From positions 739,004 to 803,003 of the forward strand of contig CP091735.1 of NCBI GenBank assembly GCA_022010015.1: a DNA stretch of 64,000 nt, read 5' to 3'. The first letter of the stretch is position 1, and each line of letters starts with the position of its first letter. The notes beneath the pieces were generated by a model that was not told where the DNA came from, ran no database searches, and saw only the letters and a list, made by a program, of their open reading frames with translations. This DNA is from Clostridium sp. GTDB lineage: Bacteria > Bacillota_I > Bacilli_A > Acholeplasmatales > Anaeroplasmataceae. The translations under genes were made by a program, and so were the position numbers. Positions 1 to 64,000 of the stretch are shown here, piece by piece.

Positions 1-548
1 TTGGAACAGGTGCATTGATTGGTCCGAACATGTTATTAACAGCTTCTCATTGTGTATATTCAACAGAATTAGGTTGGTCAACTGTAGTTCGTGCTTATCC
101 GGCATATAGGAATGGAAGTAGTAAATATAGTTATGCATCATCAATTGCTGCAGTTATAGGAGTTTATTATAATACGAGTGATTCTAATGATGACTGGGCT
201 ATAATAAAACTTGATTCTAACATAGGTAATGAAGTTGGCTATTATGGATTAGAAGTTGCAGAAATTGAAACGGGAACTGAATTAAAAAATGTTGCGTATA
301 ATGGTACTACAGGATTGATGTCAGAAACACTTGGCCAAGTATATATTGCTGAAACATACAAGTTCTTTCATAGAATAGATGCTATAGCTGGTTCAAGCGG
401 TTCGCCAATTTTTAAGGGAAATTCAATGAACATAACTGGTATTCATAGTGCTGGAATTCATGAAGATAATATGGATTATAATATTGCGTGTAGAGTATCA
501 AAATATTTAGTCAATGACTGGGAAAGGTTATATAAAGAATGGAATTAA
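1..548 (+). CDS. Trypsin-like S1 serine protease (V8/glutamyl-endopeptidase-like), 5' end outside window
   Basis: Frame is open to the left edge (GTGALIGPNMLLTASHC...). Catalytic-triad contexts LLTASHC (His), DDWAIIKLD (Asp) and GSSGSPIF (Ser). Stop at 546-548. Confidence 0.85.
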   Translation, partial: GTGALIGPNMLLTASHCVYSTELGWSTVVRAYPAYRNGSSKYSYASSIAAVIGVYYNTSDSNDDWAIIKLDSNIGNEVGYYGLEVAEIETGTELKNVAYNGTTGLMSETLGQVYIAETYKFFHRIDAIAGSSGSPIFKGNSMNITGIHSAGIHEDNMDYNIACRVSKYLVNDWERLYKEWN

Positions 549-884
549 GAAAGATTTTTAAGTAGTTTTTTTAGTAATTTTTTTAGTTTATTTTTTTCTA
601 TTTTTCATGTGGTGGCTCTAAGAATGAAAGTAAATCATTAGAGTATTACAAAAAGTCATTCTGTGGAGTTTGTTTATTCAGCAAGCTCAGAATATCATTA
701 TTACAATAAGGAAAGTAAGGAACCTGCTTCTATAGAGACTTCAAAGGCCTTAATCTATAAAAATGAAAACAAGCTTGAGGCTTTACCAGAGCTTAGTGAT
801 GAAGACATTATTAATGTCTATTATGAGGTAATATTATATACTTATCCCCTTACTATAAAGGCAATGTACATATTTATTGAATAA
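539..884 (+). CDS. Putative lipoprotein (frameshift-fragmented)
   Basis: ATG 539 overlaps the protease stop. After joining frames across T-runs at 565-610 it reads MELRKIFK..VFLVIFLVYFFLFFSCGGSKNES (signal peptide plus lipobox Cys). It continues into track ORF 663-884. Confidence 0.4.
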
Positions 885-1052
885 GTTTATTTATTAAAGC
901 GAAGGATAGATTGTCTTTCGTTTTTTTATGCTTTAAAAAAATAAAAAAATAATTGAAAATGCTAAATAAATATTTTTATAATTAATTATAGAAAAAAATG
1001 TTGCAATATGTCGAGGGATTAGTTAATGTATTATTTTTGATTTTTGATTTAG

Positions 1053-2183
1053 ATGAATATTTATATAATCACAAATATCTATTTTTCATATGTTAAGGCT
1101 TATTTGAAGAAAAAAACAATATTTTTAAAATCTGATTTTTGTGAAAAAAAGCTACAAATGAGCTATTCTAATTATTGTCAGCTTGAAGGAAGAAATAGTC
1201 ATTTAAAGGATGAACATGTTAATAATATTTGTAGAGAAATGAATGTAAAGAGAATTGATGCATTTAAGCTTAAGGAATATTCAGCAACAATTAGTAGAAT
1301 TTATACAAAAAAATCTATTTTTAAGAAGAAAAAAATGATATTGATTTTTGAAATAAAGCTTCTAGATGATTATATTTTTAGATAATAATATCTTAGCACC
1401 TATTTTTTTGAATTATTTAAGCTTATTATTAATATTGTCTTTGATAATAATTCTATTAAGCGTCAAAGAGAGCTTTATTATCAAAAAAATATCAAGAATT
1501 AAAAATGCTTTGAGGATGTTTTTTCTGATGCTATTGAAACAGTTTTTATTATGGCAGCCTGTAAAATAGAGCCAAGCTCAAAGCTTGATTTTAATCGTAT
1601 TGAAATAGCGGTAACTAGATTTACGCCTATTAAGGCTTTAGTTTATCACTTTATAGGTTCAATGTATTATTATGAACAAAATTATGGTAAGGCTTTATTA
1701 TATGAGCTTGCTGTTCAAAAGGATTTTCAAAATAATTATAATCCTGTTAGACTTATGGATACAACTAATTGCTTGCTTTGTATTTATAATGCTACAGGTG
1801 AATATTTATTAGTTTATGATACTATTAAACCTTTAATTGGCTATATATTTTTATGGATCTTCATCACCAGGTGAGGTCACTGCCTTAAAAATATAATTTT
1901 TTTATTTTTTTCATTATTTTTTTATGAGAATGGATGATGAATTAATGAAATATATTAAAGGTGATAAGCTTGATAATGTGGATATTACCTTTTTAATCTT
2001 TAAATATGCTAAGGATAATGATGAGAAAAAAACATTTCTAATCTTGCAAAGTGTATAAATAAAGAAAATTTTGACAATTATGCAATTTTAGATTTCTTTT
2101 TTTGAATTATAAAAACAAAATCTGAGGAAGATATAAACAAATTTATAGATGAAATTCCTGATCAATTAAATCGAAAAAAATAA
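1053..2183 (+). CDS. XRE-type HTH regulator with TPR-like C-terminal domain (RRNPP/Rgg-like), frameshift-fragmented
   Basis: N-terminus FSYVKAYLKKK..LKSDFCEKKLQMSYSNYCQLEGRNSHLKDEHVNNICREMNV fits the XRE HTH pattern. The C-terminal part (IGSMYYYEQNYGKALLYE...) is TPR-like. Track ORFs 1053, 1366 and 1551 join across A/T runs. Confidence 0.5.
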
Positions 2184-2232
2184 TAACCGCCATTATTAGG
2201 AAAGACCTTACTTACAATGGATAATTTAAGAT

Positions 2233-3386
2233 TTGATTTATCAAAAATATGTAACAAATCATAAATTTTTTTATTTTTCATACGTTAAGGTTTATTTGCT
2301 TGATAATAATTTGCTGAAGGCGGAATTTGTTAAAAAAAATTGGGAATTAGTTTATCATATTTTTTTGTTATTTAGAACAAAAAAACAACAACCACTTGAA
2401 AATAAAATGGCTGATTTGATAATAAAGAATATCAAACTAAATAAGCTTAAATTAACTAAAATAAAGGAATATGAGGCTACGCTTTTTAGGATTTATAATA
2501 TGGTGTTTTTATAAAAAAATAGTAATAATATAGTTCTTGAGCAGGAAAAAGCTAATAACTTATAGAGATGAAAATACTATTTTTAAGTCCGATTTTTTTG
2601 AATTAATGTGGCTTGTTACAAAAAAATTGTCTTTAATTCTTATTATGTTTTTAGAAAATAAAAAAATATTATAATGCTATATTTAAAAAAACTAAAGAAA
2701 TATAAATTCTTGTTTGTTGATGAAATAGAGGTTTTATATAAGATTGCCTTGTGTCGTTTTTGAGGTAAGTAAAAAAATATTGATTTAACAAAAAAATAGA
2801 TGATTTGTGTTATAAATATCCTGTTGTTGCACCATTGCTTCATCATTTTATAGCTTCCTTGTTTTATTTTAATGGGGAATTTAATAAGGCTTTAATTTAT
2901 GAAGAAAAGGTGGAGCTTGAATATAAAAGAATATATAATCCAATAAGACAAAGTGACACAATATGTGTTAAGGTATGTATCTATAATGAAATTGCTGAAT
3001 ATAATTTAGCTTATGAAACCTGTTATCCCTTAATCAGCTATATAATATATGGTGGTAGTGACTACACGGATTTAAAGGTTTTTAAAGAAGAATTTCTATA
3101 ATACCCTAATGCTTATGAAAAAAAATATGATGAACCACAATTATATTTAAGTATGCTAAGTAAATTTGATAATGTAGATATTGTTTATCAAATTTTATTA
3201 TTAGGTCATAATAATGAGCTAGAGGAATTATTAAAATATCAAGATTTATATAAGGATGATGATTACTTAAGTAAGCTTATTTATGTTGCGATTAATTACA
3301 AAAAAATGACAAGAGCTAGTTATAACCAGTTTATTAATGAAAATGCTGAACAATTGTTTCAAAAAAATCATCAGACAAGTAATTAA
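2233..3386 (+). CDS. Second XRE-HTH/TPR-like regulator, paralog of 1053-2183
   Basis: Shares FSYVK(A/V)YL, (L/I)KEY(S/E)AT(I/L)(S/F)RIY and H(F/H)I(G/A)S(M/L)(Y/F)Y..(N/E)..KAL(L/I)YE blocks with the upstream gene. Same strand, tandem. The start codon is uncertain (TTG in the track). Confidence 0.5.
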
Positions 3387-3431
3387 TAAATAAAAAAACT
3401 TGAAAAATTAACAAATAAAAAAATTTTAATC

Positions 3432-3471
3432 AGAATTTAGAGCTATAGATTGCTTTTAAATTCTTTTTTTA
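3432..3471 (+). terminator. Intrinsic terminator after the second regulator
   Basis: 8-bp stem AGAATTTA (3432-3439) / TAAATTCT (3457-3464), followed by a T-run at 3464-3470. Confidence 0.6.
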
Positions 3472-3787
3472 TTTAGGAAGAAAAAAAGAATTGTTATATG
3501 CTTATCTAGTATAAAAAAATAATTTTAATGTCTTTTTTTATAATGAAATTAGGATTGAAAAAAATAAGAGCTTATATTTGTTCAAATAGGTATTTTTTTG
3601 GTTACTGAAAATGATTGAAAGATTGTGTTTTTTTAAGCTCAAAACACTAAAAAAATCGTTATTGGAAAAAAATAAAAATTTTTTTGTCTTCAAAAAGGGC
3701 CAATCTCCAGTTTGAAACTGGAGGTTAGCGCTTACAGTGACACCCAAAAAGTACCAAATCTACAGTTTTGCATTTTTTTACCATTTT

Positions 3788-3815
3788 TTGACAAATTTTT
3801 ATTTTTGAGTACAAT
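3788..3815 (+). promoter_or_regulatory. Orphan sigma-A-like promoter in a gene-free gap
   Basis: TTGACA (3788-3793), 16-nt spacer, TACAAT (3810-3815). No ORF follows. AT-rich background makes chance matches likely. Confidence 0.3.
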
Positions 3816-4223
3816 TATATGTGTTAAAGGGTGATAAAAGTAATTGTGGCATTTTTAAATAATATTTGGTGTTAGAAAGTTATAAAAATTGGACTTTAAA
3901 TTAAAGGGCAAATAATTTATTGGACAATACTTTTTTTGGTTAATTGGGTTTTTATTATATATGTGGCCAATAAATAATAAAATTTATAAACATTTTTCAC
4001 ACTTTTTATCGAAGATAATTTTTACATTTAACTAAAAAAAGAATAACAAAAACATAAAAGAGTATTTTTATTTGTGGTGGTGTGGTCGCATTTTACATTT
4101 TTTTGGATAGGGAAATACTAAATTCTAAATTTTTTTCATATAGCATAGTTTTTTTATTATGCTGCATCAAGGATTCAAAGTGGGTGAATCCTTTTTTTGT
4201 TTGACAAAATTTTTAATTATGCT

Positions 4224-4252
4224 TTGCTATAATATTGTTTTTGTGGTATAAT
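4224..4252 (+). promoter_or_regulatory. Candidate mfd promoter
   Basis: TTGCTA (4224-4229), 17-nt spacer, TGgTATAAT extended -10 (4244-4252). It lies 25 nt upstream of the GGAG RBS and GTG start at 4277. Confidence 0.4.
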
Positions 4253-4276
4253 TTTTTTGAGAATGGAGTGATTTAG

Positions 4277-7200
4277 GTGCTAGATGAATATCTATTGAAA
4301 CTAAGTGGCTTTTAAGGAAATAATAGTGCGAGATCAATTAAAAAAATTTCGGGATCTAATTTTTTTCTTCTAATATAATGCTTTTTAGCTTTAGACTTTT
4401 ATGCAAATGATAAAAAGTCTTTTTTTGTAGTTTTACCAGATTTATATGAAGCTCAAAAAAATATTATGATGAGCTAATAAATATAGTTGATGAAAATGAT
4501 GTTTTATTTTATCCTGCTGATGAGTTATTAACTGTTGAAATGATTTCATCAACGGGTGATTTTTAAATATGAAAGAATTCATACTATTGTTGAATTAATT
4601 AATTCAAACAAGAAAAAAATAGTTGTTACGCATACTAATGGTGCGATTAAATATCAATTCTCAAAACAAAAAAATGGATGGATTCTATTTTTTTACTATT
4701 AGTAAGAATGATACCTTTGATATGAATGCCTTGGCAAAAAAATTAGTTGCTTTAGGCTATGAGCCATCATTTCAAACTATTAAAACTGGACAGTTTTCTA
4801 AGCGTGGTAGTATTATTGATATTTTCCCACTTGGGGTTAATGAACCAGTAAGAATTGATTTTTTTGATGATCAGGTTGATACTATTAAAGCCTATGATAT
4901 TGATACACAAAGAAGTATTAAAGAGGTAGATAGTATCTTTATTTATCCGGTTACAGAAATGATTTATTACGATACTGAGGTTATGCTTGCTACCTCTAAG
5001 TTTAATTCATTTATGGCATCAAAAAAATTAAGTGACATTGAAGAGGATAAATACAATAAGGATATTATAGCTATTAAGGAGCATAATAATATTGATATGC
5101 TTATTCGCTATATAAGATTTTTTTGAAAATGAACCAATTACTATTTTTTTGATTTTTGTAGAGAATAAAACTATTTATAGCATCGATTATCCTAAGATTA
5201 AGGAAATTTACGATAAGGTATTTTTTTAGATTTATCAGAATATTGTAAAGGGCAAAATGGTTATTCGCTTTTTAGATTTGAATTATTATTCAGATACTAA
5301 ATTTTTTTAATGAATTATAAAATAATAGAAGGCTTAAGAAGTATTGGCGAAACAGATGTTAAGCTAAAAAAACTAAAGAAATAACACCAATGGGTGGAAA
5401 TATTAGAGCAATTATGGATTACTTTAATAAAAAAATATTGGTGTTTGTAGTATTATTTGCTTTATTAAAAAAATGAAAACTTGCTTAAGAATTTAGTTGA
5501 GGAGTTATTTGAATATCATTTACCCTATAGCTACTCTGATATAAAAAAAATACACAGATAAATATAATTAAAAAAATGGCTATTATCCTTCGTATGAGGA
5601 TGTTTTTAGATAATGTTATTTTTTTATAAATGAACAAACACTGTTTTTCTTCAATTTTAAAGCCTAAAAAGAAGGTTAGATATAAATCAATTTATCAGGG
5701 TGCAACTAAGATTAGTCGTTATGATGAATTAAAAATAGGAGATTATGTAGTTCATTATGATTATGGTATTGGTAAATATTTAGGCATAAAAAAACTATGG
5801 ATATTGATGGCCTTAAACGAGATTATTTGCAGGTAATGTATAATAAAAAAATGATTCATTATATATTCCTATTGAGCAAGTAAAGGATATTATGAAATAT
5901 GCCTCAGGTGATGTTTTAAATGTTTCTTTATCAACTATTGGTGGTACAGAATGGGCTAAAACTAAGGCCAAGGTTAAAAAACGTGTTCATGATATTTCTG
6001 ATAAACTAATTGCTCTATATGCAAAAAGAATGGAATCATCTGGCTATTCTTTTATGCCTGATGGAGAAATGCAGCATCAATTTGAGGCTGGCTTCCCTTA
6101 TGAGCTAACGGCTGATCAAAGAGTGGCAATTGATGATATTAAACGAGATATGGAAAGTAAAAAGCCAATGGATCGTTTAGTATGTGGTGATGTAGGGTAT
6201 GGTAAAACTGAGGTTGCTTTAAGAGCCGCCTTTAAGGCTGCCTATGAAGGTAAGCAGGTTGCGGTTTTGGCTCCTACCACTATTTTATCAAGACAGCATT
6301 ATTATACTTTTAAAGAACGTATGGAAGCATTTGGTATTAGGGTTGAACTTTTAAACCGCTTTGTTAGTGTTAAAAATCAAAATCAAATTATTAAGGATCT
6401 TGCAAATGGTAGCATTGATGTAATAGTTGGAACTCATAAAATTTTATCAAATGATATTAAATTTAAGGACTTAGGCTTATTAATAATTGATGAGGAACAA
6501 AGATTTGGTGTTACTCACAAGGAAAGAATTAAGGAGCTTAAGGTTAATGTTGATACAATTACCCTATCTGCAACGCCTATTCCAAGAACACTTCAAATGT
6601 CTATTGCTGGAATAAAGGATCTATCAATGATTGAAACGCCTCCAAAGAATAGATATCCAATTCAAACCTATGTTTTAGAAAGAAATGACACTATTATTAA
6701 GGATGCAATTGAGCGTGAGCTTGCAAGAGGTGGTCAGGTCTTCTATTTATATAATTATGTAGATAGTATTGAGGAGGTTAGAGATCATTTAAAAGCTCTT
6801 GTCCCTAATGCGAGAATTTGTATTGGTCATGGTAAGCTTAAAAAGGATGCCTTAGAGGATGTTATTTGTAGCTTTATCGATAAGGAATATGATATTTTAT
6901 TATGTACTACTATAATTGAAACAGGAATTGATATGCCTGATACCAATACCTTAATAATTCATGATGCGGATCATTTAGGCCTTTCGCAGCTTTATCAGAT
7001 TAGAGGTAGAGTTGGTCGTAGTAATAAGATAGCCTATGCATACCTAATGTATGAGCCAACTCGCATTTTAACGCCTCAGGCTGAAAAACGTCTTGAAACT
7101 ATTAAGGAATTTAATGAACTTGGTAGTGGCTTTAAGATAGCAATGCGAGATTTATCAATAAGAGGTGCAGGCGATCTTCTTGGCGAGGAGCAATCTGGCT

Positions 7201-7729
7201 TTGTTGAATCTGTTGGTATTGATGTTTATATGAAGATTTTGGAAGAAGAAATCGAAAGTAAGAAGCTTGGCACTAAGGCTATAGATGATACAATTCAAAA
7301 AGCCTATAAGAAAGCCGCTCGCTTCTCGTAGTATTTCTAAGGATTATATTAGCTCTGAGGATGTAAGAATAGAAATTCATAAGAAAATTGATAGTCTTAC
7401 AAGTCTTGATGAACTTCACAGCTTAGAAAGAGAGCTAATTGACCGCTTTGGTAAATTTGATTTAGAGCTTGCAACCTATATGCATGAAAAGCTAATGCAA
7501 AACTATTTTGACAAGCTTCATATTTATAAATCTATCTTCCAAAAATAAATATTTTTTTGTTATGTATATGGATAAGGATTATGTTAAAAATATCGATGGT
7601 GTTAAGATTTTTAAGGCAGCCTTTGATGTTTCAAAGGATATAGTTTTAAATTATCAAAATCAAGAAATTGTTATTTCTATTGATACCTCTAAATATAAGA
7701 CTAAACGTGATTATTTTTATTATTTTTAA
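4277..7729 (+). CDS. mfd: Transcription-repair coupling factor Mfd (fragmented by many homopolymer frameshifts)
   Basis: The intact central ORF 5892-7331 carries SF2 helicase motifs (GDVGYGKTEVA, IIDEEQRFG, LSATPIPRT, QLYQIRGRVGRS). Upstream pieces carry the UvrB-homology and RNAP-interaction region (IGDYVVHYDYGIGKYLGI). Downstream pieces 7285-7729 form the C-terminal domain. Confidence 0.9.
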
Positions 7730-7804
7730 ATAAATTCTTCAATGAAATTACAAAAAAACGCATAAATATTTAGAATATAAGAGATAATATTTGTGGTGAT
7801 TTTT

Positions 7805-8314
7805 ATGAAGCATACAGGTATTATTAGAAGAATAGATGAGCTTGGTAGAATAGTTATTCCTAAGGAGATTCGTAAAAGATTAGGAATAGATAATGGTGAT
7901 TTAGTGGATATATTTGCTTATGAGGAGCAAATTGTCCTAACTAAATTTCATCCCTTAAATGAGGTTATTAATTCTATAACCTTATTTACTAAAAGCATTA
8001 AGAGATTTATATCAGGTTGATTATTTAATAGTAGATAAGGAAGAGGTAGTTGCCTCTAATATCACAGAGGTAATTGGTAAGAAAAATCAGCAATGATTTC
8101 TTTTCCAAAATTAAAAGATTTTTGTTGGTGTAGAGGTTAAATTATCGATGCTTAATCTAAAAAAATAATGGATTTGGCTTATGATATTTATGCCTTACCT
8201 ATTATTAAAGATTCAGATTTTTTTGGTTATGCTATTGTTATTGATAAAATGATTAGTAAATCTCATAAGGATTTCTGTTTGATACTTGCAAATTATATAA
8301 AAGAATTATTATAA
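7805..8314 (+). CDS. spoVT: Stage V sporulation protein T (AbrB-type swapped-hairpin N-domain plus C-terminal GAF-like domain), frameshifted
   Basis: MKHTGIIRRIDELGRIVIPKEIRKRLGI is the AbrB/SpoVT signature. Reconstructed length is about 170 aa. It sits immediately downstream of mfd, as in Bacilli and Clostridia. Confidence 0.85.
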
Positions 8315-8372
8315 AAAGAGAGAAATCTCTTTTTCTTTTTCTCTCGTGATAAAATTTAATTGGTGGTAACTA

Positions 8373-9453
8373 TGAATAATAAGAAGCTTGATTTTTATAA
8401 AAGATGAAAGACAATTAGAATTAATTAAAAAAATATTATGATGTTGATATTGATAATAAAATAATAAATATTACTCTTCATTATGATAAGGTTAGTGATA
8501 TTTTTAGATGTTACAGCCTCAAATAAAAAAAGTCCTTTGTTTTTACATGAGCCTCTTGAAAAAATTAATGATTTAATTAGTAATGCTCCTTTTGATTATA
8601 AGCTTGCAATTAATTTTGAAATAGATGATTATGAGGGCTATGATCCTAAAAATATTATTAGTTCATTTAATGATACCTTAGAGCTATCACAATATGCAGC
8701 TAGAAAGCATCGTCAGTTTAAGCAGCTATTATCTGCTACTTTGGTATTAATAGGAGTTTTATTATTGCTTTTTTTATGGTTGTTTCTAAAAAAATCTTAT
8801 GTGGTTTGGTAATGGTATTAAAGCTGAAATTATTAATGAGGTTATTAATATTACGGCTTGGGTATTTGTATGGGAGGCTGTTACCCTATTATTTTTTTAG
8901 AGCATTCTGAGGAGGTTAAATTTGCTTTAAAAATTAGAAGAGGTGTTTTGCAAATAGCTATGTATAAGACAGGTGAGGAAGAGCCAATTGCTAAAGAAAA
9001 GGCCTTAGATATTTTTGGTAAGTGGGAAAATGAGGATAATTTACGAGTAGCAGGTAAATATTTCTTACTTATTTCTAGTATGGCTTTTTATATTTTTATG
9101 GCATTCTATAATGTTTTTTTACCTTTGCCTCTAATTTGAAATATATGGAAACTAATAAAATTGGTTTATTTATTTTTTTATTACAATGAGTATAGTAATT
9201 ACCTCTATTTGTGCAGGAATTGGGGGACTTGCAATTTATGTAGGAAAGAAAAAAATCTCGTTTTTTTCAAGGCTTGCTAAGCTTTTTAAGCTTCTTATTT
9301 TTTTATTTTTTTATAATTTGTATTTTTAGCAGTATCTATTGCTTTAGGAAATATGGAAATTATTATTTCTATATCGACTACTTTGCTAATTAATATTTGC
9401 TATTGTATTGCTGTCTATATTGAAAAAAAGAATAAATTGCTTGTAAATAATTA
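8373..9453 (+). CDS. Hypothetical multi-pass membrane protein (fragmented)
   Basis: Track ORFs 8483-8812 and 8858-9139 plus flanking pieces join into one frame-shifted reading. Several hydrophobic helices (LLSATLVLIGVLLLLFLWLFL, YFLLISSMAFYIFMAFY). No family recognised. Confidence 0.35.
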
Positions 9454-9510
9454 ATCTTATGATATAATTTATATGTTTTTGTAAAGAAGTATTCTTTTTG
9501 AGGTTATGAT

Positions 9511-10910
9511 ATGCAAAAATCATCGGAAATTGATTTAACTAAGGGTAATTTATTTTGGAAGATGCCTAAATTTGTTTTGCCATTGATGATGACAACAATT
9601 TTTCAATTATTATACACAACAGTAGATTTATGGGCTGTATCTAATTATGGTGATGGTTCATCTTCAATGTCAGCAGTTGGTTCAAATTCAGCACTTATTA
9701 ATTTAATAATTACCGTTTTGGTATCTTTAGCTACTGGTGCAAATGTTTGCATTTCAATGGCCAAGGGTGCAAATGATCAGCCAAGAGCTAATAGAATTTT
9801 ACATACAGCTCTTATTGTAGCCTTTATAGGTGGTATTTTTGTAGGAATTTTTGGATTTTTTTTATCACCAGTTTTATTAAAGCTAATGGATACTCCGGAA
9901 TTTATTTATGCTAAAGCAACTATCTATTTAAGAATATATTTTCTTGGTGTACCACTATTAATGATTTATAATTATGGCTCACAAATGCTAAGAGCCCTTG
10001 GTGATTCTAAACGACCATTATTTATTTTAGTTATATCTGGTATATTTAATGTAGCTTGTGATTTATTATTTGTAATTTGCTTTCATATGGATGTAGCAGG
10101 TGTAGGTTATGCAACTGTAATAAGTGAAGGTATTGCCGCAGTTTTAACAATTGGTTGGTTTATAATTAATAAAAAAATGGCTTTTGTAAAATTAAAAGCT
10201 TAAGGAGCTTAAAGTTAGTAAAAAGAGAGCTACTTGATATTCTAAAAAAATAGGTATTCCTGCGGGAATTCAGGGTCTTGCCTTTTTGTATTCCTAATGT
10301 TTTAATTCAATCATCATTATATTCTATTAAGGAATATACAATTGATGGTGTTAAAATAAGTGTTGATGAAATAGTAACTGGTGCTTCAGCTTCATCACAA
10401 ATTGAAGGCTATGTATTTGCGATGCTTGATGCCTTTGCGGTTGGTCTTATATCATTTACTGGTCAAAATTATGGTGCTGGTAAAAAGGATAATATGCGTA
10501 AATGCTATTGGTTTGCGGTTAGTTGGATGATGATATTTTGGTTTGTTGCCTCAATAATTTGCTTTGCTATACCTAAGCAGCTTTTAGGAATTTTTATTAC
10601 AGAAACTGAGAAAATAAATGTTGCTAATGCTATTGCAGCTGGTAGAGAAAGACTTTATTTAATGGTATTTACTTATTTCTTAGATGGTTGGATGGGCATA
10701 AATAGTGATTATTTAAGAGGTATGAAGCGTTCTACACCACCAGCAATTATAACAATGATTGGTTGCTCTGGTACTCGTATTTTTATTCTTATTAACGTTA
10801 TTTAAAAACTCCTACCTTCCATACTATATTCTGGTTATATGCAGCATTCCCAATTAGCTGGATTTTTAGTTAATTTAGTATATATTCCAATTATTTTTAA
10901 TATATGAGCA
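9511..10910 (+). CDS. MATE family efflux transporter (frameshifted)
   Basis: Typical MATE N-terminus (GNLFWKMPKFVLPLMMTTIFQLLYTTVDLWAV) and 12-TM-like hydrophobic profile across track ORFs 9511-10203 and 10278-10805. The 3' end is approximate. Confidence 0.8.
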
Positions 10911-11017
10911 TAAAACCTTTAATTCTTTAAAGCAAGTCGAACTTATTTGATTTGCTTTTTTTCCTTTTACAATAAAATTAAATTATTGTATAATAGGCTA
11001 TAAAGGAAGGGAAAAGT

Positions 11018-11313
11018 ATGTATATTAATATTATTGTAATTATTTATGTAGCAATTTTAATAATTTCCTCACTTATTAGCCTTTATCTTTATAAGAGGGA
11101 TAAAAAAAGCTAGCTGAAGGAGGAAATATGCGTATTAAGGAAAAGAATTTACTTATGTGCTCTTGCTTTGGTGGTGCTATTGGTTCTTTAATTGGCCGAA
11201 TTATTTTCCATCATAAAACAGATAAGAAATATTTTTTTCATTAGTTATTTATTTTTAGTCTTTTTAATGGAAATAATAGCTGGTGGCATTATTATTTATA
11301 TGGTGGTGAGATA
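11018..11313 (+). CDS. DUF1294-like small membrane protein (frameshifted)
   Basis: RIKEKNLLMCSCFGGAIGSLIGRIIFHHKTDKKYF matches the DUF1294 core pattern (R.pE..L......GG..G.......rHKt.k..F). Confidence 0.55.
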
Positions 11314-11526
11314 ATGAATAACGAAAGCCTAAAGAAATCCCACTCAAAGTGGTCTAATTTTAAATTAACAATAATTATCTTATTATGCTCATTATTCTTT
11401 AGCGGACTATTTATAATACTTGCGCTAAAGGAAGTACTAAATAATAATATATTTATTATTCTTTTAGTATGTGATGCTATATTGTTGATGTTTACTATAT
11501 TATTAATTAATAAATTTAAGAGGTGA
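11314..11526 (+). CDS. Small 2-TM membrane protein
   Basis: Intact 70-aa ORF. Its ATG overlaps the upstream stop. Two hydrophobic helices. No family recognised. Confidence 0.4.
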   Translation: MNNESLKKSHSKWSNFKLTIIILLCSLFFSGLFIILALKEVLNNNIFIILLVCDAILLMFTILLINKFKR

Positions 11527-11533
11527 AAAAAAT

Positions 11534-12543
11534 ATGAAGCATGAATTTTTTTAAAGGAAATTGTTGAAACCTATTCGCCATCAGGCTATGAGGACGAATT
11601 ACAAAAAAAGCTATATAATCATTATAAGGAATGGTGTAATACCTTTAAAACTGATAATAGAGGGGCAATGACTGCTATTTATAACGAAAAAGGTGATTTT
11701 AAGGTAATGCTAATAGCTCACGCTGATGAAATTAGCTTGGTTGTTAATGGCTATAATAGTGATGGTAGCCTTAGGGTTGATAAAAATGGAGGAATTAGAA
11801 CTAAGCTTTATGTTGGTCAAAGAGTAGTCGTAATATCTGGCGCTGACAAATATTATGGAATTATGGGTACTAATGGTTCAATGCAAAAGGCTAGTGATTT
11901 GGGCGTTGATTCTTTATTTGTAGATTGTGGTTTTAAGGATATGGCTGATGCTAAGGCTCATATTAAGCTTGGTGCCTATGTTATTCATACTGCAGGCTAT
12001 CAGGAGCTGCAAAATGATATGGTCTGTGCTAGAGCATTTGATGATCGTCTTGGTGATTATATTATTCATGAGGCGGCTTTAAAGGCTTACCAAAATGGCT
12101 GTAGCTCTCAAATTATGGTAACTACCTCAACTGGTGAGGAAACCACAGGACGAGGAGCATATTCAGCTGCAAGTATCTTAAAGCCGGATGCTGTAATAGT
12201 TGTTGATGTAACATTTAGCAATGATTATAAGGGTGCTGATAATGAAAATGACGTTATTCTTGGCAATGGTGGTGTTATTTGTGAGGGTAGCGTTCCAAAC
12301 CGCAAATTAAATCAAATGCTAAAGGATTGTGCTTTAGAATTACAGCTTCCTATTCAATATGAGGTATGGCAGGGAAGAACTGGTACTGATGGTGATACTA
12401 TTTTAAGAACTAATGAGGATACACCTATTGTGTTATTTTCAATTCCTCTTCGTTATATGCATTCTCCTGTTGAGATTGCTTCCTTAAAGGATGTTGAATC
12501 AATGATTGATATCATATCTTTATTATTACAAAAAGCTAAATAA
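11534..12543 (+). CDS. M42 family metallopeptidase (glutamyl aminopeptidase / FrvX-like)
   Basis: The N-terminus MKHEFF.KEIVETYSPSGYEDEL joins, after one T-run shift, to ORF 11668-12543. That ORF carries LIAHADEISLVV, FDDRLGD and GEETTGRGA motifs typical of M42. Confidence 0.85.
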
Positions 12544-12582
12544 GGATGTTGACCTAAAGCCATTTAAATTAAACTAATTTTG

Positions 12583-12627
12583 ATATCTCTAATGTAGAAT
12601 TAATTTATGTTAGAGATATTTTTTTAT
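12583..12627 (+). terminator. Intrinsic terminator after the M42 gene
   Basis: Stem ATATCTCTAA (12583-12592) / TTAGAGATAT (12610-12619), followed by a T-run. Confidence 0.75.
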
Positions 12628-13019
12628 TATAATCAGCATAAATCAATAAAAAAATATTTCAAACCTGTTCAAAAATAACCTTAAAAAGTAGCTTATAAGT
12701 AACTGAAAATAAATAAAAAAAGTGATATTTATCGCTTAAAATTGTGATGATATAATATAATTAGAGATAATTAAACATAAAATAATGAAAATACTTAAAT
12801 TATGCTTAGAAAGAAAAAAAGTGACTTATAAAATGATTGGTTTGAAGCCTTTGATTTATTAAAAAAATATTAATTGAATCCAAAAAAATAATGAGCAAAG
12901 ATTAGTTGTTTATATTTTTTTAATATCACAGAAAAATTCAAATTAATTAACTTGTTTTTATATTTATATATTATGATATTAATATGTATTTTTTTACAAA
13001 AGGAAAAGGAAAGAAAAGA

Positions 13020-14727
13020 ATGAAAAAAATTAACAAATTTATTTTTTTAGGGTTAGGTCTTGTTGTAGGTCTTGCTGCTTGCGGTGGTACTGATTCCTCT
13101 ACATCACCTAATAGCAGTGCTAGTAGTAAGTCTAGTGCAATAGAAAGCAGTAAGGCTAGTGATAGTACTCCAAGTAGTAGTGTAAGTTCAAGTAGTGTTA
13201 GCTCATCAAGTAGCTCAAGTAGCAGTAGCTCTAGTGTGATGGAATTAAAGAAGTCAACCTTATATGCGGTTGGTGATTCAACGCTTGCAGCTTTTAATGA
13301 TGATTATTATTATCCTCGCTATGGCTATGCAACAATGCTTGGTAATTATTTTAAAACGGAGCTTACGATTAATAATTTAGCTTTATCTGGTCGTAGCTCA
13401 AAAAGCTTTACTAGTGAGGCTAATTATGAAACTTTAAAGACTAGCTTAAAGGCTGGAGATTATCTTCTTATTGGTTTTGGCCATAATGATGAAAAATCAG
13501 ATGATGCTGATAGATTTACTGATGCTTCACTTGATTATACTAATCCAAATTCCTTTGGCTATAGCTTAAATGAAAACTATATTAAGCTTGCTAAGGAAAA
13601 AGGTGCTACACCAATTTTATGTACACCTGTTGTTAGAGTTGATACTAATAATGATTATAGTGGCTCTAGTGGCCATATTACCTCAACTGGTGATTATGCT
13701 GATGCAATTGTTAAGCTAGGTAAGGAAACTAGCACAGAGGTAGTTAATTTAACAAAGATTACTAAAGAGCATTATCAAGAGCTTGGCTTTAATGAGGCTA
13801 TGCTATATCATGCAATGATTAGTGGTAAAATGGATCAAGGAAGCTTAACTTATGATTCATCAAGCCTTGATAAAACCCATTTAAATATTTATGGTGCAAA
13901 ATATGTTGCATATGAGGTTGCAAATACATTAAAGAGTAGTACCTGCTCTATTAAGGACTATGTTAAGGATGATATTGTAATGCCAACTAAGGCAGATTTA
14001 GTTAGTAATCCTAATTATGTTCTTCCTTCTTATCAGGCTCCTAATCTTAATGATTATGAAGCACCTGTTCAATTTAAGACTATAACTGAGGGCTGGTATG
14101 GTACTGCCTTTGGTGATTGTGGTGGAACTCCTAATGTTAGTAGTAATGGCTATTATGCAACAGAAACGGCAAGTGGTATTTTTAAGGTAGGAAATGAAAA
14201 ATCTAAAGGTAAGCTTACAAGTACAAATGATGGCTTTGCTTATGCATTTAGACAGGTAGAGAAGAATAAGAATTTTACAATTAGTGCTGATGTAGTAGTG
14301 TTACAAATGGCTGAAACTAAGCAGGCAGGCTTTGGTTTAATGCTAAGAGATGATGTTTATATTAATCAAGAGGGTAAGTCAATAACAAATACGGCTAATT
14401 ATTTAGCTGCTGGCTTTATTACCAATGATGGCTCTTGTAATGTATTATTTAAAAGAGAAAATAAGGCTTTAGCTAAGGAAGCTAATTTAATTAATGGCTA
14501 TTATGCTAAGGATGATACTGCAAAGCTTGAAATTGTTCGTCTTGGTCAATCAATTACAATTAAGGTTATTTATAAGGATAGTACTTATACTAAAAACGAC
14601 TCTTGATTTTGATTTATTTGCAACAGATTCTAATTATATGTATGTAGGTATGTTTGCAACTCGTGGTACAGTATGTGAGTTTAGTAATGTTTCATTTACT
14701 ATTACTGGTGAATCACAAGGTGCATAA
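13020..14727 (+). CDS. Secreted lipoprotein with SGNH/GDSL hydrolase domain (rhamnogalacturonan-acetylesterase-like) plus C-terminal beta-sandwich-like domain
   Basis: MKKINKFIFLGLGLVVGLAACGG is a signal peptide with lipobox. A poly-Ser linker follows. GDSxL-type block LYAVGDSTLA, then GRSSKSF, GFGHNDE and a late DKTH block. One frameshift near 14600 joins ORF 14494-14727. Confidence 0.8.
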
Positions 14728-14743
14728 TTTAAAAAGAATTAAT

Positions 14744-14775
14744 TTCCCTCTTTATAAATAGAGGGAGTTTTTCTT
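14744..14775 (+). terminator. Intrinsic terminator
   Basis: CCCTCT / AGAGGG stem with an 8-nt loop, followed by GTTTTTC. Confidence 0.7.
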
Positions 14776-14806
14776 TATAATAGGTAAAAAAAGGATGATT
14801 TATATT

Positions 14807-15386
14807 GATTAAAAGATGTGAGACTACAGATTTAGTGACTGTAGAAAAAAAATAACAAGATATTATTTTTGCTAAAGAGGTTAAAATGGATTTAGAGCTT
14901 GAGCAATTTATTTATCATTTTTTTTAGTACAGTATTATTTTTTTATAATAATGGTTTATCGATTGTTTTTAAAGGATGATGAGGTTAAGGCTTTTATTCT
15001 AGCTAATATGAAAAAAATGAAAAAAATGATTATTTAAATATATTTAAAAAGCTCTGTTAAGGCTTTAAATCCTAATAATATTAAGCTTGCTTATGAATAT
15101 TTAGATTATATTGAATATAATCATAAAAAGAGTATTAGCTTATATGGAGGATAATTCTATTTATTTAGGCTTAATTGCTAGTATGGTTCATCATGGTGGT
15201 ATTAATTTATTAGCTAGTCTTAAGGATCTTGCAAGAAAAAGAAATGTCCATAGCATATATCTATGGACAGATGAAACCTGTAATTATCATTATTATGAGG
15301 TTTTAGGATTTAAATTAATTGATAATTATGAAACAAAGCTTTATGATGTTTCACTAAAGACCTTCATTTATCAGATTGAACTCTGA
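14807..15386 (+). CDS. GNAT-type N-acetyltransferase (fragmented)
   Basis: The C-terminal ORF 15111-15386 has an acetyl-CoA-binding-like segment (HHGGINLLASLKDLARKRNVHSIYLWTDE..YYEVLGF). Upstream pieces are joined only tentatively. Confidence 0.5.
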
Positions 15387-15915
15387 TGAATAATGCTTTG
15401 AGGCTTCTTTGAATTCAATTCTTAGTCTTTTACTTAATCCAGCAGGAGATATAACATAAGCATCCTTACCAAATCTAAAGAAATATTGATAAATTTGCTC
15501 ATAGGCACATTTAAAATAATAAATATTTCCTTCCTTTTTATAAGGCTTTGGGCGATGAATATAAATATGCTTAAATTTTTTTATACCATTTGGTGTAAGC
15601 TTAATAATATATTCGCCAAATTTATCGGGATCACAAGCAAATTGTGGTCCCATATTTATTAGCTTATCAAGCTTTTTGTTTAGTTGTATCATTAAGCTCA
15701 AATTTATCCTTAGTGATTATTAAATTTGTAAGGGTAGGAAGTCTAAAGGAAAACATTCCACTATCATTATAGCAAATTAGATAATTAAATAATTCCTCTC
15801 CACTATAAACAAGCTTATAGGGCTTAAGGCTTGTTTTTTTGTTGCTTAAAGAAAATGAGATTATTCTTTTTTCAGCAATAGCCTTGTTTAATAATTCAAC
15901 CTTATCCTTAAACAT
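15354..15915 (-). CDS. WYL-domain protein with WCX-like C-terminus, no recognisable N-terminal HTH (one frameshift)
   Basis: RIISFSLSNKKTSLKPYKLVYSGEELFNYLICYNDSGMFSFRLPTLTNL fits the WYL pattern. FGKDAYVISPAGLSKRLRIEFKEASKHY fits the C-terminal extension seen in WYL regulators. Confidence 0.6.
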
Positions 15916-15917
15916 AT

Positions 15918-16366
15918 TTTTTCTCTAATGTATTGAGGTCTTTTTAGCATATGCTGAAAACAAAATGCGAAAATATTTAGATAAGCCTAAATCATTTAAA
16001 AAGATATTCAATACTATTTAAGGCATATTCACTTACCTTAGTTGGTTTTAAATGATAAGGCAGTGTCAAATATTTCATCCTTATTATTACGATTTAAAAA
16101 AATAATTGCTGATAATTCCTGAAACATCGTTTATTTTTAGTATTTGAAAGATTAGTTTCATTTTTTTAAAATTTCTTTTTATTTCACTATTTACCTTTTT
16201 GGTTTCTTCATCGTCAATATAGTTATAGTAATTAGCAATTAGGGTGTTGATAAAAAGATTTTTGATTAATTTCATCATCGGCTTTAAAGAATTTAAATAG
16301 TTCCATATCTTTTTTTAATATTTGAGCTACCTCACTACTTATATTTACCTTTATTTTTTTCCATGT
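15918..16366 (-). CDS. Hypothetical protein upstream of, and co-oriented with, the WYL gene (fragmented)
   Basis: AAGGAGT RBS plus ATG at 16366. Joined frames read ..SSEVAQILKKDMELFKFFKADDEINQKSFINTLIANYYNYIDDEE... No family recognised. Confidence 0.3.
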
Positions 16367-16496
16367 GTTTACTCCTTAAGTTCCTAAAAAGGGGGTATTA
16401 TTTAATAGTATTATATAATAAAAAAACATTGTAATATCAATAAAAAAGGTGGTCGAAATATATTTATAATTTGCAATCTTTTGTACCCCTTTATTT

Positions 16497-16505
16497 TGCT
16501 ATATA
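16497..16505 (+). promoter_or_regulatory. Extended -10 element (TGcTATATA) upstream of the large ncRNA
   Basis: TG at 16497-16498, hexamer TATATA at 16500-16505. The only -35-like boxes (TTGTAC 16481, TTGCAA 16471) have non-ideal spacing. Confidence 0.3.
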
Positions 16506-16528
16506 ATATAAGTGTCTTAAGGGACAAG

Positions 16529-17128
16529 CTAAATAGTTCTAATTATAGAATCCAAACCATGTGTATGAAGGTGGAATCTTGCATGGATGATAGACTCAAA
16601 ACAGAGCGGTCTAGTTAGATGGATACATTTAACATAGGTCAGTGGAGAGATTATGGTAACATAACCTCAAGAAGCCCTAAAGGGGTTATCTGTGTCTATT
16701 AGTGCATACTACATATCTTTATAAGTCATAGTTCTTATCGGAGTGGTAATTGACGCCTAAGTAGGAATAAACCTTGTAGCCTAGCCTGGTAAACTAGTAA
16801 CTATAAGGAAAGCTAATAACACTTTTTGATGTGATGTCTATAAAAAAGACTATAAGATAAGTTTATAGTGCCATAGGCCAAAGTCAGTAATATACTCGGC
16901 TGCTCTAATAGTGCGGTATTGTATGACATAAAATAAACAAAGTGATTTTGTCTGAACGCTTGGTTTTAGGTTGTGGGTATTAATCCCACCACGGCTTAGC
17001 ATGTCTAGGAAGTATATAGATAGCTACTATATGCTCAGACCTAGGCTCCGTGTGGACGAATAATAAATTTATGTAGGGTTGATAGTTGTAGGAAGAAATT
17101 TCTGGATTCTATAATTAGGACTATTTGG
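16529..17128 (+). ncRNA. ncRNA domain A (~600 nt)
   Basis: 16529-16554 pairs with 17103-17128: 26 contiguous pairs, 2 U-G wobbles, no mismatches. Internal hairpins at 16557-16586, 16651-16664 (GUAA loop), 16973-16989 and 17011-17036. Confidence 0.75.
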
Positions 17129-17140
17129 TTAAATAATAAA

Positions 17141-17663
17141 TATAGCTATAGCGTTATGTAACCTTGTGAAGAGGAATAGCAACCTGCAAGGATGTAGTTT
17201 TGCTTAAAAAAGAATGCGATAATATTTTTGGGAGATATTCTCTTATATTACGTTAGATGGTATGGTAACATAGCATTTAGGATCTAAAAGGAAACATTGA
17301 AAGCTATAGTGGTGAATATGTACGATGCTAAATCTTAAAACGCGCCGAAGCGACAATAGACGTTCCGGTGGGAAAGAACCTATGAGGGTTTGGCTTTGCA
17401 ACCATAAGCCTAGTAGGAATACCAAAATAAGCTTTTTGAGTTGAAGGTTAGTAATAACTGTATAAGACGCGTCTTTAGAGCGAGTAGCCATATCTCAAAA
17501 TAAAGAAATCCTGGTGAAAGTTGTAGGAATAAGGCCTATTATAGACTGCAATTGGGTAGACGGCAAACGCCTCGCTAGCTTTGTTTAATCTATCTACTAT
17601 ATGGATGAATAAGCAGATATATATATTCATTAAGAAGAAATTCTATATAACGTTATAGCTATG
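17141..17663 (+). ncRNA. ncRNA domain B (~520 nt), diverged paralog of domain A
   Basis: 17141-17160 pairs with 17644-17663: 20 pairs including 3 G-U wobbles. It shares at least 7 colinear sequence blocks with domain A. Hairpin 17162-17191 shows a compensatory change relative to domain A. Confidence 0.7.
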
Positions 17664-17690
17664 GTTATTGTTTTTTTGTATATTATTGTA

Positions 17691-17719
17691 AAGGACATAT
17701 TAAGGTATGTCCTTTTTTA
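17691..17719 (+). terminator. Intrinsic terminator of the ncRNA unit
   Basis: 8-bp stem AGGACATA (17692-17699) / TATGTCCT (17706-17713), 6-nt loop, then TTTTTT. Confidence 0.85.
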
Positions 17720-17959
17720 TTTGTTATAAATATTTAAATTGCTAATAAAAAAATAATACAATAGTTAATCAAGATTTGACTGATGGGAAAATAATTATAT
17801 TAAAGGCAAATGATATAGTTTCAGTATCATTTGATGATGTATTTTTGCTATAAAAGGTAATCGGTTATATCATATATAATATTCATAATACAACCACCAT
17901 ATAGACCATTGCTTATGATTAACAATAAAATTTTTAAAAAAATAATTGTTATTAATAAA

Positions 17960-18524
17960 TTATACTATTAGTTCATTAAAGCTAGCAAAGCAGGATCTAC
18001 TTAAAATATGCTTAAGCTCATCTATTTTTATTGGAATATCTCCCTTAAGCCATGATAGATATAGCTTGGTGATGCCTGAGGCAAAGAAGGTAGCATAATA
18101 GTATCTATTTGGTTTAGTTATATGATATGCTCCCTCTAAAATGGTAATAATACCATCGCGAAGGATATTTTCAAAGCACTCTCTAAAATAGGAATAGGAA
18201 TCGTTTTGGGCTATTTTTTGGAATAGCTCATAATTATTTAAAATAGTTTTATTTATAACATTGAAAATGTCTTTAATATCATAGCCATTATTTTTCAATA
18301 ATATAATTACTTAGGCTATCATTAAATGTTTTGTTTATATCAAGCATTATTTCATTAATTAAATCTTGAATTGAGCTATAATGAAGGTAAAATGTTTTTC
18401 TTTCAATGTTAGCCTTTAACGCGATTTCTTTAACAGTAATATGAGAAAGATTTTTTTGTTAATAATAGCTCTTTAAAAAAATGTGTTTGATATTTTCTTT
18501 AGTTTTTGTTACTCTTCTATCCAT
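17960..18524 (-). CDS. TetR/AcrR family transcriptional regulator (frameshifted)
   Basis: The N-terminus MDRRVTKTKENIKHIFL....ITVKEIALKANIERKTFYLHYSSIQDL is the TetR HTH signature. The C-terminal part is track ORF 17960-18298. Confidence 0.8.
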
Positions 18525-18550
18525 AATTATACACAGCTCCTTAAATATGA

Positions 18551-18560
18551 GTATTAATAC
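18551..18560. promoter_or_regulatory. Perfect 10-bp palindrome GTATTAATAC in the TetR/DegV divergent intergenic region (possible operator)
   Basis: Self-complementary decamer. The related half-site-containing string ATATGAGTA(T/A)TAATA recurs at 18616-18630. AT-rich background limits significance. Confidence 0.25.
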
Positions 18561-18642
18561 ACTTAGTAAAAAAAGTGGTTATTGTAATCCAAGATATTAT
18601 ACCATAAAAATACACATATGAGTAATAATATGGAGGAAGTAT

Positions 18643-19513
18643 ATGAACAAATATAATATTTTTCGTTGATTTATCAGCGGATATGACTATAGATTTTGCT
18701 AAGGAGAATGATATTTGCTTTATTCCTATGGAGTATTGCTTAGGTGCTGATTTTAGAAACTGCTAATTATTTAGAATCTGATGAGGATTTAATTACCTTT
18801 TATAATTCACAAAGAAATGGTGATTTAACTAAAAACAACGCAAATTACTCCTTTTTTTCTATGAGGAATTTTTTTAAGAAATATTTAGATAAGGGAATTG
18901 ATATTTTATATTTGCCATTATCAAGTGGCTTATCAAAGACCTATGAGAGTGCTCTTTTAGCTAAAAATAATCTTTTAGAAGAATATCCTAATGCTAAAAT
19001 AGAAATTGTTGATTCTCTTGCGGCAACAGGGGGAATTGGTATTTTAACAGAAAAGGCTGTAGAATTTAGAAAAGAGGGCTTAATAATAGAAGAAGCAAGC
19101 TTGAAGCTATGTGAGCTAACTAAAAGAATTAGACATTGGTTTTTAGTTTCGGATTTGAATTATTTAAAGCGTGGGGGAAGAGTATCAGCTACAACCGCTT
19201 TTATTGGTACAGCTTTAAAAATTACGCCTATTTTGGAAATTAACAAGGAAGGTAAGCTTGATACTATAGCTAAAAAAAGAGGAGTTAAAATGGCTGCTAA
19301 TCAACTTGTTGAATATTATAAGCAATATCATGATGAAAATGAAAATAGTATTTATATTTGTCATGGCGATAATCCTGAAATTGCTTTTATATGTTAAAGA
19401 AAAAGCTCCTTGAATATAATCCTAATTTAGATATTAAAATTACTTATTTAAGTCCAATTATAGGAGCACATACTGGTCCTGGTATGGTATCTATTTGTAC
19501 ACTTGGAAAATAA
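18643..19513 (+). CDS. DegV family fatty-acid-binding protein (frameshifted)
   Basis: Reconstructed as MNKYNIF.DLSADMTIDFAKENDICFIPMEY.., the central ORF 18744-19397 (..SSGLSKTYESA..VVDSLAATGGIG..YLKRGGRVS), and the C-terminal end LSPIIGAHTGPGMVSI. Confidence 0.85.
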
Positions 19514-19532
19514 AAGAAACGTTTCTTTAAGG

Positions 19533-20125
19533 TGAGCCCTTAAAGTTGGACTTTGTATTAATTAGATATATTGCACATAATTAAAAGGATTGATGTCTAT
19601 ACATTGTAGGCGTTAATCCTTTTAATTTTGTAGTAATTCTTTTATTATTGTAATATTCTATATATTCCTGCATCGCTTGTTCAATGTCATCTAATGATTT
19701 AAACTCATATTCATGCCTATAAAACATTTCATTTTTCATTGTGCCAAAGAATATTTCAATTACACAATTATCATAACAGTTACCTTTTCTAGACATACTT
19801 TGTCTAATTCCTTTTTTAGATAATCTTTCTCTATATTGTTTTATTTGATATTGCCATCCTTGATAAGAATGAAATATTAATTCATCTAAATTTTTATGCT
19901 TCTTTTAAATGCTATATTTAACATATCTTGGACTTGTTTAAAATTAGGTGAATGAGATATTACATAGGATACAATTTCTCTATTATGGACATCTATAATA
20001 GGGAATAAATAAAACGTACCTGCAGCTATATGAAATTTTGATACATCAGTACTCCAAATTTGATTCAATGCTGTAGTATTAAAGTTTCTTTCGTAATATG
20101 TCTTGTTATGCCAACAATTTCTTTT
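19533..20125 (-). mobile_element. IS3-family element remnant: 3' two-thirds of OrfB (DDE/rve transposase) plus terminal inverted repeat; 5' part missing
   Basis: Reads ..YERNFNTTALNQIWSTDVSKF..IIDVHNREIVSY.. then ..GWQYQIKQYRERLSKKGIRQSMSRKGNCYDNCVIEIFFGTMKNE...YNNKRITTKLKGLTP. The end sequence TGAGCCCTTAAAGTTGGAC at 19533 resembles IS3/IS150-group IRs. No OrfA. One internal frameshift. HSYQG stands where the second catalytic Asp is expected. Confidence 0.8.
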
Positions 20126-20500
20126 GTCGAGGTAATATTAGGATTAGCAAGAGAAAATAATATAGATTTATATGTTGCTGACTCAAATTCTAAAATGCTA
20201 TCTAGTGATATTGTTACTGAATTTAGAGATAAGGCAACAAATATTTCAATAAGACCTTTGTCGTTTGAAGAATTTTTTTATTTAAAGGTGGTTCGAAAAA
20301 TGATGCTGTATATGAATATATGATGTATGGTGGTTTGCCGCTTGCTGTATTAAAGGATGAAGATGGAAAAAAAGGAATATTTAAAAAGTCTATTTGAAAC
20401 AACATATATAAGTGAAATTTTTAGAGCATAATAAGCTTTCTAAAATAGAAGCTTTAGAGGAACTTTGTATGATTATTAGTCAAGGATGTGGAGACAAATT
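20126..20500 (+). pseudogene. AAA+ ATPase (DUF4143-type) internal fragment, truncated by the IS3 remnant
   Basis: LARENNIDLYVADSNSKMLSSDIVTEFRDKATNISIRPLSFEEF....YMMYGGLPLAVL matches the central part of the family represented by 60752-62125. There is no N-terminal P-loop part. The junction with the IS is at about 20110-20135. Confidence 0.65.
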
Positions 20501-20703
20501 TTTTTAAATTTTCGCAGAAAATTTCCCAAAGAAATAGACTGGCAATCTAGCAATAAAATGGAAAATGTGATACAATAAAGTTATCTAAAGGAGTTGGTAA
20601 TTATGCTATTACAAATATTCCAACTTAATATTAAAAATTAAGCCTTATCGCTAAAATGTGGTAAGGCTTTTTATATTTTTGAGAAAAAGAGGAATAAAAT
20701 ACT

Positions 20704-21639
20704 ATGACTAAAACAAAAATAACAATTATTGAGAAAGATTATTTAACAGATTTAAACATAATCAAAGAAACCATTAGAAACTAACCAAAATAAGGCAATG
20801 GTTGTTGTTAATAGCGCAATGATAATGACCTATTATGAAATAGGTACTATCATTAATCAAAGAAAGAGATGGGGAAACAAATATATTGAAAGATTATCAA
20901 ATGATCTAAAAAGAATATGGTAAAGGATATTCAATTTCTAATTTGAAATATATGCTGCAATTTGCAAATGAATTTACAATTAATGAAATTAGCCACCAAG
21001 TTGGTGGCCATATTCCTTGGAGAACAATAATTGAGATTATGCAAAAAAATCAAATTCTCATGAAGAAATGATATGGTATATTAACCAAACTCATAAAAAT
21101 GGTTGGTCAAGAAGTATGGTATTAAATCAGATAGCTATGAAATCATATGAAAGAAGCTTAATAAGTCCTACAACTACTGAGACAGTTGTTTCTTCTAATG
21201 ATTTAACTAATGAGTTATTTAAGGATACCTATGTATTTGATTTTTTTAGATAAAGAAAAAGATAAAAGCAGAGAAGGATTTAAAAAAATCAAATGATAGA
21301 TAATATTATTAAGTTTTTTTACAAGAATCAGGTCCTGGATTCACATTAGCAGGTAAGGAATATAAACTAACCACTCCTACAGGTAAAGATTTCTATATTG
21401 ATTTATTAATGTATCATACAAAGATACATGCTTATGTAGTGATTGAAGTTAAGATAGGTGAATTTGATCCTAAAGATATAGGACAATTGGAGTTTTATGT
21501 TAATGCTATTGATGATCTTGAAAAGACTGATATTGATAATGATACTATAGGATTACTATTGTGTAAAGATGCAGATAGATATGTTGCTGAAACTACATTA
21601 AAGAAAAATCATCTATCACTAGGTATATCAAAAATATAA
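20704..21639 (+). CDS. DUF1016/YhcG-like PDDEXK nuclease-fold protein (frameshifted)
   Basis: The C-terminal ORF 21409-21639 has the PD-(D/E)xK-like core (FYIDLLMYHTKIHAYVVIEVKIGEF..DIGQLEFYVN). Upstream pieces (..WSRSMVLNQI...) fit the family's N-domain. Confidence 0.7.
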
Positions 21640-21651
21640 GCTTATTAGGAA

Positions 21652-21825
21652 TAAAACCGTTTTGATCATTGCGCATAGAATGCGTAGCGTTGATGGCGCT
21701 AATGATATTGTTGTTTTAAAGGATGGTAGTGTTTGTGAAATGTGAACACCAGAGGAATTAGCTAAATAAAATGAGGTTTATAAGCATATGCATGATATAC
21801 AAAAAAATATCGGTTGATTGGAAAT
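21652..21825 (+). pseudogene. C-terminal remnant of an ABC exporter ATPase with in-frame stops
   Basis: KTVLIIAHRMRSVDGANDIVVLKDGSVCEM*TPEELAK*NEVYKHM. The H-loop region is recognisable. TGA and TAA replace sense codons, and these are substitutions rather than homopolymer indels. No upstream Walker motifs are present. Confidence 0.6.
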
Positions 21826-21917
21826 ATTAAAAGTTAGTCTAAGGCTTACTTTTTGTATTTTTCAATTAAACAATAGTAATGTATAATATAGGTAGTTAGA
21901 TTTTTTTGAGGTGTATT

Positions 21918-24297
21918 ATGGAAGAAAAAGTATATTCTTTAAATGAACTACCTATTGGTTCATCAGCTACAATTATCACTGTTAATGGTAGTGGTGCATT
22001 AAGACAACATTTCTTAGATATGGGCTTAATTCCAGGAGCTGTTGTTACCTTGGAGAAGCTTGCTCCTATGGGTGATCCTATGGAGCTTAGAATTCATGGC
22101 TATGAGCTTACTCTAAGAGTAGATGACGCTAAAAATATTGGCATATCTAAGCCATTTATTTTAAAAGAAGAGCCTAAGGAAAATATTAAAATTGATAATC
22201 AAGACCACCCAGGACTTGGTGAAGGTGGAAGGTATCATCTAAAGGAAAATGAAAATCCTTTGGCTAAGGATAAGGTTTTAAAGTTTGCATTAGTTGGTAA
22301 TCAAAATTGTGGTAAGACTACTTTGTTTAATTGTTTAACTGGTGAGAATCAGCATGTTGGTAATTTCCCAGGTGTTACTGTTGATAAAAAGGATGGTAGA
22401 ATAAAGAATTATGAAAATACCATTGTTACGGATTTGCCTGGTATTTATTCCTTGTCTCCATATAGCGATGAAGAAATTGTTTCAAGAAAATTTATTTTAG
22501 AGTCTAAGCCTAAGGCTATTATTAATATTGTTGATGCGACAAATATTGAGAGAAATCTTTATTTGACTCTTCAATTAATGGAGCTTGATATACCAATGAC
22601 TTTAGCTTTGAATATGATGGATGAGCTAACAGGCAATGGTGGTTATATTGATGTTAATAGAATGGAGGAAATGCTTGGTATACCAGTAGTACCAATTAGT
22701 GCTAAAAAGAATGAGGGTGTATCAGAGCTTGTTAGTCATAGTGTTCACGTTGCCTATTATCAGGAGAAGCCTATGGTTAATGATTTTTGTGATGAATTTG
22801 ATCATAATGGTGCTGTCCATCGTGCTATTCATGGTATAATGTATTTAATTGAGGATCATGCTAAGGCCGCAGGTATTCCTTTAAGATTTGCTTCGACTAA
22901 GGTTATTGAAGGGGATAAGATTGTTATTGAGGCTTTAAAGCTAAGCCAAAATGAACAAGAAATGATTGAGCATATTGTTGTTCAAATGGAGGATGAGCGT
23001 GGTCTTGATCGTAGTGCTGCTATTGCTGATATGAGATATCACTATATTGAAAAGGTATGTGATTTATGCGTTATAAAGCCTCATGAGTCAAAGGAGCATG
23101 TAAGAAGTAAGAAAATTGATAAAATATTAACTGGTAAATATACTGCTATCCCAATGTTTATATTAATATTAGGCCTTGTTTTCTTTTTGACATTCAATGT
23201 AATTGGTAAATGCCTACAGGATTTATTAAGCCTTGGTGTTGATAGCTTAACTAAGGTGATTGCAAGCTCATTTATTAAATGGAATGTTGAACCAGTAATT
23301 AATTCGTTAGTTGTTGATGGTATTTTAACAGGAATTGGTAGTGTTATATCATTTATGCCTATTATTATTGTTTTATTCTTTTTTTCTTATCTATTTTTAG
23401 AGGATTCTGGGTATATGGCTCGTGTTGCCTTTGTAATGGACAAGCTTTTAAGAAAGATTGGTTTATCTGGTAAATCAATTGTTCCACTTTTAATGGGCTT
23501 TGGTTGTACTGTTCCTGGTGTTATGTCAACAAGAACCTTATCGTCTGATCGTGATCGAAAAATGACAATTATGCTAACTCCATTTATGAGCTGCTCTGCT
23601 AAGCTTCCTATTTATAGCTTTTTAGCTTCCTTGTTTTTTAAGCAATATGCTTGGCTAGTGATGATTTCATTATATGTTATTGGTATTTTGATTGGTATTT
23701 TAGTAGCCTTTTATTGCCAAAAAAATTCTTCTCTCCGGGGGGAGCTGTTCCTTTTTGTAAGGGAGCTTCCTAATTATCGTAGGCCAACTATGAAGAATGT
23801 TTTTTTGAGTTATTAAAGGATAAAGTTATTGATTTCTTAAAAAGAGCCTTTTGGTATTATTTTTAATTGCTACTATTGCTATTTGGTTTTTTTACAATCA
23901 TTTAATTTTTAGATTTGAGCTTGTTAGTGATTCTAAGGATAGTATGCTTGCGGTTATTGCTGGTGGAATTGCCCCTATATTTAAGCCTCTTGGCTTTGGC
24001 GATTATCGTATTGTCACAGGTTTAATTTCTGGTGTTCTTGCTAAAGAAGGTGTTGTTTCAACATTAATGGTTTTATTTGGTAGTAAGGATGCAATACTTG
24101 CCTTTATTAATCCTTATGGTGCCTTCTGCTTATTAATATTTTGTTTATTATATACACCATGTGTTGCTGCTCTTGCCTCAATTAAACGTGAGCTTGGTCG
24201 CAAATATATGTTCTTTACAGTCTTTTTCCAATTAGGAATTGCTTATATATTTGCAGGAATCTTTAGCTTGATTTTTCATATAATAGGAGTAATGTAG
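21918..24297 (+). CDS. feoB: Ferrous iron transporter FeoA-FeoB fusion (frameshifted near 23700-23850)
   Basis: FeoA-like N-terminus (LPIGSSATIITVNG...ELRIHGYELTLR), G-domain (LVGNQNCGKTTLFN, DLPGIYSL, NMMDE) and polytopic C-terminus continuing in ORF 23851-24297. Confidence 0.9.
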
Positions 24298-24436
24298 ATG
24301 AATTTAGCATCATGGATTATTTTTAAGTATTATTTTAGTAATTGTAATTATTGCCATAATAATTATAATTAAAAAAACGAAGGAAAAATGCTCCTGCTGT
24401 AATAAGAATTGTAGCTGTTGTAAAAAGAATAAATAA
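24298..24436 (+). CDS. FeoB-associated Cys-rich small membrane protein (frameshifted)
   Basis: The start is adjacent to the feoB stop. A hydrophobic N-terminus is followed by the tail ..GKCSCCNKNCSCCKKNK. Confidence 0.55.
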
Positions 24437-24569
24437 GGATTGAGTTTATTAACTTAGGAGAAAAAAAGTTAATACTATCATACAAAATTTAATTATATTT
24501 AGGATTATCTTGGTGAATATTTTTCATTATATTCGTCAAACTATTAGTAAATAGAAATTAAAAAAATTC

Positions 24570-24812
24570 CAAGAAATAAAATTGTTATAGCCTCTAAGGT
24601 ATATTTTAATGAAGGTAAGCTTGGTGGTGAAGCAATTAAAAGAGAAATAGAAAAAGACTCTAAATAATTTACAAATTGACTATTTAGAATTCATCGATTT
24701 GATTATGATACTCCCATTGAGGAGACAATGAGAGCCTTAAATGATCTTGTTATTAGTGGTAAGGTTAGAGCTATTGGTGCTTCAGCAATGTATGTCTATC
24801 AATATTTGGAGT
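24570..24812 (+). pseudogene. Aldo/keto reductase internal fragment
   Basis: ..IASKVYFNEGKLGGEAIKREIEKD...[38 protein letters not shown] matches the AKR core. Both ends are missing. It abuts the next fragment directly. Confidence 0.65.
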
Positions 24813-25270
24813 TACTTTAGCTCAAACACCTTCAATTCCAATAGGAAGCATTAGGAAGGTAAGAATGTTTCCATTAGATTTTGAGGAGTTCTTATATGCA
24901 AATGGAGTAAATGAATTTGCTATAGAAATAATGAAAAGAAAGTATTTAAATTATGAATGTTTAGATGAAGCAACGCATAATAAAATTATGAATTTATTTA
25001 AAAAAATATTTAATTGTTGGTGGCCTACCAGATGCCGTTAATTGCTTCATAGCAGAAAAAGAATGTTCAAAAAAATTAGAGAGATTCAAAGTAAAATTCA
25101 TGAGTATTATGCTGCTGATGCAGCAAAATATGATAAGCAAAAATAAGCTTAAAATAACGAAAATTTATGACCTTGTTCCTTCCAATATGGAAAATAAAAA
25201 AAGAAACGAGTTATTGTAAAGGATATTAAATCAAAAAAAGTGAAAGACTTTTTAATGATTATAATGATGA
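24813..25270 (+). pseudogene. AAA+ ATPase (DUF4143-type) C-terminal fragment
   Basis: ..[31 protein letters not shown]....YLIVGGLPDAVNCFI....KITKIYDLVPSNMENKK.. Paralogous to 20126-20500 and 60752-62125. Confidence 0.55.
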
Positions 25271-25489
25271 ATATAACATAAATTTTTGGTTATGTATTTT
25301 TCTAATGAAAGAACGATTAAAAGAAAAAGAAAAAAACAATATATTTACCAATATATTATGTAATGTTTTTTTATAGATTGATTAAATGTAGGGAATTTCT
25401 AATATTTTAGGAATTTCTTCTTTTTTTATTTAAAAAGTAATACTATCATCAATTAAATAGATATTTTTAAATTTTTTTATTTAATGCAA

Positions 25490-25640
25490 ATATTTCTATT
25501 GGTGGTGATTCTGATACTCTAACTGCCATAAGTATGGCTATTGCTGAGGCCTATTATAAGCAAATACCAACTGATTTAATGGCTATTATTTATGAAAAAA
25601 ATTACCATCTGATATGCTTAATATCTTAAAAAAATTGTGA
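25490..25640 (+). pseudogene. ADP-ribosylglycohydrolase C-terminal remnant
   Basis: IGGDSDTLTAISMAIAEAYYKQIP resembles the C-terminal GGD(T/S)DT...G..G.y.G motif of that family. Nothing recognisable lies upstream. Confidence 0.45.
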
Positions 25641-25876
25641 AAAAAAGCTGAAATTATAACTTTTTATGTAAAATTTACAACAAATCTATCTAAAAAAATA
25701 TGATAAAAATAAAAAAAGTAAATAAAAAAATGATTCATATTCTAGTGAGTTCTATAAGCTAATCCCTTTAGTTTTTAAGTTTAAGATATTTATAAACTCA
25801 TTAATAAATACTTTAATTTTTTTCATAATGCTTGTAGGATTCATTAGTGCATGAATTGTTAGAATGGGTGGAAGAA

Positions 25877-26335
25877 ATGAATAAAAAAATTGAATGCGAA
25901 TTTTGTAATGAGGAATTTGAGGTAGAGTTAAAAGATGTGCTTACATCAGCTAACTATGATGTAAAGAAAATTATTAATGGTGAGGTGTTCTTATATGAAT
26001 GTCCTCATTGTCATAAAATGGTTAAGGTAGATCATGCCTTATCATACATTGATAATGACAAGCGTACGCTATTGATTTATAACACAATTCCTGCTCTTTA
26101 TTTTATTAAGGAGAAGGCGAAAAAGGATTTATTTGGCTTTAAGATTAAGGGTGCAAGCAGCTTATATGATTTAAAAACAAAGCTTGTAGCTTTAGTTAAT
26201 AATTTAAATGTTAAGGCTTTAAAAATAAATGAGGTATTCTTAGCTGAATATGCTAAGGATAAAAAGGCCTCTAAATTATGTTTAGGCTATGATGAAAATG
26301 ATAACCTAGCTTATCATTTTTTTATGATGAGCTAG
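25877..26335 (+). CDS. CpXC-domain-like protein
   Basis: Two Cys pairs (CEFCNEEF ... CPHCHKMVKVDHALSYID), followed by the LLIYN pattern typical of CpXC proteins. ATG 25877 lies inside track ORF 25847-26335. Confidence 0.5.
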   Translation: MNKKIECEFCNEEFEVELKDVLTSANYDVKKIINGEVFLYECPHCHKMVKVDHALSYIDNDKRTLLIYNTIPALYFIKEKAKKDLFGFKIKGASSLYDLKTKLVALVNNLNVKALKINEVFLAEYAKDKKASKLCLGYDENDNLAYHFFMMS

Positions 26336-26370
26336 ATAATTATTTATTTTTCTATTCCTTTTTACTAAGG

Positions 26371-26697
26371 ATGCCTATGATAAGATTTTTAAATGATTAT
26401 AAGGATTATTTAGATTATGTAGATGATTATCTATTTGATAATCCTAAGAGATTTATAGAGGCTTGTAAGAATAATTATAATTGGAATAAAAAGCCTAAAT
26501 ATTATGCAGTTGTGGAAATAAATGAAGCCCTTTATTTAGGTAAGCTAATGTGTCCTAAAAAGGCAATTGGTTATGCCAATGTAGTTAATGTAAAAACAGA
26601 TAATGAGATAGTAGAGGGTAATATCTATACAATTACTAGAATTAAGGATATTGACCTACCAAATACCAAGATTTTGAAGGTATACCCTAAAGAATAA
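26371..26697 (+). CDS. Hypothetical protein
   Basis: Intact 108-aa ORF, 35 nt after the previous stop. No family recognised. Confidence 0.35.
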   Translation: MPMIRFLNDYKDYLDYVDDYLFDNPKRFIEACKNNYNWNKKPKYYAVVEINEALYLGKLMCPKKAIGYANVVNVKTDNEIVEGNIYTITRIKDIDLPNTKILKVYPKE

Positions 26698-26955
26698 TAA
26701 AAATGAAATTAGATGAAGCAAAAGATACTATAAAGGATTTGAAAAAGTAAGGCTTAAGTGATTCACAAATACAATATGCTTTTACAAGAATGTATTTAGA
26801 TAACAAATTTACATTTGATCAATATAATGGCATGATTAATTTACTTGGTTATCATTTTTGAAGATGAATTCATTAATATGAGTGATACCAAAAGAAAACA
26901 ATTATTAAAGAAACAATTAAATATAAAATAATTAGGGATTTAGGAGAAAGTTTTT

Positions 26956-27968
26956 ATGAATAAGAGTAAGATTCTTATAATGAAAAAAAGGAATAACAGA
27001 ATCTAATATTGAGTGTATTGTAAATGCAGCAAATGAAGATTTAGCAAATGGTGGTGGAGTATGTGGGGCAATATTTAAGGCTGCAGGTAATGAACTTACT
27101 CTAACTTGTAAACAAATAGGCCATTGTAATACTGGTGAGGCAGTTATTACTAAGGCCTTTAATCTTTCTAAGAATAAATATATTATTCATGCTGTTGGCC
27201 CTATATATGATAAGAATAACATTCAGCAATGTCGAGATGATTTATATAATGCTTATATGAATTCTTTAAAGCTAATGCTAGAAAATAGATGTAGTACAAT
27301 TACTTTTTCCATTAATTTCTAGCGGTATTTATAATTATCCAATTAGAGAAGCGTGGAATGTAGCAATAAAGGCTTGTAATAAATTTATTGATTTACATAA
27401 TGATATTGCTATAAGCATTTATTTTGCAGTGATAAATGATGATATTTATAATCTAGGTAATGATATTTTAAAGAGTGTATTAAAGGAAAAATATGATACT
27501 CCAACATCAAGAATATATGAGGCTGTAGCTTTTTCTTCATAAAATTGGTTATGAAAAGTTAAGGGTTATGTCAAGCATAAGTCCATCTGGGTCTAATTTT
27601 CGAACGGAAATATCAGTTAAAGAAAATTTTGATTCAACTGGATATATTATTAAGGGAGATAAAAAATACCCATCTTATAGAATAAGTGATATTTTTAGAA
27701 GATCATTATTTTGGCTTTTGCAAAAGAAATTGAGAATATGTCAATAGAAGAACTAGCATTGAATATTCTTAATGAAACTCCAAATTTAAAGGAATTAGCA
27801 AAAGGAAAAAGATCCAAAATATGTAAAATGGTTTGAAGAAGTTCTAAAATTATCTAGAAATAAGATTTTTTTCCTTATGGCTTTGATGATGGTGGTTACT
27901 CTCTATATAAGACAAAAAAAGTTAAGCTTACGAATGGTGAATATATTGATTATCCACCAATGGATTAA
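26956..27968 (+). CDS. Macro-domain protein (ADP-ribose binding/hydrolase fold) with uncharacterised C-terminal extension (frameshifted)
   Basis: ECIVNAANEDLANGGGVCGAIFKAAG...GEAVITKAFNLSKNKYIIHAVGPIY...SSGIYNYP is a canonical macro-domain signature. RBS TAGGAGAAAG lies upstream. Confidence 0.8.
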
Positions 27969-28006
27969 AATTTATATAATATATTAATTGGTAGGGAGTT
28001 GAGAAA

Positions 28007-30807
28007 ATGAAAGATACATTTTTTTAACTAATTATAGTAAAACAACATTCTTGGATAAAATTAAAGATTCTTTAAAGAAATGTAATAGCTTTTTCTTTAT
28101 CTGTTAGTTTTTATTAAAAAAAGCAGGCTTAGTATTATTAGAAAGAGAAATGGAAGAAGCATTAGAGCGTGGAGTTAATGGCAGAATTATTACTTCTACT
28201 TATCAAAATTTTTACTGATATTGCTTCTTTAAGAACATTTTTTTAAATTGGATGAATAAATATCCTAATTTTTAAATGTCATATTGATTATAATTGTTTT
28301 TGGAGAAAATGGATTTCACTCAAAAAGGTTATTTATTTGAATATGATAGTTCTTATGAATTTGTTGTTGGTTCTTCTAATATTACAAGATTTGCATTATT
28401 AAAAAAATGTAGAATGGAATGTTTCAATACATTCAAATGATGAAATGGAATCTATTGAAGATGCATATAAAGAATATAATATGCTTTGGAATCAAACTAA
28501 AGAATTAACAAATGAAATAATTAAAAAGCTATTCAATATCTTTGGATTATGCAATTGAAAAGTGGGATATGGATTATTTTAATCCTGAGGTTGAAGGAAT
28601 TAGACCTAATTCAATGCAAAGAAAGGCTTTAAAAGAATTAAGAAGAAATAGAGATTTAGGAGTTAAAAAGAGCCCTTGTAGTTGCTGCTACTGGTTCTGG
28701 TAAAACTTATCTAGCTGCTTTTGATGCTAAAAATTATGATGCTAAGAAATTGTTATTTATTGTTCATAGAGATTCAATTTTAAGAGAAGCGTTAATAACA
28801 TTTCAAAAGGTTTTTGGAGCAGAAAGATCTTATGGTATGTATAATGGTCAAATTAAAGATACTGAAGTTGATTTTTTATTTGCATCAAATACAATGATGT
28901 CAAAGCATTTAAATGAATTTGACCCTAATGAATTTGATTATATTTGTCTTGATGAATGTCATCATGCAAGTGCTTCAAGCTATAAATCAATAATGGATTA
29001 TTTTAAACCAGGATTTATTTTTAGGATTAACTGCAACACCTGAACGTATGGATAATCAAGATGTTTTTGGATTATTTGAAAATAATGTTCCTTTTGAATT
29101 AAGGCTTAGGGACGCTATAATTAATGATTTAGTTGTTCCGTTTCATTATTATGCAATAAGGGATGAGTTTGCTGACTACTCATCTGACAATAAATCTAAG
29201 GTTGCTAAGGAAATTGCTAAAACAATAAATGTTAATTTTATTGTTTCTCAAATTGATAAGCATAAAAAAGAAAATGAAAAGCTTAAATGTATTGCCTTTT
29301 TGTACAAGTATTGATCACGCAAATTTGATGGCTAATGAATTTTGTATGCTTGGCTATGATGCTATTTCACTTACTGGTGGTAATAACTTAGGTGAAAGAG
29401 TTAAGGCGTTTAAGGATTTACAAGATGATAGTAAGTCATTAGAAATTATTTGTACTGTTGATATATTAAATGAAGGTGTTGATATTCCTGCTGTTAATAT
29501 GGTTTTATTTTTAAGACCAACAGAATCATCAACTATTTTCCTTCAACAGCTTGGACGTGGGCTACGTAAATATAACAATAAAGAATATTTAACGGTGTTA
29601 GATTTCATTGGTAATAATTATGATAGATCTATTCAAATTGCTTTAGCTTTAGGAACTTTAGGTAAAACGACTTATACTGAAAAAGCTTATTTAAAAGATT
29701 TAATAAGAACTGATTTTACAAGTCTTCAAATACCTGGTGTAGAAATATTTTTTGATGATTTAGCTAAGACTGATATAATTGCTTATTTAGATAAGGCTAA
29801 TTTCAATAAAAAGGATTTTATGAAGAAGAATTATGAAAACTTCAAAAAGTATTTAAATAAAGAAACATACCCAACACATATGGATTATCTTGATAGTGAA
29901 ATCGCCCCTGATTTAATTCGATTTATCAAATCTAAAATAGGTAATAAGAATAAATCTTATTATTCATTTTTTTAAAGAAAAATTGATGAGCTTGGATTAC
30001 CTCTATTTGATGCCAACCAAATAGAATTTATTGATGATGTTTCAGAATTATTACCACTTGTACGCGATGATGAATATTTAATTATCAATCAATTGTTAAA
30101 TGAAGATTTAGATTTAAATAAGTTTGTTGGTTATAACAATAAAGTGACATTTAATACTTTAAATAATGCTTTTCATATTTTTAAATAAGCAGAATATTAT
30201 TGTTGATAATAAGTTGAATGTTGAAAATATTAATGCTGATTTTTTAAATTACATGGCCGATTTACTTGAATATGGTCTTACAAGATGTGATAATGAATTT
30301 GGTGAATATGATGGTAAGTTTAAGTATTTAGGTAATTATTATAAGGAACAAATTCAAATGGTTAGACTAAAGGATGGCTTAATGTCTGTTAAGGGTACGG
30401 AATTTGAATTAGATACAAGGGAAACCTATTGTTATGTTGGATTAAATAAGGATGTTGGAATTGATGAAAGATTACAGTATAAAAGATAAGTTTATTTCAC
30501 CTATTATCTTTCAATGGGAATCTGAAACTAATACAACTTTAAATAATTCTATTGGTAAAAAAATACTTGAAACAAAAAGTTGTACATTTATTTGTAAGAA
30601 AGATAAAACAAGAAGATGGAATCACTTTACCATTTACTTATTTTTGGTACTGGTAAATTCACAAATATTAGAGAATCATTTACTATGGAGAGTGATAAAA
30701 AGTTATCAACATTACTAACTGATATTGTACTTGATAAAAAGGTTGATCCTGAATATTATTTAGATTTCAACATTCCAGAAGAAAAAAAGAGGAAAAAAAT
30801 AATATGA
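28007..30807 (+). CDS. PLD-like nuclease + SF2 (DEAD/DEAH-type) helicase + DUF3427-like C-terminal domain protein (frameshifted)
   Basis: N-terminal PLD HxK (GFHSKGYLFEY...GSSNIT). Helicase motifs AATGSGKTYLA, LDECHHA, GLTATPER, VDILNEGVDIP and QQLGRGLR. The C-terminal ~300 aa has the ..FQWESE...TYFGTGKF.. pattern I associate with DUF3427. Confidence 0.85.
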
Positions 30808-31200
30808 AGCATTATGAGGTTGTTTGTGCTCTTATTCAAAAATGATGAAAATAAGATTTTTTGTTGCAAAAGAGGCCCTGGCAGAGCATTAGAAGGTAAA
30901 TGGGAATTTCCTGGTGGTAAGGTTGAAGCGCATGAAACACATGAGGAAACAATTGTTAGAGAAATAAAAGAGGAATTAAAAAGCGACTATAAAACCTTTA
31001 GAATATATTGGTAAATCTTATTATGAATATCATAAATTAAGTCCTTATAATGATTTTAGTATTACCTTATATGCCTACAAATGTAGGCTCATAGAAGGTA
31101 GCTTAACTTTAACAGAAACATACAGAAGCAAGATGGACTACTATTGAGGAAATGAAAGAAATGGATTTTTGCTGCAGCAGATAAACCATTTATTAAATAA
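30804..31200 (+). CDS. NUDIX hydrolase (MutT/(d)NTP pyrophosphohydrolase-like), frameshifted
   Basis: Nudix box GKWEFPGGKVEAHETHEETIVREIKEEL. The ATG overlaps the helicase stop (ATGA at 30804-30807). Confidence 0.8.
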
Positions 31201-31700
31201 TTGATTATGATAGATATAATGAAATTTATAATGAAGGTTTTAATTTTTTTATTCCCATGTTGTTATGCATGGTTATATATACAATTACAAAACTATTCAT
31301 TTTAAGGATAATTTATTATTTGTTGGTAATAAAAAATATATAAAAAAATATTATGTCAAAGTGTGATACAACTAAAACTGATTGTATCAAATTATTTATT
31401 TTATATGGCAATTTATTTTTATTTGACAGAATTATTAAAAAGAAAATGTTAACGATAAAAAAACATAACAATCATAAAAAAACTAATAGATATTAATTGG
31501 TTTTTATTTTTTTACTATTGAATTTAATATTTGTCGTTTTGTAAGTGATTTACAAGTTAATTATACTAAAATTCTTTTTAATATTTTTCGAAAATATATC
31601 AAAAATGTAAATTAAGTATTGTTTTGTTCAAATATGTATAAAAAAAGTGATATAATTATACATATTTAAATTTTTTTATAATTTTGGGTGGTATTGTTGT

Positions 31701-33769
31701 ATGAATTTCAAAGATTTTGATATTAAGGTTTCTTATAAAAGTGTTGGTGAACAAACTATTTCATCTATAATTAATCCGTTACTAGGTTGTACAAAATTCT
31801 ATAAAAGAAGCGTTGGATTTTTTAGTTCATCTGCACTTGATTTTTATTTCTGATGGGCTTTTTATCATTAGCAAAAAAATGGTGGTAAGATTTTTTTGGC
31901 AACTTCCCCGCAATTATCTGAAGAAGATATAATTGCAATAAAAAAAATGGTTATTCAAAAACAGAATTATATAAGAATCGATTTATTTCTGAATTTACAA
32001 ATACAATTATCACGTTAGAAGATGATAATTTAGAACTTTTTAAGTGATTTAATTTCTGAGGAAATATTAGATATAAAGATTGTTATGAAACCAAATGGTG
32101 GTATGTATCATGACAAGTTAGCAGTGTTAACAGATTTTGATGATAATGTTGTTGTCTTTACTGGATCAAATAATGAAAGTAGAAATGGATTCAATGATAA
32201 TTATGAAAAAAATCCGCACTTTTAAAAAGTTGGTTTGACTATGAAGGCCATGTACAGGATGAAAGCGAAGAAATTGAAAGCATTTGGAATAATAGTAATG
32301 AATTTTTTTAGAAGTATATGAATTTAATGATGCAATAAAAAAAATTCTATTATTCAAGTAAGAAAATATAATAAGAATAATATAAAAAAAGAAGTTTATA
32401 ATTTACGAGAGTATCAAAAAGAAGCTAGAAATTCATGGGTAAGTAATGGGTATAAAGGATTTTTTGTGATGGCAACTGGAACGGGTAAAACAATTACTGC
32501 TTTATATTCTATTAAAGAGTTACTTGATAAAAAAAGAAGTTTTTTTACAGTTATTGCAGTTCCATATATTCATTTAGTTTCTCAGTGGTACGAAGATGTC
32601 ATTAAAATAATGCCTAATTGTCAAATTATTAAAGCATATAGCGCTATTACTACTTGGGATTCTGATATTATCAATTCTATTTATTATAATAAATATCATG
32701 AACATAAAAAGGAATATTATTGTTATCACAACAATTAAAAAGTTTATCTTTACCTAGATTTGACAATGCTATAAAAACAAATTTCGGTTGAAAAAAACTA
32801 CTGGTTGTTGATGAGGCTCATAATTTTATTAATAAAATTTATGATGATAAATATAAATTTCAATATATGTTAGGTTTAAGTGCAACACCTGTTTTTGGAA
32901 AGGATAAAAGTAAAACTGATGCATTAGTAAATTTTTTTGGTGGCGAGGTATATAGTTTGCCAATAGAAAAGGCTATTGGTAATCATCTTGTCAACTATGA
33001 ATATCATCCATTATATGCATTTCCAACTTTAGAAGAAGAAGAAAAAAATTTAACTATTATTCTAAGAAAATGGCTTCATGTTTTTAAAGATGGTAAATTA
33101 ATTGATAAAGATACTTTTGTAAAAGTTCATAGAGCGAGATTACGTTGTATCTCAATGATTCAGGCGAAAATTGATTATCTTCCTGAGTACATTGACAAAA
33201 TAAATAGGAAAGATCATTTTATAGTTTATTGTTCTGACGGTAAGGTTTTAGATGAAAATAATGAAAAAAAGACAGATACAATATGCTTTAGATATTTTGA
33301 ATGAAAAGGGTTATAAACCATCAAAATTTACAGCTAATGAAAATATGGATGATCGAATAAGGTTGATCAATGATTTTAATAGTGGTTATATTAGTTCGCT
33401 TGTTGCAATTAGATGCTTGGATGAAGGAATAAATATACCATCAATTGAAACGGCTTTGATTTTTATCAAGTAATGATAATTATAGGGAGTTTGTTCAAAG
33501 AAGAGGCCGTATTTTGAGAAAATATGGCAATAAAAAAAATGTGCATATATTTATGATGTTATCGTTTTACCTAGTTTAGATTGTAAGGGGATGGCACAAA
33601 TTGAATTGAGGCGATTTTATGAATATGCAAAGCTTGCTATTAATTCGAAAGAACATTTTGGTTGAGTTAGATACAAATTTATCTAAATATAACTTAAAAA
33701 GAGATGATATTTTTGTTTGATATTGATGAATTTGATGATGATGTTTTTAGGAGGAGAATTATTAGATGA
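31701..33769 (+). CDS. PLD-domain + SF2 helicase restriction-type enzyme (resembles the family annotated as DNA phosphorothioation system restriction enzyme), frameshifted
   Basis: PLD HxK (GGMYHDKLAVLTD...GSNNES). Helicase motifs VMATGTGKT, VVDEAHN, GLSATP, LDEGINIP and VQRRGRILR. It lies directly upstream of, and co-oriented with, the dnd cluster. Confidence 0.7.
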
Positions 33770-33933
33770 TTAGTGAAGATGATAAGAAAAAAATTGTTCA
33801 AAGTACTGTAATTGAAATATTGAAGCTTGAAAAATATGCTTTAAATCAATTATCTAAACCAGCTAAAATTAAAATGATTGAAGATATAACAGCTAAATTT
33901 GAGGAGGAATATTCAAAGTATGAAAATAAGTAA
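33766..33933 (+). CDS. Small hypothetical protein (55 aa)
   Basis: The ATG overlaps the upstream stop and the 3' end overlaps the next ATG (33920), suggesting tight operon packing. No family recognised. Confidence 0.4.
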   Translation: MISEDDKKKIVQSTVIEILKLEKYALNQLSKPAKIKMIEDITAKFEEEYSKYENK

Positions 33934-36000
33934 GATTACAATTGAAAATTTTTAGATGTTATTATGGCAAACATGTTGTTGAATTTAGCACAGATGGAAA
34001 AAAATCACTTTAATATATGGTTTATCGGGTGCTGGAAAGACTTCTTTTTTTACAATTTATAAATTGGGTTTTATATAATAAAAAAACGATTTTTGCTAAA
34101 AAGAGATGATAATGGAAAAAAATAATAGAAAAATTTTTCCTGTTTATAATCTTAAATTAGATGATGAAACTGAAAGAGGTAGTACTTTTTGAGGTTAAGG
34201 GAGTAATTGATTTTAGTCATAATGGTATTGATTATCAAGTGATTAGAAACGGAAACATATAAGAAAAATTTTACTTCTTCTATAAAAAGATGATTCTGAT
34301 TTTGTTCTTTTATATTCTGATAATGGAAATTGGATTGAGTATACTGATGATATTGCCAATAAAATTAATGAAATAGTTCCGAGAGCTCTTTCAAAATATT
34401 TCTTTTTTTCATGGAGAAAAAAATGGATTTGTTAAATAATGAAGATTCCGAATTAAAACAGGCTATTTATAAATTATTCGGATTAAATAGATTCGAGGAA
34501 GCTCTATCTCATTTAGGTGATAAAAAAAGACATCTCAAACGGTTATTTATAAATATTATAATGAAAAAAATAGACAACTTAAAGGAACTAGCGGCGTTGA
34601 TCCAAATGAATTGTTTAAAAAAATGGTCGCTTGTAATCAACGTGCTAAAGATTTAAATGTAAATGCTCAAACATATGAACAAGGAGAAAAAAATTTTTTT
34701 CTGATAAAGCTAAGTTTATTATTGAACAAATTGGAAAAAAAGAATCAAGTGGTGCATTTGAAGAAACTATAAAAGCAAACAATAGGCTTATATTGTCATA
34801 TGAGCAACAAATTCAGGACCTATTGTATTCAATAGGTCGATGTTTTTATAGGACAGTTCCATACTTAATGTTGTCAGATTTGACTAAGAATAGTGTGAAG
34901 CTACTTGCTGAAGAAGCTAGTACGCAAGAATCTAAAAAGACAGTAATATTTAAAAAAATCTTAAGAAAGATTTATTAAAAAGAAATTTTGGAAAAAAATA
35001 CATGCACTTGTGATAGATGTTTAGATGAAAAAAATCTAAAAATTATATTCAAAGTACTATTGATAGTATGCCACCTGATTCATATATATATCAATTAAAA
35101 GCAATTTGCATCTAAATCTTCTGATTATATTAAATTATCACAGGATGAGTATGATAAAATTGATTCATATTTAGCTAAAGTCACAGAATTAAGAACAGAA
35201 ATATTGAATTTAAATGATTCTAACAAATCTTTGACTGAAAAAAATTAAAAAAAGTTGAGGATACAAAAGATTTGGCTCAACAGTATGATGAAGCAAATGC
35301 AAAAAGTTAAAGAATATAACTCAAAGAAAACAACTGCGCAAAATGAAGAGGGAAAATACATAAATGCTTCAGCAAAATATGAAAGCGAATATAATAAAGC
35401 ATTAAATGATATCAAGATAAAAAAATATATTTGATGAAAAAATTGAGCTACTTGAAAGAATTTATAAAGTTATCGAAAAAGAATTCTCAAAAAAAGTTGA
35501 AAATACTGTTTCAACTCTAGAAGAAAGTATTCTTGAAATTTATAAAAATTTTATCGACTAGAAACAGAAGATTTTGATAAAATTAGGTTTCTAAATGATG
35601 ACTTTTCACTAAGACGTGTTTCACGTACTGGTGGACAAGAAGCAATTGATGTATATTCATATATTATTGGTATGATAAAAGCACTTCATCAATTGGATGC
35701 GGAAAGTAATGAAAAGGAATTTCCAATTATTATTGATGCTCCTTTTTCACATACTGATGTTATTCAGGCAAATCATGTGTTTGATACGTTACCTGAAATA
35801 GCTCCTCAAGTTATAATTTTATCATTAGAATTGGATAAGTTTAAAAAAATTCTATAATTGATTCAAGAGTTGGAAATACATATGTAATTAGTTCAAATGA
35901 TAAACAGAATCTTGCAACAATTAGTAAATGTAGTATTTCAGAATTATTTGAAATTGAAAAGAAAAATGCTTTAAAGGCTGTATCTAAGGAGGTTAAATAA
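33920..36000 (+). CDS. SMC/ABC-type (DndD-like) ATPase, second copy in the locus (heavily frameshifted)
   Basis: N-terminus MKISKITIENF.CYYG...GLSGAGKTS (Walker A). The middle is coiled-coil-like and K/E-rich. C-terminus ..RTGGQEAIDVYSYIIG...EFPIIIDAPFSHTD (signature and Walker B). Confidence 0.65.
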
Positions 36001-36544
36001 TGAATCTAAGTGGAGATATTATTTTAAAGAATTCTCTGTGGAATGATGCTGAAGACAAATTATGTCATAATTTTATTTTTCGAAAGAACGGTAGATTTAT
36101 TTATTGTAGCATGTACAATTGGTATTAAAGAGGATAAAATTTTGGAAAATGATTTAACTGATGATGATAAGCCTAAATCAATAGGTAGAAGTACGTATTT
36201 AATGAAAAAAATGAAGATTTGACTACCATCATTAACTTTTTTTATATCAAAATGCTATTTTGAACTCAAGTAATGTTTCATTTGATAATGAAACTCGAAT
36301 GAGATTGGCTTTTGATCCTGACTTCCCCGATGACAAAGCAAAAATTAATTTTTCACCAACAAATTTCTTGGTTAAATTTGCGAATTATGGATTAAGTAAG
36401 ATTTATGAAAACTATAATGTTAATGATTTATCTTTTTATTTCAAGTATAAAAAAAATAAAATTGATGAAATGATGATGAAAGATTACTCAGATGTTATAG
36501 CTGAAATTGATAAAGAAATTGACGAATTTGATAATATTAAATGA
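36000..36544 (+). CDS. Small Dnd-locus-associated protein, function unknown (frameshifted)
   Basis: The ATG overlaps the upstream TAA. It reads MNLSGDIILKNSLWNDAED...VDLFIVACTIGIKEDK... and continues into ORF 36260-36544. It is reminiscent of dnd-associated small proteins, but I cannot verify this. Confidence 0.35.
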
Positions 36545-36570
36545 AAAAAAGGTATTGAAATATTTTATTT

Positions 36571-37685
36571 ATGGTGCTATACTCAAGTATATACGTGAGT
36601 ATAGCATTTTTTTATGGAGGTATTTTTTTATGTTTTTCTTATAATTTTCCAGCAGTTAAAGGAATTCAAGCAGAAACTGAATATTATGTAACTATGGTTC
36701 CATGTAAGTTTTTACCTAAATTATTTAAGGTTGACAATGAAGGAGTTTTACCTGAATTTAGAGCACAAAGAAAATTAAATTTAAATAGAATTCCTGAAAT
36801 AAAAGATTATATTATTAACAATAGAAACTCGTATGTATTCTCAGCATTAGCTGCTTCAATTGATGGTGATTTTATTTTTTTAATGAAATTCAGGATTCCA
36901 TTGGTATTCTTGAAATTGATATGGATGCTAGATTTTTTTGATTAACGATGGTCAACATCGAAATGCTGCAATACAAAATGCAATTGAAGAAGATGAGACA
37001 TTAGGAAATGAAACTATTCCTGTAGTTTTTTTGCGGATAAGGGCTTGGAGAGAAGCCAACAAATGTTTACAGATTTGAATAAATACGCTGTAAAGCCATC
37101 TAAATCTCAAAATACTTTCTATGATCATAAAGATCCATTATCTATTATGAGCAGAAACATTATTGAATCAAATCAGTTTTTTTAAAAAAATTATACTGAT
37201 GTTGAGAATGATGCTTTGGGAAAATTTTCTGCGAAATTATTCACATTAAATAGTTTTTATACTGCAAATAAGATGATTGTTGGGTCAAAAAAATTAACAG
37301 ATGAACTAACCAGATTTTGCAATAATTATTGGAATTTAGTTGTTGCCAATATTGTTGAATGGAAAATGCTTGAAAATAAAGAGCTAGCTAAGAAGTCTCT
37401 TCGTGAAGAATATATTATTACTCAAAATGTTGTATTATATTCCTTTGGTAAGTTAGGTGCTTTCTTTTTTTAAATAATCCTAATTTTTAAAATGGAAGAC
37501 TATTTAATTAATTTAAATAAGATAAATTGGCTACGTACAGATCCTCAATGGGATGGTCGTACAATTATAAATGGAAAAATTGCAGTTAAAACACAAAATA
37601 TTAATTTAACATATTTAAAAAAATTAAAGAATTAATTGGTATAAAATTATCACTAGCAGAGAAAGAAATGAATGAGTTGAGGTAA
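36571..37685 (+). CDS. dndB: DNA phosphorothioation protein DndB (DGQHR domain), frameshifted
   Basis: INDGQHRNAAIQ at 36942-36977 is the DGQHR motif. The N-terminal AVKGIQAETEYYVTMVPCKFLPKLF is typical of DndB. The real start is probably ATG 36630 behind the GGAGGT RBS, with a T-run shift. Confidence 0.8.
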
Positions 37686-37689
37686 TAAT

Positions 37690-39281
37690 ATGGGATTATT
37701 AGATGATTTAAAAAAACAAGAAGTTTTGATTGATGACGCTAAAAACGGTATTCGTGAAGTATATTTTATGAATGAATTGCCATGGGTCATCGGATATAGT
37801 GGCGGAAAAGATTCAACATGTACAACACAAATTATTATAGATACATTAATCGAAATGAAAGGCGAAGGAAAAAGAATTAAATAAGAAAAATTTATATTAT
37901 TTCGTCTGATACAATGGTGGAAACTCCTATGATAGTTGATACTATTCATAAAACGATTGAATCTATTAATGTTTTAGCAAGAAAAATATGATCTACCAAT
38001 AGAGGCTTATGTTATTAGGCCTAAATTTAATAATTCATTTTGGGCCAATTTAATTGGTAGAGGTTATCCTTGTCCTAATCAAACATTTAGATGGTGTACT
38101 GATAGAATGAAAATTAATCCTGCTAACGACTTTATTACCAGTATTGTAGATGAATATGGTGAAGTAATTATGATTTTAGGTGTTAGGGATGGAGAAAGTA
38201 ATTCTCGTGATAGAGTGTTAGAAAATCACACCATTGAAGGAAGAAAATTAATGCGTCATACAACTATGGCTAATGCATATGTCTTTGCTCCCATTAGGAG
38301 TTTTACTATAGATGATGTTTGGAATTACTTGTTAAATAATGTTTCTCCTTGGGGTGGAAATAATCAGGAATTGTTTGATTTATATAAAGAGTCTGCTGAG
38401 GATTGTCCATTAATAATAGACAAAGAAACAAAACAACATGCAACTTGTGGTAATAGTAGATTTGGCTGTTGGGTTTGTACAGTTGTTTCGAAAGATAAGT
38501 CTTTAACATCCTTTATTAATAAAGGTGAAAAATGGTTAATACCTTTATTAGAGTATAGAAATTGGCTTTACGAGATAAGGGATAATGAATCAATGAGAAT
38601 GAGAAGAAGACAAGATGGAAGTATTTATTTTTCACGTGTTTCTAAAAATGAAGATGGATCATTGTTAATTCCTGCAAAAGGTGATAGAAAAAAGTTAATA
38701 ATTAAAAAAATAAATGATAGATGGCTTGATAATGAAGATGTTGAATGGCATATTTTTTTAGTGGACCTTCTTGTGAAGAAGATGCGAAAAACATATATAT
38801 CAATAAATAATATTAATTTAAGTGACGGTTTCTAACCCTCATATTATTATTGAAAAAAATAAATGGTGAATATGGTCAGCTTGGGCCTGGACCTTTTACG
38901 CAAAAAAAGCGAGAGAAGAAATGCTTAGACGACTTTTTAATTCTTCAAAATGTTATTGGTAATAGATATACTCTTATACGTGATGAAGAATTATTGGAGA
39001 TTAGAAAATTGTGGTTTAAATATGGTGTTTGGGAAGATTCCGTTTCAAAAAAATATTTTGAAGTAAATAATAAGGAAATATATTTGATTTCAGATGATAT
39101 AAGATTGTTTGATAATTCTGATTTTTGATTTACTTGAAAAAGATATGCAAAGATGAAAATGTAAACCTTGGACTAATGCAAGATATATTTAATCTTGAAA
39201 AATACATGGGTTACAATAATAGAGCTGAAATCGGAAAAAAAATTTAAAGAAATTGTTAAGTCAAGAATTTATACATATTGA
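37690..39281 (+). CDS. dndC: DNA phosphorothioation protein DndC (PAPS-reductase-like PP-loop ATPase), frameshifted
   Basis: PP-loop VIGYSGGKDSTCT. Also RWCTDRMKINP, GVRDGES and the C-terminal Cys cluster CGNSRFGCWVCT. The 3' end is approximate. Confidence 0.9.
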
Positions 39282-39298
39282 AGGGGCAGGTGATATAA

Positions 39299-41239
39299 AT
39301 GAAAATTAATTATATGATTCTTAATAATATAGGACCTTATGTAGGTAATCATAAATTCGATTTAGAAACAAATGCCCAAAAAAATGTTATTTTTAATTGG
39401 TGGTAAAAAAATGGAGCAGGAAAGACATCTTTTTTTAAGGGGAATAAAATTTGGTTTATTTGGCAGTTTTGCACTCGGCTTAAAGAATAATACAGATACC
39501 TATATTAAAAGAAATAAAAAAAGTTTAATAAATAATAAAAAGCAAGTCTAATTACTATATAGAAATATCTTTTTGATTATATTGAAAACTTTGAAATAAA
39601 AAAACTATATTATAAGACGTAGTTGGCATTGGCTTAATGGTGAATTAGTTGAGAGAGTAAGAATTATGGCTGATGAAGTATTACTTGATGATTATGAAAC
39701 AAAAGAAATTTCGGATAAAATTAGATCAATGACTTCACCACAATTAATTAATTCTTTTTATTTTTTTGATGGCGAAAAAAAATAAGTAATATTATTGAAA
39801 ATGGAGAAATTTCGTCATATTTAGAAGAAACTTTTTAAATCAATTTTTTTAGTATCGATTTAATATCTCAAACAAAAAAAGATTTGGAAAATTATTTAGA
39901 AAAAGAGAGCAGAGGAGAATAATTCAAAAGAACAAATTGAAAGTATTAATCTGATTACAAAAAAATTAATTCCTTAAAAAAAATCAAGTTAAAACAGCTG
40001 AAGTAGAATTGACTACGATGAAAAAGTACTTTATCTAATCTTATCTCAATAAAAAAATCAAACACTGATAATTTTTATAAATTAGGTGGTTTATCAAAGG
40101 CTCAACAAGAACTGTTTATTAAAAAGCTTGATAAAATAAATAAAGAAAAAGAAGAAATGAGTATAAAGCTTAGAGAGTATATGGAAACAGATTTTCCATT
40201 ATTCATTTGTAAAGATTTACTTATGGAAGTAGTAATGCAATGTAAATTAGAACGCCAAGCTAAGTATCCTGAACTTTTTAAATGAAATTGGTATTTTTTT
40301 GAATCGTGATTTAAAAAGAATTAAAAGATGCTCTTTTAGAAAAAATTGATATATGTAACATGATTCATGAACTTGAAACACCACAAGTTGATTATATACA
40401 TGAAAGAATGGATGATTGTTTACTAAAAAAACTGCAGTTGTTCAGCCTTATTTGAATAATAAAGCATTAAAAAAACTGATGAGTACAAGCAAATTAAGAA
40501 AAAAATCTTATTAATAATGATAATATTGATACTATTAATGAATTGATTGAAGAAAATAAAAAAATTGATATTACTATTCATGATATTGAAAATAGCATTG
40601 AAAAATCAAAAATATGATTATTGAGAATCTTAATGAAGAATTACGAGTAGCATATTCTGTGTTTGAAAAAAATAATGATGAGATTAAAAAAAGCACATTA
40701 TATGATGCTAGTTTTGCAATTGGAAAGACAGCACATAATGTTTGTGATATTTTTGCTAAGGCAATTATGAAAAAAATAAATTGAAGAAAAATTTCTAAAA
40801 CTGCACTTGAAATTTTTTTAAAGATACAATCCGTAAAACAGATTTTTATTACAGAGTTGACAATAAATACTCAATTTGAATTATCATTGAAAAAAATACA
40901 CGTGGTATTCGTATTGATCCAAAGACATTGTCTGCTGGAGAAATGCAAATATTAGTTAGTTCGTTAATTTGGGCTATGTTTCGAGTATCCGGCCGTAGAG
41001 AAATGTTTATTTTTGATACGCCATTAGCAAGATTGGATAATGATAATAGATATAATTTTATTAAAAAAAATATTTCGACAATAAGTTCTCAAGTAGTCAT
41101 TTTATCTACTGATTCTGAATTTGTTGGAGAAAATTTAAAAGCAATTGAAAATAATATTAATAAAAAATATTTGTTAGAGTACAATGTTGATAATAATGCA
41201 ACATCTGTTAGTGAAGATTATTTCGGAGGTGAAATGTAA
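39299..41239 (+). CDS. dndD: DNA phosphorothioation protein DndD (SMC-like ATPase), heavily frameshifted
   Basis: MKINYMILNNIGPY..., Walker A ..GGKNGAGKTS.., a coiled-coil middle, and C-terminal LSAGEMQILVSSLIWA....MFIFDTPLARLD (track ORF 40928-41239). Confidence 0.85.
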
Positions 41240-41577
41240 TGAATTTGAGATTAAAAACTAATATTGATATTGAATCAATATTAACAGAACTACAATCATC
41301 CTTACAATTATCATCTAAAGCGTCAGTTATGCGTATTGCAATTGCATTGTCATTACAAATTGAAGGTGATCCTAGAATCATAAATGGTACAATTTATCAT
41401 TATGATTTAAAACAGCAAAAATGGAGCAGATTATAATAGGTTTACAATTTTTCGGAACTGATGATGTATTATATAAAGCTATGATGCAACAGCATCTTCA
41501 TCAACATATTGAAGATGATATATTTTTTTCCCGAATTAACTAATGCTCATTTGACAAGAGGAATAAAAAGAACTTAA
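41239..41577 (+). CDS. dndE: DNA phosphorothioation protein DndE (frameshifted)
   Basis: The ATG overlaps the dndD stop. MNLRLKTNIDIESILTELQSSLQLSSKASVMRIAIALSL matches the DndE N-terminal pattern. About 110 aa after joining frames. The 3' end is uncertain. Confidence 0.7.
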
Positions 41578-41651
41578 TGCCGAAGTGAAATTAGCTTTAA
41601 ATAAAGAAAAAAATTTTTTTAAGAAAATTTCTATTATAGGTGGTGAATTTT

Positions 41652-42778
41652 ATGGCAACTTTATATTTAGATAATGCAGCTACTACAAGAATATGTAAGG
41701 AAGTTCTTGATGAAATGATTGGCTCATTAAATGATTTTTGGAAATACTGAAGCAAAATATTATTCTTTTTGCTGAAAATGCAAAGTCTAATGTTAATTTG
41801 GCACGAACTAGAATTGCTAATGCATTAGGATGTAATCCTGATGAAGTTATTTTTTTACTAGTGGTGCTACTGAGGCTAATAATTTATTTATTAAAGGTTT
41901 AGCGTTATCTAATCCTAGTAAAAAAAGAATAATTATACGCTCTATCTAGCATTCTTCTATTAGAGAAACTTGCTATTATTTAAAAGAATATGGATATGAA
42001 ATAATTGAAATACCTGTTGATAAAACTGGAACAATTAACCTTAAATTTCTTGAAGATTCAATTAATAATAATACATTGTTTGTTTCTATTATTTTTAGTA
42101 AACAACGAAGTTGGTACAATACAAGATTTAAAAAAAATTGATGAAATTTGCACTCGAAAAAATGTAATTTTACATACAGATGCTACTCAAGCTATTGGTA
42201 AGGTTAAAATGAATATAGACAAATATAAGTCATTAAAACTGTTAACTTATACTGCACATAAAATATACGGACCAAAAAGGAATTGGTGCCTTGATTGTTC
42301 GTAAAAATGATGGAATTAAATTGAAATTAACACCACTTTTTCATGGCGGTGAACAAGAAGAAGGATATCGTGCAGGAACATTATCAAATGAATTGATTGT
42401 AGGTTTTTGGTAAAGCTACTGAACTTGCAACTAAAGATATTGATTTAGATAATAAAAAAATTATATGAATTAGAAGTATCTTTTAATTGAAAAAGATAAA
42501 ATCAAAAATTTGGTGATTTAATTAGAATAAATAATGATTTCCCTAATAGAATTCCAGGTCTAATCAATTTGCAATTTAAAGGACAAAATAATATGATTTT
42601 ACTAAAAAAAATGTCATCTTTAGTTGCAGCCTCAACAGGCAGTGCATGTAGTGTAAATAAACCTTCGCATGTATTAAAGGCTATGGGTTTTAGTGATGAT
42701 GAAATTAGTTCATCGTTGAGATTTTCATTGTCAAAATATCAAACAGAAGAAGATTTGATGATTTTAAATGATTTGTAA
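41652..42778 (+). CDS. dndA: Cysteine desulfurase, DndA/IscS/NifS type, apparently disrupted (frameshifts plus in-frame TAG at 41946)
   Basis: [13 protein letters not shown]...[10 protein letters not shown]...[10 protein letters not shown] (PLP Lys)...[13 protein letters not shown] (active-site Cys). It is the last gene of the dnd cluster. Confidence 0.75.
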
Positions 42779-42926
42779 TAGCTCTCTATAATTATAAAAA
42801 AATTTTATTTTTGTGCTATCATTAAATATTTAAAAATTAGGATTATTAATAAAAAAAGGTACAGCTTTGAGCTATATGTTAATGTCAATAATAAAATAAT
42901 CAAAAGGCTCGAATAATTTTCATCAG

Positions 42927-43300
<374 letters not shown>

Positions 43301-43329
43301 TCTAAGTATGGCAAAAAAAATTGAAGTTA

Positions 43330-43551
43330 TAAATAGTGGAACATTGTTAAAGAAATAAAAGATGGTAAACGACTTACAAATTTTCCAAGTATGAGTGAAA
43401 GTGAAGTATGTCATGTAAGGCCGCATGGTCAAAATGCTTCTGACACATATCCTTTGCTTATTAAAGATAAAATTACGGGATTAAGTGAATATACCAAACA
43501 TTGTTTTTTTGGCTAAATAATAGTTTTATAAAGAAAGTAATTACAGATTAA
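43330..43551 (+). pseudogene. C-terminal remnant of a Sau3AI/MutH-family restriction endonuclease
   Basis: ..IKDGKRLTNFPSMSESEVCHVRPHGQNASDTYPL....TKHCFF.LNNSFI resembles the conserved C-terminus of MutH/Sau3AI-type enzymes. The N-terminal ~90% is absent. It abuts the IstB remnant. Confidence 0.55.
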
Positions 43552-43621
43552 AAAAATAATAATAGGTGAATAAAATTATACGTAAAAAAACATAGTGTCA
43601 GGTGCTGAAATCAATAAATAT

Positions 43622-43661
43622 AAGTAAGCTTACTATATTATTGAGCTTACTTCTTTTTTTC
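43622..43661 (+). terminator. Intrinsic terminator
   Basis: 9-bp stem AAGTAAGCT (43622-43630) / AGCTTACTT (43644-43652), then CTTTTTTT. Confidence 0.7.
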
Positions 43662-43879
43662 GTTTATAATAAAAAAAGGTAGCAAATAATTTAGAAAAAT
43701 AAGGAAAAATAATTCGTATTATATATATGAACAATTAATTATGAAGAAGAACCAGAAGGGGATAAATAAGAATGTATAATAATACTTTATTCTACTATAT
43801 ATAGGAAATTAAGCTTAAACGTATTAAAGTGTATTTTTATATGCAATAACATTTGAAAATGGTAAAGAAGGAAATAATT

Positions 43880-45047
43880 ATGGTAAGTAATAATCGTGTA
43901 AAAACTAGTTTTTAGGAAATGGTTTTTGACTTATTTTTGTGAATTAAAGACAAGATATATTTATTTTTTTCGTTTTGAAAAATAAATATGATAAAAATTA
44001 AAAAAATTGGGCTAATTCTTTTGCTAATATAGTTGAAAAATTTATATGAATATGTTAGAGGGAAATCTGTCAATTGGAAGGATTTATGGCTTTCATTCGA
44101 AGATGAATTTGAAATTAATATTTGGGATATGTATTTTGCATTAGAAATAGGAGAAGAAGATTATGGATGGTGTGATATTGAAACTGAAATGTTAAAATCA
44201 TTCAAAAGCACTAATCAACTCTTCAATTGGAATAATGTTTTTAGAATTTTATATGAAAGAAACCCAATTATGATTTTTGCAATAAATTTAAAGCTAATGG
44301 CAGCATATATAATTCATAAAAAAAACTTTTTATATCAACAAAGTATGATTTTTTTATGCTTTTTTTATTACAGGAACTTAATAAATTTGAAAAAGAATTT
44401 TTGGATTATATGTTGAAAATGAATATGAAAAAGAAATATAAAGAAAAAGTTATACCAAATATTAAAAAAATATTTGATTGTTTTGAAAATGATGAATTAG
44501 GTAAAATTGTATCAATCGAAACTTTTTAATTATACTGATAATGTTATAAAGAATGAAGAAGAAAGGGTACCAATTTTTAGAAAAAATTAATCATATAAAT
44601 GGTGATTACAACAATCCCATATTTGGTATTGATTCAAGTAAAATTGATGTTGCATCGCCTACTGTTTTTTTTACAAAAGTTGCACGTGGAATGTATAACT
44701 TAACTCAAAAGAAGAATGATTTTTTTCAGTATTCGGTTCTGATTTTGATACGTTAATTATATTTGGACATTTGTTAAATGAACATGATTATAGTTATTTT
44801 TTTTCCAATTTTTTTGATTATTTAGATATGACTAATTTTACTAAAAACAACAACTTTAATTTTTTTCATATTATATATATGATGAAGAAAAAAAGAAATT
44901 CAATTTTTGTTAGATCAAACTTCAAGAGTAATTCGTATTATTGATGCATATGAAATTTATGCTGGTGTTAAAAAAACACATAGATTAATTGACACACTTA
45001 CAGCACAAGGAAGAATAATTTTTTTAAAGAAATACATAAATAAGTGA
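43880..45047 (+). CDS. AbiH-like abortive-infection protein (frameshifted)
   Basis: N-terminal ..LGNGFDL.. motif at about 43915. The central part is track ORF 44033-44416. The C-terminal ..DTLIIFGHLLNEHDYSYFFSNFF.. matches the AbiH GHS/D..Yf block. Confidence 0.55.
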
Positions 45048-45194
45048 ATTTATTAATACTACTAATGATTAATTGAATGTTAAGAACTGCTATAAATCTA
45101 AGTTTGCTATGGCAATAGCAAAAAAATAATATATGTTAATTTTATTGGTTCTTGAATTGTAAAGCATAAAAATGAAAGCTTAATTGGATTGTTT

Positions 45195-45380
45195 TTATAT
45201 AAAAAGCATTAATTATACAATTTGATGGGCAATTAATTTTTGTGCGCTTGACTATAATGAAAGTTCTCTTACTGGTGATAATTACTTAGGTGAAAGAGTT
45301 AAAATATTTAAGGAGATTAAGTTATTAGAATTCATTTTTTTACTATTGGTTTATTATATTAAATAAAGGTGTGGTCAACT
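45195..45380 (+). pseudogene. Decayed fragment paralogous to the 28007-30807 helicase (motif IV-V region)
   Basis: 45268-45300 (cttactggtgataattacttaggtgaaagagtt) against 29369-29401 (cttactggtggtaataacttaggtgaaagagtt). Similarity extends about 80 nt on both sides. It translates as ..SLTGDNYLGERVKIFKE.. with stops. Confidence 0.6.
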
Positions 45381-45555
45381 TTTTTATATGATAACAAAGC
45401 AATGAAGTTAAGTTTACAATGATATTCTTAATGAATTTCAACAAAATTTCAACAAAAAGTGTTTATATATAAAATAATTGTGATATAATAATATTTGAGG
45501 AAGGAATGGAATTGTTAAATTATGGTTTTACAACATATCAGATTTATTTGACGTT

Positions 45556-45846
45556 ATGGCTGATATATTAGTTGATACTATATCAAATGAAGCTAATATA
45601 ATGCTAAATATTAAAATTGATTGTAGATTTAATGAGTCAAATCATTATTTTAAAATGTTATATCCCTATTTAAATAATTCGACTTTTAATGCAGATGAAA
45701 TTAACAAAATAATTGATGACATATTAATGCAAGATATATATACTAGATTGTTGTTTATACAAGCCATTGATTTAATAAACCCTTTTGAGATGGTTTATAA
45801 TAGTTATATGAGAAATACTTTGGATGAATCAAAAAGTATTGAATAG
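45556..45846 (+). CDS. Hypothetical protein (96 aa)
   Basis: Intact ORF. No family recognised. Confidence 0.3.
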   Translation: MADILVDTISNEANIMLNIKIDCRFNESNHYFKMLYPYLNNSTFNADEINKIIDDILMQDIYTRLLFIQAIDLINPFEMVYNSYMRNTLDESKSIE

Positions 45847-46016
45847 TAGACACACTGACAAAATTTTTAATTTTTTCCTAAATTTAAAAAAATATTATAT
45901 CCCATAAACATAGCATAAATAATTCGATAGCAAGTATGTTTTCAAATATATGTTATGTATATGTATCCGATAAATATAGCATTCAAAAATCATTATTTTT
46001 TTGATAATTTTTGAAA

Positions 46017-46706
46017 ATGGGAAAAAAATATAAAATAGGTCTTATTCCTCTTGATTCTGAATTGCAAAGGGGATATGACGAGACAATATTAAATGAAAAG
46101 AAGTATTATGTTCCTAAAAAAATGTTTTTAAGGATAATAAAATGATTGATATGGAATATATATATAATGAAATTAGTTACTTGATTGAAGTTGGAGTAAA
46201 TATGATTATAATGCCCGAAACTTTAGAACCATTAGATAATGAAAGATTAGTTAATGTAGTAAAAAGTAATGTTATTATTTATGGTCCAGCTTATTATGAT
46301 TTTACTAATGAAGGCGTGTATAGTATTGCTAAGGTACATTCTAGAGAAATTTTACCGAAGGAAGAGTTCGATGTTATGAAAATTTTACCATATGTTAGTA
46401 GGTATGATGAAAATAACAAAACTGCAAAAAAATGGAAAAAAATAAATCCAGGCGATATTTTTACATATATTGCATATAAAAAAATTATGGTAAAATTTTT
46501 GTTAATGATTTGCTCTGATGCTTTTTAACGATTATGCAAAGCAAGTTATAAGCACAATGGATATTGATTTAATTGCAATTTCTTCATGTACGGATTCGTA
46601 CTATGCATTTGATACAACATATATGGAAGAAATTAAACAAAAGAATAGAGCTTTGATTCAATGTAATTTATGTTCAAATTGTTTTGTTGCAAAAAGAAAA
46701 AAATAA
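46017..46706 (+). CDS. Carbon-nitrogen hydrolase (nitrilase-superfamily)-like protein, frameshifted; may extend to about 46866
   Basis: KIGLIPLDSE..., ..GVNMIIMPETLEP (Glu context) and ..LLMICSDAF (Cys context) are arranged as in CN hydrolases. The assignment rests on short motifs only. Confidence 0.35.
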
Positions 46707-46991
46707 ATCAAGTTAATTATTTAAGTAAGGGTAAAAAAATAATGAAGAAAAAATAACTTGTGATGTACCATGTAAAAGAATGTGCTCAAAACATTTTGTT
46801 TTTGACGTTGATATAAGTGATAAAAATAAGTGTCTAATAGAAGAGGTTAAAAATGAAAAAAATTAAATTTGAAAGAAGTTTGATTGATTTAGAAAGAATA
46901 ATTGTTAACTGGTCAAATGATATGGAACGTATTGATTACATTTTGTATGAAATTAAAGATGAATATAGAGAAATAGTTAGAGAATTATATA

Positions 46992-47430
46992 ATGAAGAAA
47001 AAAAAGGATAATATTATTTATTTTGCATCTTTAATAGCTAAATATGATTTAATAAACTCCTTAATTGATATGAGAAAGAAATTAATTAATGACGATAATT
47101 TAGTAAATGATGTGATTAACAGGAAATATGTTAATAAGATTGTTAATGTCTTACATGATTATCCAGGAATTACTCACAGCAAATTAGCGGAAGTGATTAA
47201 TATTGATAAAACAAAATTGACACATACTATACATAGAATGTATGATCTGGAGATTTTTTTGGAAAAGGTAAAAAAATCCAGGTAAAAAAATCAGTATATT
47301 ACTATTTAACTAATTTAGGGTATATGATTTACAAAAAAATTCATTCTGAAGCAGAAGAAAACAAAAAAATTATTAACGATTTAATTAATGAAAATTATGA
47401 AATTCGTATAAAAAAACTGAAGAAATCATA
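46992..47430 (+). CDS. Winged-HTH (MarR-like) protein, frameshifted
   Basis: ..IVNVLHDYPGITHSKLAEVINIDKTKLTHTIHRMYDLEIF.EK..GKKSVYYYLTNLGYMIYKK fits an HTH plus wing pattern. Confidence 0.4.
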
Positions 47431-47489
47431 AATGAAATGCAATTTATTTTAGATGAAAAAAATAATTTTTTTCCAAAGATATTAGCAAA

Positions 47490-47962
47490 ATGACTAAAAA
47501 AAGTTAAGTATGATGAGCATATGTTGTACAATTTTACGTTTGAAAATTATCTAGGAAGCGGTGAAAAGGAACTTATGAGTAATTTAAAATGTGAAAAAAA
47601 TATATTTCGAAAAAAATCGTTTATGAAAAAAATCGGCTTTTTCAGATAATAAAAAAAAGTTGATTCAATTATAAAAAAAGTGAATGGTATTCAAGCAGTG
47701 AAGATGAAAAAAATTATTTAAATTAGTGTTAAAACTTACTACCGAATGCAATGAAAAATTTTAAAATTAATATTGATATTGCTGGAGTTTTTTTGATTGA
47801 AGCCGAAACAAAAGAACAAAAAAACAAATATATATGAACAATGCAGTTACTATATTAATGCCATATCTAAGGAGTGAATTAACATTGATTACTTCTCAAC
47901 CAGATATGAAACCTATTGTTATGCCAGTTCTAAATATAAAGCCTACACATGAAAACAAATAG
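47490..47962 (+). CDS. SecB-like chaperone-fold protein, frameshifted
   Basis: ..INIDIAGVFLIEAETKEQ...NNAVTILMPYLRSELTLITSQPDMKPIVMPVLNI parallels the E. coli SecB segment ..GGIFSIAGIEG...[32 protein letters not shown]. Confidence 0.45.
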
Positions 47963-48342
47963 GCTATTTTTGAATTTTGTAGCATCAATTATTTGCTCAT
48001 AATATTAATGAAATATTAGTTATTTAACAATGCATCTACAATGACTGTATATAGTGAAATAGAAGTAATCAATTAGCTCATATAATTTTTCATCAATTTA
48101 GATGATTATTAAGCAAATATGATTACTTTTTAATTTTGCATATATAAATTTTTTTAAAACTAAAAAAATGATGCATAAAAGGTCGAATCTTGTCATACTA
48201 TTATTGTTTAAATTAAATTATTTAAATGTTATAATTTATTTAGAGATAAATGTAAAAAAATCTATAATAATGTAGAATTATCACTATTATTTATTAAATA
48301 ATAACAAAGATAGTTTATTTAAAAAGTAAGGAGGAGATTCAA

Positions 48343-51300
48343 GTGAAAAAAAATATTATTCAAATGCACCTATTAATGATAGAGAAAAATATGGAATGTA
48401 CTGCGAACAATTAGAAAAAAAGCAATTGCGGATAATGATGTATATAATATAGGAATAATTGCATCATATGGTGCAGGAAAAAGCTCATTAATAAAAACAT
48501 ACGAGGAAAATGAAGGAAAAACTAAGAAGAAAATCAACATTTCATTGGCATCTTTTAATGAGGAAGCTGATAATGATGATCAAGAAGACAAAAATAAGCA
48601 GATTAAATATGAAAGAGAAAAAAGAATTGAACTAAGTGTTTTACAACAAATAATTTATTCTAAAAAATCAAAGCACTTTCCAAATTCTAGAATTTCTAGA
48701 ATAGAGAATAAAAAAATTTCATTACAAGAATATTTCTAGGATGTATATTTTTTTATTAATTTCAAGCATTGTTCATATTATTTATTTTTTTACTTATCAA
48801 ATAATAAAGTTTTTAAAAGATGAAAAAAATTATAACTTGTGGAGTTTGCTCATTACTTTCACTTTTTTTATTATTTTTATTATATTTATCAACACATTTG
48901 TTTGTAAAAAAAGTAAAAGTTTTTTTGATATTGAGATTGAAGCCGAAAAATAACAACGAAAAAAACATCAATTTTTAAATAGATTCATAGATGAAATAAT
49001 ATATTTTTTTAGTGTTTCAAAGACGGAAATTTTGGTAATAGAAGATTTAGATAGATTTAATAATTTAACTATTTTTTTACAAAGCTTAGAGAGATTAATA
49101 CTATATTAAATAATAGCGAATGTATTAAACAAAAAGATTACATTTATTTATTGTATAAAGGATGATTTATTTAAGGAAAATCTTGAAAGAGCTAAAATTT
49201 TTTTGAGTTTGTTTTATCATTAGTGCCAGTTTTAAGTTCCAAAAAAATGTTTGCGATTATATTTGTAAGCTTAATAATGAACTCGATCAAAAAAATGAAG
49301 CTAAATTTGGATTTTATAAATAAAATTAAGTTTTTTTATTGATGATTATAGACTTTTTAAATAATACGTTTAATGATTATCAATTATATTGGCATGAATT
49401 AAAAATTTATTCAAAGTGATGAGAAAAACTAACGAGAAACTCTTCTCTATGATGCTTTATAAAAAAATAAAAAAATCCAAGCGACTTTTCTTTAATTCAA
49501 CAAAATGACGGGGAAATTTTTTTAAATTATTTAATTCAAAACAAAAAAAATAATTAAAAGTGTTGTTGATAGGTATAATGAGCAAATTAAGGAATATGAA
49601 GATGAGATTTCCCTTGCAAACAATAATATTTTTAACTTCATTTAATGATTTGAAAAAGAATATTCAAAGCTTACATTATTGAACATTATGAAAATCGATG
49701 GAGTTACGAAAAAAAGCAATTAATATAGATAAGCTTAATACATTTAAAGATAAAGATGTGTTAGTATCATTTAAATTTAATGGAAATGATTATTATTCTT
49801 CAATTGGAAGAATTGAAAAAAACTTGAAAAATAAAGATTTCTATAAGCTTGAATGTAACATCTTAAAAAGGGAAAAGATAATGTAATAAAAAGAACTTAA
49901 TGATTGTATAGCAAAAAAATTAATGATGAAATAATTAGTATTGAAGATGCAACAATGGAACAATTAACAAGTGAATTTTGGGAAGATAGTAAGCTGTTTT
50001 ATAATGATGAAAATTCTTTGTTATTTTTTCTAGTTAGTAATGGTTTTATTGCTGAAGATTATTTTAATTACGCAGTTGCTGATGCAGAGACAGCTTTATC
50101 ACTTACTGATAAAAAATTTATAACAAATGTGTTATTAAAACAACAAAATAATTATGATTTAGAACTATTAAATATAGAAAATATTTTAGTTGAATTACCA
50201 ACAAATTGTTTTAATTTCACATATAGCTTAAATATTAACCTGGTAAATTTTTCTATTTAAAAAGGAAAGAAAAATATATAGATAATTTTTTTAAAATGTA
50301 TTCAACTGTTAAAAAAAGAACTGTAATGAATGTTACAAGTTTTTTTCGTTAGATACATAAAAAAATATGGCATTGATGAATTTATTGAACAAATTTGTAT
50401 TGATGAAAACTCAAATATAAAAAAAATATAATATATGGTGATGAAATAAAACAAGATGAAAAAAATATTGATTATCAATTTAATATTAAAGTCAAATGAT
50501 AACAATTTGTTGGATTATTATAATGTTGATAATAAATTATCTAGTATCATTTCATCATTGAGCCCTTCTTTATTTAATATTAATAAAAAAATGCTTTTGA
50601 AATTGTCACATATTAAAGTGACATTTGAAGATATAAAAGAATTAGATTGTGACGAATTAGATAAAATAAATAAATATAATCTATATGTCATTAATTATAA
50701 TAATATTGTGGTTTTATTAAACAATTATTGGTGCCCAGTTTTATTTTTCATCAGCGTATGAAAAAAATTAAATATAAATGATTATAAAAAAAATAATATT
50801 AATGAATTGTATCTATGTATGGAGGAAAACTGTTTTTAAAAAAATAATTCGGAACAAATTCTTTCTAATATTCTTAAACTTGATTTGTTTAAATACGGAG
50901 AAGAACTAATTAAAAAAATAAACACAAAATTTAATGAAATTGAAAAAAATTTCCTGAAATAATAATCAATAACATTATAAAATATAATAGATTTAAAAGA
51001 AATTGGAAAAAAATTTAAATTATATTTATTGCGTTAAAAAAATGAAAAGCGATTTATTACATATTTTTAAATCGAAATTATTTGAATTTAGCAAACGATG
51101 TAATTGATGACTATGAGATAAAAAAAGAAATTTTTAAAATTAGATATTAACAAAAAAATTTGCTTAATTCGTATCATAAATCTGTATTATTAGATAAAAA
51201 AATGATTTTTAATGATAATAATATTTGTGAATTAATCAAGTCAAATAAAATAATAATTAAAGATTATAAAATTTTTAAATTATTATCCAAAAATCATTAA

Positions 51301-51701
51301 TAATTTGGTATGAAATGAATATTGATACTTGGAATATTACCAATATTAGTTATTCTGATGATCTTGCATTTACATTATTAGAATCAAATATTCCAAAATG
51401 AAAAAAAATAACGGAATTTATTAACTCATATGAAGAGAGAATTGAAAACTTAAAAAAAATTTAGATGTTTTTTTATAAATGTTGCAATAAGAGAAAGATA
51501 AAAATTATCTGATGAGTTATATTTAAAAAAATAGCGTTAAGATATAAAGATAATAGTTATATTTCAAAAAAACAGCTTTTTTTAAAAAAATTAAAGGAAA
51601 AAAATATATTAGCAAGTATATGCATATAACCGATGATGCTTTTTTTAAAATTAATAAAGCTTTATGAATATAATGAAAAAAACGAATTTGAAGAAAAATA
51701 A
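48343..51701 (+). CDS. YobI/KAP-family P-loop NTPase with membrane-helix insertion (~1100 aa, heavily frameshifted)
   Basis: AAGGAGGAG RBS plus GTG start. Walker A IIASYGAGKSSLIKT. Two TM helices in ORF 48741-48953 inserted after the P-loop. Walker B ILVIEDLDRFNNL. The ..DDLFKENLERAKFFEFVLSLVPVLSS block is as in B. subtilis YobI-type proteins. Confidence 0.7.
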
Positions 51702-51794
51702 TGAAAATGATTTTTTTATTTGAATAAGCATTAAGAAGATATTATTGTATATTACGATTATTGACGAAACTTTAAGATTTAATTAATATTTTGT

Positions 51795-51838
51795 GTAAAT
51801 GTCAACTAGAGAATGGTAATTTTTTTATTGACATTTAC
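51795..51838. repeat. 11-bp inverted repeat GTAAATGTCAA / TTGACATTTAC with 22-nt spacer
   Basis: Arms at 51795-51805 and 51828-51838, perfect complement. It lies between the NTPase gene and the G+C-rich island. It could be a terminator or an operator. Confidence 0.5.
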
Positions 51839-51972
51839 GCAAATTTTATTTTTAATATTAATAAAAGATTTATTTAATGTAAGTAAAAAAATAATATTTT
51901 TTTAAATGCTATGTGAGGTTGAAGTGTAAAATGATTTTTTTATATGTTTTATATAGTATAGCGCGTTAAAGA

Positions 51973-52001
51973 TTGAAAAATAAAGATTTTTGTGCTATAA
52001 T
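51973..52001 (+). promoter_or_regulatory. Near-consensus sigma-A promoter
   Basis: TTGAAA (51973-51978), 17-nt spacer, TGcTATAAT (51993-52001, extended -10). Confidence 0.6.
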
Positions 52002-52261
52002 ACATATAGTAGTACTCGTATAGAGTTACTGAAACATTAAGAACAAGGTAAAGCGGCAGAACAAAACCAATAAATTATTAAAACCAAAAACTCTCGACGG
52101 GAGGTAACCGCCTATGAAACACATAAGACTATAATCGCAAAGAAATAACTTTTTCCTTGCAATTTTTTGTTACTTTTTAACTAATATAACGATATAAACG
52201 GAAATATTTTTTTACTTATAAACCGTTTTAAAAAATTAAAAAAACAGGAGGATTTAAAACT

Positions 52262-53727
52262 ATGAAAAAACTGCTTTTTTGCTTATTGTCGCTTGTTTGC
52301 GTTGTATGCTTGTTTACTGCTTGCAACAAGGATACTAAATACAAAATAACATTTCAGGATTTGTCCGTGCTGCCCGAAGGCGTAGAGAGCATCAAAAACG
52401 GACAGGGAACTATGGTAAGCGGAAACGGAGACGTCGAAACCATCTATTTTACTTCGGGTAAAGGTGGCTCGTTTTTTTCGTGACTGTCACGTTCAAAGAC
52501 GGCTACGATAAAGGCGATTTTAAGATATTTGCTAACGGAAAGGAAGCGGCAATCAGAAATAACAACGAAAAAATTCTTGATTACGAAGTTTATCCTACTT
52601 CAGACGTAAAAATCACTTTTACGGGTAAACCCGCAATAAAAAGTTACAACGTAACGGCGATCGGCGGCGACAACGATCGTGGGCAAATCTTGGAAGAGTT
52701 TTCGTATGAGTTGAAATACGTATTCGGAACGGAAGAATCTGAGCCTATAAAAGCAAATACTCTTGCGGAACTGAAAGATAAAATCAATTCGGACGTAAAA
52801 AAAGTAAAACACGGCACTAATATCACCATAACGGCTACACACACGGGAGAAATCGCTTTTCCCGACGATACTATGATTAGTTGTTTTTATTCAGGACTTG
52901 GTAAGGTTGTTGAAAAAAAGACAAAAATCGTCGGCGATACTCAGGTAAAGACTTGGGAGATTGCAGTTTTGTCGGACGTGAAAATAGATCTGGATCTCAG
53001 CATGACGTCACAAAATTTCTCACGTTGTATATACACCGACTTAACGCTTTTGGAGGGTGGCGTATACGACGGTGATTTCAACGAGATAGCAACGCTACAA
53101 GCACTTTACGATACGAATGGTAAAATTTACGCTCCGCTTCGTGATAACGCCACGGTACTTCATCTTGCCGAAAACTACAAAAAACTTACTATAAACGGCA
53201 AAACTGCAGATGGTAAATTTTTCTATAACGAAACCGATAAACGTTGGTATGTTGAACTCGATAAACCATTAGCTTACCAAAACGGAAGGGCGGACGGTTA
53301 TGACGTTTATTTTGCCAAAGGAGTAGAAGATTATATGCGCGGCGACTCCGCTTTAACCTGCGACGACATCGAGTTTAAGTCGAAAATTATGGACTGGGGC
53401 GAAAATTATTCCGCTCTACACGCCGAAGTATACGGCTATTACCGACTTAAAAACAACAGATTTTCGCTTGGTTTATGCTTTGCAAGCTCCGTAAACGATA
53501 TTAAGGTGATTGTCAACGGAACGAAAGAATTTGTTTTCCGTAACATACAAACGCTGGACGAAGAAACGCAAGAATTTGCAACGATTTATCGCTACGACGA
53601 AAACGATGCGGAATACGGAAGTTCATCGATCGTCAACGGCAAACCAGAAACGCACAAAATTGCGTTCGATCCTTCAACGTTCGGGGAAATAACGAGCGTT
53701 GAAATCGTGCTTGCAAGCGGAGAATAA
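52262..53727 (+). CDS. Lipoprotein of unknown function in a compositionally foreign (G+C-rich) segment; one T7-run frameshift at 52472-52478
   Basis: AGGAGG RBS. MKKLLFCLLSLVCVVCLFTACNKD is a signal peptide with lipobox. Track ORFs 52262-52483 and 52480-53727 join as ..GGSFF|VTVTFKDG... CG-rich codon usage is unlike the rest of the window. Confidence 0.8.
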
Positions 53728-54179
53728 AAGCATCTCGTTTTTGTTATAATTGCTTTGTAAAATAATGTTTTGGTAGGTCGTCGTTATTAAATTAAAAGCA
53801 CTAGGTGCTGTGATTGTTTGTTGTTTGACTTTTTCTTTATTGTTTTGTACGCCAAAAAAACACTTATCATGAAGAGACTTCTTTTAATGTTGTTTTAGTT
53901 AGACATTCTAGAGGTTAATAATATTCAATATTATTTATAAGAATAATTTAGTTATTATATGAATGAAGTATTACGATTAGTAAGCCTTTTTTGTTTAATT
54001 ATAAATAAATATACTTATATATAATTTGAACTTACAGAAAAATGACAATATTCTACAAATATCGACAAAAAAATATCGAAAAAAATAGGATGTTTTGATA
54101 AGAATTATCAGTTAAAATAATTTGTATTTATAGCGATGACCTTAATAAACTTGAAGGGACAATTTTTCATATGTTATAA

Positions 54180-57100
54180 TACGCGCGAAGAAGAGAGTTA
54201 TTAACAATTTTTTTAAGATTTTTTTCTAGTTTTTTTGTTATAATTTGTACTTTTGCTGGCTGTAGGAAAGCTCATAAGCATGAATTTGGGGAATGGCAGA
54301 TAGTTCGTGAAGCCACATGTGAGGAAGATGGTTCTAGGACACGTCAATGTAATGGTTGTAATGAAACTATTAATGAGGTAATTCCTGCTTTAGGTCATAG
54401 CTATAGTGACTGGATTGCTGAAGTACCTTCTAATTGTTTAATAGAGGGAACTAAGGGACATTATGAATGCTTGGTTTGTGGTAAGCATTTTGATAATGAT
54501 AAAAAGGAAATAGAGAGCCTAACATTACCTAAGGGTGATCACAATTATGGTAAGTGGATTGAAGAAATTCCTGCAACCTGTAAGGAGGCTGGAACTGAGG
54601 GGCATTATGAATGTGATATATGCCAAAAATATTTTGATGAGAATAAGAAGGAAATAACCGAACTATATATTGAAAAGGCTCATGTATTGCAGTTTGTAAA
54701 GGGTACTCCTGCAACCTGTACTGATGATGGTATAATGGATGCTTATCGTTGTTTAGTTTGCCGTGCTTTTTTTGATAAATCTGGTAATCCATTAAATGAT
54801 AGAACTATTAAATCTACTGGCCATCTTTTTAGTGATTGGATAGATGAGGTACCAGCTACGATAGATGCTAATGGTGTTAAAGGACATCAGGATTGTCTAG
54901 TATGTAATTTACATTTTGATGAATTTGATAATGAAATAGAGTCTTTAGTAATTCCCGCTACTTGTCATCATTTTAGTGATTGGATAGATGAGGTACCTGC
55001 TACCTGTAGTGAAAATGGAACAAAGGGTCATTATGAATGTAGTCATTGTGATTTAGCATTTGATGAAAATTATAATGTTATTGAAGATTTAGTTATTTTA
55101 GCCTCTCATGATCTTAAATTCTATGAACGTCTTGAACCTACCTGTGATAATGATGGGCACATTGCTTGCTATGTATGTAAAAAATGTTCTTTAGTATTTG
55201 ATGAAAATAAGAAGGAAACAGATGATTTTATTTTAGCTAGTTTAGGTCATAGCTTTGGTGATTGGCAAGAAGAGGTTCCTGCAACCTGTACGAAGAATGG
55301 TGTTAAGGCACATAAGACCTGTACTCGCTGTAATAAGAATTTTTGATAATGACGATAAAGAAATAAATATTATTATTAGAGCTAGTCATAATTTAGAAAT
55401 GGTTGCTGAGGTAAGTGCTACTTGTACAAGTAATGGTCGTGAGGCATATGGTAAATGTCTTAGCTGTAATAAATATTTTAATGTGTTTGGTGAAGAAATT
55501 AGTGATTTAAATAGTCTTGTAATTCCTGCTAGGTCTCATGAACTTGGTGATTGGATAGATGGTATTAATGCCACTTGTACTGATTCAGGTCTTATAGGAC
55601 ATTATCATTGTCGTATTTGTAATAAGGATTATGATAACAATAATACTGAAATAGCTAATATTTATGTTGAAGCCTTAGGACATCTTCATACTACAGATGA
55701 GATTATCCCAAAGCTAGATGCTACTTGTACTACTGATGGCTATGTTGCTCATTTTGAGTGTAGTAGATGTGGAAAAAAATCACTGATGAATTTGATTTTT
55801 ATTATTGAAGATTATGTAATAGAAAAAAAGAGGGCATACGGCAGGAGAATATATATATATGGAATCTCCTACCTGTACAGAGACAGGAATTAAGGGCTAT
55901 TATAAATGCTTGGTTTGTAATGAACGCTTTTTACCAGAAAATTATTATGTAACTGTTAGTGATGAAGATCTTGTTATGAAGGCTTTAGGTCACAAATATG
56001 CACATTTTGATAAGATTGAACCACAATGTGAATCTGATGGTCGCATTGAGCATTATCAATGTGAAAATTGTTACAAGGTCTTTAATTTAAATTATGAAGA
56101 AATTAATAATAGTGAATTAGCAATTGCATCCACTGGTCATATTTATGGCAATTGGGTTGAAAGAGTAGAGCCAACAGAAACAGAAGATGGTATGATGGGA
56201 CATTATGAATGTTCAAGATGCCACTACTATTTTGATGAAAATAAATATCAAATTGGTGGTACAATTGTTCTTCCTAAAACAATTCATATATTTACAGGCT
56301 GGGTAGATGAGATTCCGGCCACCTGCACAAATGTTGGAACTAAGGGCTATTATAAATGCTCACATTGTGATAAATGCTTTGATATGAATTATAAGGAAAT
56401 AACAGATTTTACAATACCTGCTCATCATAATGTTTCTGAGCTTACAAAAGCAAGATTAGGAAAATGTAATGAAAGTGATATATTAATTTCTTATTATTAT
56501 TGTAATGATTGTGGTAATTATGTTGATGAAAAATATGAATGTATTAAAATATGATGATATATTCTATTATGCTAATCGTCATAATTATGTTGCTAAAAAG
56601 GAATTGAGTAATGAGTATTGTCATATTCTAGAATGTAGTGATTGTGGCTTTGAAAAGAGCGAAGATCACGAATATACATTTACATATATTACTAAAGATG
56701 GCATACCTACGCAAAAGGGTGTATGTAAGATTTGTGATTATGAAAAGATGGAAGCATATCGAGTAGTAAATAATGTATATTTACCAACAAATATTTATAT
56801 TGGCTACCATAATATTAATATGCTATTATTCAAAATAAAATATCGTGGTGGCGAGGAAGTAAATGCTGAAGCTAGCAGTGTTATGAGTGAAGATGATGCT
56901 AAAAAAAATTTGAAGAAATTTTAAATTCATCACCAGATGACTTTGCTATAAGAAAAAGAAGTATTTAGGGTGTCATATCTAAATTTCACAGATGAAATTG
57001 AAATTACCTTCAAGCCATTTGTTATTTTTGGTGTAGTAACTAGTGAAATGAAATATCAAAAGGGTCATGTTACAGATATAGGCGCTATTAACTTTATTTA

Positions 57101-59164
57101 CGATTGTAATTATACTGGTGACACAGGTGAAATTATAATTGTACACGGTAATGTTATTGATGATGGTGGTTTTGATCCTGAATTTGATTTTTACGGCAAG
57201 TGGAATTACTGAAAAAAACATTTACTATTAAATATAGCTATAATGGAATTGAATATATTGTTCCTTTTAATTTCGTTGCTACAAAAAGCGCCAGCATATA
57301 TCATTTATGATGAATATCACAATTTAATTCTTGGTGAAGCTTTAACTGTTTTGGTATATTATTCTGATGGAAGTAATGAGACTGTTACAGTAACAAGTGG
57401 AATAATTATAAATGGTTCATTTGATAATAATACGCTAGGTAAACAAACATTTACAATTGCTATAGAAGGTCTTACTAAAATAATTACAGTAAATGTACGT
57501 GATCCATATGAGGTATCATATATATATCCAGAAAATGATACCCTAAGCTTAGGCGAATCATTAAAGATTCATGTTGATTATTTGTCTGCTCCAAGTACAA
57601 TTATTGATGCTACATCTAATATGATTGAGGGAGTTTTTAAATTATAATGAGGCTGGAACCTATACTATAAATCTAGTTTATGGTGGAAAAGTTTGGACTG
57701 GAGACATCAGGATAGTCAATCCAAATGATACAAGAATTTTAAGTATTGAGTCTTATACAAATGATACATTGGTATGGGATGTTTTTGGATGGTAAGGTTG
57801 TTGAAAAATATTGATTATCTATATATAAATGTTAAAAAAATATAATAATACTAGTGAATATGTAAAGGTTACAAGTGATATGATTTCCTATGATAAGGAT
57901 ATCGCAAATGGTGCTATAGAAAATGGTGAAACCTTTAGATTACTTATAACATATTATGGCAAGTCTTGCTATATCTATGTTACACCAAATAAGCTTGCAG
58001 ATTGCACGATATATAGTATGCATGTATATGATAAGACTAAGCTTATTTCTGGTATTAGCTATAATATCTTTATGTGTGATGGCAATTTAAGTAATTACTT
58101 CCTTTATGTTTATACTAATAAAGGTTATTATTGTCTACCTGTTACAAAGGATATGTTCTATATGAATGATACACTTGAGGCTTTTGATGTTGATAATGCT
58201 TTAAGTGGTAATGATTATCATGTAATAATTAAATATCTTGATAGTCAAACAAGCGGCTTATATCTTGTTAAATATACAGAGGCTGATATTGAATATTATT
58301 TTAGTTTATATAATTCGTTACGTATTACCGTAGGAACCAAGGAAGAGGTTATGAATCGACTTAAGGGAGCAAGATTTATTCTTAATATGGGGGTTTGTGG
58401 TCATAGCTTATCACTCGATAATTTCTATTTTGAGAATCTTGTTCTTGCTAAATGTGATGATATTGATTTTACAAAGCCAGGATATATTGAGCTAACAGCA
58501 TCATATAAGGGAATTACAGGAACATTTAATGTAACATTAATTCCTAATGTCGAGGGAGTAGAATATTCAACATATAAAATTTCTAATTATGAAACACTTA
58601 AGCTATATAAGAATGGCTATGCTTGCATAAATGATGATATTTGGGGAGATTATACTATCATAGATGATCCTTTGATTCTATATCGTGTTAATATCTTTAC
58701 TTGGTCAGAATATATGTTATTTGTCATAAATGACAATTCAGCAGTTCGATTTAAGGCTTTGATGCTCGAGGATAACCATGAAACATATTCAATGTATACT
58801 ATGGATGGCTTAAACACAGTTAATATTTATACTAGAAATGCCTTTTCACTAGCTGATATTTATGATGAAAATGGTGATTACAATATAACTTATATAGTAA
58901 GCTTCTCTGCTGATGGAAAAAATATATATATGAATGGTGTTGAATACCTAATTGGTGAAAAATAACCTACTTACAATAGTTCAAAGAGGAAATATTGTAT
59001 ATCGTTATTTAGAACAAATGGATGCTGATACATATATAAAAGGAACTCTTAATGATAATGGCTTATTCTATATTTCTATAGTAAATGATGAAGTTAAAGA
59101 AGAAAAATGTTATAGCAGTCTTTACATGGAAAGAGAAGGATGGAATTATTTCAATTTATTCTAA
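54180..59164 (+). CDS. Giant surface lipoprotein (~1650 aa): signal/lipobox, ~17 Cys/His-rich repeats, then beta-rich (Ig-like?) C-terminal half; frameshift-fragmented
   Basis: ..RRRELLTIFLRFFSSFFVIICTFAGC (lipobox Cys at 54261). Track ORFs 54471, 55255, 55859, 56505, 56970, 57243, 57829 and 58952 join across short A/T-run shifts. The start codon is unresolved (ATG 54171 is followed by an in-frame TAA). Confidence 0.6.
54273..56620 (+). repeat. About 17 tandem coding repeats of 141-144 nt (47-48 aa) with conserved H..W...P.TC...G...H.EC..C...FD spacing
   Basis: Repeat-initial His codons at 54396, 54540 and 54822 (2 units apart) give a 141-144 nt period. Example units are listed in the findings. 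Confidence 0.8.
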
Positions 59165-59257
59165 TGGTATGTTAAACATTAAGGGTGTAATAGTTGATGG
59201 CTATCTTGTAATTGATGATTCTCACAAATAAGCTATTATAAAAAAATAATATATTAG

Positions 59258-59292
59258 ATACCTAAGCAGTAAAAACGCTTAGGTATTTTTTA
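59258..59292 (+). terminator. Intrinsic terminator after the giant lipoprotein gene
   Basis: 10-bp stem ATACCTAAGC (59258-59267) / GCTTAGGTAT (59277-59286), then TTTTTT. Confidence 0.85.
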
Positions 59293-59346
59293 TTAAAAGC
59301 CTACTATAAAAATATTAACATATAGTAAACTATTAGTGACGATGAC

Positions 59347-59720
59347 TATGTATTTAAAAAGATATATTGAAAAAGAAATCAAGGATACTTTAGAAATATC
59401 AGTAGTGGTAGTTATTAGCGGACCGAAATTTTGGGAAAAAGATAACAACAAATAAAGTGTTTACTAAAAGTATGTATGCTCTTGATAGAATTAACTCAAG
59501 CTAATTCTGAAGGAATTCTTATTGGTGAAGTACCACAAAATGGTTCATTCATATATTGCAGCATTAAAGAAAAATTTTTTTGTTATTGAAGATATGAAGA
59601 CTTGGAGTCTTAATTTAAGAAGAAAAAAAGGCAATTAGAATATTAGATACTAGATATTTTTATAGATTCATCAATCGCTGCTGCTTTATTATGATTTAAA
59701 CACATTTGGATTTAAATTTG
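59347..59720 (+). pseudogene. Degraded AAA+ ATPase (DUF4143-type) gene, N-terminal and internal pieces
   Basis: MYLKRYIEKEIKDTLEISVVVVISGPKF.. shows a decayed P-loop context. The later ..KIYFIDSSIAAALL..-like piece matches the family. Many stops. Confidence 0.4.
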
Positions 59721-59884
59721 AAAAATTATCTAGTTACATATTTAAAAAAATAGATGGATGTCCTAATTCTAAATTAAAAAAATAAAGGCTAATTATAAAA
59801 TTAACGTACCATTAGAAATAGCATTAAACAAAAAAATGGTGTCATTGAATTTAAAAAAATTTATCAATAACATAAGCTATTTTT

Positions 59885-60493
59885 TTGGAATTTTGTGATA
59901 AAATAATTTCTTGTTTAAATAAGCCAAATGAGCCAGAAGCCAACAAACTAAATGTGAAGCTAGAATCATTACCTGCCAAAGTATTTAATTATAATTGCAA
60001 GGCTTATGAAAAGATGCTAGCATATACATATGTAGAATATGATAATGATAAGGGATTTAATTATAAGCTAAGAACTTTGATAGTTGAGGTAGTAAATAAA
60101 GAAGCTCCTATTTCCTTTTGAAACATTAAAGGATAGAGTAAAGGAAAATTCTAATATTAAAAAGTATGAGTGACAAAGCTAAGAAATGTTTAATTAAAAC
60201 CTTAGAGTCCCTAAATTTACCAACAACCAAGGATCAATATCAAAATGTATATTGGAGTAGAAGGGGAGATAAACAGGTAGAAAGCTTTAGAATTAATAGC
60301 AATAGAGATATATATGATATTCCTAAGGAAGAAATTATATGCGCAATGAAGCAAATAATTTCAATTCAAGGAACACTTAAGTCAGAAGATTTATATAAAA
60401 GAGACCCTTAAAGCTCTTTTGTTATGGTCAATCAGTGTTAAATAAGAGAAATATTGAACGACTTGATTATATTTATAATTTAATAAAACAATA
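59885..60493 (+). pseudogene. C-terminal remnant of a DUF3320-type (large helicase-associated) protein
   Basis: ..AYTYVEYDNDKGFNYKLRTLIVEVVNKEAPISF..LKDRV....VYWSRRGD..ESFRIN..RDIYDIPKEEIICAMKQIIS.. follows the DUF3320 pattern (EgPI..., fyW, R.i..Ip.eEl..A). No upstream helicase domains. Confidence 0.5.
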
Positions 60494-60500
60494 AGAAAAT

Positions 60501-60531
60501 ACGCTCTTTAGACAAAAAAGAGCGTATTTTT
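60501..60531 (+). terminator. Intrinsic terminator
   Basis: 9-bp stem ACGCTCTTT (60501-60509) / AAAGAGCGT (60517-60525), 7-nt loop, then ATTTTT. Confidence 0.8.
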
Positions 60532-60534
60532 AAT

Positions 60535-60720
60535 TTTGAATACAAAAAAACTCGCTTGAAAAAAAGTCACATTTGAATACAAAAAAACTCGCTTGAAAAA
60601 AAGTCACATTTGAATATAAAAAAACTAACTTGAAAAAAAGTCACATTTGAATATAAAAAAACTAACTTGAAAAAAAGTCGCAATATATATTGAAAACTCG
60701 CTTGAAAAAAAGTCTATAAT
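60535..60720 (+). repeat. 4 full + 1 partial tandem direct repeats of 37 bp (TTTGAATA(C/T)AAAAAAACT(CG/AA)CTTGAAAAAAAGTCACA)
   Basis: Copies at 60535-60571, 60572-60608, 60609-60645 and 60646-60682, plus a partial copy to about 60715. Copies 1=2 and 3=4 form two subtypes. There are no spacers. Confidence 0.9.
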
Positions 60721-60751
60721 ATAGTTGTAATTATACTAGAGGTGATGATTT

Positions 60752-62125
60752 ATGTTTAAGAGAAAAAAATTGAAAATGAATTAATTGAATGGAAGGAATC
60801 ATTAAAAAGTTAAAAAAAGAAAGCCTTTGTTTTTAAAAAGGAATGCGTCAAATTGGCAAAAACATTCATCGTAAGAAAATTTGCTGTTGAAAATTATAAG
60901 AATGTTATTTATATTAATTTTTAAAGTTGATTTGAATTTGAAAAAAAGCCTTTGCTGGAGATTTACAAGTTAGAGAAATAATTAGTAATCTTTCAATTTT
61001 AAATCCAAAATTTAAATTTATTCCAAATGAAACAGTTATTATTTTTAGATGAAATTCAAGAATGCTCTGGAGCTAGAGCGTCAATAAAGCCATTTATGGA
61101 AGATGGTAGATTTGATATTATTGCTACTGGTTCTTTATTAGGAATAAAAAGGGTACAATAAAAAAATTATCATGGTGGTGTTGCGGTTGGCTTTTGAACA
61201 TAGTGTGTATATGAACGCTATGGATTTTTGAGGAATTTTTTTATGGGCAAAGGGTATAGATATTGAAACATTAAATTATCTTTATGATTGTTTAAAAAAC
61301 AAAAAAAGAATTAACGATGCTGTTCATATAGCTATGTTGAAATATTTTTAAAGAGTATATATGTGTTGGAGGAATGCCAGCAGTTGTTGATGTTTTTGTT
61401 AAAACTGATGATTATAGATTGGTTCGTAATGAACAAAGAGACATAATTGAGAGTTTTAAGGATGATTTTGCCAAGCATTTAAATGAGAATGAAGAAGAGG
61501 TGATTGATCAATCACTGTTAATGAAAATTAATAGAGTTTTTGATTCAATACCTTCCCAACTTTCCAAAGAAAACAAAAAATTCTTTTATTCAATGCTGGA
61601 GTCAAAAGGAACTAGTAAAAAATATGATCCGGCAATTTGGTGGCTAAAGGAATATGGATTAGTTGAATATTGTCATAATTTAAATACGCTTGAATTGCCA
61701 CTTGAGGGAAATAAAATTGACAATATCTTTTAAATTATATTTAACTGATACAGGGTTATTTATTTCCATGCTTGATGAAAATATTATTAGTGATATTATG
61801 TTTGGAAATATGGGTATTTATAAAGGGGTCATTTATGAGAATATTGTTGCTGATGCTTTAATCAAAAAAATAAACTTCCTTTATATTATTTTTCAAAAGA
61901 CTCAGGACTTGAAATTGATTTTTGTTGAGCGCTATGAGGGAAATATAACTTTGATTGAGGTTAAGGCTAGAAATGGCAACACTAAAAAGTGCAAGAACTA
62001 TTTTTAAATGACAAAAATTAAATATCCAAATGTTAATAATTTAATTAAACTTTGTGATGCTAATATTAGCTTTTTCTGAGAATGTATTAACATTACCGTA
62101 TTATTTGGCATATATTATAAGGTGA
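60752..62125 (+). CDS. AAA+ ATPase with DUF4143-type C-terminal domain (most complete copy; frameshifted)
   Basis: AGAGGTGA RBS. ..VIIFLDEIQECSGARASIKPFMEDGRFDIIATGSLLG.., ..GGMPAVVDVFV.., ..LYLTDTGLFISML.., ..EIDF....LIEVKARNGNTK... Confidence 0.7.
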
Positions 62126-62266
62126 TATTAAAAATTATAATATAATTGAGAATGTAATAATTTAAAAAAATATTGTAGTTGTGGGATTATTTGCTATTTA
62201 ATTATTTATACAATTTATTAATATTTGAAATTAATGGATTTTTTTAAAGTATAATTTTTAAGGTGA

Positions 62267-62527
62267 ATGGAAGTATTAAAATGGATAAGAAAAATTACTA
62301 ATAATGAGATTGCTTATTACATTAATAATGTTAAGGAAGCGTATATATTATTTAATATTGAAGGTGATGATTTAACAGTTACCAAAACCTATGTTGGTGA
62401 TGCCCTAAGAGGGAAAGGAATGGCAAGAATGCTAATGGATGATGTTATGAATTATGCTAAGAATAGGTATAATGTTAAGGCTACCTGCTCATATGCTATT
62501 AAATATTTAGGAAATTTAGAAAAATGA
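62267..62527 (+). CDS. Small GNAT-like acetyltransferase (YjdJ-type)
   Basis: Intact 86-aa ORF. ..VGDALRGKGMARMLMDDVMNYAKNRYNVKATCSYA.. fits the short GNAT-like family. Confidence 0.55.
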   Translation: MEVLKWIRKITNNEIAYYINNVKEAYILFNIEGDDLTVTKTYVGDALRGKGMARMLMDDVMNYAKNRYNVKATCSYAIKYLGNLEK

Positions 62528-64000
62528 AAAAGAATTAAATATCTATTATTTTTTTAGGCCTAATATTTTTTTCTCTTTTTAGCTGTAATATAGATTCAGA
62601 TTTAAATTATTTAAATGGTATTGGCGATAAATATAATGCAGAGGAAACACTTTCCTTTAATAACTATTTTTGCTAATGCTATTGATAGGCCAATTTATAG
62701 TGATAATACATTTATATATAAAGAAAAAGATTTATAAAATAGCTAACAATAAAATTAAATATGTAGGTAAGTTTACTGATACCTCTTATGACAATAATGT
62801 AACAAGCATTGAAGAATTGAAGGCATATAATCTTGGCGATACTATTTATGTTAATGAAACTAGATATGCTTATTTAATTACTAATATTAATAAGGGAGCA
62901 GATATTGAGATATCAAATGATCTATATGCTACACCCTTAATTAATAATGGCGTAGTAAGCTTAAGAGTATTTGGTAAATATGATGATTATTCTATTATTT
63001 TTAAATAATCTATTTAAGAATATTAATGCTTATAATATAAGCAACTTAGAGCTTGATGGTGATTTAATTTGCAAAAATTATATTGATTTTAGTGATATTA
63101 GTGATTTGATTATTTTTAGGCCATAATGCTAAATTAATTGTTGATAATTCTTATCTTGATGATAATTATCATGAATTCTTTTTAATATTTATGCCGCTAG
63201 CAATATTATGATATCAAAGATGTCATTTAATTATCAGATGACAAGAAGTATTAATGGCATTAAAACAATGCTTGGAGTCCATAAAAAGTAAGCATTTAGA
63301 ATTTGTTGATTGTAGCTTTGATATTTCCTCATCAGTACAAAAATAATAGTGAATATACTAATATGGATTTATATACTAATTGGGAAAAATGTAATAATTA
63401 ATAATTGTACATTTAATAATTTATGTGATAGTAAGGCTGGAGGCTCATTATGGATTCGTGATTTTTCATGGTCTTGGTAGTAAGGATTGTAAGGTATTAA
63501 ATTCTCATTTTTTTAAAATTGCTCATGATGAAATGATGGCAGTCTTTATGGGAATTATTTCTGATGTATTAATAAAAAATAATGAATTTCTTGTTCCTGA
63601 TGATGGAATATCATCAAGTGTAATGAATTTTACTCTGGGGACAGGTAGCAATCATAAAAATATCAGCTTTATTGGTAACAATGTTGATGCCTGTTCAACT
63701 GGTGGATTAATTTGGGCTAAGGGAGAAAATGTTATTATTAATGATAATAATTTAAATGTTCATTTAAGCAAAAAAAGGAACAGGAAACTTTAGAGCTATA
63801 GAAGGTAGTATTAATAATATTAAGGAATTTTCTAATAATACAATTAATATTGATTCATTATTAGAAACATATGATTTTCAAGTACACATTTTTACATAAC
63901 ATTGATATTGTTAAAAAAATAATAAGATTAATGTTAATATGAAGGTAACTGATGTTTTTATTAGGAATAGATGAAGTAGAGGGAAATGAAATTAATCTTT
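62524..64000 (+). CDS. Lipoprotein with right-handed beta-helix-like repeats (frameshifted), continues past window end
   Basis: MKKN.ISIIFLGLIFFSLFSCNIDS is a signal peptide with lipobox. Later ..NNEFLVPDDG..ISFIGNNVDACSTGGLIWAKGENVIINDNNLNV.. is typical of parallel beta-helix repeats. Confidence 0.45.

What the first reader, a model, noticed from the sequence alone, without database searches (positions are those of the whole stretch)
16512..17719. About 1.2 kb ORF-free, G+C-enriched transcription unit folding into two tandem helix-closed 0.5-0.6 kb RNA domains (large ornate ncRNA, family unassigned)
Seen directly:
- No + strand ORF of 60 aa or more lies between 16278 and 17960.
- Local G+C is clearly above the flanks. 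For example, 17341-17400 is 33/60 G+C, while surrounding genes are near 25-30%.
- 16529-16554 pairs with 17103-17128 over 26 contiguous base pairs (2 U-G wobbles, 0 mismatches).
- 17141-17160 pairs with 17644-17663 over 20 bp (3 wobbles).
- Every wobble is G-U only on the + strand and would be an A-C mismatch on the - strand. This fixes the polarity and argues for RNA-level rather than DNA-level selection.
- Internal hairpins are dense, including GUAA-tetraloop stems at 16651-16664 and 17261-17272, plus 16973-16989 and 17011-17036.
- An extended -10 (16497-16505) precedes the unit, and a strong intrinsic terminator (17691-17719) ends it.

Inference: the domain size (about 600 and 520 nt) and complexity are in the range of the rare giant bacterial ncRNAs (ROOL, GOLLD, OLE). 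I cannot assign it to any of them from memory. I see no group I/II intron hallmarks.
Basis: partly seen in the sequence, partly recalled or inferred. Interest (0 to 1): 0.88.

Follow-up and report, generated by a model that had tools for sequence, protein, structure and literature searches.

The report
Tandem ROOL RNA pair, probably heteromeric
The 1.2-kb gene-free stretch encodes two diverged copies of the known cage-forming ROOL RNA; their contact loops fit each other rather than themselves, so they may build the first natural mixed-subunit RNA cage, and an RNA-binding-type (WYL1-like) gene always sits beside them.

Summary
Rfam places two complete ROOL RNAs (RF03087) head to tail: copy A at 16529-17128 (217.7 bits) and copy B at 17138-17663 (194.4 bits); the gathering score is 99.1.

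The arrangement appears to be new. All 46 ROOL loci sampled from phage contigs hold a single copy. The same A-B pair recurs in five bacterial lineages (A 60-70% identical, B 71-74%). Both copies show many compensatory helix changes, so both are maintained.

In solved ROOL cages, neighbouring chains are joined by two base-paired bridges (L2 with the post-linker segment, L8 with J6/8). Single-copy ROOLs are self-complementary at both. Here neither copy is. A's loops match B's receptors and B's loops match A's, with two compensatory changes across copies. Heterotypic duplexes average -3.5 kcal/mol and homotypic +0.8. The likeliest reading is an alternating A-B hetero-oligomer, probably A4B4. Covariation statistics are weak because there are only five lineages.

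A divergently transcribed WYL1-like gene (ribbon-helix-helix plus WYL domains) accompanies the pair in all five lineages. Distant homologues sit beside RtcB RNA-repair or AAA-ATPase genes instead.

The parts
15357..16360 (-). WYL1-like protein gene (two ribbon-helix-helix units, a WYL beta-barrel and a C-terminal domain), divergent from the ROOL pair. It is broken over three frames in this assembly.
   Evidence: tblastn of the 333-aa L088 protein hits 16360-16253, 16260-15673 and 16121-15357. The gene is intact (331 aa) in the close relative L001. PADLOC WYL model, E 3e-11. Family profile against PDB sequences: WYL1 6OAW, E 2.3e-20. AlphaFold2 model pLDDT 89; Foldseek top hit 6OAW, TM 0.68.
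16442..16476 (.). Conserved intergenic block AAAAAAGGTGGTCGAAATATATTTATAATTTGCAA (GGTGGTC at 16448-16454); candidate operator or promoter element.
   Evidence: Conserved in all five lineages (GGGGGTC in L096) although the intergenic DNA around it has diverged. Function is inferred.
16497..16507 (+). Promoter -10 region: TG (16497-16498) and TATAAT (16502-16507).
   Evidence: Sequence. TATAAT is conserved in 4 of 5 lineages at the same distance from ROOL A. No -35 at 16-18 nt. Not tested experimentally.
16512..16528 (+). Predicted transcript start (conserved GTGTC, 16512-16516) and a short 5' leader hairpin (GUCU/GGAC, 16514-16525).
   Evidence: GTGTC is conserved in four of the five lineages (GTATC in L097), 5-7 nt after the -10. 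The hairpin changes sequence but stays paired (GUCAC/GUGAC in L088). Inferred.
16529..17128 (+). ROOL RNA copy A (closing helix P1: 16529-16554 with 17103-17128).
   Evidence: Rfam RF03087 at 16533-17121, 217.7 bits, E 6.6e-48, full length. Helix verified. 28 of 132 predicted pairs show compensatory double changes across lineages.
16573..16576 (+). A-L2 loop contact nucleotides, GGAA (bridge B1 donor).
   Evidence: Complementary to B-post (UCC), not to A-post. G to A in L095 is matched by C to U in B-post.
16788..16791 (+). A-L8 loop contact nucleotides, GGUA (bridge B4 donor).
   Evidence: 4/4 Watson-Crick pairs with B-J UACC. Only G.U, G-C, U.G with A's own J.
16811..16814 (+). A-J6/8 receptor, AGCU (bridge B4 acceptor).
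   Evidence: Pairs with B-L8 UGCA through the central G-C and C-G. In L095-L097 the flanking positions covary with B-L8 to give 4/4.
16957..16960 (+). A post-linker receptor, CGCU (bridge B1 acceptor).
   Evidence: GCU pairs with B-L2 AGC (3 Watson-Crick pairs) and does not pair with A-L2.
17033..17040 (+). GCUCAGAC motif of copy A; it holds the self-pairing G/C of inter-half-shell bridge B6.
   Evidence: Invariant in copy A in all five lineages. Replaced by GU.. or AU.. in copy B (window 17581-17594 region).
17129..17140 (+). Spacer between the two closing helices (UUAAAUAAUAAA).
   Evidence: By Rfam boundaries the spacer is 16 nt here and 5-13 nt in the other lineages.
17141..17663 (+). ROOL RNA copy B (closing helix P1: 17141-17160 with 17644-17663).
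   Evidence: Rfam RF03087 at 17138-17663, 194.4 bits, E 3.1e-42, full length. Helix verified. 32 of 160 predicted pairs show compensatory double changes.
17178..17181 (+). B-L2 loop contact nucleotides, AGCA (bridge B1 donor).
   Evidence: AGC pairs with A-post GCU. At most 1 pair with B-post.
17397..17400 (+). B-L8 loop contact nucleotides, UGCA (bridge B4 donor).
   Evidence: Central GC pairs with A-J. Does not fit B's own J (x|x|).
17420..17423 (+). B-J6/8 receptor, UACC (bridge B4 acceptor).
   Evidence: Perfect complement of A-L8 GGUA. Conserved in four lineages (AACC in L096, CACC in the L088 strain).
17508..17511 (+). B post-linker receptor, AUCC (bridge B1 acceptor).
   Evidence: UCC pairs with A-L2 GGA. 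Becomes UUC in L095, where A-L2 is GAA.
17690..17722 (+). Intrinsic terminator (AAAGGACATAT-TAAG-GTATGTCCTTT followed by a T-run).
   Evidence: Terminator scan. Present in the window lineage only; in lineage 2 an AAA-ATPase gene starts 24 nt after copy B.

Best explanation
Shown. The unit is a non-coding transcription unit that carries two complete, diverged ROOL RNAs in tandem. The two copies are about 50% identical. They descend from a single old duplication and both are kept in every lineage found.

Established by others. ROOL RNAs fold into flat monomers that assemble without protein into closed cages. Each half-shell is a head-to-tail ring, held by base-paired bridges B1 (L2 loop to the neighbour's post-linker segment) and B4 (L8 loop to the neighbour's J6/8).

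Inferred here. In this clade the bridge nucleotides of each copy no longer fit their own receptors but fit those of the other copy, in both directions. The two RNAs therefore most likely co-assemble in alternating A-B-A-B rings, giving an obligate hetero-oligomer (A4B4 if the octamer geometry is kept). An alternating ring needs an even number of members.

Transcription probably starts a few bases after the conserved TATAAT (16502-16507) and ends at the terminator (17690-17722), which would supply the two subunits 1:1.

The divergently transcribed WYL1-like protein is conserved with the pair, and the intergenic DNA holds a conserved block. The protein is most likely the unit's regulator, an RNA-sensing partner, or both. 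The cellular role of the cage is still unknown. The context points towards RNA-damage or RNA-repair physiology rather than phage biology. This last step is the weakest inference.
For: Identity: Rfam ROOL at 217.7 and 194.4 bits, full length.

The same pair elsewhere: L001; L084 and L087-L090; L095-L097.

Both copies under structural selection: 28/132 and 32/160 predicted pairs with compensatory double changes.

One duplication, both kept: A-A 67% mean identity, B-B 75%, A-B 52%, either copy against single-copy ROOLs 46-47%.

Contact map: from the env-120 cryo-EM structure, Kretsch et al. 2025, PMC12286853, Supplementary Table 2.

Controls: single-copy ROOLs are self-complementary at B4 (25/26 with 3 core Watson-Crick pairs) and at B1 (17/17 with at least 3 contiguous).

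Tandem copies: homotypic contacts never exceed one adjacent Watson-Crick pair. Heterotypic contacts have 2-4 contiguous Watson-Crick pairs in every lineage.

Compensatory changes between copies: A-L2 GGA to GAA with B-post UCC to UUC in L095. B-L8 position 307 with A-J position 335 reads U.U, then U-A, then C-G.

Pair-counting tool: heterotypic model 78.6% paired against 14-45% when slid out of register. Homotypic model 54.5%, with five pairs that never form.

Register-free duplex energies: heterotypic mean -3.5 kcal/mol (all 20 favourable), homotypic +0.8. Single-copy self reference -4.8.

Rarity: 0 of 46 ROOL loci from phage contigs are tandem.

WYL1-like neighbour. WYL1 binds ssRNA (Zhang et al. 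2019, PMC6547453).
Against: Nothing has been tested at the bench: no transcript, assembly or stoichiometry data.

Only five lineages (seven distinct sequences) are available. The shuffle control of the pair-counting tool is not significant (covariation score reached by 75 of 500 shuffles). The case therefore rests on the complementarity pattern and two compensatory events, not on robust covariation statistics.

Contact sites were placed by local context in the register seen in most single-copy ROOLs, because MAFFT shifted two short loops. For B1 this register is 1 nt off that of env-120.

B-to-A contacts are weak in the window's own lineage and in lineage 2 (two G-C pairs flanked by mismatches).

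A-L8 with A's own J can still form three pairs if wobbles count (G.U, G-C, U.G), so some A-A association is not excluded.

Copy B lacks the conserved GCUCAGAC used at the half-shell interface.

Whether the 5-16 nt spacer is compatible with neighbouring positions in a ring, or is cleaved, is unknown.

The regulator role of the WYL1-like protein and the RNA-repair link are guilt by association.
Confidence: 0.6

Rival explanations
1. Two independent ROOL RNAs that are merely co-transcribed. Each forms its own homo-oligomer, or works as a monomer, using relaxed, wobble or non-base-paired contacts. The duplication gives dosage or two cages with different cargo or stoichiometry.
For: All solved ROOL assemblies are homo-oligomers. 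Different ROOLs already differ in stoichiometry: hexamer against octamer. A-L8 with A's own J keeps three pairs if wobbles count (75% of cells paired). Cross-class 4/4 matches at B4 arise by chance in 14 of 240 comparisons, because GGUA/UACC is a common class.
Against: Both copies lose self-complementarity at both bridges, which single-copy ROOLs essentially never do (1/26 and 0/17). Homotypic duplex energies are about zero or positive in all five lineages. Five homotypic pairs never form in any sequence. Changes in one copy are matched in the other. Both paralogues are retained in 5 of 5 lineages across about 30-40% divergence.
Confidence: 0.2
2. The pair acts as a covalently linked heterodimer, an open assembly or a ribonucleoprotein with the WYL1-like protein, not as a closed cage. 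For example, copy A docks on copy B of the same transcript and the weak B-to-A contacts are not used.
For: A-to-B contacts are strong and invariant, while B-to-A contacts are weak in two lineages. The spacer is short, 5-16 nt. Copy B lacks the GCUCAGAC inter-shell motif. An ssRNA-binding-type protein is always adjacent.
Against: B-to-A contacts are 3-4 Watson-Crick pairs in L095-L097 and covary, which argues that they are used. Both copies keep the whole ROOL fold. No evidence bears on protein binding.
Confidence: 0.15
3. The region is something other than ROOL: a new RNA family, a group I or II intron, or a frameshifted protein gene.
For: The window does carry many frameshift-type assembly errors, so the absence of an ORF is weak evidence on its own.
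Against: Two full-length ROOL matches at E 1e-42 to 1e-48, and no other Rfam family reaches its gathering score in the window. Helices show compensatory changes. The region is also ORF-free in the related assemblies.
Confidence: 0.01

Closest known systems
ROOL RNA homo-octameric nanocage (env-120, PDB 9MDS; E. faecalis ROOL, 9J3T)
   Same: Same family by covariance model. Same helix-closed multi-junction fold. The same bridge elements (L2, post-linker, L8, J6/8) are present in both copies at the expected places.
   Different: The known cages are built from one RNA whose loops fit its own receptors. Here there are two paralogous RNAs whose loops fit each other's receptors. Copy B lacks the GCUCAGAC motif. 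The context is chromosomal, with no tRNA or phage genes in 64 kb.
L. salivarius ROOL homo-hexamer (PDB 9J6Y)
   Same: It shows that small sequence changes alter ROOL stoichiometry within the family.
   Different: It has three-membered rings. Strict A-B alternation cannot close an odd-membered ring, so the tandem pair predicts even-membered rings.
   Same: A ring of RNA subunits held by loop-loop base pairs. Changing loop complementarity turns a homo-oligomer into an obligate hetero-oligomer made of two RNAs.
   Different: For pRNA the heteromers were made in the laboratory. Here the swap appears to have evolved naturally, in a much larger RNA and at two bridges at once.
Tandem glycine riboswitch (two homologous aptamers in one transcript that dock on each other; from my own knowledge, cited as ref. 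64 in PMC5737381)
   Same: A tandem duplication of a structured RNA domain whose two copies have specialised and contact each other.
   Different: It is a small cis-regulatory element that forms an intramolecular dimer. It is not a free-standing multimeric cage RNA.
GOLLD RNA (14-mer cage)
   Same: A large ornate RNA that forms a protein-free cage with kissing-loop bridges.
   Different: Unrelated sequence and fold. No Rfam hit in the window.
WYL1, the Cas13d accessory protein (PDB 6OAW), and the WYL transcription factors DriD, PafBC, CapW and BrxR
   Same: The neighbouring protein matches WYL1 over its full length in sequence profile (E 2e-20) and in fold (TM 0.68). It has two ribbon-helix-helix units, a WYL barrel and a C-terminal domain. 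Like the WYL transcription factors, it is divergent from the genes it may control.
   Different: About 20% identity to WYL1. No Cas13d gene appears among the called genes (Pfam annotations) of the loci fetched; lineage 2 has only a type II-A Csn2 gene nearby. The ligand and the DNA target are unknown.

Membership tests
ROOL RNA (Rfam RF03087) | Covariance-model score above the curated gathering score, with full-length coverage of the model | tested here: met
   Copy A 217.7 bits and copy B 194.4 bits against a gathering score of 99.1. Both cover model positions 1-574 of 574.
ROOL RNA (Rfam RF03087) | Long closing helix and nested multi-junction architecture maintained by compensatory substitutions | tested here: met
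   Closing helices of 26 bp and 20 bp. 28/132 (A) and 32/160 (B) predicted pairs show double compensatory changes across lineages, including in the closing helices.
ROOL RNA (Rfam RF03087) | Conserved sequence motifs (ACAAUAGACG, GUAUAA, a GNRA hairpin, GAAUA, GCUCAGAC) | tested here: met
   Copy A: AAUUGACG (one change), UAUAAG, GUAA loop, GAAUA, GCUCAGAC. Copy B: ACAAUAGACG, GUAUAAG, GUAA loop, GAAUA, but GUUUAAUC in place of GCUCAGAC. Met, with that one exception in copy B.
ROOL RNA (Rfam RF03087) | L8 loop complementary to the J6/8 of the same RNA sequence (bridge B4; the covarying 'pseudoknot' of the family) | tested here: not met
   Self pairing: copy A gives G.U, G-C, U.G and a mismatch; copy B gives 1 of 3 core pairs. 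Single-copy ROOLs: 25 of 26 have 3 core Watson-Crick pairs. Complementarity is met between the copies instead. This does not remove family membership but marks a variant.
ROOL RNA (Rfam RF03087) | Assembly into a protein-free homo-oligomeric cage | not testable with these tools
   Needs in vitro assembly with mass photometry or cryo-EM.
ROOL RNA (Rfam RF03087) | Usual context: phage or prophage, near tRNA genes (typical, not obligatory) | tested here: not met
   No tRNA in 64 kb. Flanking genes are cellular. No match in the phage collection. Weinberg et al. 2017 state that ROOL also occurs outside prophages.
GOLLD, OLE, HEARO, raiA, group I and group II introns | Rfam covariance-model match at the gathering score | tested here: not met
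   Scanning the whole window against all 4227 Rfam families returned only the two ROOL matches.
WYL1-like proteins (neighbouring gene) | Full-length similarity to WYL1: two ribbon-helix-helix units, a WYL Sm-like barrel and a C-terminal dimerisation domain | tested here: met
   Family profile against 6OAW: E 2.3e-20 over profile positions 62-327 of 330. AlphaFold2 model pLDDT 89.2. Foldseek hits to 6OAW_A and 6OAW_B at E about 1e-15, TM 0.51 and 0.68.
WYL1-like proteins (neighbouring gene) | Genomic association with Cas13d (type VI-D CRISPR) | tested here: not met
   No Cas13d-like gene appears among the called genes of the related loci (Pfam annotations) or among the window ORFs scanned against Pfam. 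Only Csn2 (type II-A) is seen, in lineage 2. The test is limited to about 4 kb on each side and to those annotations.
WYL1-like proteins (neighbouring gene) | High-affinity ssRNA binding | not testable with these tools
   Shown for RspWYL1 only (PMC6547453).

The most novel reading that the evidence does not exclude
A clade of low-G+C gut or rumen bacteria makes an obligate two-component RNA cage. An ancestral ROOL gene duplicated in tandem. The two paralogues then exchanged the specificities of both ring bridges, so that only alternating A-B rings can close (A4B4). This would be the first natural hetero-oligomeric RNA-only assembly. The unit is controlled or bound by an RNA-sensing WYL1-like protein. 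Elsewhere that protein's relatives sit beside RtcB RNA-repair and AAA-ATPase genes, which would tie ROOL function to RNA-damage responses.
Probability: 0.45. Interest if true: 0.85.

Novelty: new variant of a known kind. Interest (0 to 1): 0.7.

Why it matters
ROOL was described in 2017 and its cage structure was solved in 2025, but its function and partners are unknown. All natural RNA cages seen so far are homo-oligomers.

If the pair is heteromeric, it shows that RNA quaternary structure can evolve by duplication and interface swapping, as protein complexes do. It would also supply a natural two-component, programmable RNA cage for nanotechnology. The prediction is clean and cheap to test: each RNA alone should fail to assemble and the mixture should succeed.

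The conserved WYL1-like neighbour, and its relatives next to RtcB and AAA-ATPase genes, give what appears to be the first concrete protein and pathway lead for ROOL biology. The Kretsch paper states that no protein partner has been identified.

If the heteromer idea fails, the locus is still a secure ROOL annotation in an unusual, non-phage context.

Tried and rejected
- Alternative genetic code as the cause of sparse ORFs: recoding TGA or TAG did not clearly restore genes. The cause is homopolymer indels.
- Phage origin: megablast of 12 kb against 50,697 phage records found nothing. No tRNAs.
- Exact look-up of a window protein: not on record, probably because of the frameshift errors.
- My first genome-collection pattern was too strict.
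- A general junction pattern for tandem ROOLs is insensitive, because its motifs occur in only 2-13 of 32 ROOLs. It found nothing in viral contigs. In metagenomes it gave four stretches, of which only L084 holds ROOL; three were chance hits.
- Distant homologues of the AAA ATPase (L091-L094) and of the WYL1-like protein (L098, L099) have no ROOL next to them.
- The whole-unit MAFFT alignment shifted two short loops, so I scored locally anchored sites instead.
- The shuffle control for cross-copy covariation is not significant with seven sequences. I therefore do not claim statistical covariation.
I used P0121, which is 95% identical.
- The strict env-120 register for B1 does not fit. The register used is the one found in most single-copy ROOLs.
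- Literature searches for tandem or heteromeric ROOL, and for ROOL with WYL or RtcB, found nothing. The Ling et al. and Wang et al. 2025 structure papers are not in the library, so I could not check them directly.
Full report
OBSERVATION. Between 16278 and 17960 the + strand has no ORF of 60 aa or more. G+C is 35-36% against 27% for the window. The two long closing helices pair exactly as stated: 24 Watson-Crick pairs plus 2 G-U with no mismatch, and 17 Watson-Crick pairs plus 3 G-U. The GUAA hairpins, the TG-TATATA/TATAAT element and the terminator at 17690-17715 are all present.

IDENTITY. A scan of the whole window against all 4227 Rfam families at gathering thresholds gives exactly two matches, both to ROOL (RF03087). 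They lie at 16533-17121 (217.7 bits, E 6.6e-48) and 17138-17663 (194.4 bits, E 3.1e-42). Each covers model positions 1-574 of 574, and the gathering score is 99.1. They are only about 50% identical to each other.

BACKGROUND ON ROOL. ROOL is a known family (Weinberg et al. 2017, PMC5737381; Cousin et al. 2017, PMC5643018). Cryo-EM has shown that it forms protein-free homo-octameric cages, or hexameric ones in L. salivarius (Kretsch et al. 2025, PMC12286853; review PMC12990946; commentary on Ling et al., PMC12515178). Its function is unknown.

CONTEXT AND SEQUENCE QUALITY. The window has no tRNA and no match in the phage collection. Its flanking genes are cellular: a DEAD-box helicase, MatE, an M42 peptidase, a GDSL lipase, a TetR-type fragment, DegV and FeoAB. 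Many genes look broken, but not because of an unusual genetic code. Compared with the near-identical MAG contig L001 ('uncultured Mollicutes bacterium'), the window differs by 70 indels. Of these, 42 are in homopolymer context and 50 are extra bases in the window. The same genes are intact in L001 under table 11. So the window has homopolymer-length assembly errors. None touches the features used below.

IS THE TANDEM ARRANGEMENT USUAL? A motif scan of viral contigs gave 81 stretches (loci L002-L081 were analysed). An iterated nhmmer profile, which detects both A and B at E below 1e-60, found ROOL in 46 of them, always as a single copy. None of the ROOL papers I could read mentions tandem copies.

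The pair does recur in relatives:
- L001, the same lineage as the window (A 96.5% identical, B 99.1%).
- A second lineage, found by a junction pattern in metagenomes (L084) and extended through the adjacent AAA-ATPase gene (L087-L090).
- Three further lineages, found through the upstream protein (L095, L096, L097).

In all five lineages, two full-length ROOLs (204-269 bits) lie head to tail, 5-16 nt apart by Rfam boundaries.

EVOLUTION OF THE PAIR. The A copies form one orthologue group (mean identity 67%) and the B copies another (75%). A against B is 52%, and either copy against single-copy ROOLs is 46-47%. This fits one ancestral tandem duplication with both paralogues retained ever since. 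Between lineages, 28 of 132 predicted pairs in A and 32 of 160 in B have compensatory double substitutions, including in the closing helices. Both copies are therefore maintained as folded RNAs, and neither is a decaying duplicate.

THE CONTACT ANALYSIS. In the env-120 cage, each chain gives two loops to the next chain in its four-membered ring. Bridge B1 pairs L2 A38-C41 with G465-U468 of the neighbour. Bridge B4 pairs L8 G307-A310 with U332-C335 (J6/8) of the neighbour. B4 is the conserved, covarying 'pseudoknot' of the family.

Single-copy ROOLs must be self-complementary at these sites, and they are:
- At B4, 25 of 26 have three Watson-Crick core pairs, with clear covariation such as GAGA:UCUC, AGCA:UGCU, GGAA:UUCC and GGUG:CACC.
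- At B1, 17 of 17 have at least three contiguous Watson-Crick pairs.

In the window neither copy is self-complementary:
- B4: copy A with itself gives G.U, G-C, U.G and a mismatch. Copy B with itself gives 1 of 3 core pairs.
- B1: each copy has at most 2 contiguous pairs with itself.

Across copies the fit is good:
- A-L8 GGUA with B-J UACC gives 4/4.
- A-L2 GGA with B-post UCC gives 3/3.
- B-L2 AGC with A-post GCU gives 3/3.
- B-L8 UGCA with A-J AGCU gives the two central G-C pairs.

The same holds in all five lineages. Every heterotypic contact has 2-4 contiguous Watson-Crick pairs. No homotypic contact has more than one adjacent Watson-Crick pair.

Two changes are compensated across copies. 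In L095, A-L2 GGA becomes GAA while B-post UCC becomes UUC. B-L8 position 307 with A-J position 335 reads U.U in the window and lineage 2, U-A in L095 and C-G in L096 and L097, which brings that bridge to 4/4.

The pair-counting tool was run on composite sequences of the eight sites. The heterotypic model gives 78.6% paired cells, against 14-45% when slid out of register, with ten invariant Watson-Crick pairs and two pairs changed on both sides. The homotypic model gives 54.5% only by counting wobbles, and five of its pairs never form. Register-free duplex energies agree: heterotypic mean -3.5 kcal/mol with all 20 combinations favourable, homotypic mean +0.8, and single-copy self reference -4.8.

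LIMITS OF THIS EVIDENCE.
- With seven distinct sequences the shuffle control is not significant (75 of 500).
- The sites were placed by local context, because the global alignment shifted two loops.
- The B1 register is that of most single-copy ROOLs and is 1 nt off env-120.
- B-to-A contacts are weak in two lineages, including the window's own.
- A-L8 with A's own J still forms three pairs if wobbles count.

MECHANISM. Steps that are shown: two ROOL RNAs, one strand, one ORF-free unit, a conserved pair, both copies structurally constrained, and bridge nucleotides complementary between the copies rather than within them.

Steps that are inferred: the two RNAs co-assemble head to tail as A-B-A-B rings, and so form an A4B4 cage if the octamer geometry holds. 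An alternating ring must have an even number of members, which excludes the hexamer geometry. Co-transcription from the conserved TATAAT (16502-16507; conserved GTGTC start at 16512-16516) to the terminator would supply the subunits 1:1.

Open points. Copy A keeps the family's GCUCAGAC, whose GC self-pairs across the equator (bridge B6), in all lineages. Copy B has GU.. or AU.. there. I do not know how the half-shells join at the B positions. I also do not know whether the spacer stays intact.

THE CONSERVED NEIGHBOUR. Immediately upstream and divergent lies a gene of 331-333 aa. It is present in all five lineages (56-62% identity to the L001 protein between lineages). It is broken by assembly errors in the window (15357-16360, - strand) and intact in L001. 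It has no Pfam hit above threshold. However, it matches PADLOC WYL models (E 3e-11), and its family profile matches WYL1 (PDB 6OAW) at E 2.3e-20 over almost the full length. A confident AlphaFold2 model (pLDDT 89, pTM 0.79) shows two beta-alpha-alpha units, a five-stranded barrel and a C-terminal domain. Its best structural match is 6OAW (E about 1e-15, TM 0.68), followed by the ssDNA-sensing WYL transcription factors DriD, PafBC, CapW and BrxR.

RspWYL1 has two ribbon-helix-helix motifs, a Sm-like WYL barrel and a dimerising C-terminal domain, and it binds ssRNA far better than DNA (PMC6547453). The intergenic region keeps a block AAAGGTGGTCRAAA... in all five lineages (GGGGGTC in L096). The protein is absent from the phage single-copy ROOL loci.

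More distant family members (35-41% identity) occupy the same divergent position next to an RtcB-RlaP-CCA-enzyme operon (L098) or an AAA ATPase (L099), with no ROOL. In lineage 2 an AAA-ATPase gene starts 24 nt after ROOL B, with a ribosome-binding site and no terminator. In L092 and L093, RtcB directly precedes a homologue of that ATPase.

I infer, with modest confidence, that the WYL1-like protein regulates or binds the ROOL unit, and that the module belongs to an RNA-damage or RNA-repair type of response.

COMPARISON WITH WHAT IS KNOWN, AND NOVELTY. Both RNAs are members of ROOL on every testable criterion except self-complementarity of the ring bridges, which they fail in cis and meet in trans. 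The closest functional analogies are the known ROOL homo-octamer, the loop-swapped hetero-oligomers engineered from phi29 pRNA, and the tandem glycine riboswitch (the last two from my own knowledge).

The tandem, apparently heteromeric variant with its WYL1-like partner is not described in any paper I could search. I could not read the Ling et al. and Wang et al. 2025 papers. I rate it a new variant of a known kind.

VERDICT. It is near-certain that these are two ROOL RNAs. I put about 0.6 on heterotypic co-assembly, and less on the exact A4B4 geometry and on the regulatory and RNA-repair link. Interest is 0.7. The family assignment itself is routine, but the locus offers a sharp, cheap experiment on RNA quaternary evolution and what appears to be the first protein and pathway lead for ROOL function.

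Noticed in passing
window 9511-10805, 15357-16360, 21906-24297 and elsewhere: Many genes are split by frameshifts: MatE in two frames, FeoB truncated, the WYL1-like gene in three frames. Against L001 the window has 70 indels, 42 in homopolymer context and 50 as extra bases in the window. This points to assembly (homopolymer) errors rather than pseudogenes.
   Followed up: yes
window 52001-54000: A G+C island of 37-38% against 27% elsewhere. It contains a 415-aa ORF (52480-53727) with no Pfam hit.
   Followed up: no
L068, L014, L078, L053, L046, L020 (5' flanks of their ROOLs): Single-copy phage ROOLs are directly preceded by tRNA-like 3' ends (GGTTCAAATCC or GGTTCGAATCC T-arm motifs). This fits the published ROOL-tRNA linkage and contrasts with the tRNA-free window.
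   Followed up: partly
L098 570-3833; L092 2575-5141; L099 2419-3855: Distant homologues of the WYL1-like protein are divergent from an RtcB-RlaP-CCA-adding-enzyme operon (L098) or an AAA ATPase (L099). In L092 and L093, RtcB directly precedes a homologue of the AAA ATPase that follows ROOL B in lineage 2. Together these suggest a recurring WYL1-like / RtcB / AAA-ATPase / ROOL neighbourhood.
   Followed up: partly
L087-L090, 3977-4001: In lineage 2 the AAA-ATPase start codon lies 24 nt after ROOL B, with an AGGAGG ribosome-binding site and no terminator. The mRNA may be fused 3' of a cage-forming RNA.
   Followed up: partly
L087 1-534, L089 1-534: A Csn2 gene (type II-A CRISPR-Cas) lies about 1.2 kb beyond the end of the WYL1-like gene (about 2.3 kb upstream of ROOL A) in lineage 2. 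No Cas13d gene was seen.
   Followed up: no
L095 5067-5168 (-); L097 7754-7934 (-): A c-di-GMP-I riboswitch and a T-box leader (before the seryl-tRNA synthetase gene) were picked up by Rfam in related loci. They are unrelated to the finding.
   Followed up: no
window 16471-16476 and 16502-16507: A -35-like hexamer (TTGCAA; TTGAAA, TTGAGT, TTGGTA or TTGATA in the other lineages) is conserved 24-25 nt upstream of the conserved TATAAT. That is too far for a standard sigma-70 promoter and is unexplained.
   Followed up: partly
window 17960-18298 (-): A 112-aa ORF matches only the C-terminal domain of TetR-type regulators (PF14278). It is probably another gene truncated by assembly errors.
   Followed up: no

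What the first reader, a model, noticed from the sequence alone, without database searches (positions are those of the whole stretch)
16529..17663. The two RNA domains are diverged paralogs with colinear conserved blocks and a compensatory base-pair change
Blocks shared in the same order:
- AACC(A/T)TGTG..GAAG.GGAAT..GCA(T/A)GGATG (16555-16589 vs 17160-17194)
- GTTAGATGG (16614-16622 vs 17252-17260)
- TATGGTAACATA (16652-16663 vs 17261-17272)
- CCTA(A)GTAGGAATA (16756-16769 vs 17409-17421)
- CTACTATATG (17024-17033 vs 17594-17603)
- GTTGTAGGAA (17085-17094 vs 17520-17529)
- GAAGAAATT(T)CT immediately 5' of each closing strand (17092-17103 vs 17634-17644)

In the first hairpin, domain A has CCATG/CATGG (16557-61 / 16582-86). 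Domain B has CCTTG/CAAGG (17162-66 / 17187-91). That is an A-U to U-A double substitution that preserves pairing. Between the blocks the sequences are largely unalignable by eye. This is the pattern expected for a duplicated structured RNA kept under structural selection. A tandem dimeric arrangement within one transcript is unusual for large bacterial ncRNAs as far as I know.
Basis: seen in the sequence. Interest (0 to 1): 0.7.

Follow-up and report, generated by a model that had tools for sequence, protein, structure and literature searches.

The report
Tandem ROOL RNAs with swapped contacts
The two "RNA domains" are two very different copies of the known cage-forming ROOL RNA placed head to tail in a Mollicutes chromosome, and their subunit-contact loops fit each other rather than themselves, which suggests a mixed two-component RNA cage that has not been described.

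Summary
Both domains are full-length members of Rfam family ROOL (RF03087): A at 16533-17121 (218 bits) and B at 17138-17663 (194 bits), against a threshold of 99. Only blocks 1, 3 and 7 sit at homologous ROOL positions; blocks 2, 4, 5 and 6 do not, and block 6 is also out of order. The compensatory pair is real and is one of 46.

A and B are 50% identical, no closer than random ROOL pairs (median 51%). An independent Mollicutes MAG, about 93% identical, carries the same pair. Both copies are better conserved there than the flanks.

All 119 other ROOL loci I collected are single-copy, and I found no report of tandem ROOLs.

ROOL is known to form homo-oligomeric cages held by kissing loops. In about 45 single-copy ROOLs those loops match their own receptors. 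In A and B they match each other's receptors instead. Cross Watson-Crick runs are 3, 3, 5, 4 and self runs are 2, 2, 2, 4. None of 895 random pairs of single ROOLs shows this pattern.

ROOL identity is certain. A co-transcribed pair forming an alternating A/B cage is my best inference (about 0.5) and is untested.

The parts
16481..16507 (+). Candidate promoter: -35-like TTGTAC (16481-16486), TG at 16497-16498, -10 TATATA/TATAAT (16500-16507). Predicted start about 15-20 nt before ROOL A.
   Evidence: Read from the sequence; this is inference only. 16472-16548 has no difference between the window and L121, while 16405-16471 has several. The consensus scan did not list it because the -35 is weak.
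16533..17121 (+). ROOL RNA copy A, full length (model 1-574).
   Evidence: Rfam RF03087, 217.7 bits, E 6.6e-48, gathering score 99.1. 114 of 135 comparable model pairs are canonical.
16539..16554 (+). P1 5' strand of A. It pairs with 17103-17118 (16 perfect bp).
   Evidence: -19.7 kcal/mol. The cross pairing with B's P1 3' strand is only -1.2.
16571..16577 (+). L2 loop of A (GUGGAAU). It is the donor of inter-subunit bridge B1. GGA at 16573-16575 complements UCC of B at 17509-17511.
   Evidence: Position mapped from env-120 bridge B1, A38-C41. Calibration on single ROOLs.
16785..16793 (+). Apical loop of A's long hairpin (CCUGGUAAA). It is the donor of bridge B4. UGGUA at 16787-16791 gives 5 Watson-Crick pairs with B's junction UACCA.
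   Evidence: The pairing is identical to the self pairs of single ROOLs L031 and L097 (GUGGUA with AAUACCAA).
16809..16816 (+). Junction of A (AAAGCUAA), the receptor of bridge B4. With A's own loop it forms only 2 WC + 2 G.U pairs. With B's loop it pairs as UU.GC/GC.AA in the standard register, or CUUU/AAAG (4 WC) in a shifted register.
16883..16950 (+). Variable linker of A. It corresponds to the disordered linker that lies inside the cage in env-120.
   Evidence: Model positions about 346-394 plus inserts. 16 of the 27 window-versus-L121 differences in A fall here.
16957..16961 (+). B1 receptor of A (CGCUU, just after UCUGAA). GCU at 16958-16960 complements AGC of B's L2 loop.
   Evidence: The register matches env-120 G465-U468.
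17122..17137 (+). 16-nt spacer (TATTTGGTTAAATAAT) between the two ROOLs. No terminator-like or promoter-like site was found here on the + strand.
17138..17663 (+). ROOL RNA copy B, full length (model 1-574). It is short (526 nt) with a roughly 21-nt linker.
   Evidence: Rfam RF03087, 194.4 bits, E 3.1e-42. 112 of 135 comparable pairs are canonical. Only 6 differences from L121.
17144..17159 (+). P1 5' strand of B. It pairs with 17645-17660 (16 bp, 2 of them G.U).
   Evidence: -19.6 kcal/mol. The cross pairing with A's P1 3' strand is -4.3.
17175..17182 (+). L2 loop of B (AAUAGCAA), the B1 donor. AGC is at 17178-17180.
17394..17401 (+). Apical loop of B's long hairpin (CUUUGCAA), the B4 donor. 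It is one nucleotide from the CUUAGCAA loops of L029 and L105, which pair with AAUGCUAA junctions.
17418..17427 (+). Junction of B (AAUACCAAAA), the B4 receptor. UACCA is at 17420-17424.
17508..17511 (+). B1 receptor of B (AUCC, immediately 5' of CCUGGU/GGUGAAAG). B lacks the conserved UCUGAAUG motif.
   Evidence: Register taken from the cmscan alignment (model 402-405) and from comparison with L072-type ROOLs.
17690..17725 (+). Intrinsic-terminator-like hairpin (11 bp) followed by a T-run, 27 nt after B.

Best explanation
The region is one transcription unit that encodes two complete, highly diverged ROOL RNAs head to tail, in the chromosome of an uncultured Mollicutes bacterium.

Shown:
- Both copies are ROOL family members.
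- Each closes on itself with its own 16-bp P1 helix, and the two P1s are orthogonal to each other.
- The pair is conserved in a second genome.

Inferred:
- A promoter lies before A and a terminator after B, with nothing between them. The two RNAs would then be made in equal amounts, either as one chain or cut apart afterwards.
- ROOL RNAs are known to assemble into closed cages through loop-receptor contacts between neighbouring subunits.
- In this pair the two sequence-specific in-plane contacts are re-wired. These are B1 (L2 loop with the 3' end of the linker) and B4 (hairpin loop with junction). A's loops fit B's receptors and B's loops fit A's receptors, while neither fits its own.
- I therefore propose that A and B alternate around each four-membered ring, giving a mixed A4B4 cage instead of a homo-octamer.
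For: Identity:
- Two full-length RF03087 hits at 218 and 194 bits, against a gathering score of 99.
- 46 compensatory, 44 identical and 10 one-sided pairs among 135 comparable model pairs.

Reality and selection:
- MAG contig CALCWU010000030.1 (L121) is about 93% identical and has the same two full ROOLs.
- B differs at 6 of 526 nt.
- A differs at 27 positions, 16 of them in the linker.
- Most changes at paired positions keep or improve pairing.

One transcription unit:
- A terminator-like hairpin follows B only.
- The spacer is 16 nt.
- P1 helices are -19.7 and -19.6 kcal/mol, against -1.2 and -4.3 for the cross pairings.

Known mechanism:
- ROOL env-120 is a D4 homo-octamer.
- Bridges B1 (A38-C41 with G465-U468) and B4 (G307-A310 with U332-C335) link chain i to chain i+1 (PMC12286853).
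- In Efa ROOL the equivalent contacts are 3 bp each (PMC12990946).

Calibration on single-copy ROOLs:
- In 48 unique single ROOLs the B4 loop pairs with its own junction in one fixed register; the tabulated 45 have 4-6 WC pairs in 40, and most shortfalls are loop-extraction errors.
- In 45 single ROOLs the B1 self run is usually 3-5.

The pair:
- Cross runs are 3 (GGA/UCC), 3 (AGC/GCU), 5 (UGGUA/UACCA) and 4.
- Self runs are 2, 2, 2 and 4, the last out of register.
- Cross minus self is +5. For 895 random pairs of single ROOLs the mean is -4.3 and the maximum +2.
- No single ROOL has both self runs <=2.
- Shuffled receptor windows reach +5 in 2.4% of trials.

Control: the nearest single-copy relatives of B (L127, L134, L157-L159) keep self-complementary bridges, UGAG/CUCA and AACA/UGUU.
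Against: - Only one lineage carries the pair (two genomes about 7% apart), and the bridge sites do not vary between them. There is therefore no independent covariation for the cross pairings.
- The two B1 matches are only 3 bp each.
- The B-loop to A-junction contact is imperfect. It has a U.U mismatch in the standard register, or 4 WC pairs in a shifted register.
- A's own B4 pairing (UGGU/GCUA, with 2 G.U) might still work.
- Every solved ROOL is a homo-oligomer.
- Expression, transcript ends and assembly are untested.
- I could not check on the 3D model whether about 25 nt of single strand can link the P1 ends of neighbouring subunits.
- Loop and receptor windows were taken from MAFFT or HMM alignments and RNAfold, not from a curated structural alignment.
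Confidence: 0.5

Rival explanations
1. Two independent ROOL genes that each form their own homo-oligomeric cage. The tandem layout only reflects an old duplication or two insertions at one site, perhaps serving two conditions or partners.
For: All solved ROOLs are homo-oligomers. A can still form a 4-bp B4 contact with itself using two G.U pairs, and B has a shifted 4-bp option, UUUG/CAAA. The 3-bp B1 matches are weak evidence on their own, since foreign partners do as well in about 9% of cases each. The orthogonal P1 helices show that the two domains fold separately.
Against: The summed self runs of A and B equal 10, lower than in any of 895 pairs of single ROOLs, whose mean is 15.3. A has runs <=2 at both bridges, which no single ROOL shows. 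In-register self pairing at B1 is zero for both copies. Cross pairing is as good as the typical self pairing of single ROOLs.
Confidence: 0.2
2. The A-B transcript works as a covalent pseudo-dimer in which the two domains dock on each other within one chain, as in tandem glycine riboswitch aptamers. It does not build a closed cage, or it builds one of different stoichiometry.
For: The spacer is 16 nt with no terminator. The A-to-B contacts (5 bp and 3 bp) are stronger than the B-to-A contacts, as expected if one direction acts within the chain. Lsa ROOL shows that stoichiometry can vary within the family, forming a hexamer.
Against: B's loops still match A's receptors, so the ring can close. 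Both copies keep the elements of the inter-plane contacts, including the L18 GC core: AGCU in A at 17022-17025 and CGCU in B at 17573-17576 (coordinates; read from the sequence).
Confidence: 0.15
3. One copy, most likely B, is a decaying or non-functional duplicate.
For: B is short (526 nt). It lacks the conserved UCUGAAUG, GCUCAGAC and GGAUAC motifs and has almost no linker. Its B4 loop fits no junction perfectly in the standard register.
Against: B is the best-conserved segment between the two genomes: 6 of 526 differences in a locus that is about 93% identical, and 4 of the 5 changes at paired positions keep or improve pairing. It scores 194 bits over the full model, with 112 of 135 pairs canonical.
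Confidence: 0.1
4. The similarity is a chance product of AT-rich sequence, or the tandem is an assembly artefact.
For: The window appears to carry frameshifts.
Against: Rfam E-values are 7e-48 and 3e-42. The copies are 50% identical, so they cannot be a collapsed or duplicated repeat. An independent assembly has the same arrangement.
Confidence: 0.01

Closest known systems
ROOL RNA (Rfam RF03087; Weinberg et al. 2017, PMC5737381; Cousin et al. 2017, PMC5643018; cryo-EM in Kretsch et al. 2025, PMC12286853, and the Efa and Lsa structures summarised in PMC12990946)
   Same: Both copies match the whole covariance model well above threshold. Each has the P1 closure, the P2/L2 hairpin, the P6 hairpin, the long hairpin with its junction, the GNRA-type hairpin region, the linker, the T-loop-like GUAAUCAAUCC region and the L18 hairpin with a GC core.
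   Different: There are two heterotypic copies 16 nt apart in one apparent transcription unit. The context is chromosomal, with no tRNAs in 64 kb and no phage genes nearby, whereas ROOLs are usually near tRNAs in phages. The loop-receptor complementarity that is present within each single-copy ROOL holds here between the two copies instead. B has a very short linker and lacks several conserved motifs.
   Same: A closed ring built from RNA subunits through intermolecular loop-loop base pairs. Swapped loop specificities would force two RNA species to alternate.
   Different: pRNA is about 120-170 nt, needs the phage connector, and the two-species versions were man-made. Here the swap would be natural, in a 0.5-0.6 kb RNA that forms protein-free cages.
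Tandem glycine riboswitch aptamers (cited in PMC5737381 references; my own knowledge)
   Same: Two homologous structured RNA domains in one transcript that contact each other.
   Different: Those are about 100-nt ligand-binding domains that control a downstream gene. There is no evidence of ligand binding or cis-regulation here, and the downstream gene is on the opposite strand.
GOLLD RNA (cage-forming, phage and tRNA associated)
   Same: A large ornate RNA that forms a closed homo-oligomeric cage through kissing loops and A-minor contacts.
   Different: No GOLLD hit in the window, and the fold and stoichiometry are different.

Membership tests
ROOL RNA (RF03087) | Covariance-model score at or above the curated gathering score (99.1 bits), over the full model. 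| tested here: met
   A: 217.7 bits, model 1-574. B: 194.4 bits, model 1-574. The L121 copies score 218.2 and 209.6 bits.
ROOL RNA (RF03087) | Consensus secondary structure retained (159 model pairs). | tested here: met
   Of 135 pairs with residues in both copies, 114 are canonical in A and 112 in B, and 46 differ on both sides between A and B. Caveat: the alignment was fitted to the model.
ROOL RNA (RF03087) | Highly conserved sequence motifs (ACAAUAGACG, GGAUAC, GUAUAA, AGUAGCC, UCUGAAUG, GCUCAGAC, GAAUA). | tested here: inconclusive
   Each copy has only a subset. A has GGAUAC, UCUGAA, GCUCAGAC and GAAUA, but AAUUGACG and AUAGGCC variants. B has ACAAUAGACG, GUAUAA, AGUAGCC and GAAUA, but lacks GGAUAC, UCUGAAUG and GCUCAGAC.
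ROOL RNA (RF03087) | Covarying complementarity between the long-hairpin loop and the following junction of the same RNA. This was the Rfam pseudoknot and is bridge B4 in the cryo-EM structure. | tested here: not met
   In 48 unique single ROOLs the loop pairs with its own junction in a fixed register; 40 of the 45 tabulated have 4-6 WC pairs. A has 2 WC + 2 G.U with itself. B has no in-register pairing. A's loop gives 5 WC pairs with B's junction. The feature is met between the copies, not within them.
ROOL RNA (RF03087) | Complementarity between the L2 loop and the 3' end of the linker of the same RNA (bridge B1). | tested here: not met
   Single ROOLs mostly have 3-5 WC pairs. A and B self runs are 2 and 2, with none in register. 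Cross runs are 3 and 3, in register.
ROOL RNA (RF03087) | Assembly into a closed RNA-only oligomer (hexamer or octamer). | not testable with these tools
   This needs in vitro transcription with mass photometry or cryo-EM. No RNA 3D modelling tool was available.
ROOL RNA (RF03087) | Typical context: phage or prophage, near tRNA genes (frequent, but not defining). | tested here: not met
   No tRNA in 64 kb. The neighbours are a weak WYL/WCX-like protein, a TetR-family C-terminal domain fragment, DegV, FeoAB, a GDSL lipase and an M42 peptidase. By contrast, the flank of viral ROOL L016 matches phage tRNA genes.
GOLLD RNA / OLE RNA / other Rfam families | Covariance-model match. | tested here: not met
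   The only Rfam hits in the window at gathering threshold are the two ROOLs.

The most novel reading that the evidence does not exclude
A natural hetero-oligomeric RNA-only nanocage. Two diverged ROOL RNAs, made from one operon-like unit, have exchanged kissing-loop specificities so that they must alternate (A-B-A-B) in each ring, giving an A4B4 cage or four covalent A-B chains. This would be the first natural RNA hetero-oligomer with more than two protomers, and a natural counterpart of the engineered two-species pRNA rings.
Probability: 0.45. Interest if true: 0.85.

Novelty: new variant of a known kind. Interest (0 to 1): 0.66.

Why it matters
ROOL cages were solved only in 2025 and their function is unknown. 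Every natural RNA assembly with more than two subunits described so far is a homo-oligomer (PMC12990946).

A natural pair whose contacts are cross-wired would matter in several ways:
- It would show that RNA cages can evolve subunit specialisation the way protein cages do, as with ferritin H and L chains.
- It would give a ready-made orthogonal pair of interfaces for RNA nanotechnology.
- It would offer a clean genetic handle. One subunit has a long internal linker and the other almost none, which could help work out what the cage interior does.
- It places ROOL in a non-phage, tRNA-free chromosomal setting in a small-genome bacterium, which bears on whether ROOL serves the cell or the phage.

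Even if the mixed-cage idea fails, the pair is a compact natural experiment. Two sequences only 50% identical hold one 574-position fold with 46 compensatory pairs.

Tried and rejected
- **Alternative genetic code.** Reading TGA as sense (code 4) or TAG as sense did not restore long ORFs. Comparison with L121 shows frameshifts instead.
- **blastn of the ROOL pair.** Searches against the phage and plasmid collections gave no match.
- **The look-up of encoding contigs.** The window's helicase is not on record.
- **blastn of a viral ROOL locus (L016) against phages, to count copies per record.** It hit only the flanking tRNA genes, so it was useless for that purpose.
- **RNAduplex with wide windows that include stem nucleotides.** It separated self from cross poorly in single ROOLs. 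I replaced it with loop-only windows and Watson-Crick run length.
- **RNAfold for the short L2 hairpin.** It was unreliable, so I used a fixed trimming rule for all sequences.
- **Patterns demanding two canonical ROOL cores at tandem distance in viral contigs.** They returned 19 loci, none a ROOL.
- **env-120 sequence from the supplementary PDF.** The text lost about 9-10 nt (650 nt recovered). I used it only for the local context of bridge residues, not for numbering.
- **Literature searches.** Searches for tandem or heteromeric ROOL, and for ROOL in Mollicutes, found nothing.
- **Considered and rejected.** Chance similarity and assembly artefact; see the rival explanations.
Full report
**What is there.** An Rfam scan of the whole 64-kb window gives exactly two hits. 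Both are ROOL RNA (RF03087), on the + strand, and both span the whole 574-position model. Copy A is at 16533-17121 (217.7 bits, E 6.6e-48) and copy B is at 17138-17663 (194.4 bits, E 3.1e-42). The family's gathering score is 99.1.

ROOL was described in 2017 (PMC5737381, PMC5643018). In 2025 it was shown by cryo-EM to assemble, without protein, into closed homo-oligomeric cages (PMC12286853; review PMC12990946).

**Checking the observation.** All seven blocks and the two hairpin strands are at the stated coordinates. I transcribed the two cmscan alignments and mapped every window position to a model position. The parse reproduces 574 positions and the correct end coordinates.

| Block | Model positions in A | Model positions in B | Homologous? 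|
|---|---|---|---|
| 1 | 23-60 | 23-60 | yes |
| 2 | 81-89 | 108-115 | no |
| 3 | 116-127 | 116-127 | yes |
| 4 | 220-235 (P6 hairpin) | 268-282 (3' strand of long hairpin + junction) | no |
| 5 | 483-492 | 504-513 | no |
| 6 | 540-546 | 418-427 | no, and out of order |
| 7 | 544-556 | 544-554 | yes |

Exact shared blocks are nevertheless more frequent than in dinucleotide shuffles: 8 of >=9 nt against 2.2 expected, and 5 of >=10 nt against 0.66. Part of the excess is a motif, GUAGGAA(UA), that recurs twice in each copy.

The compensatory pair is real (model pair 27:55). It is one of 46 double changes. Of 159 model pairs:
- 44 are identical in A and B.
- 10 differ on one side.
- 46 differ on both sides while staying canonical.
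- 14 are canonical in A only.
- 12 are canonical in B only.
- 9 are canonical in neither.
- 24 have a gap.

The alignment was fitted to the model, which favours pairing. Two sequences do not reach about 200 bits without the structure.

**How related are A and B?** They are identical at 236 of 471 aligned model positions, or 50%. On an HMM alignment of 93 distinct ROOLs, A and B are 50% identical, and the median for random pairs is 51%. A's nearest non-self relative is at 53% and so is B's. They are therefore as far apart as any two family members. An ancient local duplication and two separate acquisitions cannot be distinguished.

**Is the tandem real, and is it kept?**
- A pattern that both copies satisfy found one locus among 185,579 species-representative genomes. 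It is contig CALCWU010000030.1 of an "uncultured Mollicutes bacterium" MAG, with two matches.
- That contig is about 93% identical to window 12900-17688 and carries the same two full-length ROOLs.
- Within the ROOLs the two genomes differ at 6 of 526 positions in B. They differ at 27 positions in A, 16 of them in the variable linker.
- The stretch 16472-16548, which holds the putative promoter and the start of A, is invariant.
- Four of B's five changes at paired positions keep or improve pairing.
- Both copies are thus better conserved than their surroundings. That argues against a decaying copy and against an assembly artefact.

**How unusual is a tandem?**
- A ROOL core pattern retrieved 120 viral stretches. 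A profile HMM built from them finds a ROOL in 113, and none has a second copy. At least 700 nt of flank is available on both sides in 72 of these, upstream in 92 and downstream in 90.
- The lineage-specific pattern gave two single-copy ROOLs in metagenomes and four in large phage contigs.
- Patterns demanding two canonical cores at tandem distance gave only chance hits.
- I found no paper that mentions tandem or heteromeric ROOLs.
- The survey is a sample, not an exhaustive cmsearch. Cellular genomes were probed with the lineage-specific pattern only.

**Anatomy of the unit.**
- Each copy closes with its own 16-bp P1 helix: A 16539-16554 with 17103-17118 (-19.7 kcal/mol), and B 17144-17159 with 17645-17660 (-19.6 kcal/mol).
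- The cross combinations are weak (-1.2 and -4.3), so the two domains should fold independently even in one chain.
- A terminator-like hairpin with a T-run follows B at 17690-17725. None lies between the copies.
- A weak -35 with a TG-extended -10 at about 16481-16507 is a candidate promoter. This is read from the sequence and is inference.
- Co-transcription is therefore likely but unproven.

**Context.** The neighbours are cellular genes:
- A divergently oriented 331-aa protein with weak WYL/WCX similarity, intact in L121 and fragmented in the window.
- A TetR-family C-terminal domain fragment.
- DegV and FeoAB.
- A GDSL lipase and an M42 peptidase.

There is no tRNA in 64 kb. By contrast, the flank of a typical viral ROOL matches phage tRNA genes.

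**Mechanism.** In env-120 ROOL, each half of the cage is a ring of four chains. Chain i contacts chain i+1 through two sequence-specific base-paired bridges:
- B1: L2 loop A38-C41 with G465-U468 at the 3' end of the linker.
- B4: hairpin loop G307-A310 with junction U332-C335. This is the covarying "pseudoknot" of the Rfam model.

In Efa ROOL the equivalent contacts are 3 bp each.

I located these four elements in A, in B and in about 45 unique single-copy ROOLs.
- In the single ROOLs the B4 loop core (5'-U-N-N-N...) pairs with its own junction in one fixed register. Forty of the 45 tabulated have 4-6 Watson-Crick pairs, and most of the rest are loop-extraction errors. Examples are UGGA/UCCA, UGGC/GCCA, UAGCA/UGCUA, UGACA/UGUCA and UGGUAA/UUACCA.
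- The B1 loop usually forms 3-5 pairs with the 7 nt after CUGAA. Examples are GUCA/UGAC, CGUCA/UGACG, AUCA/UGAU and AAUC/GAUU.

A and B behave differently:

| Bridge | Pairing | Result |
|---|---|---|
| B4 | A loop UGGUA with B junction UACCA | 5 WC, identical to the L031 and L097 self pairs |
| B4 | A loop with A's own junction GCUA | 2 WC + 2 G.U |
| B4 | B loop CUUUGCAA with A junction AAAGCUAA | UU.GC/GC.AA with one U.U in the standard register, or CUUU/AAAG (4 WC) shifted |
| B4 | B loop with B's own junction | only out of register (UUUG/CAAA) |
| B1 | A L2 GGA with B's UCC | 3 WC, in register |
| B1 | B L2 AGC with A's GCU | 3 WC, in register |
| B1 | either L2 with its own receptor | no in-register pair |

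B's loop is one nucleotide from the CUUAGCAA loops that pair with AAUGCUAA junctions.

In summary, cross runs are 3, 3, 5, 4 and self runs are 2, 2, 2, 4. Cross minus self is +5.
- For 895 random pairs of distinct single ROOLs this statistic has mean -4.3, SD 2.8 and maximum +2.
- Their self sums are never as low as 10.
- No single ROOL has both self runs <=2, as A does.
- Shuffling the four receptor windows gives +5 or more in 2.4% of trials, and a cross sum >=15 in 1%.
- The closest single-copy relatives of B keep normal self-complementarity: UGAG/CUCA and AACA/UGUU.

Both bridges run in the same direction (chain i donor, chain i+1 receptor). A ring of four can therefore close as A-B-A-B.

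**Interpretation and its limits.** The simplest reading is that the two RNAs are subunits of one mixed cage. They would be made in equal amounts from one unit and would alternate in each ring.

What is shown:
- ROOL identity of both copies.
- Conservation of the pair in a second genome.
- Orthogonal P1 closures.
- The swapped complementarity, and how unusual it is relative to single-copy ROOLs.

What is inferred:
- Co-transcription.
- That these loops make the same contacts as in env-120.
- That the assembly is a closed A4B4 cage.

Weak points:
- There is a single lineage, with no variation at the bridge sites.
- The B1 contacts are only 3 bp.
- The B-to-A B4 contact is imperfect.
- There is no 3D check of whether the spacer can connect neighbouring subunits.

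I put ROOL identity at about 0.98, a single transcription unit at about 0.7, and hetero-assembly at about 0.45-0.5.

**Novelty.** The RNA family is known, so the finding as written is a new pair of members of a known family. The tandem heterotypic arrangement with cross-wired contacts is, as far as the searchable literature and my survey go, undescribed. I class it as a new variant of a known kind.

Noticed in passing
window 1-64000 (for example 15354-16278 and 21906-24297) compared with L121 1323-2318: ORF density is low under table 11 and under code 4, and nearly all ORFs are on the + strand. Conserved genes are split by frameshifts: FeoAB continues in another frame at 23851, and the 331-aa WYL/WCX-like gene that is intact in L121 is in three pieces in the window. 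Either the window comes from an indel-rich assembly or the genome carries many pseudogenes.
   Followed up: partly
L121 4770-6169, against window about 12841-12900: The related MAG has a 1.4-kb insertion encoding a 490-aa ATPase (ATPase_2/AAA_14/DUF4143) between the GDSL lipase and the M42 peptidase. It is absent from the window.
   Followed up: partly
window about 15354-16370 (- strand); L121 1323-2318: The gene divergently transcribed from the ROOL pair has weak, sub-threshold WYL and WCX domain matches (E 0.004-0.009). WYL proteins are nucleic-acid-sensing regulators, so a link to ROOL expression is conceivable but untested.
   Followed up: no
window 16761-16769, 17087-17093, 17413-17421, 17523-17531: The motif GUAGGAA(UA) occurs twice in each ROOL copy at non-homologous positions. 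Its significance is unknown; it may simply echo the uaGGaAAU and GUAGGG consensus elements of ROOL.
   Followed up: partly
window 16837-16850 against 17447-17458: The hairpin that carries a GNRA-type loop in most ROOLs (GAAA or GUAA, the donor of the inter-subunit A-minor bridge B2) has an A-rich 7-nt loop in A (GUCU-AUAAAAA-AGAC). B has GUAA. This is another asymmetry between the two copies.
   Followed up: no
window 17483-17515: B's linker is only about 21 nt and lacks the conserved UCUGAAUG motif. A's is about 70 nt and is the fastest-evolving part of the locus. A mixed cage would contain half the usual number of internal linkers.
   Followed up: partly
L127, L134, L157-L159 (metagenome and viral contigs of 87-155 kb): The closest relatives of copy B (53% identity) form a tight group (95-98% identical to each other). 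The viral members sit on contigs of 105-155 kb. They share the UAUGGUAACAUA hairpin with A and B, so the Mollicutes copies may ultimately derive from phage ROOLs.
   Followed up: partly
L016 about 467-553: The flank of a typical viral ROOL matches tRNA-Thr and tRNA-Gly genes of many phages. This confirms the usual association of ROOL with tRNAs, which is missing in the window.
   Followed up: no
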